Assembly: GCA_963682135.1 (NCBI GenBank)
Contig: OY821645.1
Location: 1,152,001-1,216,000, forward strand
DNA length: 64,000 nucleotides
Direction of reading: 5' to 3'
Source of the DNA: Methanothrix sp.
GTDB lineage: Archaea; Halobacteriota; Methanosarcinia; Methanotrichales; Methanotrichaceae
Shown one piece after another: positions 1-64,000 of this stretch; positions within the stretch are counted from its first letter, which is position 1, and each line of letters begins with the position of its first letter. Made by a program: the position numbers and the translations under genes. Under the pieces are notes generated by a model that saw nothing but the letters and a program-made list of their open reading frames with translations, did not search any database and was not told the origin of the DNA.

Positions 1-1
1 G

Positions 2-994
2 GAGGCGTTAACAGACCCCTCTTACCACGGACAGATGCTCATGTTCACATATCCTCTGCAGGGTAATTACGGCATAAGCGGCGATGATATTCAATCTGAG
101 CGGATGTGGCCGCGCGCCATGGTAAGCCGGGAATACTGGGATCGTCCAACACACTACCGTCATGCAAAAACGCTCAACCGTTTCCTCATTGATGAGGGCA
201 AGCCTGGCTTATGTGATGTGGATACCCGCATGCTCACCTTGAAGGTAAGAGAGCTTGGTGTGATGAGGGCGACGCTTGCCGTTGGCGAGAGGAGAGATGT
301 GCAGGACCTGGATGTGGTGGCGATGGCCCGGTCCCAGGCAGATATCTCGGCGCAAGATCTGCTGGGGGATGTGACCTGCAAATCACCTTATCGCATTGAG
401 GGTCGTGGCCCTCGCATGACGGTACTGGATTTGGGCATTAAGAGGAATATTCTAAAAAGCCTTTCCTGCCGTGGATTCGATATAACTGTGCTTCCTGCGC
501 ATGCCGACATCACTCAGATCGAGGCGACAGCGCCGCAGGCTCTCTTTGTCTCTAATGGGCCCGGCGATCCTGAAAGAGCTACCCAGGCCATCTCTGCTGT
601 CCGACACTATGCGGGACAGATTCCCGTCTTTGGAATATGCCTGGGGCATCAGATCATATCCCTGGCTCTGGGTGCCCAGACCTTCAAGCTCAAATTCGGA
701 CATCATGGCGGCAATCAGCCCGTCAAAGACCTGGAAAAGAAGATTGTCTACATCACCTCTCAGAACCACAACTTTGCCGTACGGCCCGGATCTGTGGAGG
801 GCACGGATCTACAGATCACTCAACTGAATGCCAACGACGGTACGGTCGAGGGCATAAAGAGTGACAAGCTCGATGTTCTGGCGGTTCAGTATCACCCCGA
901 AGCCCACCCAGGACCACTCTGCACGGAAGACCCATTCTTTGGATCTGTCTTGAGAATTATGAATGGCAAGAATGGAAAAGCCGGGAGGCGATAG
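2..994 (+). CDS. carA: carbamoyl-phosphate synthase small subunit (5'-truncated by window edge)
   Basis: Frame is open from position 2 (EALTDPSYHGQ). Glutamine amidotransferase motifs SNGPGDP, GICLGHQ, SQNHNF and QYHPEA. Directly upstream of carB. Confidence 0.97.
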   Translation, partial: EALTDPSYHGQMLMFTYPLQGNYGISGDDIQSERMWPRAMVSREYWDRPTHYRHAKTLNRFLIDEGKPGLCDVDTRMLTLKVRELGVMRATLAVGERRDVQDLDVVAMARSQADISAQDLLGDVTCKSPYRIEGRGPRMTVLDLGIKRNILKSLSCRGFDITVLPAHADITQIEATAPQALFVSNGPGDPERATQAISAVRHYAGQIPVFGICLGHQIISLALGAQTFKLKFGHHGGNQPVKDLEKKIVYITSQNHNFAVRPGSVEGTDLQITQLNANDGTVEGIKSDKLDVLAVQYHPEAHPGPLCTEDPFFGSVLRIMNGKNGKAGRR

Positions 995-996
995 AG

Positions 997-4212
<3,216 letters not shown>

Positions 4213-4215
<3 letters not shown>

Positions 4216-4260
4216 AATTTGCATAGGGCCGGGCACGATGCCGGCCCTATGCAAATTTCA
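4213..4260. terminator. perfect 20-bp inverted repeat at the carB stop codon
   Basis: TGAAATTTGCATAGGGCCGG (4213-4232) and its exact reverse complement (4241-4260), with an 8-nt loop. Terminator role is inferred from position. Confidence 0.6.
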
Positions 4261-4283
4261 GTTTAGCTATTTTCAAGTCTGGC

Positions 4284-4298
4284 CGAAGACTTTATATG
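4284..4298 (+). promoter_or_regulatory. BRE/TATA promoter of the tRNA-Val/tRNA-Phe pair
   Basis: CGAAGAC-TTTATAT about 30 nt upstream of tRNA-Val. Confidence 0.6.
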
Positions 4299-4325
4299 CA
4301 AGTATGCGATAGGGAAGGTGCTTGC

Positions 4326-4399
4326 GGGCCCGTGGTCTAGCTGGTTATGACGTCGCCTTGACATGGCGGAGGTCATGCGTTCGAATCGCGTCGGGCCCA
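4326..4399 (+). tRNA. tRNA-Val(GAC)
   Basis: GGGCCCG/CGGGCCC-A acceptor stem, anticodon arm TCGCC-TTGACAT-GGCGG, T-loop GTTCGAATC. Confidence 0.97.
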
Positions 4400-4404
4400 C
4401 TTGA

Positions 4405-4477
<73 letters not shown>

Positions 4478-4523
4478 TGTATTTTTATGAAGTTTATTTT
4501 CCAAACAGATACTGCCCTTTTTT

Positions 4524-4660
4524 TGGCGGAGGTATTCGGGGTCGGGCTCTCGGAAGTTGATGAGATGATCCTGAGTCGCTTTGAATTTGAATTTGAAGCT
4601 GAGGAGATGAGATCCAAAGAGAGTGGATTATGGCCTCAAGAGCTGTGGGTGGGGAGGTGA
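4524..4660 (+). pseudogene. 5'-truncated copy of the small 'LAEVFGVGL.EVDEMI' protein gene (left-end repeat, copy 1)
   Basis: Aligns at DNA and protein level with 9238-9332 (LAEVFGVGLSEVDEMI...SKESGLWP vs LAEVFGVGLPEVDEMI...SKESGVWP). No own start codon; the listed ORF begins inside tRNA-Phe. Confidence 0.75.
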
Positions 4661-4664
4661 TTCC

Positions 4665-4730
4665 TCATTTCCAGAACCGCCACCATCCCTTTCCTGATCT
4701 CTTCCTCGACCGACTTCAGGGCAAACTGAG
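4665..4730 (-). pseudogene. orphan C-terminal tag ...EEEI.RKGWWRFWK* (WW tag copy 1)
   Basis: Minus strand GAGGAAGAGATCAGGAAAGGGATGGTGGCGGTTCTGGAAATGA, very similar to 10320-10362. Confidence 0.7.
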
Positions 4731-4785
4731 ACCGCCTAGATTGAATCCTATGCATTTGCAGAAGGGTAAGATATTTTGCAGTTGA

Positions 4786-5124
<339 letters not shown>

Positions 5125-5359
5125 CCTATTAAATATTAAAATATCTATTCGTAATGATAATATTATTGTCTCACGAATTCTCTGATTTTGCTTTTCTTTC
5201 CGGCTCCGCAGGGATCGGGTACAGATCTATATATCTTGTCTCCATATCTCTTCAATTCAATCTGCTTCTTTCCTTCTTGCCGTGGTTTGGCAAGTATCAA
5301 GAGGATACGATGACGCGGAGACTGTGGATGGCTTGACATTTCCAGACTGTTGCCGCCTT

Positions 5360-6649
5360 TTATCTCATATATTTCTTAGCAAAGGTGGCAATAAAACCTG
5401 CCCACAAAAATGTTCCTACTATCGTCTCTGCCATTGCCACATATGTGTACAAATCAGATGTTGTCTTATAACCTGTAGTTCCTGGATTAATGATGGCGGC
5501 GATATATCCTGGAGCAATGGCAGTGACAAAGCTAATTTTAATACAGTCTAATAAACCTGCAGCAAATTCGTTAGCTCCGATTATTCGGACTATCCCTTCC
5601 CAATGCCAGAAAAAGAGGCCAAAAGCTAGTACTATTGCACCCCAGGAGATCATGAGCCTCTTTGGATGTACGCCATATCCGAAGATTCCTTGGATGAAGA
5701 TCCATTCAAATCCATCATACCAGAGATATCTCCATAGGGATCTTGGGAGAGACCTCCTGATAGGCCATACTTCAGTCTTCAGACAATCAACCAAGCTAAG
5801 CGGTGAATCCCATCTGATCCCTCTGATACCTTTCTGTATCCGCTTTGCCTCCATCTCCCGATAGAAGTGATATTCCTCCCCATCTCTGTCGCCTGCCCTT
5901 GCCAATACGTTCTTTGCCGTTCTGCACGCATCTTCTTGAGATTCCGCAAGGTTGAATACAGCCTTTCGGAATGTCACATGATTTCCTTCAAATCTGACTC
6001 CGCCAAAGGGGCCGAAGTAAGCATGGCCGTTTAACCTGGCTTCCATGAAAGAAGCATCCTGGCTGAATGTGGCTCCACTGAAGATGGTAAGCTCCATGAA
6101 CGTGGCTTTGGTGAAGCTGGCATTCTCGCTGAACTTGACATTTTTGAAGCTAACACTACTGCTGAATATGGCTTCCCTGAAGAAGGCATAACTGTTGAAC
6201 ATGGCTTTCTCAAATAAGGCAGGCCCTCTGAATGTGACCCCATTGAAAGAGGCATTATCGCCGCTGAATGTAGCTCCGTTGAAGTAAGCATTCTCGCTGA
6301 ACGCGGCTTTGTCGAAGAAGGCATTTCTGCTGAACATAGTTCCGCTGAAGTCGATTTTTTTTTGGAACAGGCATTTAATAAAATTGACATTTCTATCGAA
6401 CTTCGAATTTGTGATCGTTATCGAAGAGGATACAATTCTATATTTGGCGGGTTCATTTCTTATGTACTCGCCATCTGATTCGGCCATCAAGAATTTTCTA
6501 ACATAAAAATTATCATATGTAGGCGCAATGTCAAAGTTGCCTAGTACCCTAATGTGATCATAGTTGGCAGGCTCGCCTTTCTGGATCTTGTCTAATATCT
6601 CGCTGGCGGGAATTTCCGTTAGCTCTTTTAAGCAATTTTCTTCTGTCAT
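5360..6649 (-). CDS. pentapeptide-repeat protein with C-terminal membrane segments
   Basis: Many A.F..A.F repeats (Pentapeptide_3 style), then YREMEAKR, GYGVHP and hydrophobic helices resembling a 2TM channel-like tail. Confidence 0.85.
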   Translation of the reverse strand: MTEENCLKELTEIPASEILDKIQKGEPANYDHIRVLGNFDIAPTYDNFYVRKFLMAESDGEYIRNEPAKYRIVSSSITITNSKFDRNVNFIKCLFQKKIDFSGTMFSRNAFFDKAAFSENAYFNGATFSGDNASFNGVTFRGPALFEKAMFNSYAFFREAIFSSSVSFKNVKFSENASFTKATFMELTIFSGATFSQDASFMEARLNGHAYFGPFGGVRFEGNHVTFRKAVFNLAESQEDACRTAKNVLARAGDRDGEEYHFYREMEAKRIQKGIRGIRWDSPLSLVDCLKTEVWPIRRSLPRSLWRYLWYDGFEWIFIQGIFGYGVHPKRLMISWGAIVLAFGLFFWHWEGIVRIIGANEFAAGLLDCIKISFVTAIAPGYIAAIINPGTTGYKTTSDLYTYVAMAETIVGTFLWAGFIATFAKKYMR

Positions 6650-7174
6650 CAGCCATCACCGCTACCAGCTCTTAGCCTTGGCCTATTCCTGTGATGTGGT
6701 AATGATAGCTGAATGGTGCTTTGGGTGTGCTGCACACCTGGCCACGATTCATAGCCTCATTCCCCGCTTTATACAATCCTAATCACCTCATCAGTCAGCC
6801 CGCAAAGCTCGTAAACCAGGGTGTCTATCTGGCGGTCGGTGGCCTCGATCTGGCGCGGGATGGCAGTCTGCTCGTGGGGCGTGCGGGCCTCTTGGAGCTG
6901 CTTGTGGAGAGGGAGCATCAGATCCACTTGGGTTTCATTGTAATAGCCGGATCTGTCGGAATCCCTATTGCACTCAAACCTTTCCACAAGGTCTGCTATC
7001 TCTTTAGGTGACGCCAATTCTCTGCTCCTCCACGCAGTTATTCCCTGTTCAGGCGAAAAAGCTTGCGGAGGATTTTGAGATATTTCAATCTCGTCCTTTC
7101 GTAATCCTTATAGCCTAGCAGCAAGCAGTCTCTACCATGGCTGGAGCAAGTGAAAAAGTCATCATCCAGGATGC
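6650..7174. repeat. ~525-bp direct repeat, copy 1 (decayed WW tag + collapsed R-M gene + divergent promoter + 13 shared codons)
   Basis: Colinear with 10320-10850, including the identical stretch TTATTCCCTGTTCAGGCGAAAAAGCTTGCGGAGGA. Confidence 0.92.
6769..7017 (-). pseudogene. internally deleted type IIG restriction-modification gene (N-terminus fused to C-terminus)
   Basis: MASPKEIADLVERFECNRDSDRSGYYNETQV (typical type IIG N-terminus) joined directly to DLML...QIEATDRQIDTLVYELCGLTDEVIRIV (typical C-terminal tail). All catalytic domains are missing. Confidence 0.8.
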
Positions 7175-7295
7175 CAACGATGCCGCCCTGAAGAAATTTG
7201 AGGCGGGCCTCGCCAGGAGCATAAAACAGTATAAAGCTGGTGAAGTGGAAGCCTTTGATGACAAAGATGAGTTTATAAGAACTCTTATCGAGTAA
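7137..7295 (+). CDS. probable antitoxin (52 aa, below ORF-track cutoff)
   Basis: MAGASEKVIIQDANDAALKKFEAGLARSIKQYKAGEVEAFDDKDEFIRTLIE; the stop overlaps the next ATG (TAATG). Confidence 0.7.
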   Translation: MAGASEKVIIQDANDAALKKFEAGLARSIKQYKAGEVEAFDDKDEFIRTLIE

Positions 7296-7543
7296 TGATA
7301 TATCACAATCACCGCACTCGGGAATTTAAAGAGAACTTCCAAAAGCTTACTCAAAAAAACAAAGCACTTGAAGTCAGGCTCGTTAAAAAGATCCTTCAGA
7401 TTCTCGATAATCCTTCGATCGGTGCTCCAAAAAGCCATAAACTGAGACATGCTCGCGGCTCGCATGTAGATCCTTATGTTATCGTTTATGGGATAAAGGA
7501 AGAAAGAATTCAATTTCTCCAATTGTGGAATTGCTATCTGTGA
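7295..7543 (+). CDS. RelE/ParE-family toxin (C-terminus possibly truncated)
   Basis: F...F.KL..KN...KKI.QI..NP.IG.P....LR..R..HV..YVIVY.I pattern; translationally coupled to an acidic small ORF. Confidence 0.75.
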   Translation: MIYHNHRTREFKENFQKLTQKNKALEVRLVKKILQILDNPSIGAPKSHKLRHARGSHVDPYVIVYGIKEERIQFLQLWNCYL

Positions 7544-7572
7544 ACTCTTTGAAATCAGATTGCTCAGAGCGA

Positions 7573-8007
7573 TTAGTCTGGTTTGGACAGTAACCAACCA
7601 TTGGCAGGTGTTTCGCTACCTTCAACAACTTTGATATAGCTGGGTTGTGGGTGGTTCTGAGCATCGACACAAATAGGCGAATTCTCTAATGAGTAATTCG
7701 CTATTCTGTTCAACTCATCCTCTCCAAGCATTTGCTCTATTATGCAATTATTCAAGCTCTCAAACGCCTCTACAAACATGGAATCGTCATTGATCGCATA
7801 GTAGTTGGCATTGCCGTGCCTGCTTGTAAGTTTCAGCACGTTCCATTTGATGAGCTTTTTTGTCACAGAGACCATGGTTTGGCGAGATATGCCTGTGCCG
7901 CGGGCAAGCTCGCTTACATTGAATTCCAGCCCCCGCAAAGGCAAGAGAAATTGAATTGCCCTTAGTTCGCTGGTGTCCCCCAACAGTCCTTCAAATGGTG
8001 CAGCCAT
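7573..8007 (-). CDS. winged-helix DNA-binding protein
   Basis: FNVSELARGTGISRQTM helix-turn-helix followed by a wing (RHGNANYY). Confidence 0.75.
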   Translation of the reverse strand: MAAPFEGLLGDTSELRAIQFLLPLRGLEFNVSELARGTGISRQTMVSVTKKLIKWNVLKLTSRHGNANYYAINDDSMFVEAFESLNNCIIEQMLGEDELNRIANYSLENSPICVDAQNHPQPSYIKVVEGSETPANGWLLSKPD

Positions 8008-8079
8008 AGATCCTCCGATAATTAATCTTAATCTTACCTCATACTATTTAGTGATTTTGACATCGATGTCAACTTAGAT

Positions 8080-8382
8080 TTACAACTTATGAACTCTTCT
8101 CGTTAGTATTCTACCCTCAGTTGCATTATATCCATGTTGATTTAATGCATGACAAGCCATAGGTAGATCTGAGATGTAATATTTGGTATCCTTCTTTGGC
8201 ATCGGCGCAATATAGCCTTTTCTTTGGAGCCCCCTCGCGGTATCTTCAGGATCTTTGTTGAACTTGGCTCTAAACTGCTTGGCGATCTGCCCTAAATTGA
8301 AGCTTCTATTACTCCTTACGCATCGGTTCATATATAATACGTTGAGAATGAATAGCTCATCCGTCTCCAGGGTACAAACCAT
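8080..8382 (-). CDS. hypothetical protein, possibly winged-helix (100 aa)
   Basis: ATG at 8382 preceded by GGAGGG; contains L..KGYI and KYYI patterns. Confidence 0.6.
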   Translation of the reverse strand: MVCTLETDELFILNVLYMNRCVRSNRSFNLGQIAKQFRAKFNKDPEDTARGLQRKGYIAPMPKKDTKYYISDLPMACHALNQHGYNATEGRILTRRVHKL

Positions 8383-8743
8383 CCCTCCAACACCTACCAC
8401 ATCATCATAAATAAGTTTTGATGGGGAAAAGGCTTTGGGTATCGCCGAAAAAGCTGTTGAAATTAATACAAGGTATATCCTGCTTATTATTCCCAAACTG
8501 CGGTATGCACGCCAAATAGCCTCTTCTAGCCCCTTGAAGTCTATGTGGTCTTAGACGTCTATCGCTTCCCGCTTGAATCCAGCGAAGCGCCTGGATAAAT
8601 TCGCTCCTCGTCCCCCGAGCCTCAGACGAGTTGTGAACCAGTGATTGCAACAATGAGGACTGAAGAATCCCTCCATCCGCTCCGAATCGGGATTATGCAG
8701 GCTCACACGCGCTGCCACAGCCGTGACCGCCTTATAAGATAGA

Positions 8744-8872
8744 TCAAATTCCTTCTTCCCGGCAGAACTCATCAAAGTCCATGTACTTGTCTTTCTCTTT
8801 GAGGAAACGCCTGTATTCCGCATCGGCATATTCTTCATCAGCAAGCACTTCGTTGGCAATTTCTGTTGCCAT
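8744..8872 (-). CDS. small acidic antitoxin-like protein (42 aa) between RelE-like N-terminal relics
   Basis: MATEIANEVLADEEYADAEYRRFLKEKDKYMDFDEFCREEGI. Upstream MAFKIAISLQAQKY and downstream SYKAV both resemble RelE starts that break off. Confidence 0.5.
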   Translation of the reverse strand: MATEIANEVLADEEYADAEYRRFLKEKDKYMDFDEFCREEGI

Positions 8873-9128
8873 ATTTAATTCGCCGCCCTCTTTCCTTCTT
8901 CTTTCGGGATTCTCCATGTATTTCTGAGCCTGAAGAGATATCGCTATTTTGAATGCCACAAGACCACCACTCTCTCAAACCCTTTTTGTATTTCTGCTTC
9001 TTGACGTTTTCGCCAATCAGCTCATCTTCTCATTTGTATCTTGTTTATACTTTCTAATGTGTAAATATGTTTTATTGATATTGTTTTCCGGCCAAACTAC
9101 TTAACCTTACACGTAGAATCTGCTCTTC

Positions 9129-9395
9129 ATGGCAGGAGTCCTTGAGCAGCCATTCAGGCCGCAGAAAAGAGCCGTGGAGCATTGCCCAACCGAAATGAGC
9201 CAGAAGGCCCAGGAGCTGGAGGCGGCCAGGGAGATTCTGGCGGAGGTCTTCGGGGTCGGGCTCCCGGAGGTGGATGAGATGATCCGGGGCCGGCTAGAGG
9301 CTGAAGGCTCAAAAGAAAGTGGGGTGTGGCCGAGGAATTCTCACAAGAATAGTGCTTATTTCCAAAATTGCCACCAATGCTTGACCTCTTCGTAG
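9129..9395 (+). CDS. small hypothetical protein (ELEAAREILAEVFGV family; left-end repeat copy 2)
   Basis: 88-aa ORF, paralogous to the fragment at 4524-4660; its 3' end runs into the convergent WW gene. Confidence 0.6.
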   Translation: MAGVLEQPFRPQKRAVEHCPTEMSQKAQELEAAREILAEVFGVGLPEVDEMIRGRLEAEGSKESGVWPRNSHKNSAYFQNCHQCLTSS

Positions 9396-9829
9396 ATTTC
9401 CCTGCATCTTATACCATTGATACTTCTTTTATCTCTGTATTCAGTAAGTTCTTTAAATCTTTTTTTTGATTTGGAATTATCATAAAAGTAAACCAGAACA
9501 ATCAGCGTCAGTAATCCCAAGAAAATTGGCGTCGTACCTCTGGGCATATCTGGCACTTCAAGGATCAAGAAAATCCATATGCAAGCTTCAAAGAAAACAA
9601 ATGCATAAACATCAGTCAATCCTATATTTTGATTTTTATCTTCCAAATATATTGCGCATTATAGGTGATTGCATTCGTTTTGCTTCTTAGGCCTCTTCTT
9701 CCATTCCATGCCGCATTTTGTGACGAATTTTTTGAAATAACCATATTCTCCGCGGGGAGTCCAATCTTCTCCGCATGAGGTCCTGTATTCTTTTATCTCT
9801 CCATTTTCTGTCTGTAGTCGGACTACCAT
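9356..9829 (-). pseudogene. two-TM membrane protein ending KHWWQFWK, interrupted by an in-frame TAA
   Basis: MVVRLQTENGEIKEY...NECNHL*CAIYLEDK aligns with MVVRLQTAEGKIKEY...EECNHLDCAIYLAEK of 9843-10307. The stop is at 9659-9661; RBS GGAGG upstream. Confidence 0.85.
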
Positions 9830-9842
9830 CCTTGTATCCTCC

Positions 9843-10307
9843 TTACCGCCAGAATTGCCACCAGTGTTTAGCCTTCGTTCCTTCCTGATCTTCAGAGATT
9901 TGGGTAGCCTTGATACCGTTGATTGTGCTCTTGTCTTGGTATTCGGTTAGATTTTTGAATTGTCTTATCGCACGGATTTCCCAGATTAAAAAGGCAAATG
10001 CCGCTAGAGTATAGAATCCTGATAACATAAGATAAAACTCTTGTCGTTCAAATCCAAATAGAATTAGCATGATTGCTGCAAACGTAATAAAAATCATAAA
10101 TATCACGAGCCCATGTTTCTTATTTTTTTCTGCTAAATATATTGCACAATCCAAATGATTGCATTCTTCATTTTGCTTGGGCTTATTTTTCCATTCAATT
10201 CCACATTTAGAAACGTATTTTTCAATAGGATAGTCTCCGCCGCCTATAATCTCTACGGTCTCGTATTCCTTGATTTTTCCTTCTGCAGTCTGTAATCGCA
10301 CCACCAT
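9843..10307 (-). CDS. two-TM membrane protein with Cys-containing N-domain and C-terminal KHWWQFWR
   Basis: 154 aa, two hydrophobic helices, tandem paralog of 9356-9829. Confidence 0.8.
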   Translation of the reverse strand: MVVRLQTAEGKIKEYETVEIIGGGDYPIEKYVSKCGIEWKNKPKQNEECNHLDCAIYLAEKNKKHGLVIFMIFITFAAIMLILFGFERQEFYLMLSGFYTLAAFAFLIWEIRAIRQFKNLTEYQDKSTINGIKATQISEDQEGTKAKHWWQFWR

Positions 10308-10319
10308 TCTTTGCTCTCC

Positions 10320-10427
10320 TTATTTCCAGAACCGCCACCAGCCCTTTCTCTTGGCCTCCTCCTGGCTAGGTGGCAATGATAACGGGCTGATGCTTTGGGT
10401 GAGCTGCGCCACCTGGCCGCTATTCAT
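10320..10427 (-). CDS. 35-aa ORF or gene-end relic MNSGQVAQLTQSISPLSLPPSQEEAKRKGWWRFWK
   Basis: Open ATG-to-TAA frame overlapping the stop of the collapsed R-M copy (ATGA). A degenerate equivalent lies at 6650-6752. Confidence 0.5.
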   Translation of the reverse strand: MNSGQVAQLTQSISPLSLPPSQEEAKRKGWWRFWK

Positions 10428-10694
10428 GGCCTCATTTCCCTCCCTTCCACAATCCTGATCTCCTCTTTCGTCAGCCCGCAAAGCTCGTAGACCAGGACGT
10501 CTATCTGGCGATCGGTGGCCTCAATCTGGCGCGGGAGGGCGGTCTGCTTGTGAGGCATGCGGGCCACTTGGAGCTGCTTGTTAAGAGTAAGCATCTGATC
10601 CACCTTGGACTTTGTTTTAATGGCCGGATTTGTGGGACTCCTTATTGTTTTCAAACCTTTCCATAAGGTCCGCTATCTCTTCGTGTGCCGCCAA
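10424..10694 (-). pseudogene. second copy of the collapsed type IIG R-M gene (stop plus frameshift)
   Basis: MAAHEEIADLMERFENNKESHKSGH*NKVQ / VDQML...QIEATDRQIDVLVYELCGLTKEEIRIVEG; same deletion junction as copy 1. Confidence 0.8.
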
Positions 10695-11031
10695 TTCTCT
10701 GCTTCTCCATGCAATTATTCCCTGTTCAGGCGAAAAAGCTTGCGGAGGAAATTGAGACATTTCAATCTCGCCTTTTGTAATCCTCATAGCCTAACAGCAA
10801 GCAGTCTCTATCATGTCCGGAGCCACAGAGAGTGCAGCTATCCAAGATGCTACAATCGGCGGGCACAGAAAGCTCCACTTGGAGACTCCCTCTCGTTCTA
10901 TTACACCGGCCATAGCAAACTGTATATATAATCATGATAGATCAGAGCCAGTCGGAGGGAAAGGCTATTAGTGCATCACCCACCATTCTAAGAAAGCCCG
11001 GCCGAAGACACCTGTCCTGGCCGATGGAGCT

Positions 11032-11271
11032 GTGACAAAATTGATCAAGAAAGCGAAGCATAGTGATGCCGTTATGACCGGCATTCTCGTTACCAAGTTC
11101 AAGATGGGCCAGATCGATGTCAAGGATCTGGAGCAGATGGCAGCCGATGCTACAAGAGTGGAGAGGTGCTCGGCAGCGAAGAAGGTGCTGGAGGCGTTGA
11201 GGGACTCGCCCGATTTTGTGCGCCAAGAAGCTTCGCAGTTGAACCGCAACGAAAACATAAAATTAGTTTAA
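11032..11271 (+). CDS. small hypothetical helical protein (start uncertain)
   Basis: 79-aa ORF with plausible composition, upstream of the SPFH gene. Confidence 0.4.
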   Translation: MTKLIKKAKHSDAVMTGILVTKFKMGQIDVKDLEQMAADATRVERCSAAKKVLEALRDSPDFVRQEASQLNRNENIKLV

Positions 11272-11314
11272 AATTTGAGGAATTAATTTGCGTACGACAA
11301 TAGGTGGAGAGATA

Positions 11315-12136
11315 GTGGAAATTAAATTGTCCAAACTATGGCCATTGCTGGTGATCTTGGCAGTCGTCGTAGTTGTGTTCTTTGGGCCGATCTATACAAT
11401 TGATGCAACCGAACGTGGTGTGCTTCTGACCTGGGGAAAGGTCAGCGATAAATCCATCGATCCGGGAATACATTTCCGAATTCCAATAGTGCAGAGCGTT
11501 GAGCGGTTCAATGTGAAGACCCAGAAATATGAAGCTGAGGGGACGGCTGCCTCCAAGGATTTGCAGACGGTCAATACCAAGGTGGCGGTAATCTACCATC
11601 TGAGGCCGGAAAGCGTGCCCAAGATCTATGCCGAACTGGGACAGTATTATGGCGAGAGCATTATCCAGCCCACCGTGCAGGAAGTGCTGAAGGCGAGTGC
11701 GTCCAAGTTCAGTGCCGAACAATTGATTACAAACCGGTCGACGGTGGCCAGCACCATCCAGGATTTGTTATCTTCGAGACTTCTACCCTACGGAATTGTT
11801 GTGGAGTCAACTGCTATCACTGACTTTAAGTTCAGCGATTCGTTTACCCAGGCAATTGAAGCAAAGGTGACCGCCTCGCAACAGATGCTAAAAGCGGAAA
11901 CTGATCTAAAGCGCATTCAGGTGGAGGCACAACAAAAAGTCACCCAGGCAAAAGCAGAAGCTGACGCATTGAATCTGCAAAAGCAAGCCATCACACCCGA
12001 ACTGATCGAACTGCGCAAAGTTGAGATGCAGACCAAAGCCGTGGAGAAGTGGGACGGCAAATTGCCAATGTACACAGGCGGCGCTATGCCCTTCCTGGAT
12101 GTGACAACGATAGCCTCGGCTGGTAAGACTGCCTAG
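11315..12136 (+). CDS. prohibitin / SPFH (band 7) family membrane protein
   Basis: N-terminal TM, GIHFRIP, ASKDLQ.V, F..AIEAK, coiled coil. GTG start after GGTGGAG. Confidence 0.95.
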   Translation: MEIKLSKLWPLLVILAVVVVVFFGPIYTIDATERGVLLTWGKVSDKSIDPGIHFRIPIVQSVERFNVKTQKYEAEGTAASKDLQTVNTKVAVIYHLRPESVPKIYAELGQYYGESIIQPTVQEVLKASASKFSAEQLITNRSTVASTIQDLLSSRLLPYGIVVESTAITDFKFSDSFTQAIEAKVTASQQMLKAETDLKRIQVEAQQKVTQAKAEADALNLQKQAITPELIELRKVEMQTKAVEKWDGKLPMYTGGAMPFLDVTTIASAGKTA

Positions 12137-12179
12137 ATGCCTTATTGCCAAGGCTACAAGGACTTGCTCCGCCGGGAGA

Positions 12180-12950
12180 TCACCTCACCTCAGTATTCTC
12201 AAAGAGATATGCCCCCAAGAACAGCATGACTGCGCAGCAGATCGCCAGAACCGCCAAATCCACCACAGGGGAAAATGTGCTCGTGCCGATCAGGCTGTAC
12301 CTTAAGCCGTCCACGCCATAGGTAAGAGGATTGAGGTAGGCAAGGTACCTTATCAACTCAGGGAATCTATCCAGTGGATAGAGCGCTCCGGACAGAAAGA
12401 ACAATGGAAATATGAGGAAGTTCATGATCAGGCTGAATCCGGACATATCTTTCATCTTGGAAGAAAAGGCCAGCCCGATGCCAATGAAGGTCGCGGCTAC
12501 CAGGACCATGAATACCAGAGACAACAGGATTCCGGCAAGGCTTGGCATCCTCATTCCCATGATTATCCCTGCAACAAGTATGATCAAGGCTTGCAGAACT
12601 CCTGTAGTCAAGCCTCCTGCAGTTCGCCCCAGGACTATGGCAATTCTGCTTACGGGCGCGACCATTATCTCTTTTAAAAAGCCGAACTCCCGGTCCCAGA
12701 GGACGGAAAGACCTGCAAAGGTGGCTGAGAAGAGCAATGTCATACCTATGATCCCGGGAGTCAGGAAGCTGACGTAGTCTAAACCTGACGGGATGCCAGG
12801 CATGGTTGTGCTTCCGCCAAATCCGATCCCCAGAAAAGCCAGGAAGAAGAAGGGCGAAGCTATGGACCCAAAGAGGCGGCTCTTCAGACGGAAGAAGCGC
12901 AGCATCTCACGAAGCCAGATGCTGTAAATGGCATTGAGATCCTGCCTCAT
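12180..12950 (-). CDS. ABC-2 type exporter permease (DrrB-like)
   Basis: DREFGFLKEIMVAPVSR, FLSGALYP and NPLTYGVDGLR motifs. Confidence 0.95.
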   Translation of the reverse strand: MRQDLNAIYSIWLREMLRFFRLKSRLFGSIASPFFFLAFLGIGFGGSTTMPGIPSGLDYVSFLTPGIIGMTLLFSATFAGLSVLWDREFGFLKEIMVAPVSRIAIVLGRTAGGLTTGVLQALIILVAGIIMGMRMPSLAGILLSLVFMVLVAATFIGIGLAFSSKMKDMSGFSLIMNFLIFPLFFLSGALYPLDRFPELIRYLAYLNPLTYGVDGLRYSLIGTSTFSPVVDLAVLAICCAVMLFLGAYLFENTEVR

Positions 12951-13999
12951 TTTCTCCTCCTTTGCATCATCATGGCCCCCATCAAGTTGGTTGCGCCTCC
13001 TGCCTCCCTTATCCTTCGACCCGTGTACTTAAGGAAAACATCTTCCAAAGTGGGCTTATGAAGTCCAACTGAGGTGATTACTGCTCCGCACTTATTTGCC
13101 TCTTGCATGATCTCGGGAATTCTCGATTGGGCATGGTCCACCATCAGCTCGATGGTCCCATTGACAAATGCGCTGGACTTGAGCCAGGGAAAGGATTGCA
13201 TGCATTGCATCAATGCTTGCGCACCACTTGCAACCTCCAGGCTGACCGTGTCTGATCCAATCATATCTTTGAGGTTTGCAGGTGTGTCCAGAGCTACGAT
13301 CTTGCCGTTATCTATGATGGCCACGCGATCGCAAAGAGCATCCGCCTCTTCCATGTAATGTGTGGTGAGGATAATTGTAACCCCCTTCTCTTTGTTCATA
13401 TCACGAAGGTACTGCCAGATGTGCCGCCTGGTCTGAGCGTCCAGGCCAAGAGTGGGCTCATCCAGGAAGAGAACATGCGGATAATGCATCAAACCCCGGG
13501 CAATCTCCAATCTCCGCTGCATGCCTCCTGAGTAGTCTTCCATCTTGATATCGGCCTTCTCAGCCAGATCCACCAATTCCAAAACCTCGCCAATTCTCTC
13601 CTGACGCAAAGAGCTGTCCATTCCGTACATCCTGCCGTGAAAGTCCAGGTTCTCCCGACCGGTCAGCATTCCATCCACTGCCGGGTCCTGAAAGACAACG
13701 CCAATCGAGGATCGCACCGCATTCCTCTCCTTAGCTACATCATGACCCCATACCCTGGCTTCGCCCTCTGTTGGCGTGAGCATGGTAGTAAGCATCTTGA
13801 TGATGGTGCTCTTGCCGGCTCCATTGGCCCCCAGGATACCGAAGAGTTCGCCTCTATTTATTTTCAGGTCTATGTGATCTACTGCAGTCATGCCGTTGAA
13901 TCTTTTAGTAAGTCCCTGCATAGAAATGGCAGCATCGTCTTTGACCGGGCCAGGATGAGGGCCAGCCACCGATCTAATTCCGCTTGTGATATTGTTCAC
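12947..13999 (-). CDS. ABC exporter ATP-binding protein (DrrA-like)
   Basis: Walker A GANGAGKST, signature YSGGM, Walker B LFLDEPT, C-terminal PTLEDVFL. Confidence 0.96.
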   Translation of the reverse strand: MNNITSGIRSVAGPHPGPVKDDAAISMQGLTKRFNGMTAVDHIDLKINRGELFGILGANGAGKSTIIKMLTTMLTPTEGEARVWGHDVAKERNAVRSSIGVVFQDPAVDGMLTGRENLDFHGRMYGMDSSLRQERIGEVLELVDLAEKADIKMEDYSGGMQRRLEIARGLMHYPHVLFLDEPTLGLDAQTRRHIWQYLRDMNKEKGVTIILTTHYMEEADALCDRVAIIDNGKIVALDTPANLKDMIGSDTVSLEVASGAQALMQCMQSFPWLKSSAFVNGTIELMVDHAQSRIPEIMQEANKCGAVITSVGLHKPTLEDVFLKYTGRRIREAGGATNLMGAMMMQRRRK

Positions 14000-14017
14000 C
14001 TTCTCAATTCATAGCTA

Positions 14018-14038
14018 ATTGACTTTCTCTAAGTCAGT
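14018..14038. promoter_or_regulatory. putative TetR operator 2 (ATTGACT-N7-AGTCAGT)
   Basis: Same palindrome and 7-nt spacing as 14753-14773; lies about 20 nt upstream of the ABC ATPase start. Confidence 0.7.
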
Positions 14039-14070
14039 AATCAAATACGCATCCTTTGCTCTCCGGCAAC

Positions 14071-14724
14071 CTAAATCTGTAAAATGAACCGGTAATTGCC
14101 AACTCCAAGCATTCTGCCCAGGAGGTCCTCCATGGCCGCTCGCATATTTTCAAGAAATTTCAGGTATGTCTGATCAATATTTCTTGAATCGGCCAAGTCA
14201 TCATCTTTCTGATAGAACATATGATTGGCAGACGCGATCATCACGAGTAGGAGATAGGATGTCTCCAATGGGCGCTCTACATGAAAACGATCATTCTTGC
14301 ACCCCTGGACGATCACTTCCGCCATAAGCGGGGCGATAGTGGCAAATGGCCTCACGCTCATCAGCTTTTTATGCAGCGTGGCGCTTTTGACCTGGTGGAT
14401 ATGGCTAATGATCTTCTTTCCGGATGCAGAGATGCTTAGAAAGCAGTTGATCATGGAATTAATTTTGGCGGCCTCACCCAGACTGCCGTCTTGCGCAATC
14501 CGGGTGAAATCACTTTCCATCAAAGCGATCTGCTTCTTCATCACCGCTACCAGGACATCTTCTTTTGAGTCGAAGTAGTAGTAGAATGCGCCCTGAGACA
14601 CATTGACCTCTTTTGTTATGTCGCTTACAGAGGTCTGATCATAGCCCCGGGCTGCAAACAGGCGACAAGCCGTATCTATCAGCTCTTTTCGTCTCTCTTC
14701 TGGTTCTTTTACAATTCTGCTCAT
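14071..14724 (-). CDS. TetR/AcrR family transcriptional regulator
   Basis: MSRIVKEPEERRKELID..F...GY..TSVSDI...VS.GAFYYYF.SKED; the MSRIVK start is preferred over the longer ORF. Confidence 0.95.
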   Translation of the reverse strand: MSRIVKEPEERRKELIDTACRLFAARGYDQTSVSDITKEVNVSQGAFYYYFDSKEDVLVAVMKKQIALMESDFTRIAQDGSLGEAAKINSMINCFLSISASGKKIISHIHQVKSATLHKKLMSVRPFATIAPLMAEVIVQGCKNDRFHVERPLETSYLLLVMIASANHMFYQKDDDLADSRNIDQTYLKFLENMRAAMEDLLGRMLGVGNYRFILQI

Positions 14725-14752
14725 ATTATCCCCTGTAGACCATGAACAAACC

Positions 14753-14786
14753 ACTGACTGAGTATTAGTCAGTAAAGTATATAACG
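14753..14786 (-). promoter_or_regulatory. tetR promoter: TATA box followed by putative operator 1 (ACTGACT-N7-AGTCAGT)
   Basis: Minus strand TTATATACTTT directly followed by a perfect 7-bp palindrome at 14753-14773. Confidence 0.72.
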
Positions 14787-16226
14787 TCACTGCTTCGTGC
14801 ATTTGCCCAGAGCTACCAGGACTGAAGATCCCGATCTCTTCAGCTCTTCCCTGAGAATCTGTTCCACCTCTTTCTCTGAAGCGGGCAGCTCCAGGCGGAG
14901 CGTCGGCACCAGCGCCTCCAACAGGTGGGTCAGATCGGGCACATCCTGCCCGCCCGTCATGGCTGCTACATCATTCTTGAGAACGACGACAAGAACATCA
15001 CGCTTCTGCCAGACGGCATTGATCAGGCCCTGCAGGCCCGAGTGGGCCAGAGCATAGTCGCCCACCAGGGCAATGCCTTTCTTGGCAAAGCCCGAGGCTA
15101 CGCCCACCGATGATCCCAGGCCGTAGACCACGTCCACTGATTGGTAGGGATCACGGGTAGCACGGATGGCGCATCCTGCGTCCCCGGCCACGGACACATC
15201 GATTTTGCCCAGCGCCTGAAAAAGGGGTATGAAGGGACAGTCATCACAAACGCCCTTGTAGCCCCTCTCAGCCAAGCTCTCGTAGACCTGGGGCATTTTC
15301 TTCGGCGCCTCTTCCAGACACTCCAGCGCCTGGATGATGTCCGCCCTCTCCAGCGGCCCCCGGGGCAGGTGACCGCTGAGCTTGCCTTTGACTTTGGGGC
15401 TGCAGGCAATCTGCGATTCGATAAACGGCTCAGGCTCTTCTGCTACCAGAATCTGGCGATGACCATCAATGAAGCGGCGCAAGAGCTTTGCCGGCAGAGG
15501 ATTGCTGTAGCCCACAGAAAATAGCGAGACGCCTAGGCCTTGGGCCAGAGCCGCAGGCCGGCCGCTGGCGATGATGCCCACGTTCCCGGAGATCTCCAGG
15601 CGATTTAAGGTTGTGGACTCAGAGGCTTCCTCTGCAAAGGCCATAATTCGATCGTGATGCCTCTGATGCCGCCCACGCATGGTCAAATCCCAGCCGTCCC
15701 GATCATAATGCTGGGCTATACCCCGGATGGGTCGAGATAAAATCTCCGGCCCCTCGTCAGATAGAATACGAGCCGTCACCCGGACTATAACCGGAATTCT
15801 CAGCCATTCGGATACTGTGTAGCCTTCCAGAATAGATGCATGCAATGAGGTAGGACTGCTGGGATCGAGCATCGGCAGCTCTGCCAGCGGACCGAAGAAT
15901 CGGCTATCCATCTCCGCTTGAGAGCCCTTCGGCCCCAAATCATCTCCCGCCAGAATCACAATGCCTGAGCCGATGGTATGGGTAGCCGATATGACCAGCG
16001 GATCGGCCAGAATATTCATGCCCACCTGCTTGACGATAACCAGGGCGCGCCGGCCTGTAGCTGACGCCCCAAGGGCAATCTCCAGAGCCACCTTTTCGTT
16101 AACCGAGATCTCAGCCCCGAGCGCGGCGGCCAGATCGGTTATGGGATAGCCGGGAACATAGGTTCGAACCCTTGCTGCTGCATCCTCTACAGCCTGCACT
16201 GCTGCCTGCATGCCACTGGAATTCAT
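14787..16226 (-). CDS. indolepyruvate ferredoxin oxidoreductase alpha-like, TPP-binding protein
   Basis: VPGYPIT, NEKVALE, KQVGMN, GDAGC, TPP motif GDYALAHSG...N and AMTGGQ. Shorter than canonical IorA. Confidence 0.85.
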   Translation of the reverse strand: MNSSGMQAAVQAVEDAAARVRTYVPGYPITDLAAALGAEISVNEKVALEIALGASATGRRALVIVKQVGMNILADPLVISATHTIGSGIVILAGDDLGPKGSQAEMDSRFFGPLAELPMLDPSSPTSLHASILEGYTVSEWLRIPVIVRVTARILSDEGPEILSRPIRGIAQHYDRDGWDLTMRGRHQRHHDRIMAFAEEASESTTLNRLEISGNVGIIASGRPAALAQGLGVSLFSVGYSNPLPAKLLRRFIDGHRQILVAEEPEPFIESQIACSPKVKGKLSGHLPRGPLERADIIQALECLEEAPKKMPQVYESLAERGYKGVCDDCPFIPLFQALGKIDVSVAGDAGCAIRATRDPYQSVDVVYGLGSSVGVASGFAKKGIALVGDYALAHSGLQGLINAVWQKRDVLVVVLKNDVAAMTGGQDVPDLTHLLEALVPTLRLELPASEKEVEQILREELKRSGSSVLVALGKCTKQ

Positions 16227-17122
16227 AGATTTGCGGGCACAATGGACTCATCAGGCCGGGCACAAAAGGGCAATGCCGCCACAGCCCCAATCAATCCCTG
16301 GCCATTCATCAAGATCTGAACTCCATTCTCCCGCGCCGCCTCCAGAGCATCCTCGTACTGCACCCTCTCTCGCTTGCACCTCTGGCCAAAGGGCAGAAGA
16401 GAAGATGGATCGAAATCTCGGAAGACTGCCATGCCCGTCTGCTTGGAGACCGAGTACTTGCTTAACAGGGCCTTGAAGTCAGAGAGCATGGCTTCAGCTT
16501 TACCCGGCAGGCAGGCGAACTCTACTGCCGTGGAGACGCAGTTTTGCGTCTTGGTTGGAACGGGAAAGAGCTGCACCAGGGAATGGGAGAGATAGCGTGC
16601 TTCAGGTCGATCGACCTTACTGGAGATGTTGTGAATAAGAGTCCAGGTGGCCCCCGTCGTCTTGGAATCGGTATCATCAACTCCAATGATCATTCTATCC
16701 CTTCTGGGCAAGACTATGGTGCCCCGAGCGACGCGCCCTCCGCCGCATTCTGTTACATCATAGCGCAAGACGTCCTCCGCTTTAGCTCGGGAAAGGGTAG
16801 CGCCTACGCCTCCCCCGCCCAGACCGGCGTAAGTCACCTCTACCTCCTTGCTGCCCACTATTACCGACTCGATGCCGGCCGATCTCTTGGAGGATACAAG
16901 ATCCAAATCGGCTTTGCCCGGCCTTATCATATAGCGGAACCATTCGCCCAAATTGCGGGAGCTTTTCACTAAAGGCCCATTGGAGTAATGGTATCTGGCC
17001 CAGGCCGATCCACCGTAGCAGCTGGAGCGTTCCATGAGCTCTACTCTTCGGCCCTCATCATCAACCACAGCATGTATCTGCTTGTATACTACAACATATG
17101 GATCAGCTAATTCTAGTTGCAA
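16223..17122 (-). CDS. methanogenesis marker protein 11 (TiaS N-terminal-like)
   Basis: YAGLGGGGVGA, GVDDTD, KTQNC and GLIGAVAA motifs. Confidence 0.88.
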   Translation of the reverse strand: MQLELADPYVVVYKQIHAVVDDEGRRVELMERSSCYGGSAWARYHYSNGPLVKSSRNLGEWFRYMIRPGKADLDLVSSKRSAGIESVIVGSKEVEVTYAGLGGGGVGATLSRAKAEDVLRYDVTECGGGRVARGTIVLPRRDRMIIGVDDTDSKTTGATWTLIHNISSKVDRPEARYLSHSLVQLFPVPTKTQNCVSTAVEFACLPGKAEAMLSDFKALLSKYSVSKQTGMAVFRDFDPSSLLPFGQRCKRERVQYEDALEAARENGVQILMNGQGLIGAVAALPFCARPDESIVPANL

Positions 17123-17125
17123 GGC

Positions 17126-18439
17126 TCATTCCTCGGCTAAATCATTTGATTGATTCTGAATATCATCAAAGCTCTTCATATACTCTCTCAATACTACCGT
17201 GGCATAGCTTCCTTTGGGCAGAATGAACTGCAGCGTTGCCAGGTTTTCCTCTAAGCGGATTTGCGGTTTGACATGACATAGAGCCGCGCGCCTCGTGCCT
17301 CTTGAACCAAGATCCGGGTTTTCTGAGACTCTAAAGTCCTCCGGAGAAATGCCTTCATCTCTGAGAATTGACCACTCCATCTCACCCTGTGCGCCTTCCT
17401 CTATTGTCGTCTCAAATCCGATCAAAGGCAGAGTGAGAAATGCTCTGCCTCTCTTGGCCAGACGGTCGATGGCCTCCAGGTTTTCCGAGGTGACCTTCTG
17501 CACTCTATCCATATCCGGCAAACCTTCTTTGGCAAAGCAGACCACATCGCCCACCACGGCCTTTTGTAGCGGCATTCCCGCAGCCATGCGGCGGCTGAGA
17601 ATCCTGTTGAAAATATAGGACTGGTAAGCATGCACAAAGAGACGCTTCAAATTGACGGAAAGAACATCAAAAGAGTGAGCATAATCACCGGGATGCTCCA
17701 CGAGATAGTTAAGCATGGCCAGCTCGTAGTGCAGGTACTCAGGGAACTCTTTTAAGGCTACAGGGATGTCTCGTGTCTCCCACAACGTTTCCCGAGCCAC
17801 TCTTGTCCTCTCCGGCTCGCCGGGAAAAGGCAAGGCCAGAAAGATGAAGGCAGCTTCTTTCGCCTTGCCTCTTGCCAGAGCCTCACCCACTTTATGGGTG
17901 ACGGGCCTCTGATCCCCAAACCTCTGTATTCCGAAGTAGTTGGGAACGCCGCCATATTCCTCTATCTCCGAAGTGATGGCGGCCAGACGGGCGGCTGGAT
18001 CCGGGCAGCTCAGATCCCTGATTACTATGTGAAAACGATTTCCCAGCAGATCTCCCAGACCCACCGCTCGATTCGTCTTGCCCAAAACCCTGATCTTCAG
18101 GTCGGGCAGATTAATTCTGGAAAGGGCCGATTCATCCAGGTTCATGATGCTTATGCGCTGGGTTGTTACCGCCTTCTTGTCTTTGGTGCCGGCCCAGCCG
18201 AATCTCTTCTGGCTGATGCAAAGCCGTCTCGCCATCTCTCGGATAAGGTGATGAGTATCCCAGTTGGTCTTCTCCACATCTAAGACCAGGTACCTTCCGC
18301 CTTCGTATCCCAGATCCTCGAATACTTCTGTTACCTGGAAATCCTCTGCACAGCTCTTGATGATGCCACCACAACCTGGGCTGTCAGTTATATAATAATC
18401 CATGCCCAGAGACCGGTCCCGATTACTTGCCGAAATCAT
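17126..18439 (-). CDS. truD: tRNA pseudouridine(13) synthase
   Basis: EDFQVTE, AGTKDK, PNYFGIQRFG, HAYQSY and LPKGSYATVVLRE motifs. Confidence 0.97.
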   Translation of the reverse strand: MISASNRDRSLGMDYYITDSPGCGGIIKSCAEDFQVTEVFEDLGYEGGRYLVLDVEKTNWDTHHLIREMARRLCISQKRFGWAGTKDKKAVTTQRISIMNLDESALSRINLPDLKIRVLGKTNRAVGLGDLLGNRFHIVIRDLSCPDPAARLAAITSEIEEYGGVPNYFGIQRFGDQRPVTHKVGEALARGKAKEAAFIFLALPFPGEPERTRVARETLWETRDIPVALKEFPEYLHYELAMLNYLVEHPGDYAHSFDVLSVNLKRLFVHAYQSYIFNRILSRRMAAGMPLQKAVVGDVVCFAKEGLPDMDRVQKVTSENLEAIDRLAKRGRAFLTLPLIGFETTIEEGAQGEMEWSILRDEGISPEDFRVSENPDLGSRGTRRAALCHVKPQIRLEENLATLQFILPKGSYATVVLREYMKSFDDIQNQSNDLAEE

Positions 18440-18471
18440 CTTACCCCGGAGTTTAAACGCCTTCTAGCTAT

Positions 18472-18825
18472 TCAGACAAGCTTGAGCTTGCCCGTCAATT
18501 TATCCATCTGCTTTCCATGGGCCGGACCCAGGCCCAGTGCGGTTATGGTGCCGGCAGGAATCTCGGTAAGCCCGGCATCGGCAACAATAGCGCTGGCTAT
18601 TCCCGCCCTCTCTGCATCAACTCTGAGTCGGAAGAGGTCAGGCACTCCTGCGACTTTCAGGACAACCTTTTTTTGGCCCTCAGCCTTCCATTCTGAGACG
18701 GTGGATCTGTCCATCTTTTCGGCTCTTTCCACAGCCATAACTGCAGCATGAGCCACCTGCACTGCCAGCTTTCCCGCGGAGAGCTTCAGATCCTCTCTAA
18801 TCACGATGCATTGCTTGAACTCCAT
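18472..18825 (-). CDS. pth2: peptidyl-tRNA hydrolase Pth2
   Basis: KQCIVIR.DLKLS.GK.AVQVAHA, GQKKVVLK, DAGLTEI and GLGP motifs. Confidence 0.97.
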   Translation of the reverse strand: MEFKQCIVIREDLKLSAGKLAVQVAHAAVMAVERAEKMDRSTVSEWKAEGQKKVVLKVAGVPDLFRLRVDAERAGIASAIVADAGLTEIPAGTITALGLGPAHGKQMDKLTGKLKLV

Positions 18826-18911
18826 CAGAAATAACCTCACTTACAAATAGAATCTTCTCGAAATCAATTATGCCAAAAATATACTAAGATTAAGGAGAAG
18901 AGGCGAGAATG

Positions 18912-20252
18912 TTACGCCTCTTTGGTTAGAACCTTGATGCAGGAAGGACTCTTGGCGATATTTCCCATCTTGGCGCCAATGAGATATTCCAGGCCCTTAT
19001 CTGCGGCGATGTCTAAGATGCGCTGCGTCACGACGCCATCGAAGATCACACCGTTTACGTCTCCATTTGTCTCCTTCAACTCTCTGGCCAGATCCCTCAC
19101 CGCCACCTCTCTTAAGACGTTTTGATTCCTATCCATTATCCTGGCGGATAGAGTACCATCCAGTTCATCCACATGCTGTCGGAACCATTCTCTCTGAGGT
19201 TCGGGCTCGGGCTGCGCAGCAGGTTCAGGAGCCGCTACAATTACTTCTTCTACGACAGGAGCCGCAGCGAATTTGGGCACAACTTCGCGGGGCACGACCC
19301 GACGCGGCGCGATAACCTCTGCCCTCTCCGTGGTATTTCGCACGCAGAAGGGCTTCTCACGGATGAGGCTCTTTCTCTTGGTAGTGATCTCGCGCCTTTT
19401 CTTGGGCTGGTTTTTGATCTTATATTGATCCAGCACCTGTTCAACGGGAATCTTTTGGCGCAGTGCACGGACAATCTCTTTTTGGGTCATGTCCTCTACG
19501 CTCTTTCCCTCCGGGGCCCTGGCCACAAAATCAATGTCAGCGACCTGGAGAAGCTCTTTAATGATCAGCTCTCCTCCTCGGTCACCATCTGTGAAAGCGG
19601 TAACTACCTTCTTGGCGCAGAGATCGGCGATGGTTGGCGGCACATTGGTTCCGCCTACAGCCACGGCATTCTTGATACCGTACTTTAGCAGATTGAGCAC
19701 ATCCGCCCGACCTTCAACCACCAGGATAGCATCGGAGTCGAGTACATTGGGCCCGGCTGGCAAGCTGTCTTTGCCCAGGTGAATTATCTCCTCCACGCGA
19801 ACGGACTGCTTTATCTCCTCGGTGATTTCTTCCGTTTCCAGGATGTTCTCGTCGAACATCTCCACCAGTATGCGCTTGGCCCGTTCTATGACATATCTTC
19901 TCTTGGCAGCACGCACATCTTCGATGCGGTTTACGCAGATGCGAGCGATGCATGGTCCCACCCGGTCGATGGTCTCCAGGGCAGCGGCCAGTATGGCCGT
20001 CTCGACCTTATCAAAGCTGGAAGGAATGGAGATGGTGCCGCTGGACTTTCCGCCGCTGGATGTTATTTGAACATCGATCCTACCCAACCGTCCCGTTTTT
20101 TGGAGATCCCTTAAATCGAGGTCGGATCCCAAGAGACCTTCGGTCTGGCCGAAGATAGCGCCGACCACATCCGGCCGCTCCACTATCCCTTCCGCAGTTA
20201 TATCCGCATAAATAACATATTTAGTTGTATCAACATTTTGCATATAAGACAC
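18912..20252 (-). CDS. dnaG: archaeal DnaG primase-like / exosome-associated protein
   Basis: [13 protein letters not shown], Toprim VVEGRADV and DGDRGG motifs. Confidence 0.97.
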
Positions 20253-20652
20253 CTCTTATTTTAAAATAGATAGATAAAAGTCACACCCATACCCAAAGAG
20301 CCGACGCTATCTGCGGCCTACAAAGGCCATTTCGCGACTCATTGTCGCAATTGTAGCCATGCCGTATCAAAGGCAGGCAGTGAGCAGTGAATGATGATGA
20401 ATATGAGGTCCATCTAACTATTTCAGTGTCCATTTACCAATATCATGGAGCATCTGATAGAAATGCCCACACATGAGCCATTTTATCTTCATTAGCTGGC
20501 ATTTCATCGCCCATAGTTCCACTCAGGGCTTAATTATCATGAGACTTGTTGCCCAAATGCGCGCTTCTATCAATTAAAATTGTGCGAAACTAGTTTAAGA
20601 ACCTTGTGGTGGAAAAAGAGGCTGCAAACTTATTTGCAGATGACGAAAGTTT

Positions 20653-21693
20653 CTACAATACTATAAATCCGTCCGCTGTTCTTACTACCTTTACCTCTTC
20701 TCCCGGCCCAACCCGCAAATCCCTAGGACGAGCCGCGAAAGCTGCCCGGTAAGTCTCTGGGTCCATGATCTCCAGCACGTCATCATCTTCAGAGACCACC
20801 ATTGCTGCCTTTGCATCCGCTTTATTTCCTAAAATCTCCACGATCTCTGAGTTCTCCTCGCTCATGGAACTCCTGCGGCCATCTCTAAGTGAAGTGATAA
20901 GTGTTGTTTTGCCGTCAAAGCCAGAAACAAAGACGAGCACTCCCCGGAAGGATATAATGTCACCGCGCTTGAGCCTGGGAAACCTGACCAACAGGGTAGA
21001 GCGGAACACATCACGTGAGTCCTTCTTGCCTACCAGTTTGGCTGTTTCCAGTAGCTTGCCGCCAAAGCGCTCGACAAATACACGGGCCATGCGTCTGCCT
21101 AGCTGTGTTGAGCCCAGGATGATATCCAGGCCGCCTTTGACCTCCTTCATCTCCTGGATAAAGGATAGATGATCTCCCCCGTGATACCCGGAGTCGGCCA
21201 TATCCTGGGCAGTCTTCTTGCACTCTTCAATCTCACTTTTGGTCATGGATCTGACAGAATTTCCGCGTAGCTGGACCGTGGACTGGAAATACTTGCCAGC
21301 CATGCGACTGCATCGATCGCAGGCCACAAGTTTAATGCGAATGGGAATCTCACACTGCTCGCTTACGCCCTGGCCTCTGAAACTGCCCTCGATATTGATA
21401 TTTGCCAGATATCGAGTGGCCCCAACTTTTCTGAGGTCTAGCTCAATATGCGGCTCGACTAGCTCTTTGTGCAGGCAAAGAGCATCTGCTGCAGCCTGAT
21501 GGGCCAGCTCCTCCACACAGCTGCTGTCCGGAAGCTGCCATCTGCCTTTTATCTGCCGGGAGCCGCAAACCGAACAGATGACCACTTCCACCTGATCAGG
21601 GCAACTGACCAGCTTTGTCATTTCCAGGGTGCATTGGGGGCAAAGCCCTTCTACCGTGGGCTGGCCGCATCGATGACAGATGGCTTGCATCAC
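20653..21693 (-). CDS. nmd3: NMD3 family ribosome biogenesis protein
   Basis: Four CxxC pairs, then YF.STVQLR and an eIF1-like region. Confidence 0.9.
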   Translation of the reverse strand: MMQAICHRCGQPTVEGLCPQCTLEMTKLVSCPDQVEVVICSVCGSRQIKGRWQLPDSSCVEELAHQAAADALCLHKELVEPHIELDLRKVGATRYLANINIEGSFRGQGVSEQCEIPIRIKLVACDRCSRMAGKYFQSTVQLRGNSVRSMTKSEIEECKKTAQDMADSGYHGGDHLSFIQEMKEVKGGLDIILGSTQLGRRMARVFVERFGGKLLETAKLVGKKDSRDVFRSTLLVRFPRLKRGDIISFRGVLVFVSGFDGKTTLITSLRDGRRSSMSEENSEIVEILGNKADAKAAMVVSEDDDVLEIMDPETYRAAFAARPRDLRVGPGEEVKVVRTADGFIVL

Positions 21694-22025
21694 ATTCGCA
21701 CCATCTGGGCATAGAGAACTCCGTCGATGGAGAGGGTGCAGTCCCTCTCCACGTAGCCCAGGGAGATGGCATGCTCAACAGCCTTGCAGCCCACAAAATT
21801 AGCCATTGTGGCTTTTGCGAGTGCCCCGGCAACCTCGGAACAGGATGCCTTTTCGCCTCCGAAAAAATCAACAGTGACTTCTATCTTAAGGTGGCCCTCG
21901 GTGAACTTTTTTCCCAGAATATCGCAGTCACAGACTGCAATAAGGGTCTCTGCTCCATGTTGGTGGGTTTTCAAATACATCTCTTTCTTTTCCGTATCTT
22001 GAGAAATATCAGACATGATAATCAT
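21690..22025 (-). CDS. DUF424 family protein
   Basis: LIAVCD.DILGKKF.EG, ANFVG..AV..AI.LGYV. Confidence 0.9.
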   Translation of the reverse strand: MIIMSDISQDTEKKEMYLKTHQHGAETLIAVCDCDILGKKFTEGHLKIEVTVDFFGGEKASCSEVAGALAKATMANFVGCKAVEHAISLGYVERDCTLSIDGVLYAQMVRM

Positions 22026-22041
22026 TTTGCATTGCTTGTAT

Positions 22042-24636
22042 TTAAGGCAGCTTCAGCATTCCCGGTCGGGGCTCAAATACGTCTCCATCTCTTCTCATAC
22101 GATCAATGATCTCTTCCGCTTTAGCTCTTTCTATGCCCACTTCCACAGCTCTGTCCAAGACCGCATCTCTGGATGCCGGGCCCTGCTGCTCGCGGCTCAC
22201 ATCCCGTATGATATCCATCACCGATTTAGTTCGATCTCTGGTGCTCTTGGTAGTGCCTGAGGCAATAATATCCGCATCCAAGAAGCCCGTCTCTGGATCA
22301 ACGCCTACTTTTCTCAAGCATGCCTCCAGGATCTTGACCACTCGCTTGGCATCATCCAATGTGACCTTATCGGAGAGGCGCAGGCGAGCACTGGCCTCAC
22401 CCAGACGGATAAGCGCCTCAAGTTGCCGGGCGGTGACGGGCACAGGCTTGTTGGTATCCTGCCCCTGGCTGCGGAGACCGACGTAGTACTTGAGGAAGTA
22501 CTCCTTGGCCTCATCACTTAAGGTAGGAAAGATGTTCTTGCGGGCATAGGCCACGTACTTTCGCAGCAGCTCCGGATCAAGGACCGGCTTTATTACTACC
22601 AGAGCGTTGTCGATGTCCTCTTGAGAGATATCCTCGTTCCAGGAAGCTTGAGTAGCCAGCTCGCCGGCATAGTTGCTCTTCAGGATATGCTGGGCGATGG
22701 CCGAGTCCCTCTTGGTGTCCGGATCGTCGGTCAGGACGAAGATCAGATCAAACCGGGACATGAGCGCAGGAGTGAGGTTGATCTGAGGAGCGATGGGCTC
22801 GTACTTGTCGAAGCGGCCCAGCTTGGGATTGGCAGCGGCAAGCAGTGAGCAGCGGGACTTGAGAGTGGCCATGACACCGGCCTTAGCGACGCTTATGGTA
22901 TTGTGCAGAACAAGGCCTTGCGAGATGAATGTGTGGGTCGGCTCGACGGTTACATCATAAACGTAATCTGCAAAGCGCTCGCCCTGATTTGCGATAACTT
23001 TTACATCTACGACATTCAGAGAGCCAATCTCATCCGTTATACCAAAGTTCGATTTCAGCGCAGGGACAATATCTCCTGCTCTTACCTGGCTGGCTGGAAC
23101 ACAAGCGAGCCCATCTTTGGTGACATATACTGGATGTTCGGGAGTAACCAGGATCTCTTTGCCGTTGGAGTAAATGATACTGATGAAATGGTCTGGGGCC
23201 AGATGCCTGCTCACCCTATCAACCGGCAGATCGAAGACGCGGCTCATGTCTGTGCTTATTATCTTAATATTCTCACGGAGCGGTAGAATCTCGCAGTCCT
23301 TTCCGGCAATTATCTCCGAAGGTCGATCCTTCATCAGCCTGTCCACAAATTCACCGATGCGCACCTTTCGCCCATCGGCAAGTTGGATCTCTGTCAGAGG
23401 ATGATAGCTCTGCTGCTCCATCGCCTCGTGCAGCGCGCTTTTGTCCTCGTTGTCCATCTTGTCCATCTCATCTATGGCGGCGATACCCTTGTCCGCCAGG
23501 ACCAGTGCTCCGGCCTCGATGGTCCAGCGACCGTCGCCCAGCTCGTCTTTTACGGCGGTGGCGGTCAGGCCGGCGGAGGTGGAGCTCTTGCCGGAGGTGT
23601 AGATGCCGCGCGGCGAGATCTTAATCATGTAGCGCAAAAGCTGAGATTTGGCGATGCCCGGATCGCCCACCAGCAGGATGTGAATGTCGCCACGAATACG
23701 CGCTCCATCCGGCAGATGCTTCTCGAAGCCGGAGACAAGCTGCAATCCCAGGGCCTCTTTCACATCGTCGTATCCGTAGATGGAAGGAGCGATGGACCCC
23801 CGGATCTTTTCGTAGATCTGTGGATCACAGGACATTTCCAGGAGCAGTTTTTCCTCCTCTGGGTCGATCTCGATCTCCTCGAACTCCTGCTCAGTCATCT
23901 CCACCGAGATTCCTTTATGAAAGAGGTCGAAGTAGGTGCTTTTGCCCTGCTGGGGAGAAGAGCGCTGGTATGATTTGAGTATGCCATTGACGATTACCCG
24001 GTCGCCTGGAAATATCTTGCCTGCCAGGTCGTCCTCCAGTTCCACGTCGAGCGTCTGCGGCTGCGCTCCGCCCCGCAGGTCCTCGGGCGATTCCTGCACC
24101 CGGATCTTTTGGGCATCCACGAACTTGGACTGGGCCAGCATGAGCTTGAAGGGGCCGCCCCGATCGCAGGCCTGGTTCATGCACTTGAGGTTCTGATCCT
24201 CGAATTTGTTGCCGGTCTGCTCTTTAAAGAAGGTGAAGCCACACCTCTGGCACTGGAATGCGGCAGAGATGATCTTGGGCCGCACCTCGGTGGCGGTGCG
24301 CACGAGGCCATCGATGGCCAGCAATTTGCTGATGTGGTCACTGCGCAACTCCCTGGTCTTGAAATGGCGGGGAAGCTCAATAATGCGCACATGGGCCCGG
24401 TCCATGTAAACGTCCATGGGCAGGTCCAGCTCCAGAAGGGCGGCGTGGGCCGCTTCCAAAATAGTCTCAGGATTTTCCAGCAGCTCCTCGGCGAAGTCGG
24501 GATCGAACTTGTCAATGTCTGAGAAGCGGATCTTCAGGCTGCGCTCGTCCGGGTAGGAGTCGGCCAGCTCCAGCAACTCATCCCAGTAGCGAGAGCGGAG
24601 GAATTCCTCCCATTTGGCGACAGGATCGGCGGGCAT
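22042..24636 (-). CDS. mcm: MCM replicative helicase (contains an intein)
   Basis: Zinc finger, Walker A GDPGIAKS, Walker B IDEMDKM, SRFD and TARQLEALIRL motifs. Confidence 0.98.
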   Translation of the reverse strand: MPADPVAKWEEFLRSRYWDELLELADSYPDERSLKIRFSDIDKFDPDFAEELLENPETILEAAHAALLELDLPMDVYMDRAHVRIIELPRHFKTRELRSDHISKLLAIDGLVRTATEVRPKIISAAFQCQRCGFTFFKEQTGNKFEDQNLKCMNQACDRGGPFKLMLAQSKFVDAQKIRVQESPEDLRGGAQPQTLDVELEDDLAGKIFPGDRVIVNGILKSYQRSSPQQGKSTYFDLFHKGISVEMTEQEFEEIEIDPEEEKLLLEMSCDPQIYEKIRGSIAPSIYGYDDVKEALGLQLVSGFEKHLPDGARIRGDIHILLVGDPGIAKSQLLRYMIKISPRGIYTSGKSSTSAGLTATAVKDELGDGRWTIEAGALVLADKGIAAIDEMDKMDNEDKSALHEAMEQQSYHPLTEIQLADGRKVRIGEFVDRLMKDRPSEIIAGKDCEILPLRENIKIISTDMSRVFDLPVDRVSRHLAPDHFISIIYSNGKEILVTPEHPVYVTKDGLACVPASQVRAGDIVPALKSNFGITDEIGSLNVVDVKVIANQGERFADYVYDVTVEPTHTFISQGLVLHNTISVAKAGVMATLKSRCSLLAAANPKLGRFDKYEPIAPQINLTPALMSRFDLIFVLTDDPDTKRDSAIAQHILKSNYAGELATQASWNEDISQEDIDNALVVIKPVLDPELLRKYVAYARKNIFPTLSDEAKEYFLKYYVGLRSQGQDTNKPVPVTARQLEALIRLGEASARLRLSDKVTLDDAKRVVKILEACLRKVGVDPETGFLDADIIASGTTKSTRDRTKSVMDIIRDVSREQQGPASRDAVLDRAVEVGIERAKAEEIIDRMRRDGDVFEPRPGMLKLP
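22900..23409 (-). mobile_element. 170-aa mini-intein in MCM (Ser1 ... His-Asn / Thr+1), no homing endonuclease
   Basis: Splits the conserved AMEQQ|TISVAKAG. Block A SYHPLTEIQLADG, block B TPEHP, blocks F/G YVYDVTV...VLHN. Visibly more AT-rich than its exteins. Confidence 0.96.
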
Positions 24637-24728
24637 TTTCTGGCGTACGGTAGGAAGGCCAAGTATCTAAAGGTATGCGGTGCGGGGCGAAGGTAAGTTA
24701 TTAGATCATAAAGTTTTATTCATCCATT

Positions 24729-25337
24729 TCAGCTTCCGTGCCTGATGGCGAATGCTATCCTCTGCAGCGCCGTAGCATTGGCCAGCACTACGGTTATGGC
24801 TATTACTATTACCAGCCACTGGGTATTGAATAGTCCCAGAAACATTCCCATATAAAGCAGCATGAGCCTCTCAAACCGCTCCAGTAGTCCGCCCATCTTC
24901 TTAAGCTGTGCCTCGCCCTTCACAATCCCACGGTGATCGGCATAGGCCCGCACAAAGGTGGTCATGAGCGATCCGAAGAAGAGCAGCATAAACCAGACCT
25001 CATAAGCCAGCCCCAGAAACTCGCCTCTTCCCAGATAGAAGATAAGCCCCAGATAGAGCAGGAGCTCCACATACCTGTCCACCACTCCGTCCAGGAAGGC
25101 GCCCTTGGCCGTGGACTGGTGAGTAACCCGGGCCACCGTCCCATCCACGATATCGAGAAAGGCAGACAGGGAGAAGAGCGCCAGGCCCAGGCCCAGCCGC
25201 CCGTGCATCAGCGCGGCCATTCCTCCCACTGCCGGCACGAGAGAGAGCAGCGTCCAGGCATTGGGTGAGAGGCCCAATGCTGCCAGCCCGCCTGCCAGTT
25301 TGTCCGTCTGCTCTGATTTAAATTTGGCTTTAAGCAT
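24729..25337 (-). CDS. CDP-alcohol phosphatidyltransferase (archaetidylinositol phosphate synthase-like)
   Basis: PN..T and D..DG..AR.......GA.LD...DR signature. Confidence 0.92.
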   Translation of the reverse strand: MLKAKFKSEQTDKLAGGLAALGLSPNAWTLLSLVPAVGGMAALMHGRLGLGLALFSLSAFLDIVDGTVARVTHQSTAKGAFLDGVVDRYVELLLYLGLIFYLGRGEFLGLAYEVWFMLLFFGSLMTTFVRAYADHRGIVKGEAQLKKMGGLLERFERLMLLYMGMFLGLFNTQWLVIVIAITVVLANATALQRIAFAIRHGS

Positions 25338-25350
25338 TTTTTATCGTCTC

Positions 25351-26550
25351 TTAAAGGCCGGAGAGGAAGGTCTCTATCCTGTCCAGCGCCTCAATCAGCT
25401 CCTCACGGGATGTGGCATAGCTGCAGCGCAGCAATCCTTCGCCGCTCGGCCCGAAGACGCTGCCCGGCACAACTGCTACCTTCTGCTCTTTGAGGAGCCT
25501 TTCTGCGAATTCATCTGAAGAAAGCCCCCAGGCTTTAACCGAGGGGAAGGCATAAAAGGCTCCTCTGGGCTCGAAGCAGTCCAGGCCGATGCGATTTAAG
25601 CCGGAGACGAACATGCGCCGGCGCAGGTCGTACTCGTGCTTCATATGCAGCATCCCTTCCTCGCCATTCTGCAGAGCCTCCAAAGCCGCCACCTGGGCCA
25701 TGGTCGGCGCACTGAGCATGGTGTACTGATGCACCTTGGTCATGGCTCCCACCAGTGACGGATCGCCCAGCACATAGCCTACGCGCCAGCCGGTCATGGC
25801 ATGCGACTTGGATAGGCCGTTGAGGATGACCGTCCTATCCTGCATGCCCTCCAACTGTGCGAAGCTGGCATGGCTGCCTGAATAGGTGAGCTTGCCATAA
25901 ACCTCGTCGGATACGACGAGAAGATCGTTCTCGACAACCACATCCGCCAGATCCTCCAGATCGGAACGGGTCATTATCGCTCCTGTGGGATTGTTGGGGT
26001 AGCTGAGCAGCAGGGCACGGGTCTTGTCCGTAACTGCCGCAGCAACATCCTCCGGTTGCAGCCGGAACTCATCCTCCAGGCGGGTGGGAACTGTTCTTGC
26101 TACTCCTCCTGCCAGAAGAATGTCCGGTGTGTAGGCCACATAGCAGGGCTCGGGGACGATGACCTCATCACCGGGGTTTAGCGTGGCGCGAAAGGCCAGA
26201 TCAACTGCTTCGCTGACACCAGTGGTGATGAGTATCTGTTGGGCAGGGTCGTAAGTAAGGCCCAGGTCCCGGCTCACCGACTCGCTTATAACCTCCCTAA
26301 GTTCGGGCATGCCTTTGTTGGAGGTGTAATGAGTGTTACCTGACTCCAGCGAATATATGCAGGCCTCGCGCACATGCCAGGGCGTGACGAAGTCCGGCTC
26401 ACCCACACCCAGTGATATTGCTCCTTGCATCTCGCTCACCAGATCGAAGAACTTTCTAATGCCCGAAGGAGGCATGCCATTGACAACCTGATTTAAATGC
26501 CGCTCGGCATTCCAGGCGGATATTGATACGTTTTTCTGTCTCAGTTTCAT
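25351..26550 (-). CDS. class I/II PLP-dependent aminotransferase
   Basis: GEPDF, YPNNPTG, SDEVY and SKSHAMTGWRVG motifs. Confidence 0.95.
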   Translation of the reverse strand: MKLRQKNVSISAWNAERHLNQVVNGMPPSGIRKFFDLVSEMQGAISLGVGEPDFVTPWHVREACIYSLESGNTHYTSNKGMPELREVISESVSRDLGLTYDPAQQILITTGVSEAVDLAFRATLNPGDEVIVPEPCYVAYTPDILLAGGVARTVPTRLEDEFRLQPEDVAAAVTDKTRALLLSYPNNPTGAIMTRSDLEDLADVVVENDLLVVSDEVYGKLTYSGSHASFAQLEGMQDRTVILNGLSKSHAMTGWRVGYVLGDPSLVGAMTKVHQYTMLSAPTMAQVAALEALQNGEEGMLHMKHEYDLRRRMFVSGLNRIGLDCFEPRGAFYAFPSVKAWGLSSDEFAERLLKEQKVAVVPGSVFGPSGEGLLRCSYATSREELIEALDRIETFLSGL

Positions 26551-27026
26551 GGAGTAATCACCAATCTCTGGGGCCTCTGCTTTTCGGTGAGAATGACGCC
26601 GTGCTCTTTGTAGCTCCGGAGGATGAAGTGAGTGCAGGTTGATTGAACGCCTTCCAGGGGCGCGATCTTCTCTGCTACGAAGTAAGCGATATCTTTCATG
26701 GACTTGCCCCGCACGGTGACGGATAGGTCATGATCACCTGAGATAAGCCGCACCGACTCTACCTCTGAGAAGTTGGCGATTCTCTCCGCTACAGCGTCGT
26801 AGCCTGTCTTTCGCTGCAACGCTACCTTCAACTCCAAAACGGCGAAGACAAAACTCTGATCGAGCTTCTCCCAATTGATCAAAGTGATGTACTTTCTTAT
26901 GACGCCAGCGTTTTCCAGCTCCCGGATCTCTCTGGCTACATCCGCCTCGGATTTGCCCAGCAGTGCCGCGATCTCGGAAGAGGTTGCCTTGGCGTTTTCG
27001 GAAAGAATCTCCAAAATCTCGTTCAT
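26547..27026 (-). CDS. Lrp/AsnC family regulator
   Basis: N-terminal HTH, LE..GVI and SGDHDL; overlaps the aminotransferase start (ATGA). Confidence 0.93.
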   Translation of the reverse strand: MNEILEILSENAKATSSEIAALLGKSEADVAREIRELENAGVIRKYITLINWEKLDQSFVFAVLELKVALQRKTGYDAVAERIANFSEVESVRLISGDHDLSVTVRGKSMKDIAYFVAEKIAPLEGVQSTCTHFILRSYKEHGVILTEKQRPQRLVITP

Positions 27027-27139
27027 GAAATTCTGTATTTACCCAGTCCATCCAATTATAGGCTTTGCGCTTACTAGAGTAGTACGGATAATCATATACA
27101 ATCGAAAGTTATTAATACTCTTATTACAACTGTATTAAT

Positions 27140-27256
27140 ATGAAACAGATGAGATGCCCAAAATGCCATTATGGATGGGAGACGAGAGTAAATAAACCAA
27201 AGGCCTGCCCCAGATGCAAAACCAGGTTGGATATGAAGAAGGTAAAGAAGGCCTGA
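27140..27256 (+). CDS. 38-aa zinc-ribbon microprotein (not in ORF track)
   Basis: MKQMRCPKCHYGWETRVNKPKACPRCKTRLDMKKVKKA with two CPxC knuckles. TATA-like AAAGTTATTAATA upstream and hairpin AGGCCTGAA/TTCAGGCCT at the stop. Confidence 0.8.
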   Translation: MKQMRCPKCHYGWETRVNKPKACPRCKTRLDMKKVKKA

Positions 27257-27367
27257 ACCAAAGATTCAGGCCTAAATCCCTATTGTTCATTGCGTGGATC
27301 TCTGTAATAAAACAACCAAAGACTGCTAATCTAAAAGGCGATCTTGAAGATTATATGGCAAGGAAAA

Positions 27368-27442
27368 AGCCCCGAGCGTGATTCGAACACGCGACCTATT
27401 GATTACAAGTCAATCGCTCTGGACCAGCTGAGCTACCGAGGC
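27368..27442 (-). tRNA. tRNA-Thr(TGT)
   Basis: Minus strand GCCTCGGTAGCTCAG..., anticodon arm ATTGA-CTTGTAA-TCAAT, T-loop GTTCGAATC. Confidence 0.96.
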
Positions 27443-27453
27443 ACTAGGTTCGA

Positions 27454-28308
27454 TTATTTTCCATCTTTACTTAAAGGCTTTGCCCTTGTCGGCCCTTTCA
27501 TATGCCGGACCTTTTCCAGGCCGCGCAGCAGAGAATAATTGGTGCCGGGATGCCGGCAGTCAAAGTCGCATAAGAGCCTCTTTGCCTCACTGCGCAGGTT
27601 ATTGGTATCAGGCATCTCGCCGGCATCATCAAATCCTAGATGGCGTCCCAGGGCATAAAGCCGCACCTCTTTTTCGGGAATACGTCGAAGCGGCTTTATC
27701 CAGGCAACGGTTTGCTCTTCACTCTCTGGACCTCTTGATTCTTCTCTCCCAGAATTTTCCGATATGACTGCATCCGCGTCGCCCTGCAATAAGCTCATGA
27801 AGATATTTCGCGCCTCATCATCCAGGGTATCGCCGGTAACGAGAATTCCGGCTTGATTTTCCTTGGCAGCCTCAAGAAGCAGCCCCATCTTCCTGGCAGA
27901 TCGGACAATGTCGGGCGTCTCTTGATCCTGCAAAGGCGGCAAGCTCTTTACAGCATAGGCAATTTCCAATTGCTTTGCCACATCTGCGGCCCGGTCGGCG
28001 GTGGGGCACATCATCTTCCCCTCATCGATGATGACTGCCGACAGGTCAATGTCTCTTCGGGCAATGAAGAGATTCTTGAGAACAAATGCGAGCGTAGCGC
28101 TCTTTCTCCCGCCGTCCAGTCCCACGGCTATGCGTGATTCGCGACCGAAGAGACCGGTTTTGCGCAGCTCCTCCCTGATCTTGCGGTGCACATCTCCTTC
28201 AAAATGCTCACGGCATAGATGCATGCCCGAGTACCTTTGATAGATAACGGCATGCCTTGGGCATTTGTCGCACTTGGTCATCTTCAGCTCACATCTTAAT
28301 TCAGACAA
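27454..28308 (-). CDS. Ncs6/TtuA/TtcA-like tRNA thiolation protein paralog with degenerate active site
   Basis: N-terminal CxxC...LC..HF, then IIDEG, TG.TLDDEA and IKPLR.IPEKEV. The PP-loop reads DGGRKS and the central CxxC is absent. Confidence 0.8.
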   Translation of the reverse strand: MSELRCELKMTKCDKCPRHAVIYQRYSGMHLCREHFEGDVHRKIREELRKTGLFGRESRIAVGLDGGRKSATLAFVLKNLFIARRDIDLSAVIIDEGKMMCPTADRAADVAKQLEIAYAVKSLPPLQDQETPDIVRSARKMGLLLEAAKENQAGILVTGDTLDDEARNIFMSLLQGDADAVISENSGREESRGPESEEQTVAWIKPLRRIPEKEVRLYALGRHLGFDDAGEMPDTNNLRSEAKRLLCDFDCRHPGTNYSLLRGLEKVRHMKGPTRAKPLSKDGK

Positions 28309-29338
28309 TCTTGAATCGAAGCAGTGCCGCTACGCCGCCCAGAGAACGCAATCGATCCCCCGGCTCAAACTCCGAGCTGAAGATCACCACCTTCCCCCTG
28401 GCATCAGCCACTTCGCGCATGATATCATCCACTTTTCCCCTACGGGCCAGCTCATCCAATACCAGCAGCTTTTCAATCGCGCCGTAGTTTCGGGCGGTCT
28501 CAACCTCTTTTATGCCGTAGGCGGCTTTGCCGTCCGTGGCGATCTCCCGGAAGAGATCCTCGATGAGCAATGCTTCGCGGGCGATGCGGCTGGACTCCAG
28601 AACGCTCTTTACCGAGCCGCGACGCAAGACCTCCTGAAATCCGGATCTTCCGATGGACGAGGTATCATCCATAGCAATTCTTTTGGCCAAATCGGGAAGG
28701 CTGGAGTCGATAACCTTCTTTAAATCCTCTTTGGTGAACCCTGGCCCCGCGAGGATTACCTCTGCGCCGTCCTTTGCCGTCGTATCAATCGCACGCGCCA
28801 CATCCCGCATAAAGCCGCCGCGCGTGTCTTCTCCGCTTCCTTTGTTGCTACCCTGGCGCAGCTCTGCGGCCATCTGCACCCCGAACTGGCGCAGGACTCC
28901 GATGGTGGCCTCTCCTTCCTCCACCAATGCAATGACCACTCGCGGTCTCTGCGACTCGGCTACTGCCTCATCTATGCGCGCCAGAAGGTCCGGCCTCCAG
29001 TGGTATTTGAGGATGGATAGATCTGTTCCGATCTCAATATTCAGAGTATGGTATGCGCCGACATCCATGCCCGACTTGATAATACCGTGCAGCCGCAGCC
29101 AATTGGAGTACATATGAAACTCTACATCCTCTACCTTGACTCCCAGACGCACCGTCTTTCTCTCCATCTTCTCAGGGCGCGCCTTGTCGGCAATGGCTGG
29201 AACCTTTCGGTGCGTGAGGGCAAAGACAAGATCGCCCCGGGAAATCAAGTGCTGTAGATGCCATAGATCATCTAAAGACTCGGGGAGCAAGGCAATCTCC
29301 CCTTCATCGCCTCGCAAATTCTTCTTCAGGATGCGCAT
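28301..29338 (-). CDS. pelA: mRNA surveillance protein Pelota
   Basis: PESLDDLWHL, YHTLNI, AGPGF.K and LGGVAALLRF motifs. Confidence 0.97.
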   Translation of the reverse strand: MRILKKNLRGDEGEIALLPESLDDLWHLQHLISRGDLVFALTHRKVPAIADKARPEKMERKTVRLGVKVEDVEFHMYSNWLRLHGIIKSGMDVGAYHTLNIEIGTDLSILKYHWRPDLLARIDEAVAESQRPRVVIALVEEGEATIGVLRQFGVQMAAELRQGSNKGSGEDTRGGFMRDVARAIDTTAKDGAEVILAGPGFTKEDLKKVIDSSLPDLAKRIAMDDTSSIGRSGFQEVLRRGSVKSVLESSRIAREALLIEDLFREIATDGKAAYGIKEVETARNYGAIEKLLVLDELARRGKVDDIMREVADARGKVVIFSSEFEPGDRLRSLGGVAALLRFKIV

Positions 29339-29395
29339 GAAATCTACCTTCTAATCAAAAGGCTTAAATCATTGTGCATCGAGGGAGGGTGTCGA

Positions 29396-29486
29396 GCCGC
29401 CATAACTCAGTTGGTAGAGTGTCTGGCTGTTAATTGCAGAGAAAGCAGTAACCAGAATGTCACAGGTTCGAGCCCTGTTGGCGGCG
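29396..29486 (+). tRNA. tRNA-Asn(GTT) with an 18-nt intron at position 37/38 (29433-29450)
   Basis: TCTGG-CTGTTA[ATTGCAGAGAAAGCAGTA]A-CCAGA. CTGT pairs with intronic GCAG between two 3-nt bulges (bulge-helix-bulge). Confidence 0.95.
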
Positions 29487-29496
29487 CATTCTTTTT

Positions 29497-29571
29497 GGGC
29501 CTGTAGCTCAGTCCGGTTAGAGCGCTCGGCTCATAACCGAGTGGTCGCCGGTTCAAATCCGGCCAGGCCCA
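29497..29571 (+). tRNA. tRNA with CAT anticodon, most likely tRNA-Ile2 (agmatidine-modified)
   Basis: GGGCCTG acceptor stem, arm CTCGG-CTCATAA-CCGAG, discriminator A. Lacks initiator features (A1-U72, GGG/CCC anticodon stem). Confidence 0.88.
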
Positions 29572-29583
29572 TGCGGCCAAATT

Positions 29584-30285
29584 TTACAGATCAGTAGTAG
29601 ACAAGACCTCATAGCGCAGCCATACAACTTCGCCTTTTAGCTGCTCTACCTGCATGAGCTTAAGTGAGATCACCTTCTTCTGGCTTTCCAGCTGATCCGC
29701 AGCCGCCGCCAGGTCAGGAGCGACGAAGATGCCTCTCTGCATTTCGCCGCCGACGAGGCTGGGATATATGAGCAGGCTCACCTCGGCCACCAGGCCCTGG
29801 CTGAGAAGAAGGCCGTTCAGGGTGCCGCCCGCGTCCACGCGCACCACCAACACGCCGTAGCGGGAGTTCATCTCCTGCAAAGCAGCCCGCAGGTCAACGT
29901 GATCCTCGCCTGCGATAATGCAGTCGATGTGTCTCTCTTTGAGGTAATGCAGATAATCCTGGGGCGTGGACTGGGAGCACAGGGCCACAAAGCCGCGCCA
30001 GTAGGGCAGGCTTCTCAGGTAATGCCAGGTGCGTATCCGTCCGCGGCTGTCGGGCACGGCCAGCAGGGGACGCCGATCGTTGGGATCGATCTTGGGCGGG
30101 AGAAAGGCGCTCTCATCCTCAGGAGGAGCCTCGCTTGCAGCTTTGAGAAAGGTGTCTGAGCCGGCAAGTGTGGCATCCTCCTTCCAGGTAGCAGCCAGCT
30201 CATAGTATTGGTACAGATCGATGGGAAAGCCGTCAATCTTTCCATCCAGGCTGACGGCGTTATGCAGAATTACTCTGGGCAGCAT
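29584..30285 (-). CDS. RibD C-terminal / dihydrofolate reductase-like protein
   Basis: AVSLDGKI, DSRGR and VDAGGTLN...YP.LVG motifs. Confidence 0.88.
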   Translation of the reverse strand: MLPRVILHNAVSLDGKIDGFPIDLYQYYELAATWKEDATLAGSDTFLKAASEAPPEDESAFLPPKIDPNDRRPLLAVPDSRGRIRTWHYLRSLPYWRGFVALCSQSTPQDYLHYLKERHIDCIIAGEDHVDLRAALQEMNSRYGVLVVRVDAGGTLNGLLLSQGLVAEVSLLIYPSLVGGEMQRGIFVAPDLAAAADQLESQKKVISLKLMQVEQLKGEVVWLRYEVLSTTDL

Positions 30286-30295
30286 GAATTGCCTT

Positions 30296-30580
30296 TCAGT
30301 TGCTCTTTGATTTGATCTTTTCTTCCATTTTTTTCAGCCATGCAAAGAGCCGTTTTCGCCAGTTGAAGTCTCGATATTTGGCCATCGCCTCTCTTCCCAG
30401 GATGAGAACTGCGAGCCAAAATGACCCTTCTCCCAGAATGACCAGAGCGGCGGAAAGGGCAATCTTTCTTTCTGCGGGGAGAGAAGAGAAGGGCACGAGC
30501 AGCAAGCATCCGTAAAAGGCGAAGGAAGCCGCGACCAGAGCTATGCCGAGCCATTTCTTCCGGGGAAAGATTTTTTGCAT
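30296..30580 (-). CDS. small two-TM membrane protein (transporter-suffix domain-like)
   Basis: LLVPF...ILGE.SFW.AVLILG.E...KYR pattern. Confidence 0.7.
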   Translation of the reverse strand: MQKIFPRKKWLGIALVAASFAFYGCLLLVPFSSLPAERKIALSAALVILGEGSFWLAVLILGREAMAKYRDFNWRKRLFAWLKKMEEKIKSKSN

Positions 30581-30946
30581 TATAAATCGGAAATGACTGT
30601 ATCGTAAAGAAGATGGCGATTACGAGGCCTAGGCCAATCTCCCTGCCCTTGCCCAGGGGCGGGCCCACGGGTGCGTGCAAAATTTGCGAGTTGTTCATAG
30701 TGCTGTGTGCAATCTCCCAAAACTGGCCTAAATCCTCATTGACCTAACTACCCGTTCACGTAGTCTAGGTAAAATTGGGTTAACAATCGGAGGATTGCGA
30801 TTAATCGGCACCCGTGATAGCAAATAAATAGGGCTTCAGCTTTGTAGAAGCCAAAAAAAGGAAGGATTATTTTACAATTTATACAGACTCATGGTTGAGT
30901 AGGATCTTCTTGTATACCCCGGATGATACTAGTATTCATTAATTTC

Positions 30947-32083
30947 TTAACTTACGCATATATACTGGCCTGTAGGGGGATCTTGATAGCAGCCATTCTG
31001 TGATCCCCCTTGACCATTTGAAGATTCTCCACGGGAGCCAGTACAGACAGTCTCGCCAGTCTCGGGATCTTCATAGCATAGACCCTGTGATCCATCGCCT
31101 TGTATTCCTTTCCGGTAACCTTCAGGCTTTTCATTGGAGCCAATGCAGGTTACTTCGCCTGTGAGTGGATCTGCATAGCATCCTCCTTGAGAGCCTTCTG
31201 GTACTGAATCCTTGGGGATAGAAGTTTCATCTCCAGTAGTCTGGTCACCTGTGGTTGGTCCACTTGAGCTGCTGCCAGACGTTCCGCTCGATATTCGTCT
31301 GCCGCTTAATTGGCTGAAAGAGCTATTAAACATAGTAGTACCGGAGCTCCACGATCCTTCAACCTCGTTGCAATCATTTGGAAAGTTTTTAAAATAGAGC
31401 TTAATTAAGCCATTAGCTGTTGAGGGATATTTTTCTGGCCAAGGAGTAATGCCATTGAATCTAGCTTCCATATCATTGCCATTATAGGCTACAGTTCCGT
31501 AAACATCTATATCATTATATTTTCCATGGACAGTCGTTCCATCTACTTGATTTAACTGAAGGATAAAACTAGGTCCATCTTCGCGTCGTTGTGCTCCTAT
31601 TTTTTCCTCGTAATACTGATTGAATTCATAGGCTCCAGTCCAGCTACAGCCAGGCGTTTTAGGCGCTTTTTGGCCTGTCCATCTATAGGATAGTGATCCA
31701 ACACTACTACGTAACCATCCCTCAAAGTTCGCACAATCCTTATCACCACTAAGCAGTTGCATGGTAAAAGTCCCTAAATCGGTCCCCCCGTTCCCACCCA
31801 GTGTATATCTACCTACAAGGTTGTTTGCAGCCCTTCCAGCAAAATAAGAATTGAATATTTTCCCGCTTTCTCCAAGAGTGCCTTCAGCGCCGCATTCATT
31901 CATGCGAAGCACCATATTCTCCTGCGTAATCTGGTTTGTGGGATTACCATTTTCATAAAGCTCTCTGCTGGTAATCCATTCTCCATCCATATCTGAGCAG
32001 TCGCAATAAGGTCTGAATCCTAATGCGGGAATGCAAACTAGGATCAAGATCAAGACAACACATGTTAGCTTAATGTACCTCAT
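30947..32083 (-). CDS. secreted protein with two putative beta-barrel domains and three C-terminal CYxDPxTG repeats
   Basis: Signal peptide, S/T/G linker, and repeats GCYADPLTGEVTC, LCYEDPETGETVC, GCYQDPPTGQYIC. Confidence 0.75.
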   Translation of the reverse strand: MRYIKLTCVVLILILVCIPALGFRPYCDCSDMDGEWITSRELYENGNPTNQITQENMVLRMNECGAEGTLGESGKIFNSYFAGRAANNLVGRYTLGGNGGTDLGTFTMQLLSGDKDCANFEGWLRSSVGSLSYRWTGQKAPKTPGCSWTGAYEFNQYYEEKIGAQRREDGPSFILQLNQVDGTTVHGKYNDIDVYGTVAYNGNDMEARFNGITPWPEKYPSTANGLIKLYFKNFPNDCNEVEGSWSSGTTMFNSSFSQLSGRRISSGTSGSSSSGPTTGDQTTGDETSIPKDSVPEGSQGGCYADPLTGEVTCIGSNEKPEGYRKGIQGDGSQGLCYEDPETGETVCTGSRGESSNGQGGSQNGCYQDPPTGQYICVS

Positions 32084-32379
32084 AACCGCAATCCCTCCTT
32101 AATTGCCATACAATTGTAAAACCTAACGATAAAATCTTTGGGTCTTAGTTCATGTTAATCCTAATAATTCGTGCAGGGTCTCATTCCCCGCACGGTATCG
32201 CCGATGCAGAACCATTATTGTGGGGTTATGTCCCTATCTGGCATAGCCTGGAGATTACCAGTAAGCTCATCATGACCTCGCCTTCCGCTTGTGGGCCTTC
32301 TGCTCGGCGTTTTCCTCAACTATCTTTGCGCAGCTCACAATATGAACATTTAGTATCTTTTCTCTTTTCCTACGTGCAG

Positions 32380-33432
32380 CTATGGGGATATGCTCGTATA
32401 CCCCAAATCTTTGACTTTGGCGAAAGCTTCATCTGCGTCTGCGGTACGATTGAGTGCCAGAAGCACTTTGCCTTTATTATACCAGGCTTTGGAATCTTGT
32501 GGATCGATCTTGATAGCCTTATCTAAGGCTTCCAGCGAGTCATTATATCTACGCAAACTTTCTAGAGCAGCACCTTTGTTGAACCAAGCACCAGCATGCT
32601 GAGGATCGATTTCGATGGTTTTGTTGAAGGCCTCTAATGCGTCATCATATTTACCCATGCTAGCAAGAGCGGCCCCTTTATTTGACCAAGCCACTGCATT
32701 TTGTGTATCGATCTCGATAGCTCTATCGAAATCCTCGATAGACTCATTGTACTTACCTAGATTATAGAGCTCTACGCCTCTATTATTCAGGGTCATTGTC
32801 GGATTCGCTTCATATTCTGATATCGCTCTTATGGATATGGTGCAATTTCGCTTTTTGCCATCTGCTCCAGTGGCTTGGACCACTATCGGGTATTTCCAGT
32901 CTGTACGAAGATCATTTAAGCGCGTACCGATGCGCAGTTCGGAGGAGTGATCAATTTTTAATACCGGCGAAAACACATTAACTTCGAACTCTGGAGGACA
33001 GGATGATGTAATGTAAACTTGTTTATTGTATTTTCGAAGAGGATTTAAATTATTGACGCTTATATTAACTGTATACATATTAAATATAGAACGCTTCACC
33101 GATGTATGATTTAGTTTCGCTGCAACTTCTTCATCGATTAATGAATCTGGAATCACAATTTTGAGATCAACGGGATCACATGATATACTATAGTCACTTA
33201 CATCCGGCCCAAGCATTATCGGGAACATAACGCCGGAAAATGCGCCGATTAGCTGAGCAGTTACGAGGACGATTGTTCCCGCTATCGAAATATCACGCCA
33301 AATATTATCAATTTTAAAAAAACATTTGAATAATAAACATACAAAGAACGCAATGAAACACGATAAAAGAAGCGCAAATCCCGAAACTTGAAGTATGTTC
33401 TCGGCAAAAGACAGGAATGCTGACAGGTCCAT
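32380..33432 (-). CDS. membrane-anchored TPR protein
   Basis: Two N-terminal TM segments and four C-terminal TPRs (AW.NKG.AL). Confidence 0.88.
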   Translation of the reverse strand: MDLSAFLSFAENILQVSGFALLLSCFIAFFVCLLFKCFFKIDNIWRDISIAGTIVLVTAQLIGAFSGVMFPIMLGPDVSDYSISCDPVDLKIVIPDSLIDEEVAAKLNHTSVKRSIFNMYTVNISVNNLNPLRKYNKQVYITSSCPPEFEVNVFSPVLKIDHSSELRIGTRLNDLRTDWKYPIVVQATGADGKKRNCTISIRAISEYEANPTMTLNNRGVELYNLGKYNESIEDFDRAIEIDTQNAVAWSNKGAALASMGKYDDALEAFNKTIEIDPQHAGAWFNKGAALESLRRYNDSLEALDKAIKIDPQDSKAWYNKGKVLLALNRTADADEAFAKVKDLGYTSISP

Positions 33433-34220
33433 GTTTTTTCATACCCTATGCTCACGTATAAATCTGATTACATTAACTCGCTAACTTTAAGCCAGGTGGC
33501 ACAAGGCCAGTTGGGGCTTTGAGGAAGAGGACCAATTTTACGAGCAGAGGCTAGCAGAGATCGCTAAGAAGCACTCTCGCGGAGCTTTTTTACACATTAG
33601 ACGACCCATTAGGGGCCGCGATATTTTCCATATTGGTGGAGATGTTGAAAGATGCGGACAGGTTAACTACAAAAAGTCCCTGCAAGTTACACACACTTGA
33701 ATCGAGAGCTCAATCAGGCTAATTTAAAAGGCCTACAGAATTTTATAAATATAATTTTGCCCTCGTAATGTATATGACGTTGCGCGGCGGATTCAACAGA
33801 AGTTTTCTGATTTCGCTGAGGCCTATAATTCGATAACGAGCAATTGTCGATATACCATTCCATAAAGTACGGAATTATCAGATTGGCAAAAGTGATTTGG
33901 GTCTTGTTTGAAGAATGATGAATAAAGATGTAATCTTTGCAGGTTATACGTACTTAAAGAACTAAAATAGCCTGAGTATCGCGGTTTACTCTGACGCAGG
34001 GACAAGATGCCGCAAAACCCGCAGGGCGCTATCATCGCTGCCTTTCGGCCTTGGCCTCTGTGCCAGGCATATTCGCCGGGATCCTCTGTCCCGCGATGAC
34101 CCGGGCGCTCGCGCCGCCGTCCTGATCAAGGCTTTAGCCATTCGGTTTGAACAGAAAGGCTTTGCGTCAGGCCGTTACCCCAAGAATCTCACCGCAACCC
34201 TTCAGTCCCCTTCATCCGTT

Positions 34221-34265
34221 GCTTCGTGCGACGAAGTCTCGGGTATCACGCGAAGGCACGAAGCC
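34221..34265. repeat. short palindromic element (REP-like), copy 1
   Basis: GCTTCGTGC...GCACGAAGC arms; 3' arm CGCGAAGGCACGAAGCC matches 63428-63444 at 15 of 17 positions. Confidence 0.55.
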
Positions 34266-34320
34266 GCAAAGTTCCGATAATAGTAGGACAAATTATCTCC
34301 CTTCAACCTCTTATTAGGAC

Positions 34321-36597
34321 TTAGCTCATGGCGCCGGCAGCTTTCTGCCAGGCCATGATCTTCTTGGGGCTGATGCCTGTCACCTTCGCCAGACTGCCGG
34401 ACTTGGCCTGTGCCAAATCCGCAGCCGTTTTAATTCCTGCGCCTGCCAGCTTCTCCAGGGTCTTGGGCCCAATTCCCGACAGAGCCACAAGGCCGTCGCC
34501 CTTTGCCTGAGCATCAGTCGTTGCCTTTTTCTTGGTTGTTGCCGCTTTCCTGGCCTTCGGTTTGCTTTCTTCTGCAGTCTTGGCAGGGTCCGTCTTTTCC
34601 TGGGCTTTCTTGGCCTGCCACTCCAGAAAATTACAGTGGGGGCATCCCAGATCCCAGGGCCTCTTGCCCTTGTTGATAATGCGAATGTGCAGCATGCCGT
34701 GCGTCTCGCAGAGCTTGTCGGTTACGATCACCGTTCCAAACCTGGGAAGAGGCAGAGTAAAACGGCATTCCGGATAGCCGGAGCAGCCGATGAAACGAGT
34801 GCCACGGTGGCCGCGCCGAATTATGAGATCTGATTTGCACTTCTGGCAGGTTCCCACAATCTTGTCGGTGCGCAGGCCGTCTTTGAGCGACTGGCCGATT
34901 CCGTCCTGGTTAGTGGTCAGTTCATCGAAGACAGAGGTAAGCATGACCCGCGACTTCTCGAGGACCTCATCCTCCTTGATATTTCGCTCGGAAATGAGGG
35001 TCATATCGTTCTCTAAAGTCTGGGTCATCTCCGGCTTGGTGATGGTAGGGGCATATTTTTGCAGCGTATCCACCACGGCATAAGCAGTATTGGTGGGGCG
35101 CATGGGGTTGCCCTGCACGTAAGCTCGGGCATAGAGTTTGCTGATAATATCGTGCCTGGTGGACTTCGTTCCCAGTCCCAGTTCATCCATGAGCTTGATG
35201 AGCTTGCCCTGACCGAAGCGAGCCGGGGGCTGTGTCTCTTTAGCATCGACTGCGTGGCCCAGCACCCGCAGCCGCTCTCCTTGCGTCAGCTTGGGCAGGA
35301 TGTGCTCCTCGGCCTTGCTGTAAGGATAATAGTATCTCCAGCCCGGCTCCACCAGACGTGCTCCATTGGCCCGGAAGGGCTCGGGTCCAATATCCACCTT
35401 GAGGCTGGTGGCATCCCAGACGCACGGCTCGGCCAGGGTGGCGAAGAAGCGACGCACCACCAGCTCATAAATGCGCCACTGATCCTCCTTGAGCTCGCTC
35501 TTGGCAACGGTGGCGGTGGGGTAGATTGGCGGGTGGTCGGTTGTGGACCTTTTGCCGCGCGTTGCAATCATCTTTCCTTTGAGCAGCCGCTCTGCTTCTT
35601 CTGAAAAAGCACTATTTAGGAAAAGTCGGGTTAGTGCCACCAGGTCAATGGATGGCGGATAAACAGTATTGTCTGTTCTAGGGTAGGAGATGAAACCATT
35701 GATGTAGAGCCATTCTCCGATGCGCATGGCATTGGCCGCAGAGAAGCCTATACCGCTGGCGGCGGAGATGAAGCTGGTGGTGTCAAAAGGAGCCGGAGGC
35801 TTATCAATACGCGGTTTTGTCTCGATGGACTTGATTATGCCCACAGGGCCGAGACGTGCTATTATCTCGTCAACCTCGGCCTTCTCCCAGATGCGCCCCT
35901 TGGCATGCTGAACGCGAAGCTCTTTCTCCAGATCGGCATAAATCTCCCAGTATGCCTCGGGAACAAATGACGAAATCTCTCGTTCTCTATCCACGATGAG
36001 GGCCAGGGTGGGCGATTGGACCCGGCCCACGGAGAGAAACTCTTTGCCAAGTCGCCCGGAGGTAAGGGAGATATATCTGGTCAGAGCCGCGCCCCAAACC
36101 AAATCTATGATCTGCCTGGCCTCGCCCGAGGCTGCCAGGTCAAAGTCAACTTTTCCCGCATCTTTGAAGGCCTTTAATATCTCTTCTTTGACAATGGCGC
36201 TGTATCTGACGCGATCGGCATGCAGGCCGGGATTTACCTCTTTGGCAATCTTTAATGCCTCAACACCGATCAGCTCTCCTTCGCGATCGTAATCCGTGGC
36301 AATGGTGATGCGATCGGCCTTCTTTCCCAGGTTTTGCAGAGCCGCGATGATCTTTTCCTGTATGGGACGAACCACTATCTCTGCTCTGATGAGGTCTTTG
36401 CAGTCCACCTTCTGCCAGTTGTTGTATCCTTGCGGATAATCAACACCCACAATGTGGCCGGATAGTCCCATGACCACTTTGTCGTCAAAGCAATAGGTAT
36501 CTACGCCTGCCACTCGCTTGGAGCTGGGCTTGCTGCCTGCCAGGATCTGAGCAATCCTCTTAGCGGCATCGTGCTTCTCTGCTATTATGAGATGCAT
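34321..36597 (-). CDS. topA: DNA topoisomerase I (type IA)
   Basis: IIAEK, ATDYDREGE, SVGRVQ, ISYPRTD, GLGTKSTR; zinc ribbons and an HhH tail. Confidence 0.98.
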   Translation of the reverse strand: MHLIIAEKHDAAKRIAQILAGSKPSSKRVAGVDTYCFDDKVVMGLSGHIVGVDYPQGYNNWQKVDCKDLIRAEIVVRPIQEKIIAALQNLGKKADRITIATDYDREGELIGVEALKIAKEVNPGLHADRVRYSAIVKEEILKAFKDAGKVDFDLAASGEARQIIDLVWGAALTRYISLTSGRLGKEFLSVGRVQSPTLALIVDREREISSFVPEAYWEIYADLEKELRVQHAKGRIWEKAEVDEIIARLGPVGIIKSIETKPRIDKPPAPFDTTSFISAASGIGFSAANAMRIGEWLYINGFISYPRTDNTVYPPSIDLVALTRLFLNSAFSEEAERLLKGKMIATRGKRSTTDHPPIYPTATVAKSELKEDQWRIYELVVRRFFATLAEPCVWDATSLKVDIGPEPFRANGARLVEPGWRYYYPYSKAEEHILPKLTQGERLRVLGHAVDAKETQPPARFGQGKLIKLMDELGLGTKSTRHDIISKLYARAYVQGNPMRPTNTAYAVVDTLQKYAPTITKPEMTQTLENDMTLISERNIKEDEVLEKSRVMLTSVFDELTTNQDGIGQSLKDGLRTDKIVGTCQKCKSDLIIRRGHRGTRFIGCSGYPECRFTLPLPRFGTVIVTDKLCETHGMLHIRIINKGKRPWDLGCPHCNFLEWQAKKAQEKTDPAKTAEESKPKARKAATTKKKATTDAQAKGDGLVALSGIGPKTLEKLAGAGIKTAADLAQAKSGSLAKVTGISPKKIMAWQKAAGAMS

Positions 36598-37085
36598 TCC
36601 AGAAAGCCAAATATGGCAGTTGATTTAAGTTTTTCCGTAAGGAATCGTCTCTGACCTCTACAGCAGAAATAAGCACAGAATCAATATTTCTGATATTCAA
36701 CATGATTATTTGATAAATTTCAATTGTTTACTTTTTAGGCTGATCTGGAGAATCGCATTTTATAGAGCATTCTACTAACCAGATAGATCCAATTCGTGCC
36801 TATCTGTATAATCATACAATAAAAAAATTTTATATTAGTATACAAAAATAGACAAATCTTATGAAATAATATTTCCTCCTTTTAGCAGTCACAATCCGCT
36901 GTCGCGATGTTTGGTATTGGGCTGGCTTTGTCTGCAGTGCAGTGGGATTGATAGGGGTCTTATTGAATGGAATTGCACAATTATAATTAATATAATTAAT
37001 ATAATTTACATAAAAAAATTGATTTTATTTTATAGCTAACTGGTCCACAGATTCCTATAAATTGAGTAGTTGGGGGAGCATCACG

Positions 37086-37101
37086 CAAAAACTTTAAGTA
37101 G
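37086..37101 (+). promoter_or_regulatory. candidate BRE/TATA promoter of the mcr operon
   Basis: CAAAAA-C-TTTAAGTA about 150 nt upstream of the mcrB GTG, inside a ~650-bp AT-rich region between divergent topA and mcrB. Confidence 0.5.
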
Positions 37102-37250
37102 CTATTAAGCATTACAGAACGCGGCAAGAGATTGTAACGAATTGTGGTTGTGCCGGATATGATACCTTTTAGCTTAGGCACTCATATCATCGCTTCGGTA
37201 TGGCCAGCGTTGCAGTTTTGCTGCTAAAAAGGTAAAGGAGGATAAAGAAC

Positions 37251-38555
37251 GTGTCTGACAAGATAGACCTATATAGCGACCGCGGAGTTCTTTTGAAGAG
37301 CGACGTTGACCTGAGTGCGGTCAGCCCTCTCAAGAACGCGGCCATGCAGAGACTCATTTCTCTTACAAAGCGAACTGTAGCCGTCAACCTGGCCGGCATC
37401 GAAGGCGCCCTTAAGACCGGAAAGGTCGCAGGAGGCCGCAGGCAGATCAAGGGACGCGAGCTGAACTATGATGTTATTGCCAACGCTGGCGTTCTCGCTG
37501 ATAAGATCAAGGCGCTATTGCAGGTTGCCCCCGGCGACGACACCAATGTCCAGATTCTGGGCGGCGGCAAGCAGCTGCTTGTCCAGGTCCCCACCGCAAG
37601 GGTCAACGCTGCCTCTGAATTCGTGGTCGGATTGACCGGTGCAGCCGCTGCAGCAACTGAGGCACTCATCCAGACTTTCAAGGCCACAATGATTGAGGCA
37701 CCCATGATCCACGCCGCAGTCTGGGGCGAATACCCGCAGACAGTAGGCATGTCCGGCGGAAACGTCGCATCTGTTCTCAACATCCCCCAGAACGATGAAG
37801 GTCTGGGCTTTGCTCTCAGGAACGTCATGGCTAACCACCTTGCAATGATCACCAAGAGGAACGCCATGAACGCCGCAGCTCTCGCATCCATTTACGAGCA
37901 GATCGGCGAGATGGAGATGGGCAACGCTATGGGCATATTCGAGCGCCACCAGCTCCTGGGCATGGCATACCAGGGCCTGAACGCCAACAACATGGTCTAC
38001 AATTGCGTTAAGGCTAACGGCAAGACCGGAACCATCGGCACGGTAGTTCAGAGCACTGTCGCTGCTGCCCTCGAGGACAAGGTCATCAAGGCAGGCAAGA
38101 AGCTGCCCTCCGGCTACGTCCTGTACGAGGCCAATGATGTATCCAAGTGGAATGCCTACTGCGCCGCAGGCGTGCTGGCTGCCACAATGGTTAACTGCGG
38201 CTCTCTCCGGGGCGCCCAGGCTGTGTCCTCGACACTGCTGTACTTCAACGATATCATTGAGAAAGAAACCGCTCTGCCCGGATGCGATTTCGGCAGAGTA
38301 ATGGGAACTGCTGTCGGCTTCTCCTTCTTCAGCCACTCTATCTATGGCGGCGGCGGCCCCGGTGTATTCAACGGCAACCACGTGGTAACCAGGCACTCCA
38401 GAGGATTTGCCATACCCTGCGTGGCTGCAGCAGTAGCACTGGATGCCGGTACCCAGATGTTCACACCTGAGATGACATCTGGACTGGTCGGTGCCATATA
38501 CGGTGAGATCAAGGAATTCCGTGAGCCGATCGTATCGGTTGCGGAGGCTGTGTAA
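37251..38555 (+). CDS. mcrB: methyl-coenzyme M reductase beta subunit
   Basis: WG.YPQ and FSFFSHSIYGGGGPG.FNGNH.VTRHS motifs; RBS AAGGAGG. Confidence 0.99.
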   Translation: MSDKIDLYSDRGVLLKSDVDLSAVSPLKNAAMQRLISLTKRTVAVNLAGIEGALKTGKVAGGRRQIKGRELNYDVIANAGVLADKIKALLQVAPGDDTNVQILGGGKQLLVQVPTARVNAASEFVVGLTGAAAAATEALIQTFKATMIEAPMIHAAVWGEYPQTVGMSGGNVASVLNIPQNDEGLGFALRNVMANHLAMITKRNAMNAAALASIYEQIGEMEMGNAMGIFERHQLLGMAYQGLNANNMVYNCVKANGKTGTIGTVVQSTVAAALEDKVIKAGKKLPSGYVLYEANDVSKWNAYCAAGVLAATMVNCGSLRGAQAVSSTLLYFNDIIEKETALPGCDFGRVMGTAVGFSFFSHSIYGGGGPGVFNGNHVVTRHSRGFAIPCVAAAVALDAGTQMFTPEMTSGLVGAIYGEIKEFREPIVSVAEAV

Positions 38556-38565
38556 GGCGGAAGAA

Positions 38566-39069
38566 ATGGTCACCGAATCAGACACTGCATCGATACAGGT
38601 AGAAATAGTTCCCAGCAGGTTTCTTATGCCGGCGACGGCTCAGAAGCTGCTAAACGAGATCTATGGTAACGGGGGCATCACCAGGATTATGGTGCAGGGT
38701 CCCAACCTCCCTAGAAGCGTGCCCTACGGCCCCGGCAGGGGTGCTCCCATCGACGAGAACAGAGATTTACTCATCGAGGTGGGCGGGCAGGCATTTGAGC
38801 TGTGCGTCAAGGTTGGAAGGATCAGGCTCGAGTTGGAGAGCGCAAAATACTTCGACGGGCTGAAAGCGGCGTGTGAGCGAGCGCTGCCCATATCCTTTCA
38901 GATTAAGCGCGGCAAGTTCTTCCACACCCGGCAAACCATAACGGATTATGCCAAGTTTGGCAATGTGGAGGACACTCGTATCCTGGGACTGATCGATCCA
39001 AAGGCCAAGAAGAGCAAGATGGCCATATTGTCTGAAGAAAGAGTGACTATTGACGATGAGGAGAGATAA
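38566..39069 (+). CDS. mcrD: methyl-coenzyme M reductase operon protein D
   Basis: GPNLP..VPYGPGRG and T.TDYAK.G motifs; between mcrB and mcrG. Confidence 0.96.
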   Translation: MVTESDTASIQVEIVPSRFLMPATAQKLLNEIYGNGGITRIMVQGPNLPRSVPYGPGRGAPIDENRDLLIEVGGQAFELCVKVGRIRLELESAKYFDGLKAACERALPISFQIKRGKFFHTRQTITDYAKFGNVEDTRILGLIDPKAKKSKMAILSEERVTIDDEER

Positions 39070-39072
39070 AAT

Positions 39073-39840
39073 ATGGCATACAAACCACAATTCTATCCCG
39101 GAAGCACCTCTGTTGGCATCAACAGAAGAAAGCACATGTCCGGCAACCTCGAGAAGCTCAGAGATATCCCTGAGGCGGATGTCACGGCGATCATGGGCCA
39201 CAGGGCTCCTGGAGCCGATTACTCAAGCACTCACCCACCCCTTAAAGAGATGGGCGAGCCCGACTGCCCAGTAAGGCAGATCGTTGCACCCACCGCTGGT
39301 GCCGCCGCTGGTGACCGTGTAAGGTACTCCCAGTGGACTGACTCCATGTACTTCGCCCCATCCACTCCATACTGGAGATCCTATTGGGGAGCCATCAACT
39401 GCAAGGGCTGCGACCCAGGCACCCTGTCCGGCAGACAGATCATCGAGGCCAGGGAGAGAGATATCGAAGCCTACACCAAGGCTCAGTACGATAGCGAGAT
39501 GACCGATGTCGCCCTCTGTTCCATGAGAGGCTGCACTGTGCACGGCCACTCCCTGAGGCTGGAAGAGAACGGCATGCAGTTCGATATGCTGTCCAGGACA
39601 GAGATGGGAGCAGACGGTAACGTCTACGCAACCAAGGATCAGGTCGGCATTCCCTTGGATAAGAAGGTCAACCTGGGCAAGCCCATGACCGAGGCCGAGG
39701 CCAAGAAGAGAACCACTATCTTCAGGGCAGACGGTATTCCCATGTGCGGAGCCGTAGGCGCCAGAAAGTACGATGAGGCAGTCGAAGCTCTGCACCACAT
39801 GTGGGAGCTGCGCAGCAAGTGGGGATTCAGGCCGGAGTAA
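39073..39840 (+). CDS. mcrG: methyl-coenzyme M reductase gamma subunit
   Basis: PQFYPG, GTLSGRQIIEARERD and TVHGHSLRL motifs. Confidence 0.99.
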   Translation: MAYKPQFYPGSTSVGINRRKHMSGNLEKLRDIPEADVTAIMGHRAPGADYSSTHPPLKEMGEPDCPVRQIVAPTAGAAAGDRVRYSQWTDSMYFAPSTPYWRSYWGAINCKGCDPGTLSGRQIIEARERDIEAYTKAQYDSEMTDVALCSMRGCTVHGHSLRLEENGMQFDMLSRTEMGADGNVYATKDQVGIPLDKKVNLGKPMTEAEAKKRTTIFRADGIPMCGAVGARKYDEAVEALHHMWELRSKWGFRPE

Positions 39841-39854
39841 ATGGGGTGATATAA

Positions 39855-41534
39855 ATGGCAGTTAAACACACCAAGAAACTATTCATTAAGGCTCTTAACA
39901 AGAAGTTCGGAAAGGATTTCGATCTCGCAGGCCAGAAAGTAGAGTACAAGAGACTGGGGCCCGAGCAGAACGCCCGTAAGAGGGAGTTCATGGAGTACGC
40001 CAAGAAGGTAGAGGGCAAGCGCGGCATGACCGGCTACAACCCCTACGTCCACGCAGGCGGCATTCCCCTGGGACAGAGGCAGCTCGTACCTTACAAGCTC
40101 TCCGGAACTGAGTATGTAGTAGAGGGCGACGATCTGCACTTCGTCAACAACCCAGCCATTCAGCAGATGTGGGATGATGTCCGGAGGACCATTGTAGTAG
40201 GTCTGGACATGGCCCATGAGGTTCTGCAGAAGAGGCTCGGCAAGGAAGTCACACCCGAGACCATCAACAACTACCTCGAGATCCTCAACCACGCCATGCC
40301 CGGCGCAGCCGTGGTTCAGGAGCACATGGTGGAGACTCACCCCGGCCTGGTAGATGACTGCAACGTTCGCGTCTTCACCGGCGACGATGCCCTGGCTGAT
40401 GAGATTGATGACCAATACCTGATCGACATCAACAAGATGTTCCCAGCCGAGCAGGCCGAGGCTCTCAAGGCCGCTATCGGCAAGACCAGCTGGCAGGCCA
40501 TCCATGTTCCAACCATCGTCGTCAGGTCCTGCGACGGCGGCACCACCTCCAGGTGGAGCGCCATGCAGCTGTGTATGACCTTCATCGATGCCTACAACAT
40601 GTGCGCCGGTGAGGCCGCTGTGGCTGATCTGGCCTACGCCGCCAAGCACGCTGCCGTTCTGCAGATGTCCGAGATGCTGCCAGCGCGCCGCGCTCGCGGA
40701 CCCAACAACCCCGGCGGTCTGTCCTTCGGCTTCCTGGCCGATATGGTCCAGACTTCCCGTGTGGCAGCAGCCGATCCAGTGAAGGTCTCCCTGAACGTGG
40801 TCGCCGCAGGCGCTGCGCTCTACGACCAGATCTGGCTGGGCAGCTACATGTCCGGCGGTGTCGGATTCACCCAGTACGCCACTGCAGCTTACACCAACGA
40901 TATCCTGGACGACTTCTGCTACTACGGTGTAGACTTCGCCGCCGATAAGTTCGGTGGATTTGCCAAGGCACCCAAGCTGCTCGAGACCGCCAAGATGCTG
41001 GCCACTGAGGTCAACGCCTACGGCATGGAGCAGTACGAGCTCTTCCCAACCATTCTCGAGGATCACTTCGGTGGATCCCAGAGAGCATCCGTTCTGGCAG
41101 CCGCATCCGCTATCACCTCCGCCATTGCCTCTGGCCACAGCCAGGTAGGCCTTGCCGGCTGGTACCTGTCTATGCTCCTGCACAAGGAAGGCTGGGGACG
41201 CTTGGGCTTCTTCGGCTACGACCTGCAGGATCAATGCGGTCCAACCAACGTGTTCTCCTACCAGTCCGACGAGGGCGCACCTCTCGAGCTCAGGGGAGCT
41301 AACTACCCCAACTACGCCATGAACGTAGGTCACCAGGGCGAGTACGCAGGCATCTCCAGCGCCGCACACGCCGGCCGCATGGACGCCTTCGCATGCAACC
41401 CCTTGATCAAGGTTACCTTCGCCAACCCCGGCATGGTATTCGACTGGGCAGATATCCGCGCTTGCTTCGGCAAGGGTGGAGCCCGCGAGTTCCGTGCTGC
41501 AGGCGAGAGAAGCCTGGTCATGCCCGCAGTGTAG
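39855..41534 (+). CDS. mcrA: methyl-coenzyme M reductase alpha subunit
   Basis: [31 protein letters not shown] and NYAMNVGH motifs. Confidence 0.99.
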
Positions 41535-41549
41535 GCCCAAAGCCTACAA

Positions 41550-41566
41550 CTTTTTTCTCTTTTTTA
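41550..41566 (+). terminator. oligo-T terminator of the mcr operon
   Basis: CTTTTTTCTCTTTTTTA shortly after the mcrA stop. Confidence 0.7.
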
Positions 41567-42094
41567 GCCGTCTGGTTTTGAAAATAGCGCTAAGCTAAAC
41601 AGCATGTTTTTTGCAGGGTATGCCCACGGTGCCCTTTTCTCAAGAGTTCAGGCTCTTTCCTGGGATTCTGCCTTGCCTCAGAATCATCCTTCTTCCCTCT
41701 GTTGATTGCGGCAACTTTATCGCTAAGACATTCCTGCAGCAATCTAAGGTGCAATAGCCCTCTCTCCATCAGCTCCGCTTCATTTTATTCTGGTGAGCCT
41801 GCCCCTCCATGTCTTTCAAGACATGCATTCCTACCAAGGGCGAGGCGTCATGTCCACCGGAAGGCCGCCATTCCATTCATCAGTGGTAGAAGCCATGGTA
41901 GCGGGCCGGTCGGTAGTTGAGTTGGGCTGGTTGCAGCAGATGCCAGATCAGAGATGTGGAATATCCTGGAAGAACTACTCCGAAGAGCCTGGCAAGTCCA
42001 TCATACAGGTGATCTGTATGCTAGGCACAGGAAAAAAGACTTTCTGGAACTGGGGGCTCTTGCCGCCCCCTTGCGATTCTACCCAGAGCCGATG

Positions 42095-43246
42095 CTACTC
42101 AACCTTGACGGTCTTATCGAACTCATCCTTTCCAAGGTATTGGGGATTATATTGAAATCCCTGATCCTTAAGGGCGGTGACATAGGAACGCAGATGCTTT
42201 TGGGACCCGGCGAGCAATCCCCGGTACATAGCTTTGACATCCTCAGCATGCGTAGCGTCCAGCTCTTTCTCTAGATCCATAATGCTAATCTCCTCGAAGG
42301 TGGCCGCCTCCTTAAGAGCATCCTGATCGGACGAGAGTCCTTTCGCCAGAAGCTCGTTGTGAATCTTCTGCAAGGTCTGATTCTGGAATACTCCTCGCCC
42401 ATCCTTTCCGGGAATGGTAAGAGCGTATTTGTCTATGATAGCTCTGGCCTGGTCCATGTGGCTTTGCTCCGATCTAGCCAGGTCCAGGAAAATGGATAGG
42501 CCGTTTTTCTCATAAAGGGAAGTGTATAGGTCGCGAGCTGTCTTTTCTTCCTCCCAGATGAAGATCAATCCCTCTTTCTCGCGAGTGCTTAGTACTGCGG
42601 CTGCGGTGACAGGTGGCATAGTCTGCTCGCCTGTCAGGGTAATGATTCCCTCGCCAAAGGCCACATTGTGCTTGAAGCTGAGATCAGGATTGTTGGACAG
42701 CGCCCAGATTATGGATATCGCCTGGCCAGGCGTGAAAGCCTTATCGAACTTGTCTCCCGTATTCAGCTTTCTCTTCAGCTCGAAGATGGTGCGACCTGCC
42801 TCTTTTCTGCCGGCAAATTCCTTAACGTCATCTGTGCCTCCCAGCATGGTATCTTCGACGTGCGGACCGTAGTTGCCGGTGCAATACTCGTCTACCGCCA
42901 CCACCCTGCCTGATTGCACTGAGGCCACGATTATGTCGGAGTTCTTCATCCATTCCAATGGCTCAAAGCCTATGGCCATCCAGCCGTCTGTGCTGCCGTT
43001 AAGGCCCAGGTAGAGATATTCTTGATCGTTCTTCCAGGAGATCTCCATATTCCCGCCGCTGTAGCCCTGCCTGGCCGGACTTTGCAGAACCATGCTGCGA
43101 GAGTATTCGCTATCACCCACGATGCCATCAGCTTTCCACTCCTCAGTGGCTGCCTTCTCTGCCACTACCGGAGCTTCTTTGGGCTGAATGCAACCGGAAG
43201 AGAAGAGCAGCAGACCTATAATCAAGGTGACATAAATTGGCTTCAT
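42095..43246 (-). CDS. lipoprotein with DOMON domain and DUF2202 ferritin-like domain
   Basis: Lipobox-like SSGC; GWMAIGF...M.NSDI (DOMON); EEEK.ARDLY, SEQ.HM and GS.KHLR (DUF2202). Confidence 0.85.
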   Translation of the reverse strand: MKPIYVTLIIGLLLFSSGCIQPKEAPVVAEKAATEEWKADGIVGDSEYSRSMVLQSPARQGYSGGNMEISWKNDQEYLYLGLNGSTDGWMAIGFEPLEWMKNSDIIVASVQSGRVVAVDEYCTGNYGPHVEDTMLGGTDDVKEFAGRKEAGRTIFELKRKLNTGDKFDKAFTPGQAISIIWALSNNPDLSFKHNVAFGEGIITLTGEQTMPPVTAAAVLSTREKEGLIFIWEEEKTARDLYTSLYEKNGLSIFLDLARSEQSHMDQARAIIDKYALTIPGKDGRGVFQNQTLQKIHNELLAKGLSSDQDALKEAATFEEISIMDLEKELDATHAEDVKAMYRGLLAGSQKHLRSYVTALKDQGFQYNPQYLGKDEFDKTVKVE

Positions 43247-43407
43247 GATGGTTATATTGGACTGGCGAATATATCAGATTATCGAATAAGTTGTTATTAC
43301 TATAGTCAACAGAGCGCATCAAGGGCTTTATGCTCTATTATTAGAAAATTAATTGCAAAACTATTTAGCTTAGCAGGTGATTATTAAGTGCACTCTGCAG
43401 AGGATGT

Positions 43408-43881
43408 ATGCCTGTTAAAACATGGGAAGAAGCGCATGTATTGGTCAAAGATTGGCTTATTAGCAGAAGCTTTTCAATATTAGTCGAAGATATCGACAAA
43501 GACGACATCAATTTCCAATTTGAGAGCAAAAACAGTTCAGGAATTGGATTTGCAGTAATCCAAACGAAAAAACTTCCTAGGTCTTTAATAATAGTATCAA
43601 AATTGAATTTCCATCAAAGACATCAAGAACGTCTTGACTCAATGAGCGATAAAGAACGCGAAGAAATCTACTGGAATCTTCGAAGGGATTTTATATTTAT
43701 TCCCGCAACATTTATGTTTATGCCTGCAAAATCACCTAACGCCATACAATTCTCAAAGGAAATCTCCTTCGATGAACTCACCGAAGGTAGGCTCACTGAA
43801 TCACTGGATCAGGTCCTGCGGGGCGCGGTATGGGTTATCTGGGTATTTGGAAGAATATTTGATGAGGCGATACATACATGA
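43408..43881 (+). CDS. DUF2299 family protein
   Basis: KDWL, L...H...L..MS..ERE...W.L and I..D.LT pattern. Confidence 0.7.
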   Translation: MPVKTWEEAHVLVKDWLISRSFSILVEDIDKDDINFQFESKNSSGIGFAVIQTKKLPRSLIIVSKLNFHQRHQERLDSMSDKEREEIYWNLRRDFIFIPATFMFMPAKSPNAIQFSKEISFDELTEGRLTESLDQVLRGAVWVIWVFGRIFDEAIHT

Positions 43882-44186
43882 GTGAGTCCACAACTGAGCA
43901 AACCTCCGATATTGGAATCGGACCTTTTCAAATGAATGTAGGAATTTCAAGTTATAGCCCGAGTCAGTTATGGTTCACTCAGGAATATCCTCAACCAAAA
44001 ACATCGAATTTTTCAAATTTTGATATTAGTAATATCATGAGCGATCCGTATGAATCGTCATCGCTTGTAGATTTCTTATGTCCTGATTTCTTTGTTAGAA
44101 TGCCATACCGAAAAAAAACCACAATAAACGCAAAGATAAATAGTATAACCAGAGGATTTCCAAGATTTCCTGATTTCGAGGATTGA
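43878..44186 (+). CDS. hypothetical protein
   Basis: 102 aa, overlaps both neighbours by 4 nt; AT-rich. Confidence 0.65.
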   Translation: MSESTTEQTSDIGIGPFQMNVGISSYSPSQLWFTQEYPQPKTSNFSNFDISNIMSDPYESSSLVDFLCPDFFVRMPYRKKTTINAKINSITRGFPRFPDFED

Positions 44187-44752
44187 TGTCAGAAGATGAA
44201 ACGTGGTACCAATGTATAAATGATAAAAATGTCCTCATGCAAGGTGATTTGATTTATGGTTGTCCTTATGTCATCCCTCCAAAAGATATATCAGTTGGCA
44301 CTGATAAAAATGTTGACATTATAGAATATAATATAATGATATTAACTCAGTCGTGTGATCTGGAAAAAAATAATCTTGATCACGTTCTGGTTTGCCCATT
44401 CTGGACTTTAGATGAGATCGAAGAGATCTATCCACAATTAAAAGATAATAATTTAAAAGAATCAACAAAAAGGGGATATCAACCCGCCTGGCTCTTGTTG
44501 GACAAGCTTGATGATGATTACTTGATTGTAGATTTTCGATACGCGTATAGCGTTCCTATGGATACATTAAAAATCCTGATAGATAGAAATCCAATTAGGT
44601 GGAGGCTAATTTCGCCGTACAGAGAATATTTATCCCAGGAATTTGCGAAGTTCTTCATGAGAGTTGGATTACCTAAAGGCATCCCACATTTTTCTAAGTT
44701 TAAGATCGATTACTGTCGTAAGTGCCCTGTGCAGCACACTGTTAGAGAGTAG
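44183..44752 (+). CDS. conserved hypothetical protein (QGD...TQSCDL...FFMRVGLP)
   Basis: 189 aa, recognisable uncharacterised motif set; AT-rich. Confidence 0.75.
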   Translation: MMSEDETWYQCINDKNVLMQGDLIYGCPYVIPPKDISVGTDKNVDIIEYNIMILTQSCDLEKNNLDHVLVCPFWTLDEIEEIYPQLKDNNLKESTKRGYQPAWLLLDKLDDDYLIVDFRYAYSVPMDTLKILIDRNPIRWRLISPYREYLSQEFAKFFMRVGLPKGIPHFSKFKIDYCRKCPVQHTVRE

Positions 44753-45027
44753 AATCCCTACTTTAGTCCATCGATGCGAAATCGGATTTTTCAACAGCAA
44801 CTGTTCCGGAGCCAATGCCACCTACTATTGATATTGATCTAATCTCATGGTAGGCTTGGATCGCGAAGATATCAAGGTCCTGCCCAAGGAGATCATCATC
44901 GCGGCTGGCGTGCAAGTGATGATTGTATTGCTGCCAGGATTCAAACCATATCAGACTTTAGCCAGGCGGAGGTATTGACATGCGCCGACCTGGATAAAAT
45001 GCCAGCAAAGACCATAAGCATTAGGTT

Positions 45028-46206
45028 TCAATTCGATGCCAGCTTCCTGACAAGCGGCATGATGGCCGGTCTTGTTCCTTTCGCGGGCGAGGCCTGTCCC
45101 ATACCCATCTCCAGACCCATGGAGCTCATCATCTCCTGGTTGAAGCGCTCAGCAATCTCATCGAAGATCCGCTTGTATGCCGGGCAATGGGGGTCAACGC
45201 CTTTTATCTCGCCGTTCGTGGGGGCTATGGCATTGTAGGGACAGCCTCCCCGGCAGTAGCGAATGTGCTTGCAGCCCTTGCATTCCCGATCCACATACTC
45301 CTTGAAGGCGCGCATGCGCACTCCTGCAGGCGACTCTGCCAGCTCCTTCTGGCTGGGGCGATCCCTCACATGGCCCATGACATATTCGGGCATTCCTACG
45401 AAGCGATAGCAAGGATAGATGCTGCCGTCCGGGCCCACGGCAAAGGTGTTCTCCATGCAGTCTACAAAAGTGCAGACCGTGCCCCGTCCGGTAAAGACAC
45501 ACCGGGCATAGTCGTTGATGTTTCGTACCTCTATGCGGCTCATGTTTTCCAGGTACTTGTCCAGCAAATAGACCAGAAGCTCGCCGTACTTTTCCGGAGA
45601 TAGTGCCCATTTGTCAGGCTCGTCGCTTCGCAGTGACGGGAGTGCGGGATGCAGCTTGAGGGTAAGATTATTTTCCAGGAAGAAATTAAAGATATCTTCT
45701 TTGAATTGCTCGGAGTAGGAGGTAAATGTGCATATGAACTGCACCTGCAGGCCATGCTCTTTTGCCAGTTCATAACCTCGCATGGTCCTCTCGTAGTAGC
45801 CCTCTGATCTTTGCAGGTCGTTTAGCTCCTGAGGCCCGTCCAAGCTGGAACCGATGGGGATACGATACTGCGCCAGGACATCGGCCAGCTCAGGAGTCAG
45901 TTTCCAGAGGTTGGTTTGCAGAGCAAAGTTGGGCTCTAAATGCGTCAACTCGTCGGTGAGCAGAGGTAGAGCCTGCCTGTAGAAATCGGCCCCGGCCAGG
46001 AGGGGTTCGCCCCCATGAAATGTGAATGTGACCGGATCGATGCGAAAGTCCTTTAGCCAGGCCACGGTTTCCTTAACAGTCTCTATGCTCATTACGGGTG
46101 AGCCAACCTCCGAGCTCCAGCAGTAGGCGCACTTGGATGGACAGCCCAGGGTGGGGATGATCATGACGTGAAAAGGCCTCTTTTGTCTCAACTTTTGTCT
46201 CATCAT
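45028..46206 (-). CDS. radical SAM/SPASM putative peptide-modifying enzyme (TIGR04083-like)
   Basis: CPSKCAYC, FHGGEP, and SPASM YPC...CxxC.....C.GGC. Confidence 0.88.
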   Translation of the reverse strand: MMRQKLRQKRPFHVMIIPTLGCPSKCAYCWSSEVGSPVMSIETVKETVAWLKDFRIDPVTFTFHGGEPLLAGADFYRQALPLLTDELTHLEPNFALQTNLWKLTPELADVLAQYRIPIGSSLDGPQELNDLQRSEGYYERTMRGYELAKEHGLQVQFICTFTSYSEQFKEDIFNFFLENNLTLKLHPALPSLRSDEPDKWALSPEKYGELLVYLLDKYLENMSRIEVRNINDYARCVFTGRGTVCTFVDCMENTFAVGPDGSIYPCYRFVGMPEYVMGHVRDRPSQKELAESPAGVRMRAFKEYVDRECKGCKHIRYCRGGCPYNAIAPTNGEIKGVDPHCPAYKRIFDEIAERFNQEMMSSMGLEMGMGQASPAKGTRPAIMPLVRKLASN

Positions 46207-46273
46207 TTCTTTGCCCTTCTACCAATTTTTATTCGTCAATCTCGAATGCGAAGCGTATTATTTAATCTATTCT

Positions 46274-47002
46274 CTATTCCTTAGTTATCTTCTCCGGGCC
46301 AACTCTGGCACGCCGCAGTGGTGGCAGCTCTTTCCATAATGCCATCTCCTCGCCCCGTATGACCAGAGCGCCATCGATGCCCGGATGATCAATCGCTTGG
46401 AAGCACTCTTGCAAAGGCCCATCTGCCGTTACCGCATTTCCCAGAGCTGTGGCCGCGGCGTCTGCCAGAGCCACATCATCCGATATTACTACTGCAGCAT
46501 CAGCAAAGCCAAAGGAGATGGATGGGCCCACGCTGCCTGAGCTGGTGCAGATGCCCAAAGGCCTCTTTCGCGCAGCGAGTTCGAAGGCCAGGTTTTGGAT
46601 GGGCGAGCTGCCCGCATATATTCCTGCTACTATGGGTTGATCATTCAGAATGCAGATGTCTCCGCCGTTATCCACCATGGCATAGGTTGCTCCTTCATCC
46701 ATCATGGCCTGTACGGCAAATCCGGCAATAGCGCCAGCTACTGCCGCCATGGGGCCTATGCGAAAGACGGCGCTTCTCTCTATCATCTGCTTGACGATTT
46801 GCGGGGCGTTATCCGCCGCCAGGTCGTAAGGCTCCAGAGTTATCTGAAAAAAAGGGTCCTTTCGTATAAAATCCTCCAGATAGCAGCGCTGCTCTCGTAT
46901 GGATTGCCTGGCCGCATCGATGTGCTTCTCCTCTCTGGCGAAGATGGTGACAATGGTCTCTTTTAGCTGGAAATGCTCCCGCATAATTTCAAGCATGGCC
47001 AC
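46274..47002 (-). CDS. UPF0280 (ApbE-like) protein
   Basis: GPMAAVAG, DNGGDI, CTSSG.VG.SISFG.AD and ADAAAT motifs. Confidence 0.93.
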   Translation of the reverse strand: MAMLEIMREHFQLKETIVTIFAREEKHIDAARQSIREQRCYLEDFIRKDPFFQITLEPYDLAADNAPQIVKQMIERSAVFRIGPMAAVAGAIAGFAVQAMMDEGATYAMVDNGGDICILNDQPIVAGIYAGSSPIQNLAFELAARKRPLGICTSSGSVGPSISFGFADAAVVISDDVALADAAATALGNAVTADGPLQECFQAIDHPGIDGALVIRGEEMALWKELPPLRRARVGPEKITKE

Positions 47003-48253
47003 TCACAACCAGCGTGCTCCAGACAGACCCGCCCTGGCTATTGTCTCCTTCTTTGCTCGCAGCCGGACAATCAACTCATCTTCATAGCTTACCGACAACA
47101 GCTCAGCGGTCTCGTAGAGCCGGGAAAGCTCCGAGAGGCCCTGTGCTGTGTAAGGCAGAGTGAGTTTATACTCCTGCAATGGCAGCAGACGCTGAGAGAT
47201 GCACTCTTCCAGCACTCCCAGGCCCTGGCCGGTAACGGCCGAGGCAAAAACAGGATATGGGGCCAAATCCCGGATCAGCTCCACCAACTCCTCTGCCTTG
47301 CCCTCTTCCAGCCGGTCCGCCTTGTTCAGAACGGTCACTATGGGCGCAGAGACCTCGCAGTCCCAGAGTGCTTTGTGCGAGGCCGCCAATTTACGTCGCA
47401 ACAATTCCGGCGGATCGCTACCGTCCGCTACGAGAAGCACCAGATCCGCCTCAGATATCTCAGAAAGAGTGGACCTGAAGGCCTTTATGAGGAAGTGGGG
47501 CAGATCGTCAATGAAGCCGACGGTATCTGTGAGGAGGACCTTTCTGCCCATAACCTCCCGCGCCCGGGTAGTGGGCGAAAGAGTAGTAAAAGGCTGGTCC
47601 TTGGCTTCTACCTTAGAACCGGTGAGGGCGTTGAGCAACGTAGACTTGCCGGCGTTGGTATAGCCGGCCAGGGCCACCAGATCAAAGCCCTGCTCTCTGC
47701 GCCGCTGCCGTCTATCCTCGCCCATGTTCTCCACATTTGCGAGCTCAGTGCGGATCTTGGCCATTCTTCCCCGGATGTCGTGGTACATGGACTGCTCATA
47801 AGCTCCGGCGCCCCGAAATCCCGGCTGCTCGCCACGCTTTTTCAGGGCGAGGGCATTTTTTACCTGGGGGGCATCATAGCTGAGCTTTGCCAGTTCTACC
47901 TGCAGTTTTGCCTCTCGGGTGGAGGCACGGGTGGAAAAGATCTCTAAAATGAGGTTGAACCTGTCCAGCACCCTGGCAGAAAACTCGCTTGTGATATTGA
48001 ATACCTGGTTGGGGCTGAGTGCATTGTAGAAAATCAGTTTTTCCGGATGGTAGCTCAAGGCCTCTTCGATCTTTCCCCGTCCCATCTGGAAGCGAGAGTC
48101 CCGGCTCCTGCGCTGGAAAACCTCCGCTAAGACCCGATATCCGGCTGCTTGTGCCAGGCCGCGAAGCTCTATCATCTTATATGCATCTGGCGACTTGATC
48201 GGGTTTTCTCGCATTAGCAGGACGGCGGTCTTTTCTTCATTCATCACTTTCAA
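47003..48253 (-). CDS. hflX: GTPase HflX
   Basis: LILEIF..RA...EAKLQVELA, GYTNAGKSTL, DTVGF and NKAD motifs. Confidence 0.97.
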   Translation of the reverse strand: MKVMNEEKTAVLLMRENPIKSPDAYKMIELRGLAQAAGYRVLAEVFQRRSRDSRFQMGRGKIEEALSYHPEKLIFYNALSPNQVFNITSEFSARVLDRFNLILEIFSTRASTREAKLQVELAKLSYDAPQVKNALALKKRGEQPGFRGAGAYEQSMYHDIRGRMAKIRTELANVENMGEDRRQRRREQGFDLVALAGYTNAGKSTLLNALTGSKVEAKDQPFTTLSPTTRAREVMGRKVLLTDTVGFIDDLPHFLIKAFRSTLSEISEADLVLLVADGSDPPELLRRKLAASHKALWDCEVSAPIVTVLNKADRLEEGKAEELVELIRDLAPYPVFASAVTGQGLGVLEECISQRLLPLQEYKLTLPYTAQGLSELSRLYETAELLSVSYEDELIVRLRAKKETIARAGLSGARWL

Positions 48254-48265
48254 TCATCTCGTGCA

Positions 48266-48616
48266 TCAATGATAAGCCTTCGGCCTGCTACGGATATAAT
48301 GGGCCATCTCCACCGCCGTCCTTTCGGCTATGGTCTCAGGATACTTGAAGTCCCTGCCCAGGATGCTTTTCACCCTCCAGATCTCCATGTTGTAGAGGTC
48401 ACCGGATTCAGCGACGATTGTTCCGGGAAGGCACATGCACGCTTCGCTTAAGAAGTCGAGGATGACATTGAGGTCCAACGCCCTGGTAACACGAGGTATC
48501 TGCCTCACCGAGTAAATTTTTTCAACAAAATTGGGGGATATGCGGGCTGAGACAACGGCGCATACCATCTTGTATCTGCCGCTTTCAGCATGCCTGCCCG
48601 AGATATCAATTGCCAC
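48266..48616 (-). CDS. DUF2209 family protein
   Basis: AIDISGRH....Y.MVCA and ER.A.E.AH motifs. Confidence 0.8.
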   Translation of the reverse strand: MAIDISGRHAESGRYKMVCAVVSARISPNFVEKIYSVRQIPRVTRALDLNVILDFLSEACMCLPGTIVAESGDLYNMEIWRVKSILGRDFKYPETIAERTAVEMAHYIRSRPKAYH

Positions 48617-48629
48617 TATGTCTATTTAT

Positions 48630-49268
48630 TCAACCCCTTCTGATGATGGCATGCTGGTTTACTATTGCAGTAGCCTCTTGCTGAGTCAGGCCTGCGCCCA
48701 TAGCGATCTCAATAGCTCTCTTGCTGTTTATAAGATCCCGAGGAGAGTGGCTATCCGTGTCCACCACCATTTTAGCTCCTGCCAGCTTTGCCATGCGCAC
48801 CACATGGCCGTTGGTGATGTTGTGGCCAGAGCGAGATGTTATCTCCAGACAGACATTATTCTCGCGGGCAAGCTGTGCCTCTTCCTGGGTGATGAAGCCG
48901 GGGTGAGCCAATATGTCCACTCTTGCTTCAATCGCCGCCCTATTTGTGCCCGGCTGGACAGGCTCCACAGGCGTCTCGCCATGCACAACCACGATCTCAG
49001 CCCCCAGCTGGCGGGCCACTGCCGCCAACGGCCCGATCTTGGCTGGTGGAACATGAGTCAGTTCCACTCCCACCAGGACTTTGATATCCGATACCTCTTC
49101 GAAATATTTTATTTTAGAGACACAGGATAAGATGTGCTCTATATTTGTATAATCCGCATGATCGGTTATGCCGATGGCCGTGTATCCCAGAACCTGCGCC
49201 CTTCGCACCAGCTCGGAAGGAATGAGTTCGCCATCACTGAAAGTGGTATGTGTATGCAGATCGATCAT
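48630..49268 (-). CDS. PHP-domain hydrolase (histidinol phosphatase-like)
   Basis: DLHTH..SDG, ITDH, HGET, LAHP and TDSH motifs. Confidence 0.92.
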   Translation of the reverse strand: MIDLHTHTTFSDGELIPSELVRRAQVLGYTAIGITDHADYTNIEHILSCVSKIKYFEEVSDIKVLVGVELTHVPPAKIGPLAAVARQLGAEIVVVHGETPVEPVQPGTNRAAIEARVDILAHPGFITQEEAQLARENNVCLEITSRSGHNITNGHVVRMAKLAGAKMVVDTDSHSPRDLINSKRAIEIAMGAGLTQQEATAIVNQHAIIRRG

Positions 49269-49269
49269 A

Positions 49270-49572
49270 TTAGTGGCTCTTCTTCTTGTATTTTGCCTTC
49301 ATGGAGCCGGCAATTCTCTTCAAGACGGCGGATTTGGAAGCCTTCTTGGAAAGCAGTATCCTACCGGAAGCCTCTTCCAGGTGCCAGGTCTTGGGGTGCT
49401 TCTTCTCGCGTTCAATCTCCGGCTTGAAACCGGATTTCAGTGAGGCTGTGATCAACATATCCAGGTTCGGCTCATTGACGGCATCTTGACGGGAAACCAT
49501 TCTGCCTTCCGACCTGGTGCGAGCTATGTCGAAGTAGATCGGCCATATGACAAGTTTGTCCTTCTCGGGCAT
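49270..49572 (-). CDS. srp19: signal recognition particle protein Srp19
   Basis: VIWP.YFD..RTRSEGR.V, HP..W....GR. Confidence 0.93.
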   Translation of the reverse strand: MPEKDKLVIWPIYFDIARTRSEGRMVSRQDAVNEPNLDMLITASLKSGFKPEIEREKKHPKTWHLEEASGRILLSKKASKSAVLKRIAGSMKAKYKKKSH

Positions 49573-49664
49573 AGATCAGTTTAATTGCCGCATCATTAAT
49601 GTATTCTCCGGCACGAAAAGTCTTTTAGCCTTGTTCAGCCATTATTCATTGGAGCAATCAAATA

Positions 49665-50573
49665 ATGAGCGAAGAGACTTTTCCCGTTGCCAATGTCGGT
49701 GGAAAGGAAATTCCATATGACCCGGATCAGCTCAGACGGATCCAGGAGCACCCATGCTTCAGTGAGAAGGCTTGCCATGCCTTTGGCAGAATGCACCTGG
49801 CTGTGGCCCCCAAGTGCAACATCCAGTGCAAGTACTGCGTGCGGGACTTCGATTGTGTTAATGAGTCCCGACCAGGGGTGACTTCTCAAGTTCTCAAGCC
49901 AAAAGAAGCAATCGATCGCGTGGACGAGGTGCTGGAGAAGTATCACTACATCAAAGTAGTCGCGATAGCGGGGCCAGGTGAGCCTTTGGCCAATGAGGAG
50001 ACATTTGAGACTCTGCGCCTGGTGGGCGAGAAATATCCGGGGGTCATCCTCTGCCTCAGCACCAATGGACTGCTTCTGCCCGACAAGATCGAGGAGCTGG
50101 ACCGTTTGGGTGTCTCTAACATCACAGTTACAATGAATGCCATAGATCCCGAGATCGGCCAGCAGATCTACGACTATGTGACCTATCAGGGCAAGAGATA
50201 CGAAGGCCTGGAGGCGGCAACCATCCTGCGCGACCACCAGCTCAAAGGCATCGAAGAGGCACTTAAGCTGAAAAAGATTGTGAAGGTTAATACCGTTCTG
50301 ATTCCCGGCATCAACGACAAACATGTCTTCGACATCGCCCGCAAGATCAAGTCTATGGGCGTCTATATCCATAATGTCATGCCGCTCATTCCCCAGTACA
50401 AGTTCGCCCACATCAAGCCCCCCTCGCCTGAGGAGAAAAGAAAGATCCAGGAGGAGCTGGGCAAGATCATCAAGCAGATGAAGCATTGCCGGCAGTGCCG
50501 CTCCGATGCCATTGGCAAGCTGGGATGCGATGTGCAGCAGGAGTTTCAGAGCCGAACCAAGGAACAGGGATAG
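49665..50573 (+). CDS. nifB: NifB-type radical SAM protein (radical SAM domain only)
   Basis: HPC, CNIQCKYC, NESRPG, AGPGEP and HCRQCR.DA, the NifB fingerprints. Confidence 0.88.
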   Translation: MSEETFPVANVGGKEIPYDPDQLRRIQEHPCFSEKACHAFGRMHLAVAPKCNIQCKYCVRDFDCVNESRPGVTSQVLKPKEAIDRVDEVLEKYHYIKVVAIAGPGEPLANEETFETLRLVGEKYPGVILCLSTNGLLLPDKIEELDRLGVSNITVTMNAIDPEIGQQIYDYVTYQGKRYEGLEAATILRDHQLKGIEEALKLKKIVKVNTVLIPGINDKHVFDIARKIKSMGVYIHNVMPLIPQYKFAHIKPPSPEEKRKIQEELGKIIKQMKHCRQCRSDAIGKLGCDVQQEFQSRTKEQG

Positions 50574-50748
50574 GCTTTTAGCTCAGTTCTTAGCTTTCCT
50601 TTTTCCGTCTTGCTTTTTATTATCATATGTTAATGTGGCTTATCAAGGCCTGATTTATCCTTCTGGAAGTTCGCCTCAATTAAAAATCATTAAATAGTAA
50701 CATCCAAGAGTTGATGACAATTGCAAAAAATGTTCGGTGGTTATGGGC

Positions 50749-51180
50749 ATGAAAATAGTCTTGGTATGCATTCTTCTATTATTACCATGGATATGTGTGG
50801 ACTGTGTAAGCGCAGACACAATCTCTGCACAGATTGATTCGTTCGATTTCCCATCAGGGGACTGGTACCGAGGGTCCAATCAGGGAGGTGCCAATGTCTG
50901 GATAAAAAATACGGGTGATGTTGGCCATCTGTTTTGGGTCTCCTATGAAGTGATGGACAGAAGGGGCCAGTGGTACAGTGCGCCTCCTGAGTCGGTATAT
51001 GCCGAGCCTGGCGACAGCACCTATTTTGTCAACCCTGTCTGGCATATTCCTGATGATGCAGAGCTGGGCAGCTACCAGGCAGATTTTTACTTGTATAGTT
51101 ATTATGATAGCAATACCGGGGAGTTTTCTGAACAGCTGGATCAGGTTGACCTGGCTGGCGCATTTAGCGTCGTGGGGTGA
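50749..51180 (+). CDS. secreted hypothetical protein (Ig-like)
   Basis: Signal peptide; IKNTGD and W.IP.DA..G.Y. Confidence 0.7.
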   Translation: MKIVLVCILLLLPWICVDCVSADTISAQIDSFDFPSGDWYRGSNQGGANVWIKNTGDVGHLFWVSYEVMDRRGQWYSAPPESVYAEPGDSTYFVNPVWHIPDDAELGSYQADFYLYSYYDSNTGEFSEQLDQVDLAGAFSVVG

Positions 51181-51372
51181 GGAGATCGGAGGATAGGCAA
51201 ATATTTTTTTAGGCGTTGGCGTGTTGCTGATGAAGAATCGCGGCCTTGACTTCGTTAGTTTCAATTTTTAAAATGAATACCCCGCAGAGGGCTGCGGTTT
51301 GGATGGTCAGGAGTTCCTCCCATCTGCCCAACGTCACGAGCCTATTTATCTGTAAACCGCGAATAAAGGTCT

Positions 51373-51744
51373 ATGAAACAAATGGCTCTGCTTCTTGTCA
51401 TCTCCATGATCGCATGTAGCCCTGCCGTATTGGCCCAAGGCTGCGACTGGAGTGGCGCCTGGATCACCGGTTGGACCGGTCAAAGTGCTCCGAGTAATGT
51501 GAATATGAATCTTCGCGAGGTTTCGCCGAATACCTTTGCAGGAACTTATGAGCATGATGAAGGACAAATTGTTGATGCTACGGCGAACGGCAATGTGTTG
51601 AGCGGCACTTGGATTCAATCTGGTGGAGAGCATACAGGTGGTTTCGAGTTTCGCATGAGTGCAGATTGCAGCTCATTTGCAGGTACCTGGACTTCTGACG
51701 AAGCTGGTATCGGGGGTGGGGAATGGAATGGTCAGAGGCCGTAG
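51373..51744 (+). CDS. small secreted putative beta-barrel protein
   Basis: Signal peptide; CDWSGAW...GTW...DCSSFAGTW...WNG.R. Confidence 0.75.
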   Translation: MKQMALLLVISMIACSPAVLAQGCDWSGAWITGWTGQSAPSNVNMNLREVSPNTFAGTYEHDEGQIVDATANGNVLSGTWIQSGGEHTGGFEFRMSADCSSFAGTWTSDEAGIGGGEWNGQRP

Positions 51745-51795
51745 GTCTAATGCCCTCTGCTTAAAATTGATTTCTTTTTACAGGATGATGCGTAT

Positions 51796-52893
51796 TTGAA
51801 AGAGTCCAAAATCTGGTTTAGATACAACAAAAAGAACTCCTACAGCATTGCCGCCCTGATGCCGCTGGTAGAGGCGGGCATTGCCAGAGAGCCCAAGGCA
51901 GGCATCATGCTCTACAGCTTTGCCAGCGCCCAGGCACAGGAGGTCTACAGGGAAGTATGCAGCGCTGCGGTGGATGCAGTCTACATCGCCGGCGGCCCCC
52001 ATCCATCGGCTCTGCCAGAAGAGGTGCTGGAGCACTTCGACTTCGTGGTGATAGGCGAAGGAGAGGAGACGCTGCCGGAATTGCTGGATGCCATAAAGGC
52101 GGGCAGCGATCGGGGTAGTGTGAAGGGCATAGCCTACAAACGCCAGGGGCAGGTAATATTTACGGAAAAGAGGACCCCTGTAGACCTGGACTCCTATCCG
52201 CCTTTTAGCAGGATCCTGGCGCCTCTGGAGATCTCGCGCGGCTGCCCCTGGGGCTGCACCTACTGCCAGACGCCGCGCCTCTTCGGAACCTGCATGCGCC
52301 ACAGATCGATTCCGATCATCTCCAAATATGCCCGGCGACATAAGGATATTCGCTTCACCTCGCCCAACTCTTTAGCCTACGGTTCAGATGGGCGCACGCC
52401 CCGCCTGGAGAAGGTCGAGGCCCTGCTCAAGGTACTGGCCGAGCAAAAAAAGCCTATCTACTTCGGCACATTTCCCTCCGAGGTCCGGCCGGAGTTCGTC
52501 TCGGCTGCGGCCTTAGAGCTTATCGTCAAGTACTGCGCCAATAAGAGTCTGAGCCTGGGCGGGCAGTCCGGCAGCCCGGCAGTTTTGCGCAGCATTGGCC
52601 GGGGCCACGGGCGATCTGAGATCCTGAAGGCCTGTGAGCTGGCTCTGGATTATGGACTTGTGCCCCAGGTGGATCTGATCTTTGGCCTGCCAACTGAGCG
52701 GGAAGCGGATCAGCGGTTGACGCTTGATCTGGTCAGGTGGATTGTGGCCAGGGGCGGCAAGGTGCGGGCGCACCGCTTCACGCCATTGCCGGGAACGCCC
52801 CTGGCAGCAGCGCAGCCTGCGCCTCTGGCGGCGGATGTGGTGGCACACCTGGGCAAGATGGCTCTGGAGGGACGACTGACGGGAAGCTGGTAA
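51796..52893 (+). CDS. B12-binding/radical SAM protein (TIGR04013-like)
   Basis: AGGPH, GEGE, RGCPWGCTYC and FPSEVRPE motifs. Confidence 0.9.
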   Translation: MKESKIWFRYNKKNSYSIAALMPLVEAGIAREPKAGIMLYSFASAQAQEVYREVCSAAVDAVYIAGGPHPSALPEEVLEHFDFVVIGEGEETLPELLDAIKAGSDRGSVKGIAYKRQGQVIFTEKRTPVDLDSYPPFSRILAPLEISRGCPWGCTYCQTPRLFGTCMRHRSIPIISKYARRHKDIRFTSPNSLAYGSDGRTPRLEKVEALLKVLAEQKKPIYFGTFPSEVRPEFVSAAALELIVKYCANKSLSLGGQSGSPAVLRSIGRGHGRSEILKACELALDYGLVPQVDLIFGLPTEREADQRLTLDLVRWIVARGGKVRAHRFTPLPGTPLAAAQPAPLAADVVAHLGKMALEGRLTGSW

Positions 52894-52947
52894 CTATACA
52901 CAATCTTTATATTCAAAACAGTACAATAAAGCTATTGGTGGACTCGT

Positions 52948-53340
52948 GTGGAGCTAAGGTTTGACAACTACATTCTAAAGGCGTTCCTCGCTTCCGGCCT
53001 GCTATCGCTGGTTATGATTGCTCTTGCCCTGGGGCTCATTCAGCTGTTTCGCTACGGCTCGTCCTTGCCCTTATCCATAATTCTCACCATGGCAGCGATT
53101 TCATTCGTTCTTTCCGCTTCATTTTTCGAGCGCTACGAGGTGGGCTCTATCATGTGGTCCATGCTGGTCTCACTCATCGCAACCCTGATGCTCACTCTGC
53201 TATCCGGAGGCATAATCTATGGCATAACTGCCAGGGGGCAGTCCTGGGAAGAGCTGCTCTCGGGCCTGGCCATCTGCATGATCGTGGGCATGACCCTGCT
53301 CTCCTATCTCAAGCGCAGCCTGGGCGAGATTGAGTACTGA
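52948..53340 (+). CDS. four-TM membrane protein
   Basis: 130 aa, four hydrophobic helices. Confidence 0.8.
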   Translation: MELRFDNYILKAFLASGLLSLVMIALALGLIQLFRYGSSLPLSIILTMAAISFVLSASFFERYEVGSIMWSMLVSLIATLMLTLLSGGIIYGITARGQSWEELLSGLAICMIVGMTLLSYLKRSLGEIEY

Positions 53341-53382
53341 TTGATTGAGTACTGATTAATACTAGCAGCAATACTAAGCAGT
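53328..53382. repeat. tandem micro-duplications (15 bp x2, then ~12 bp x2)
   Basis: GATTGAGTACTGATT twice (53328-53357), then AATACTAGCAGC / AATACTAAGCAGT. Confidence 0.85.
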
Positions 53383-53388
53383 CTTTCA

Positions 53389-54288
53389 ATGCCTGGCATG
53401 ATGGTGGACTCCTATGGTCGCAAAGTCACCGGCCTGCGGATCGCTCTTACTCCTCGGTGCAATCTTAATTGCATTTACTGCCACCACGAGGGCGAGGCAA
53501 AGCCCAATGGCGAGATCTCGGATGAGATGGTGGTGAGTGTTGCCCGTGCGGCGGCCCTTTTAGGCGTTCGCTCCCTGAAGTTCACGGGGGGAGAGCCCTT
53601 GCTGCGCCCCGGCCTGGCGGGACTGATCGCCCAGATGCCCCAGGAGCTTGACATCTCCCTGACCACAAACGGCATCTTTCTGGCGGAGCAGGCTGGGCCG
53701 CTGGCAGAAGCGGGGCTGGACCGGGTCAATGTGAGCCTGGACTCGCTGCGGCCCAAGGTCTACCGGGCCATCACCGGTGGCCGGGAAGGCGACCTGGAGA
53801 AGGTCCTGGCGGGAATTGATGCAGCAAAGGCCGCAGCCCTTGCTCCCATCAAGCTGAATGTGGTGGTCCTCAAGGAGAACGAGGCCGAGATTTCCGATTT
53901 GATCGATTTTTGCCGGGAGAAGGGCCTGATACTGCAGCTCATCGAACTCCTGGATCTGTGCCACCAAGGAATTTCAGGAGATATCAATGCCATCGAGCGC
54001 CGCCTTGCGGCGAAGGCGGACCGCGTCCGTGTCCGGGAGATGCACCGGCGCAAGAAGTACTTCCTGGATGGAGCGGAGGTAGAGGTGGTGCGGCCCATGG
54101 ACAACACCGAGTTTTGCGCCAACTGCACACGCCTGCGGGTGACCTCGGACGGGAAGATCAAGCCCTGCTTGCTGCGCAGCGACAATCTTGTGGAGATAGG
54201 CACCTGCGACTGTGAGCGGATTATGGGGCTGCTGCAAGAGGCGAATGCCAGGAGGGAGCCGTATTTCAGGGAGCTTTTACGATGTTAG
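53389..54288 (+). CDS. moaA: GTP 3',8-cyclase MoaA
   Basis: CNLNCIYC, TGGEP, NVSLDSL, and FCANC.RLRVT.DG..KPCL. Confidence 0.95.
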   Translation: MPGMMVDSYGRKVTGLRIALTPRCNLNCIYCHHEGEAKPNGEISDEMVVSVARAAALLGVRSLKFTGGEPLLRPGLAGLIAQMPQELDISLTTNGIFLAEQAGPLAEAGLDRVNVSLDSLRPKVYRAITGGREGDLEKVLAGIDAAKAAALAPIKLNVVVLKENEAEISDLIDFCREKGLILQLIELLDLCHQGISGDINAIERRLAAKADRVRVREMHRRKKYFLDGAEVEVVRPMDNTEFCANCTRLRVTSDGKIKPCLLRSDNLVEIGTCDCERIMGLLQEANARREPYFRELLRC

Positions 54289-54295
54289 TTGCGAT

Positions 54296-54522
54296 CTAAG
54301 ATTCATAGTTGGGATTGCCTTTGAGAAGCTCGATAAGCGCATATGTATCTGCGAATAGTTTAGCTATTGATCTCTCTTCGTTCGTCCTTCAGAGATTGTG
54401 CGTCAATCTTCCATACTTTCAAGAGGCAAAAGATGATTTTTTTCTTCAATTCAATCACTACCTCTTCCCCCTCCGATAGGTCCGGGATATCAAGAGGCAT
54501 CAGGACTTCATATATTTAGCCC
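54296..54522 (-). pseudogene. VapBC relic: DUF104-type antitoxin plus truncated PIN toxin N-terminus
   Basis: Minus strand reads ...VLMPLDIPDLSEGEEVVIE..., then (I)AKLFADTYALIELLKGNPNYES*. Confidence 0.7.
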
Positions 54523-54807
54523 GAGGCTCTCAGGAAGGATGCATACCGTCTGGTCGTGCTCCCCCGCGTGCGCGTGCGGGCGAGCGCGGGCGGCTGGCAG
54601 TGCTCAGGCGGGCCCCGGTGCGTGTGGGAGCCGGGCCGGATGACGGAGGATATCGCTGCTCGGAGGGCGCACTGGGAAGCGAGCAACTGCAGCCTCTCGT
54701 GGCTACGGTTATGGCAGAAAGCATGATGGTTGGAGTGCATTAGCTCGCTCACTTTTCCGGCCCGGCACCAGAAGTATTTTATTCTAATGTAGATTATGAA
54801 TATTACT

Positions 54808-55083
54808 ATGGGAACAGAAGCCACAAGAGCGGAGTCTGAATCCATTATCAGGGATGCGCTCCGCTGAGATCTATCTCTTTTCGAGAGCAAGGAGAGGTTA
54901 ACCTTTTCAGAAATATTGGAGATGGAGCGCAAATACGGCATGAACTCCCATGACTTCCTGGATAGATTCCAAAAAGGCACTCTGGGAGATGACCAAGATT
55001 ATTTCGTGTGGTGGAGCTTGGTTCACGGCCTTGAGACGATAAGAAGTCGAAAGGATAAGATAAAAAGGATGCTCGTTCCTTGA
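54808..55083 (+). pseudogene. antitoxin-like gene (ERKYGM.S..F...F..G.LGDD.DYF.W) with in-frame TGA
   Basis: Stop at 54865-54867. Followed by an overlapping TTG ORF start (MISDYFQKVE) that breaks off, resembling DUF6516-type partners. Confidence 0.65.
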
Positions 55084-55262
55084 TATCCGATTACTTTCAG
55101 AAAGTGGAGATCGCGTCTTCGCCTTCCAGTATCAGTCCTAGCTCTATGGGATGAGCCATCTACAAAAACTCTGCCTAGTGTTGGATATTCTATGTTTTTA
55201 AGGCTTTGCAGTAATCGACTACGCTCCAAGCTTTAAGGGGCTTAGGATTAGCAAGAGCTACA

Positions 55263-55829
55263 TTAAAGGCTGCTATTTTCATAACACGGCTCCTCCATCC
55301 ATGGGTCCAGAGATTCCAGAGGCTTTAGCTGTCTGGCTGCTTCACGCACGTTCAAGAACATTCTGCGACTCTTCTTCAGATATTTGAACCCAAAGCCCTC
55401 ATAAAACTTCGTAGCATCCTCTTTTGGGTCCACAACCAGATATCTGCATCCGATCGGACCGTCAAGAGCCGCACCTATGGCGAATAGAAGCAGAAAAGTT
55501 CCAAGTCCACGACCATGAAGTCTCCGATCCACGGCAAGCCGGGCAATCAGAAGGCAAGGATAGATAGGATACTTGCTGACATCTGGGCACTCACCATCAT
55601 CGAGACGATCCACACGAACTGAATCTGCGACCAATGCAATGTAACCTGCAACACGATCTCTGCAAAAGCATATGTGCGTTTTGTTAAGAAGGATTTCCTG
55701 CTCGCCTAATGCATCTTCTTTCAAAAACAGATTTAGATCTTCATCGCCGGAATCGAATGGCGTCAGGTTAAACCTGGCACTCAGAGGCTCGATGCTCAGT
55801 TCATCAGGCGAAATCCTTTCCCGGACCAT
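55263..55829 (-). CDS. GNAT acetyltransferase (AtaT/TacT-type toxin-like)
   Basis: FDSGDEDLN.FL, YP.LLIARLAVD....GRGLG, and VVD....A..FY..FGF. Confidence 0.9.
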   Translation of the reverse strand: MVRERISPDELSIEPLSARFNLTPFDSGDEDLNLFLKEDALGEQEILLNKTHICFCRDRVAGYIALVADSVRVDRLDDGECPDVSKYPIYPCLLIARLAVDRRLHGRGLGTFLLLFAIGAALDGPIGCRYLVVDPKEDATKFYEGFGFKYLKKSRRMFLNVREAARQLKPLESLDPWMEEPCYENSSL

Positions 55830-55981
55830 TAAAATCTGCTGCGATTGGCTCTATAAATTCGTTTGGCTTCTTTAAACATGGCTAACTGCCTTGGCGTAAA
55901 TACAGTGATCTCTTCGTTCTTCCAGAACTCCTTTGCTGCTTCACCTTCGAGAACCAAGCCCAGCCGGATCGGTTTTGCCAT
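55829..55981 (-). CDS. 50-aa putative antitoxin of the GNAT (not in ORF track)
   Basis: MAKPIRLGLVLEGEAAKEFWKNEEITVFTPRQLAMFKEAKRIYRANRSRF; TAATG coupling to the GNAT start. Confidence 0.75.
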   Translation of the reverse strand: MAKPIRLGLVLEGEAAKEFWKNEEITVFTPRQLAMFKEAKRIYRANRSRF

Positions 55982-56145
55982 CTTTCGCACCATCCTCAGG
56001 AATGCTAATTATGTTCCACTATTATTTAATGGTAATCGATCTCATGTGGAGATAGAGACGCGTTAGTCAGGATTGGCATTAGCACCACATGCGCGCTACC
56101 GCGTCCCGGCGTGCGTGTGCGGGGCGAGCATGTGGGGCGGCGGAG

Positions 56146-56672
56146 GAGCCTGGACTCGCTGCAGCGTGAAGTCTACTGGACCATCACCGGTGGCCGGAAG
56201 TGCGACCTGGAGTGGGTCCTGGCGGGAATTTATGCCGCTCTGGCCGCAGATCTATCGCCCATCAAGCTGAATGTGGTGGTCCTCAAGGAGAACGAGGCTG
56301 AGATTTCTGATTTGATCGATTTTTGCCGGGAGAAGGGCCTGATAATGCAGCTCGTTGAACTCCTGGATCTGTGCCACCAAGGAATTTCGGGTGACATCGA
56401 TGCCATCGAGCGGCGTCTGGCTGCGCAGGCGGAGCGCGTCCGTGTCCGGAAGATGCACCGGCGCAAGAAGTACTTCCTGTATGGAGCGGAGGTGGTGCGG
56501 CCCATGGACAACGCCCCAGTTTTGCGCCAACTGCACACGCCTGCGGGTGACCTCGGACGGGAAGATCAAGCCCTGCTTGCTGCGCAGCGACAACCTTGTC
56601 GAGATAGGCACCTGCGACTGTGAGCGGATTATGGGGCTGCTGCAAGAGGCCAACGCCAGGAGAGAGCCGTAT
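56146..56672 (+). pseudogene. 5'-truncated, frameshifted duplicate of the moaA 3' part (53733-54264)
   Basis: Long near-identical stretches, small deletions, a frameshift at GACAACGCCCCAGTTTTGC, and a different tail after EPY. Confidence 0.95.
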
Positions 56673-56798
56673 CTTGGGAAGGATAGGTCGCAGGCCGGGC
56701 GATCGGCAATAATCGCACCCAGGATTAGATAAATTTCTTCACAAGTTTTAATACCTCTGCTCTCATTTTCATCTTGATTAGAATTGCGGGGTGGGGCG

Positions 56799-57233
56799 AT
56801 GGTTACGAACTTAACTTTGGAGCGGATGGAAGGCCAGATCAAATGGTACAGCGAAAAAAGCTCCTGGAATCAGGAGTGGTTTAAGAAGCTCAAAGTGGCG
56901 GAAATCATTGCTGCTGCGCTGGTTCCTTTTGCAGCCGGCATAAGTGCACCGGCAGCATTTACTGGACTTCTGGGCGTAATAGTAGTAGTGCTCGAGGCGC
57001 TGCAGAGCATTTACCAGTTCCAGAGCAACTGGATATCCTACCGGTCTACGGCTGAAGCGCTGAAGCACGAGAAATATCTCTGGTATGCCAGAGCGGGGCA
57101 TTACCTCAATGCTGAGAATCCAGAGGCGCTGCTGGCGGAGAGGATTGAGGCGCTGATCTCCACAGAGAACGCGAAGTGGATCTCGGACAAGGAGCAGGCA
57201 GGAAAGGCAAGGCCGACAACGGTGCAACAGTGA
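56799..57233 (+). CDS. SLATT / DUF4231 two-TM protein
   Basis: QI.WY..KS..NQ, two TM helices, and W..YR.TAE.LK.EKYL. Confidence 0.9.
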   Translation: MVTNLTLERMEGQIKWYSEKSSWNQEWFKKLKVAEIIAAALVPFAAGISAPAAFTGLLGVIVVVLEALQSIYQFQSNWISYRSTAEALKHEKYLWYARAGHYLNAENPEALLAERIEALISTENAKWISDKEQAGKARPTTVQQ

Positions 57234-57357
57234 TGAATAATATTAATTCATTATTTATTAAAATTTTAACTCAGTGAAGGAAGCCTTTTAAGTATGCACA
57301 AATGAATGCCTGTAGGCGATGAGGCTGGCCGAATACAGGAAAAAGGTGTCTTAAAAA

Positions 57358-58692
57358 ATGGCAAATACGCAGGTGCCCTCTGAAGGCATTGAGGTCTTCT
57401 TTTCATATTCCCATAAGGATGAAGAACTGCGAGATGAGCTGGAAAAGCATCTTAGCATCCTGAAGCATCGAGAGTTAATCTCGGCTTGGCATGATCGAAA
57501 AATTAGCGCAGGCGAGGAATGGAAAGGGATGATTGATGAACACCTCAATTCTGCCAAAATTATCCTACTTCTCATCAGTTCTGATTTTCTGGCATCGAAG
57601 TACTGCTACGATATTGAAATGAAACGTGCCATTGAAAGGCATAATTTAGGGGAAGCCCGCGTGATTCCAATAATCCTTCGGCATGCTTATTGGGAAGGTT
57701 CACCATTTTCAAAGTTGCAGGCTCTACCCACAAATGCAGAACCGGTTAAAGACGGAAATTGGAGATCTATTGATGCGGCATTTAAAGATGTAGCAGAAGG
57801 CCTGGAAAAAGCAATAAATGGCTTCAAACAGGAAAATATTTACTTAGAGCCTATTCCAACACCAAGCAACAATGTGCCGAAAACAATAATAGTAGACCAA
57901 ATGCATCGAGGCGATTTCACTAAGATTACAGATGCCATCTCTGCATCAGCTCCCGGCTCACGAATTCTGGTGCGATCCGGTGTTTATGATGACGGGTTAA
58001 TAATCGATAAACCCCTGGAGATCGTGGGTGAAGGCAAACTAGGCGATGTGATAATAAGGACCGTTGGGATGAGTGCTATTCTATTCAAGACCGTAAGAGG
58101 CAAGATATCTAACCTCCTGATCCGTCAAAATGGTGGCGGCAATTGGTATGGAGTAGATATCGCCCAAGGATGCCTGGAACTAGAAAACGGTGATATTGTC
58201 TCCGAAAAGTTTGCCTGTGTTGCAGTACATGGCAATGCTTATCCAAGGATCATGAATAATAATATCCATGATGGGAGAAGTAGTGGTGTTTATGTTTTTG
58301 AAAACGGTCAAGGCGTTCTCGAAAGTAATGAAATCTATGCCAATAACCATGCTGGTGTCATGATCTCGGGTGGTGGAAATATAACAATTAGAAATAATAA
58401 TATTTATAATGGGAAAAATGTTGGCGTTTGGGTAGGTAATAATGGTAGAGGTATTATCGAAGATAACAACATCTACGGTAATGCAATGGGTGGCATTGAT
58501 ATCATAAAAGGCGGCAATCCCTCTGTCCGAGTAAATCGAATAAATGAAAATAGCTATTGGGCTATCTGGATCAATGAAAAAGGTGCTGGGACCATTGAGG
58601 ATAATGACCTTCGTAATAATAGTAGCGGCGCATGGCATATATCCGAAGACAGCAAACCTCTGGTCAAATGCTCCAGAAATCTGGAAAAGTGA
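57358..58692 (+). CDS. TIR-domain protein fused to a right-handed parallel beta-helix
   Basis: VFFSYSHKD, W.D..I.AG, S.DFL.S.YC...EM and VIPII (TIR_2), then repeated N.I..N...G(V/I).I (PbH1/NosD-like). Confidence 0.92.
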   Translation: MANTQVPSEGIEVFFSYSHKDEELRDELEKHLSILKHRELISAWHDRKISAGEEWKGMIDEHLNSAKIILLLISSDFLASKYCYDIEMKRAIERHNLGEARVIPIILRHAYWEGSPFSKLQALPTNAEPVKDGNWRSIDAAFKDVAEGLEKAINGFKQENIYLEPIPTPSNNVPKTIIVDQMHRGDFTKITDAISASAPGSRILVRSGVYDDGLIIDKPLEIVGEGKLGDVIIRTVGMSAILFKTVRGKISNLLIRQNGGGNWYGVDIAQGCLELENGDIVSEKFACVAVHGNAYPRIMNNNIHDGRSSGVYVFENGQGVLESNEIYANNHAGVMISGGGNITIRNNNIYNGKNVGVWVGNNGRGIIEDNNIYGNAMGGIDIIKGGNPSVRVNRINENSYWAIWINEKGAGTIEDNDLRNNSSGAWHISEDSKPLVKCSRNLEK

Positions 58693-58731
58693 GAAAATGA
58701 TTTAATGAAGCTGGCTCGTTATCCCTCCCCC

Positions 58732-59089
58732 CAATCCTGTGCTCGTATCCCATCGCCTCCACCCGTCGCCGCTGGCCTCCCTGCACCATCCAGATCCCCT
58801 CCGCCACCACCTTTCTGATCATCGTCAGGGCGCACACCTTGCGGGCGGCCTCCAGCCCCTCCGGCCTCCCTGTGAAGACCAGCTCGATAGTCCCCCTCTC
58901 ATGCTCATTGCCATCTCCACAGCTCTCTCCCGCCCCACCATCTCCGCCAGGCCGTCGCCCATCATGGCCGTGACTGCCTGGCTCTCGGCCAGGGTCCGGG
59001 TCTCGGCGAGGCGCGGCTCGTTATCCAGCAGCCGCGTGATGAACACGCTCTCCAACTGCGCGCTGCCAGGCCCACAGGCCCCCGCCCGC
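58732..59089 (-). pseudogene. decayed 3' fragment of thiamine-monophosphate kinase (thiL-like), copy A
   Basis: PRLAE.R.LA.S.AVTAMM.DGL, GG-YELVFT and GYEH are recoverable across frameshifts; colinear with 62046-62495. Confidence 0.8.
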
Positions 59090-59207
59090 GCGCGCCCACC
59101 TGCGACCCCGCCGTCTTTGCTGCAGAGATGGCTCTTTTTCTCGGAACCTCTTTGTATTTTAGTCGGAAGATTGAATAAAGATGAACTCCATAGACGCCTT
59201 CTGGTAT

Positions 59208-59504
59208 ATGCCCCAGAAAATTGATGAGCTGCTGAAATCCAAGCGTCAGGAGATTTTAGCCATAGCAGCCCGACATGGCGCCCGCAACCTTCGGGTCTTC
59301 GGCTCCGTAGCCCGAGGAGAGGCCGGTCCAGAGAGCGACCTGGATATTCTTGTAGAGATGGAACCGGGAAAAAGCCTATTGGACCATGTAGCTCTCATGC
59401 AAGATCTCGAAGACCTCCTGCAACGGAAAGTTGATGTGGTTAGCGAGAGGGCTCTGCACTGGTACATCCGGGACCAAGTTCTCGCTGAGGCTACGCCACT
59501 ATGA
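59208..59504 (+). CDS. minimal nucleotidyltransferase (MNT) antitoxin
   Basis: VFGSVARG.....SDLDILV and KVDVV motifs. Confidence 0.93.
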   Translation: MPQKIDELLKSKRQEILAIAARHGARNLRVFGSVARGEAGPESDLDILVEMEPGKSLLDHVALMQDLEDLLQRKVDVVSERALHWYIRDQVLAEATPL

Positions 59505-59845
59505 AGGACGACCGGCTTTACTTGATTCACATCTGGGAATGCATTCAGCGCATCGAGTCTTACTCAATTGAAGGTAAGTCTGCATTCATGGCATCAATAA
59601 TGATGCAAGATGCAATTATCAGGAACTTTGAGATTATAGGAGAAGCCACCAAGCATCTATCGATGGATATGAGACAATCAAATCCCGAAATCCAATGGCG
59701 AGAACTGGCAGGATTTCGAGATGTTCTAATCCATAATTATATGGGAGTTGATTTGGTCGAAGTCTGGAATATCATAGAAAATGAACTCCCCAAAATCAAG
59801 AACAGCCTTGAGCCAATAATGGTTAAGCGTCAGTTGCTTTTGTAA
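59501..59845 (+). CDS. HEPN (DUF86) RNase toxin
   Basis: DAIIRNFEIIGEA and RDVLIH.Y (Rx4H) motifs; ATGA overlap with the MNT gene. Confidence 0.93.
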   Translation: MKDDRLYLIHIWECIQRIESYSIEGKSAFMASIMMQDAIIRNFEIIGEATKHLSMDMRQSNPEIQWRELAGFRDVLIHNYMGVDLVEVWNIIENELPKIKNSLEPIMVKRQLLL

Positions 59846-59907
59846 GTTTCGATACAGATAGTCCTGGTTGTCAAAAATTACATGCTCCACCACATTCTGG
59901 AATGTAG

Positions 59908-60185
59908 CAGATATTGCCGTTGTCCGTGATCACCGGCCCGTCCTTCCTCAAGCCCTATCGCCGCACCAGGGCGCCCCTCAAGTCCCGCAGCCGCGGCTCC
60001 ACCAGTCGCAAGGCAAATGGTAGCACCTCAACGGCATCGGCCAGGTGAGCTTCTTTGCATACAGTTCTCATTCGCCACAATCATGAACCACTTGGCAAAG
60101 CGGGATACCGCCTTTCCCCGCGCACGCCCGCCCGCGGCCCTGTCACCCTTGATAGTGAAATGCAAACGGCCTTCTTGCCTCATCT
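59908..60185 (-). pseudogene. decayed internal fragment of ribose-5-phosphate isomerase A (rpiA-like)
   Basis: Minus strand gives IKG..AA, K.VS..AK.FMIVA.E, EVLPFA and the diagnostic RKDGPVITDNGN. Confidence 0.8.
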
Positions 60186-60339
60186 CCTTTGATGAGCCTA
60201 AGCGATCCTGTAGAAAGACACGAAGACAAAGAGAGGCCTCCGAATTATTATTAATATTTTTATATTCACTTTTCACCCATACCAATAAATAAAACCAACA
60301 TTCTATAGTTGTACGTTAAAAGTAATCCTTCGATCAATT

Positions 60340-61551
60340 ATGCCGGAAAAGCCAGCGCCAACCGAGCGATCAGGCAAGAATCGCAGCATCATCATCCCCG
60401 TCAAGCCAGCCGTGCTAGTCTGGGCCAGAGAGAGCCTGGGCAGGACCGTCGAAGAAGCTGCCGCTTACCTGGGCGAGAGTGAAGATCTGGTGCGCCGGTG
60501 GGAAGCAGGCCACGGCCAGCCCATGCTGCATCAGGTAAAGGCACTGGCCGTTTTCTACAAGCGTCCCCTGGCTGCATTCTTTCTGCCTCGCCCTCCCCAG
60601 GAGCCCTCCCTGCCCCACGACTTTCGCACTCTGCCTGATGAAAAAGAAATCCCGCTCACTCCCAAAACCAGGCTTGCCATGCGCCGGGCAAGAAGGCTGC
60701 AATCAATAGCTTCTGAGCTAAAAGAAGACCTGGAAGGCGAATTATTCTCTCTGCCGGGCAGCATCGAGCTTTCCGATGATCCCGAAGTAGCAGCAGGCAG
60801 AGTAAGAGATGCTTTGGGCGTTTCCCTGGCAGAGCAGCTCTCCTGGAAAAAGGATACGCAGGCTATGGATCAATGGAAGAAATCTGTGGAGAGACTTGGC
60901 ATCCTCGTGTTTCAGATGTCAATGCCGCTGGAAGAGGCGAGAGCTTTTTCATTCACGGATGGAGGGCTCCCGGTAATAGTAGTCAATAACAAGGACGCTT
61001 TGAAGGCCAGGATTTTTTCCCTGTTCCATGAGCTGGGACATATCCTCCTGAATGAGGGCGGCATATGCGACCCAGGTAATTTGAATGGTGATGCGTCTTC
61101 TCCAAATAGCAGGTCCATCGAGGCCTTCTGCAACTTTTTTGCCGGGGCGGTTTTGGTTCCCCGGGAAAGCTTGCTCAATCATCGATTTGTTGAGGGAAAG
61201 TCATCTTCCTACCACTGGCCGGAAAGAACTCTGGGAACAATTTCCGGTGATTTTAAAGTGAGCAAAGAGGTCGTTTTAAGACGGCTGCTCATTGCCGGGC
61301 TGACTACCAGGGAATTCTATCAAAGAAAGCACAACGAATGGATGAAGAGAGAGAAGAAACCGGAATCAATCAAAGGCATAAAGAGAGATATTCCAAAGGA
61401 ATGCCTGCAAAGAAACGGCAGGCCATTGACCTCAATGGTTCTGGATTCATATAGAAATGACAGGATCACCACCAGCGATGTGGCCGACTATCTGGGAATT
61501 CGTGTTAAGCACATCCCCGGCATTGAAAAGCTCCTTGAGGCTCAGATTTGA
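60340..61551 (+). CDS. XRE-HTH plus ImmA/IrrE zinc peptidase
   Basis: N-terminal HTH (WE.G...P), FSLFHELGH, and E.FCN.FAG.VL.P. Confidence 0.93.
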   Translation: MPEKPAPTERSGKNRSIIIPVKPAVLVWARESLGRTVEEAAAYLGESEDLVRRWEAGHGQPMLHQVKALAVFYKRPLAAFFLPRPPQEPSLPHDFRTLPDEKEIPLTPKTRLAMRRARRLQSIASELKEDLEGELFSLPGSIELSDDPEVAAGRVRDALGVSLAEQLSWKKDTQAMDQWKKSVERLGILVFQMSMPLEEARAFSFTDGGLPVIVVNNKDALKARIFSLFHELGHILLNEGGICDPGNLNGDASSPNSRSIEAFCNFFAGAVLVPRESLLNHRFVEGKSSSYHWPERTLGTISGDFKVSKEVVLRRLLIAGLTTREFYQRKHNEWMKREKKPESIKGIKRDIPKECLQRNGRPLTSMVLDSYRNDRITTSDVADYLGIRVKHIPGIEKLLEAQI

Positions 61552-62029
61552 TCCAGCTTCGGTTGCAAGAAGGCTACTGCATCGATACATCTGCATTGAT
61601 CGACCTGCACACTAACCATTATCCTCCTGATATCTTCCCCTGTCTATGGAATGACCTGGAATCCCTGGTTGATCAGGGACTCTTAATCGCTCCTGATGAG
61701 GTGTTTCGAGAAATCTGCGTGAAGGATGATGATTTGGCAAAGTGGGGAAAGGCCAATCGGAAGATGTTCACTCCCCTTGATGACGATCAATCCGAGAAGT
61801 CTACAGCATCCTGGAAAAGTTTCCTGGCCTCGTGGATTTGAATAAAACTATTCCTGAAGCAGACCCGTTTCTTATTGCCCTGGCTAAATGCAGAGCCTGG
61901 ACGGTTGTTACATCGGAAAAGCCTAATAATAGCCCAGTCAGGCCGAAGATACCGAATGTATGCAAAGGCCTCGATGTCAGATGGATCAAATTGCTGGAGT
62001 TCTTTAGGGAAGTGAAGCTGAAATATTGA
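61548..62029 (+). pseudogene. DUF4411 (PIN-like) gene with a single frameshift near 61790
   Basis: YCIDTSALI...YP.DIFP.LW in one frame; ADPFLIALA...VVT.E...KIP.VC in the next. Confidence 0.85.
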
Positions 62030-62045
62030 TAGGATGATCGGCATG

Positions 62046-62495
62046 CAATCCTGTGCTCGTATCCCATCGCCTCCACCCGTCGCCGTTGGCCTCCCTGCAC
62101 CACCCAGATCTCCTCCACCACTACCATCTCTCTGATCACCGTCAGGGCGCACACCTTGCGGGCCGCCTGCAGCCCATCCGGCCCGACGGTGAAGGCCGGC
62201 TCATAGTCCCCGCCCGTGCTCATCACCATCTCCCGCGCCTATCTCCGGTCCCACCACCTCCGCCAGGCCAGCGGCCACGGGCAACGCCTCTTCCTGCACC
62301 ACAAAGCCCACCCGGCTCACCTGCGCCAGGTCGGAGAGCGAGAGCGCCAGGCCGTCGATGTTGTCCATTACGGTCGTGACTGCCTGGCTTTTGGCCTGGG
62401 CCCGGCCCGCGGCCAGGCGCTTCTCGGGCTCCAGCGGCCTCGTGATGAACTCGCCCTCCACTGCACTGCTGCCAGGCCCACAGGCCCCCGCCCGC
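62046..62495 (-). pseudogene. decayed 3' fragment of thiL-like gene, copy B
   Basis: MDNIDGLALSLSDLA..S.VGF, GGDYE..FTV, LTVI and GYEH match the ThiL C-terminal domain. Confidence 0.85.
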
Positions 62496-62705
62496 CCGCG
62501 CCCAGCGCGCGCGGGCGGGACGAGCCTGCACATATGCGGCGGGGTAGGCTTTGGCGGAATCTTTTCCATATGCTCAATATATTTATTTTTTTCGTCCAAA
62601 AAAGATAAATTAATCATGATTGAATCACCCAATTGAGGATACAAATGAGCAGATCGACATTTTTGACCAAAGGCTTTTTATTTGATCCTGCGATGATACC
62701 CCGAT

Positions 62706-63224
62706 ATGAAGAAAGGGAATGCGCTAATGGCATTAATCTTGTTGTTTAGTGCGGTGGTTTTCGTAACGCCGTTGGCTTTACCAAAAGAAGAACCTATGGC
62801 CGTACCAAATGCTTCGCTAAGCGCATTATCCAACAAGACCGAACTCGTTTCATTTGTTGAGAGTGCTGTGGCCTATGCCCAAAAGAACGGCAAAGATAAA
62901 GCACTCAAGGAGTTCAGCAATAATACCGGCTTATTTGTCCAAGGGGACTTCTACATCTACGCTTACGACTTCAATGGAACTTGCCTTGCCCACCCATTCA
63001 AATCCGATTGGATAGGCAAAAACAAGCTGGATGTAACTGATTCGAATGGCGTTCCATCTCTCAAGAACACTATCAATGTAGCCAGGGAGGGGAAAGGATT
63101 CACTTACTTCATCTTCCCGAACCCTGCTCACGATAATAGAGATGAATTCAAGATTGCTTACGCGATGAAAGTGGATGACGATTGGTTCCTTGGATCTGGA
63201 ATCTACATATCGTGTCCGCAATAG
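62706..63224 (+). CDS. secreted single Cache-domain protein
   Basis: Signal peptide; G.DKAL.EF, YIYAYD..G..LAHP, D.NG and W.LGSGIY. Confidence 0.9.
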   Translation: MKKGNALMALILLFSAVVFVTPLALPKEEPMAVPNASLSALSNKTELVSFVESAVAYAQKNGKDKALKEFSNNTGLFVQGDFYIYAYDFNGTCLAHPFKSDWIGKNKLDVTDSNGVPSLKNTINVAREGKGFTYFIFPNPAHDNRDEFKIAYAMKVDDDWFLGSGIYISCPQ

Positions 63225-63390
63225 ATAGCTATTCAAATTTTTGCTTTTGCGTTCAGGTCGTCAGTCTCCGCTACCGTCCCCTTAGTCAGTCATTAGGGAA
63301 GTCGTGAAGATTCTGCTAGTACATCTGGGCCTAATTAGCGCCCATGATTATGAAGGAATAATGCATCTTTTTAAACGCCTGATCGTTTTT

Positions 63391-63445
63391 CGCGGCTTCG
63401 CGTGAGATTCAATAGGGTCTGGTTTCGCGCGACGACACGAAGCCC
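63391..63445. repeat. short palindromic element (REP-like), copy 2
   Basis: GGCTTCG...CGAAGCC arms; related to 34221-34265. Confidence 0.55.
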
Positions 63446-63467
63446 CGATGTCAAAATATTGGTCTAT

Positions 63468-63591
63468 TATCATGGAAAATGAACTCCGCCAAATCGAGCA
63501 GCCTTGAGCCAATAATGATCGAGCGTCAGTGGCTTTTGTAAGTCTCGATACAGCGCGTCCAGTATGTCAAATATTTCCGTGCTCTACCACA
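63468..63591 (+). repeat. partial duplicate of the HEPN gene 3' end and downstream sequence (59770-59894)
   Basis: Shared GAAAATGAACTCC, CAGCCTTGAGCCAATAATG and AGCGTCAGT.GCTTTTGTAAGT.TCGATACAG. Confidence 0.9.
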
Positions 63592-63775
63592 CCTAATATG
63601 GGACTGATCTTCTCCGCCAATGCCTCTGGCTCCTTAGTTGTTCCTAAGTCCAAGTCCATGAAGAAGTTACTGTTGTCCTGATCATACAGGCTGCTAAATC
63701 CAGAATTTTAATGATGATATTACACGCAAGTGTCTATTAATATTAGGAATGCATTCTAGGGTATGGAGTGCAAAA

Positions 63776-64000
63776 ATGAGACTTAGAGTAATCAGCGCCA
63801 GAAATGAAATACCAAATTTGAACCCAAATGAGAAGACAGTTCACCTGGCCTTCCGAGCCAGTAATGTAGATTTCCTTAACCTGATGCAGAGATGCCCCAG
63901 GCTGAGAATGATTCAGGTCCCGCCATCCTACCGCAAGACTATGTCCAATGCCATCCAGGTATTCCTGGAGATGCAGGGCGTTGAGATGCTGGAAGGCGAC
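63776..64000 (+). CDS. DUF1699 family protein (3'-truncated by window edge)
   Basis: MRLRVISARNEIPNLNPNEKTVHLAFRASNVDF...P.SY.KT.S..I..FLEMQG...LEGD. Confidence 0.85.
   Translation, partial: MRLRVISARNEIPNLNPNEKTVHLAFRASNVDFLNLMQRCPRLRMIQVPPSYRKTMSNAIQVFLEMQGVEMLEGD

Follow-up and report, generated by a model that had tools for sequence, protein, structure and literature searches.

The defence and toxin–antitoxin (TA) stack that starts 3' of the intact moaA gene of this Methanothrix-like archaeon, at positions 54267-63700 of the window (the whole 64,000-nucleotide stretch that was analysed), may be this genome's version of an insertion hotspot lying between moaA and thiL, with a nested stack that would have been built by homology-anchored one-sided recombination, a reading to which we assign an even chance. 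On this reading, the scars mark growth of the island by recombination, as opposed to the action of a dedicated insertion enzyme. The verified order after moaA is GNAT pair, moaA', SLATT, TIR-beta-helix, thiL', MNT-HEPN, rpiA', IrrE-DUF4411, thiL', Cache, HEPN' and a second rpiA', where primes mark relics. The features are as follows.

53389-54288, plus strand: intact moaA, left flank of the hotspot (Pfam Radical_SAM 5.2e-30, Mob_synth_C 3.5e-15)
54267-56145: inserted block with the new moaA tail, AF2212-like ORF, GC-rich stretch, small ORF, GNAT and partner ORF
54360-54500, minus strand: small AF2212-like ORF (weak match, E 0.0014, below the Pfam cut-off)
54868-55083, plus strand: small ORF
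55263-55829, minus strand: GNAT, with an upstream partner small ORF at 55829-55993 (minus strand)
56146-56732 including the tail, plus strand: moaA' relic, frameshifted, with moaA nt 345-877 and the ancestral C-terminal tail (GKDRSQAGRSAIIAPRIR*)
56784-57233, plus strand: SLATT/DUF4231 two-TM protein (Pfam DUF4231 2.9e-23, SLATT_1 6.1e-09)
57358-58692, plus strand: TIR (ThsB-like) and right-handed beta-helix protein (Pfam TIR_2 3.5e-15, Beta_helix 1.2e-37; PADLOC ThsB1 9.4e-58)
58721-59127, minus strand: thiL' relic 1, thiL nt 454-939 (nhmmer E 1.7e-47 and 8.8e-29; tblastn)
59181-59845, plus strand: MNT and HEPN/HepT TA pair (Pfam NTP_transf_2 1.8e-14, HepT-like 3.2e-27; PADLOC PDC-S09); MNT ORF 59181-59504, likely true start 59208; HEPN/HepT 59501-59845
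59851-60160, minus strand: rpiA' relic 1, covering rpiA nt 291-652 but internally deleted and carrying a stop codon (nhmmer E 2e-49; tblastn)
60340-61551, plus strand: HTH and IrrE/M78 peptidase, RmrA-like (Pfam Peptidase_M78 1.1e-20, HTH_3; PADLOC RmrA 5.1e-25)
61548-62029, plus strand: DUF4411, in two pieces, 61548-61841 and 61832-62029, owing to a frameshift (Pfam profile positions 1-73 and 100-158 on the two ORFs)
62046-62510, minus strand: thiL' relic 2, thiL nt 467-928 (nhmmer E 1.7e-109)
62706-63224, plus strand: protein with a single Cache domain and a hydrophobic stretch at the N terminus (Pfam sCache_2 2.5e-20)
63468-63591, plus strand: HEPN' 3' fragment and downstream stretch, 82.5% identical to 59770-59894
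63547-63684, minus strand: rpiA' relic 2, rpiA nt 515-652 (nhmmer E 1.1e-22; tblastn aa 175-208)
63689-64000 and past the window end, plus strand: multi-copy DUF1699 block, gene from 63749 (Pfam DUF1699 8.3e-56)

The architecture listed in the first-pass annotation is real, as profile searches and alignments recovered 11 of its 14 items at or near the places it had given; the second rpiA' relic is an addition. Three minor labels were not confirmed. What had been called a VapBC relic is the weak AF2212-like match alone, a supposed GC relic (54530-54760) has no match in Pfam or to the profiles made for thiL, moaA and rpiA, and a supposed antitoxin relic (the small ORF at 54868-55083) matched no family, its sole relative being a paralogue at genome 1887039-1887248. 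The moaA and thiL copies are indeed 5'-truncated with a nearly full 3' part, and the view that the relics are copies of housekeeping genes can be sharpened, in that they are always the hotspot-proximal 3' parts of genes flanking a hotspot, moaA and thiL flanking this one and rpiA a second one. The genome consists of one contig of 3.04 Mb. Misassembly, a concern raised from the outset, was examined with contigs of X10 and X11, two runs of separate studies (of which one is possibly the source data), which span the island joints with 0 differences in five pieces (54213-56287, 56621-58761, 58742-59946, 59927-62075 and 62056-63721) and break only within the repeated moaA, thiL' and rpiA' stretches; the island structure is not an assembly artefact. 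Its right edge is the DUF1699 block, which has five further copies in the genome and whose left boundary adjoins different neighbours in three relatives (G053, G015 and G070).

The hotspot was delineated in 66 Methanotrichaceae loci, 62 of which carry full moaA, 53 of these with at least 1 kb downstream. Of these 53 loci, 19 have a full thiL no more than 2.5 kb from moaA, and in 14, the most distant relatives included, the distance is at most 260 bp; this comparison shows the two genes to be ancestral convergent neighbours, whose 3' ends bound a genus-wide insertion hotspot. Its occupancy ranges from empty (84 bp in G008) through SLATT (G017) and SLATT-TIR (G004) to relic-bearing stacks. SLATT is found directly 3' of moaA in G017, G004, G010 and loci L098, L115, L117 and L126, and in several relatives it is the ancestral moaA neighbour. 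In about nine genomes the hotspot holds such relics of its flanking genes: moaA' in G016, two thiL' in G070, one thiL' each in G054, G015, G010 and G012 (in the last a small fragment), thiL' joined to moaA' in G053, and two moaA' with thiL' at locus L153. Intact thiL and rpiA, which the first-pass annotation proposed to look for just beyond the window, are instead at genome 2378616-2379554, 1.17 Mb from the island, and 82618-83310, respectively. Two relatives (G001 and G011) are collinear with this genome as far as position 64905 in window numbering and then with genome 2383850-2377294; a later rearrangement carried thiL, along with the hotspot flank next to it, 1.17 Mb away.

The moaA side shows a polarity. 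Codons 294-299 of the resident gene (RELLRC*, from approx. 54267) form a novel tail, homology to the 15 other resident alleles stopping at nt 878-886, and this tail is part of the inserted DNA. The moaA' relic (match 56146-56673, nhmmer E 1.5e-171) carries the ancestral tail, GKDR.QAGRS.IIAP, which is also present on the G016 relic and on the resident moaA of G010 and G012, while the resident genes of this genome (G000) and of G016 have novel tails. Thus, the observation that the moaA copy and the resident gene differ in their tails stands, whereas the donor-allele argument drawn from it runs the wrong way round, the relic tail being ancestral and the resident one novel. Furthermore, moaA' is followed by SLATT, as is resident moaA in G010, G017 and G004. 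In G015 it is likewise the thiL relic that retains the ancestral spacer, together with the integrase fragment, and intact thiL abuts new cargo. A relic with ancestral tail and neighbour, next to an intact gene with new tail and new cargo, fits what a combination of one-sided homologous and illegitimate recombination predicts.

According to the proposed mechanism, each incoming segment would find homology, on one side, in a housekeeping gene that flanks the hotspot and, on the other, would be joined illegitimately within the old copy of that gene, either by homology-facilitated illegitimate recombination or, equivalently, through insertion by a single crossover of a circularised fragment with part of the gene on it. 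An event of this kind would fuse the intact outer gene to new cargo and leave a 5'-truncated inner copy on the older cargo, where it would decay. The GNAT-bearing block at 54267-56145 would then be the youngest, along with moaA' (9% diverged), and the thiL' and rpiA' relics (20-30% diverged) would be older; donors may have been kin or the same genome. The mechanism is read from the scars, and with it the donor type and the order of events. The only joint with both parents readable, that between the SLATT stop codon and moaA nt 397 in G016, shows 2-5 nt of imperfect microhomology.

Much of the cargo comes from the other hotspot. MNT-HEPN lies at the rpiA 3' end in 15 of the 18 loci fetched, so that this is its native site and rpiA' came along as a passenger; 59206-60089 is collinear with the rpiA locus of G043 (82%). 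In G052 the GNAT pair, IrrE-DUF4411 and MNT-HEPN are arrayed next to rpiA; 55263-56042 matches the rpiA hotspot of this relative (L053) at 86% identity, and 54303-54506 that of G060 (L034) at 78%. These matches show the MNT-HEPN-rpiA', IrrE-DUF4411 and GNAT modules to derive from the rpiA hotspot. In G000 itself the rpiA flank holds a DDE transposase, and rpiA-type modules are found in this island only. The unit thiL'-MNT-HEPN-rpiA' has a paralogue in thiL'-Cache-HEPN'-rpiA' (spacing 3314-3696 nt, 78-97% identity), where the sCache gene takes the slot of MNT and of the HEPN 5' part; the former unit was thus duplicated once.

Local segmental duplication and decay could also be considered as the source of the relics, by unequal crossing-over or template switching within the lineage that copied stretches reaching from the interior of a flanking gene over the hotspot, with cassettes later swapped or lost and no foreign DNA needed; as a full account we regard it as improbable. 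The trees drawn to look for affinity with foreign alleles did not bring foreign capture to light: moaA' is sister to resident moaA (support 99/94; 88-94% identity, with a 6-bp deletion and a 1-bp insertion in the alignment), and thiL' relics 1 and 2 form a sister pair (96/95). The former placement is as compatible with local duplication as with capture from a conspecific; the latter, along with a cut point nearly common to relics in G015 and G053, looks like one ancestral relic and its duplication, not independent captures. The paralogous units and the confinement of rpiA-type cargo to this island, which fits an intragenomic move, agree with duplication, as do the head-to-tail joints of thiL' (nt 458) with moaA' (nt 322-461) in G053 and of the SLATT end with moaA' (nt 397) in G016, which are such as tandem duplication makes. 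On these relationships, an existing island segment was duplicated in at least one step. However, the expected head-to-tail joint of thiL' and moaA' is missing in G000, the new tail of resident moaA is continuous with new DNA, and the thiL' pair stands apart from resident thiL, which groups with G010 (100/99). Moreover, 54267-56145 is unrelated to the DNA 3' of moaA', so that duplication needs extra insertions exactly at the joint. Identities of relics to alleles are flat for both thiL' (75-82%) and rpiA' (61-74%), and origin is therefore not readable from them.

Integrase-driven tandem accretion, with the thiL 3' end and perhaps that of moaA as target, is another unlikely account, in which successive elements would each have brought a copy of the gene end as attachment arm, the relics would be old att repeats and the integrases would since have been lost here. 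Tyrosine-integrase islands at the 3' ends of tRNAs and other genes grow by tandem accretion and carry direct repeats of part of the target. An ocean integrative-element preprint reportedly concerns such integrase-type genomic islands. The island under study resembles them in the series of intact target, cargo and target 3' fragment, and relatives retain an integrase remnant beside thiL: a C-terminal fragment of a tyrosine recombinase (a family of approx. 195 aa) lies approx. 70 nt past the thiL stop codon in G001, G011, G070 and G059 and beside the relic in G015, and, among the 29 genomes that have a match, coordinates place it beside thiL in 11. Intact copies are found in G031 (C90) and G056 (C59), one of them within a 4.9-kb unit that has 53-bp direct repeats at its ends; the hotspot contains sequences similar to the end of this unit, including window-equivalent 64829-64887. 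In G010 the order is thiL, int', three ORFs and thiL' (nt 733-939 and approx. 25 nt; 92.7% over 218 aligned nt), and in G070 it is intact thiL, integrase fragment, cargo and thiL' repeat, with moaA beyond the repeat; this thiL-side layout is the canonical form of an integrase-made island, and it counts against capture by homology. The thiL' cut points also fall in classes common to several genomes, nt 454-479 (four, namely the present pair and the G015 and G053 relics), 584-588 (two) and 730-748 (three), along with one at 844.

Against an integrase stands the content of the interval itself: no recombinase or transposase family, and hence no integrase domain, was found at 54200-63760 in 15 ORFs and 67 further stop-to-stop frames (80 frames of at least 55 aa in total, the other 13 being covered by ORFs already scanned), 0 of the 5 matches of a genome-wide PF00589 scan fall inside the island, and neither a tRNA nor an Rfam family is present in the interval. 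The description of the island as integrase-free is thus sound for 54200-63760 and fails genus-wide, given the recombinase fragment near thiL and the mobile-element ends in the hotspot. The relic repeats (200-530 nt) far exceed the 53-bp repeat of the recombinase family and have variable boundaries, their truncated ends are joined to chromosomal DNA of another hotspot including an rpiA fragment, which a discrete element would not carry, and the would-be element between thiL and thiL' in G015 measures only approx. 1.1 kb, compared with a 460-nt repeat. On the moaA side the relic cut points differ per genome (nt 345 here, 397 in G016 and approx. 322 in G053), and the joints of cargo with the moaA 3' end are scattered over nt 878-912, approx. 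35 nt, across genomes, which argues against a single att site.

Hardly credible is the remaining alternative, that the relics are retro-copies, for which 5' truncation with a retained 3' end would be expected, or that the pattern is an assembly chimera, since repeats can mislead assemblers: each relic is contiguous with the neighbours of the full gene in relatives (moaA'-SLATT, TIR-thiL', HEPN-rpiA'), on which ground retro-copies, already ranked low in the first-pass annotation, were rejected, and the bridged joints concern copies that are 78-94% identical, hence not identical, in an architecture that recurs in independent genomes.

Homology-anchored one-sided recombination thus keeps part of the serial capture first proposed, with core-gene ends as anchors: variable cuts and the polarity on the moaA side support it, while capture from foreign alleles is not shown and a wholly serial build in this genome does not stand. 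The joint between the truncated end of thiL' relic 1 and MNT is exactly that of G015, another species, so that the stack is in part an old inheritance, not serially built here.

Close parallels have been described in bacteria. In PMC5361080, homology-facilitated illegitimate recombination is proposed for Vibrio cholerae T6SS effector-immunity arrays and reported to have been hypothesised for Rhs arrays, and work on 'C-terminal displacement' in Rhs/CDI systems, with orphan 3' ends, is cited. A conserved anchor on one side, new modules beside it, older modules and displaced 3' ends pushed back and the lack of an integrase are shared with the present stack. Here, by contrast, the anchors are the housekeeping genes moaA, thiL and rpiA and not the toxin gene, two convergent anchors bound one hotspot, which therefore collects relics of both, the organism is an archaeon, and the stack derives partly from internal duplication. 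The work on transformable Acinetobacter, S. pneumoniae and P. stutzeri, as cited in the same source, describes one homologous anchor and one illegitimate joint at short microhomology, as in our reading; those are experimental, single events, whereas here the putative process is deduced from scars. A literature search found no archaeal report of homology-facilitated illegitimate recombination. The study of the E. coli defence-island repertoire (PMC10121019) reportedly places defence islands in integration hotspots between core genes, a fixed site with systems varying by genome as here; in the present methanogen, gene scars are the main feature.

Among the cargo genes, the two parts of DUF4411 match in one frame in G052, the 3' end of thiL' relic 1 lies 29 nt beyond the TIR stop codon, and the sCache gene has paralogues elsewhere in the genome (66-71%).

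Between moaA and a multi-copy DUF1699 block, at about 54200 to 63760, defence and toxin-antitoxin modules are interspersed with partial copies (relics, marked with a prime) of genes of which intact, resident copies exist in the same genome. The features are listed below, with nucleotide (nt) ranges after a gene name referring to the intact gene.

53389-54288, plus strand: moaA, intact
1.9-kb block with small unassigned ORFs; GNAT gene and upstream partner ORF (GNAT pair) at 55263-55993, minus strand
56146-56732, plus strand: moaA', moaA nt 345-877 and a tail of its own, frameshifted
56784-57233, plus strand: SLATT/DUF4231
57358-58692, plus strand: TIR and beta-helix protein
58721-59127, minus strand: first thiL', thiL nt 454-939
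59181-59845, plus strand: MNT and HEPN
59851-60160, minus strand: first rpiA', rpiA nt 291-652
60340-61551, plus strand: HTH-IrrE
61548-62029, plus strand: DUF4411, frameshifted
62046-62510: second thiL', thiL nt 467-928
62706-63224: Cache-domain gene
63468-63591: HEPN', final 125 nt of the HEPN gene
63547-63684: second rpiA', rpiA nt 515-652
from 63689: DUF1699 multi-copy block

The order of cargo and partial gene copies proposed in the first-pass annotation (moaA, GNAT pair, moaA', SLATT, TIR, thiL', MNT-HEPN, rpiA', IrrE-DUF4411, thiL', Cache, HEPN') was borne out by Pfam and nhmmer, the E-values of the relic matches in the latter (1.1e-22 to 1.5e-171) being such that they are not due to chance. 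The labels VapBC relic, GC relic and antitoxin relic found no confirmation in family and profile searches. Identification of the 'GC relic' as decayed thiL was rejected (no nhmmer match at E ≤1, short BLAST matches at chance level); the GC-rich stretch varies naturally in length, a wetland metagenome contig (run X1) carrying a 24-nt GC-rich insertion after 54587. The GC content follows the layout, with 0.67 in the relic-rich bin 62000-62499 and 0.41-0.43 in the bins of the TIR gene, and neither tRNA genes nor Rfam families were found in the island. The units thiL'-MNT-HEPN-rpiA' and thiL'-Cache-HEPN'-rpiA' are paralogous.

The island structure is not an assembly artefact. The genome consists of one contig of 3.04 Mb. 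Contigs of metagenome runs X10 and X11 (from two studies, one possibly the origin of the assembly) span it in five pieces (54213-56287, 56621-58761, 58742-59946, 59927-62075 and 62056-63721) with 0 differences, bridging the joints, and their breaks are confined to the repeated moaA, thiL' and rpiA' stretches, the copies of which are 78-94% identical, i.e. not identical. The statement that no recombinase is encoded holds for the interval: none of the five PF00589 profile matches in the genome falls inside it, and its 15 ORFs and 67 further stop-to-stop frames of at least 55 aa yielded no match to a recombinase or transposase family.

With regard to the cargo, PADLOC matched the TIR domain as ThsB1-like (9.4e-58), IrrE as RmrA-like (5.1e-25) and MNT as PDC-S09, and returned no match for GNAT, its partner ORF, SLATT, HEPN, DUF4411, Cache or DUF1699. 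MNT and HEPN are predicted to form an MntA/HepT pair, with an NTP_transf_2 match (1.8e-14) adjoining a HepT-like one (3.2e-27) and ORFs overlapping by 4 nt. The ThsB-type TIR has a SLATT/DUF4231 partner, in contrast to Thoeris (ThsA/ThsB), no ThsA (SIR2/Macro-SLOG) model being matched; similarly, the HTH and M78 protein is of the RmrA type of RosmerTA, but its partner is the frameshifted DUF4411 and no RmrT model was matched. DUF4411 (61548-62029) is split by a frameshift into two ORFs, the two parts of which match in one frame in a relative (G052; L053 4374-4853; here and below G denotes genomes, C contigs and L fetched loci). Since the IrrE/RmrA-like partner is intact, the module may be half dead.

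A search for intact thiL and rpiA just past the window had been proposed as a check. The next 18 kb contain neither, nor an integrase (they hold DUF1699, a CobN fragment, FecCD, a binding protein, an Mg-chelatase-like ATPase, an ABC transporter, HicAB, HEPN-TPR, a serpin, PIN and an IS200-type transposase), and the residents lie at genome positions 2378616-2379554 (thiL, plus strand) and 82618-83310 (rpiA, minus strand). In relatives, moaA and thiL lie side by side in convergent orientation. The survey covered 66 named Methanotrichaceae loci, 62 with full moaA and 53 of those with at least 1 kb downstream, the nearest relatives by MoaA including Methanothrix sp. and Methanotrichaceae MAGs. In 19 of the 53 loci, moaA has a full thiL at most 2.5 kb away on the opposite strand, and in 14, among them the most distant genomes (57-66% MoaA identity), the distance is 260 bp or less. 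The gap measures 84 bp in G008 and contains SLATT in G017, SLATT-TIR in G004, TIR proteins and SLATT in G054, and 2.9 to 7 kb of other genes in G012, G011, G001 and G070. G001 and G011 are collinear with the window up to 64905 and then directly with genome positions 2383850 down to 2377294 (thiL and its upstream gene), so that thiL was the right flank of the hotspot in the past of this genome and was later removed by a rearrangement. A simple 1.17-Mb inversion is not supported: in G001:C7, the one relative in which the other rearrangement junction is readable, the sequence adjoining the 1216947 side corresponds to genome positions 888653-889458 and not to 2383851 onwards. A 580-bp repeat (genome positions 2383844-2384423; L075 7844-8423), 96% identical to 2846166-2846754, starts exactly at the thiL-side collinearity break.

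When the interval was compared across genomes, as the first-pass annotation had proposed, partial copies of the flanking genes were found to recur at the moaA-thiL hotspot in about nine of them, a solid comparative pattern which, in the moaA survey, comprises only genomes with MoaA at least 90% identical to that of the present one. G016 carries moaA' nt 397-878, preceded by a GNAT pair other than that of the island and by the final 27 codons of SLATT; G070, two thiL'; G054, a thiL' flanked by two TIR modules; G015, one thiL' adjoining moaA and another joined to MNT-HEPN; G010, thiL' nt 733-939, which shares 92.7% identity with the intact thiL of that genome over 218 aligned nt; G012, a short piece of thiL; G053, a fusion of thiL' nt 458-930 with moaA' nt 322-461; and locus L153, two moaA' pieces and a thiL'. 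No thiL' remnant of the head-to-tail type found in G053 was detected by BLAST or nhmmer directly to the left of the moaA' of the window. The moaA cut points (345, 397 and about 322) differ and its joints are spread over nt 878-912, unlike a fixed att-type boundary; the thiL cut points fall into shared classes, four relics being cut at 454-479, two at 584-588 and three at 730-748, with one at 844. In G053:C151 (L051 7-2092), the genes adjoining the thiL'|moaA' joint encode a XamI-like restriction endonuclease and a C5 cytosine methyltransferase, another type of defence cargo at the hotspot.

The moaA tails give the polarity of the process. Nucleotides 1-878 align in all 15 other resident alleles compared, and homology ends at EPYF (nt 878), after which the tails differ. 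The tail GKDR(L/S)QAGRS(T/A)IIAP.. before the stop is common to resident moaA of G010 and to the relics of G016 and of the present genome (slightly diverged in resident G012), and the resident genes of G016 and of the present genome carry novel tails (RELLRC before the stop in the latter); those of the remaining genomes diverge after GK, GKD, GKERLRA or GRS, so that the cargo joints are spread over about 35 nt. Furthermore, SLATT follows the moaA' of the island as it follows resident moaA in G010, G017 and G004. From the ancestral tail and the SLATT neighbour, the relic is the old gene end in its old context, and intact moaA ends in newly arrived DNA. The polarity is the same for thiL of G015, where the relic retains the conserved 70-nt spacer and an integrase fragment while intact thiL adjoins different DNA. 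The different tail of the moaA copy had been attributed to a donor allele: the difference is real, the assignment is reversed. In resident MoaA (54267-54288) the ancestral tail of roughly 20 residues has been lost and six new residues form the end; tails of several relatives have also been replaced. No clear mosaic pattern was found between the 5' and 3' parts of resident moaA.

The most likely explanation, to which we would give an even chance, is recombination in which one end is homologous and the other illegitimate. Donor DNA would run from inside the flanking gene across its 3' end into different cargo; its homologous end would recombine within the flanking gene, the other end would join inside the recipient's copy, and the recipient's old 3' part would stay behind as a relic attached to older cargo. 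The same product would result if a circularised fragment were integrated through a single crossover. Selection would account for the outer copy being intact in every case, and the position of the hotspot between two 3' ends for the relics being invariably 3' parts. The joint of G016, the only one with both parents readable, has 2-5 nt of imperfect microhomology. As in serial displacement arrays formed by homology-facilitated illegitimate recombination (HFIR), a conserved anchor is shared by all variants (moaA, with thiL on the other side), and the displaced 3' part of the anchor is kept with its older context (moaA' here and in G016, thiL' in G015). The nearest parallel in the literature is the serial displacement of Vibrio cholerae T6SS effector-immunity modules described in PMC5361080, which reports that the same mechanism has also been hypothesised for Rhs loci and their series of orphaned 3' regions.

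The proposal that DNA was serially captured through core-gene ends is thus supported in part: polarity, recurrence and variable cuts argue for it, the test of whether relics are closest to the resident genes gives a mixed answer, and part of the structure is old, inherited and duplicated. In a tree of moaA nt 345-878 (15 resident alleles and two relics, G008 being omitted with only 258 nt), the moaA' of the island is sister to resident moaA (branch supports 99/94), and the G016 relic has no resolved place. For the 3' part of thiL (13 alleles and four long relics, with four shorter ones omitted), the two thiL' of the island are sister to each other (96/95) and not closest to resident thiL, which groups with G010 (100/99); the four relics group together weakly (68/82). 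The rpiA' copies, 61-74% identical to every allele, are too decayed to be placed. Identification of a donor from identity tables was abandoned, thiL' and rpiA' being about equally distant from all alleles. At least one duplication has occurred in the island. With one genome per species, a conspecific donor is not separable in the trees from local duplication; an origin of the whole by purely local duplication followed by cassette turnover is unlikely in our estimate, yet a live rival.

Accretion driven by an integrase is a live rival that we rate as equally unlikely, with traces to its credit. The description of the site as integrase-free applies to the interval itself and not to the hotspot genus-wide, where a C-terminal tyrosine recombinase fragment lies about 70 nt behind the thiL stop in G001, G011, G070 and G059 and beside the relic in G015, and next to thiL, by coordinates, in 11 of 29 genomes with a match (59 searched); the homologous stretch of the present genome (2379640-2379943) is decayed. 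The family is roughly 195-200 aa long. Of the 14 distinct copies outside the present genome, two are complete (G031:C90, L069 12391-12996; G056:C59, L070 9142-9735) and seven begin at residue 76-78, with fragments in L015, L017, L045, L047, L060, L067 and L073. The G056 recombinase belongs to a unit of 4.9 kb with 53-bp direct repeats at its two ends (L070 5136-5188 and 10041-10093), and sequences resembling the inner end of this unit occur at the hotspot of several genomes and in the window equivalent at 64829-64887. Fragments and unit ends together indicate that the hotspot has hosted integrative elements, and the layout of G010 (thiL, integrase fragment, cargo, thiL') is canonical for an integrase-made island, G070 adding moaA past the repeat. 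However, an integrase accounts neither for repeats of 200-530 nt, scattered moaA joints and rpiA passengers nor for the G015 'element' of roughly 1.1 kb with a 460-nt repeat; next to an intact target there is none in the interval and there are only fragments beside thiL in relatives. The copies that start at residue 76-78 have unrelated upstream DNA, the break recurring at codon 77. A split integrase of the SSV type at thiL was rejected, the N-terminal 76 residues not being found in any of the hotspot loci searched (tblastn, E ≤1e-3) and no core being shared upstream of codon 77. Retro-copies, already considered less likely than capture, are dismissed because the relics run on into the neighbours that the corresponding genes have in relatives.

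The rpiA relics point to a second hotspot. MNT-HEPN lies beside the rpiA 3' end in 15 of 18 MNT loci of other genomes (L026-L043, the exceptions being L027, L036 and L042), window positions 59206-60089 are collinear with the rpiA locus of G043, and in G052 the GNAT pair, IrrE-DUF4411, MNT-HEPN and rpiA follow consecutively, with proteins 78-94% identical to those of the island. In the present genome the GNAT pair, IrrE-DUF4411 and MNT-HEPN modules occur in this island only, its own rpiA being flanked by a DDE transposase. The rpiA relics are therefore passengers of an rpiA-hotspot segment, which came from kin or from the rpiA locus of the own lineage. The joint between the first thiL' and MNT has a base-for-base identical layout in G015, so that it predates this genome or was transferred whole.

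A bolder and doubtful reading is that a partial thiL, moaA or rpiA copy makes the adjacent cassette excisable and re-insertable at the intact gene by host homologous recombination, so that cassettes could move between housekeeping 3' ends and between species of the genus in an integrase-independent exchange system for archaeal immunity genes, with gene-fragment repeats in the role that att sites have in integrons and islands. The hints are the rpiA cargo of G052, found at moaA/thiL here, the thiL'|MNT joint in two species, and one low-depth contig joining thiL' relics. The latter is the second of two joints in X1 (55110->53733 and 58797->62257; single contigs, depth 6 and 2.7, placed at 90% likeness, thus hints only), which unites the two thiL' relics with the intervening block absent.

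Assembly of defence islands without mobile-element genes is an open question, for which archaeal evidence is almost nil. No description of HFIR-type islands in archaea or in Methanothrix/Methanosaeta was found in the literature searched (by title and abstract, mostly without subscription journals), in line with the first-pass annotation. The moaA, thiL and rpiA scars record which DNA arrived with which flank and in which relative order, and the nine or so genomes represent different stages, so that integrase-free island growth in archaea becomes testable, with a mechanism that we infer. If the reading by recombination alone is true, methanogens dominating anaerobic digesters and wetlands swap immunity genes by ordinary recombination at housekeeping gene ends; if wrong, this is an ordinary decayed integrase island.

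Some further details of these loci were recorded. The MNT-HEPN cassette has a sharp left edge with different upstream DNA in each genome, all 18 MNT loci of other genomes losing similarity at the same base, 59206, which practically coincides with the MNT start codon (the actual start probably being 59208). In G043:C56 (L049 1754-2347) rpiA matches residues 1-198 of 230 only and is directly followed by MNT-HEPN, with a second MNT in tandem; the cargo seems to have replaced the rpiA C-terminal tail, as in moaA. A third thiL fragment (genome positions 2182777-2183042) adjoins an IS605-type TnpB; the relic (2182777-2183151, L087) covers aa 193-312 with an internal deletion, is fused to a copy of the window equivalent of 64788-64905, and is a hotspot piece moved elsewhere. 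Finally, the DUF1699 block (63689 to genome position 1216905) is one of six copies in the genome (the others at 2582960-2583476, 90463-90922, 722304-722756, 2399973-2400363 and 2213347-2213540); judging from its left boundary, which is identical in four genomes while the adjoining sequence differs in each (rpiA', moaA', thiL' or another sequence), it behaves like a discrete mobile unit.
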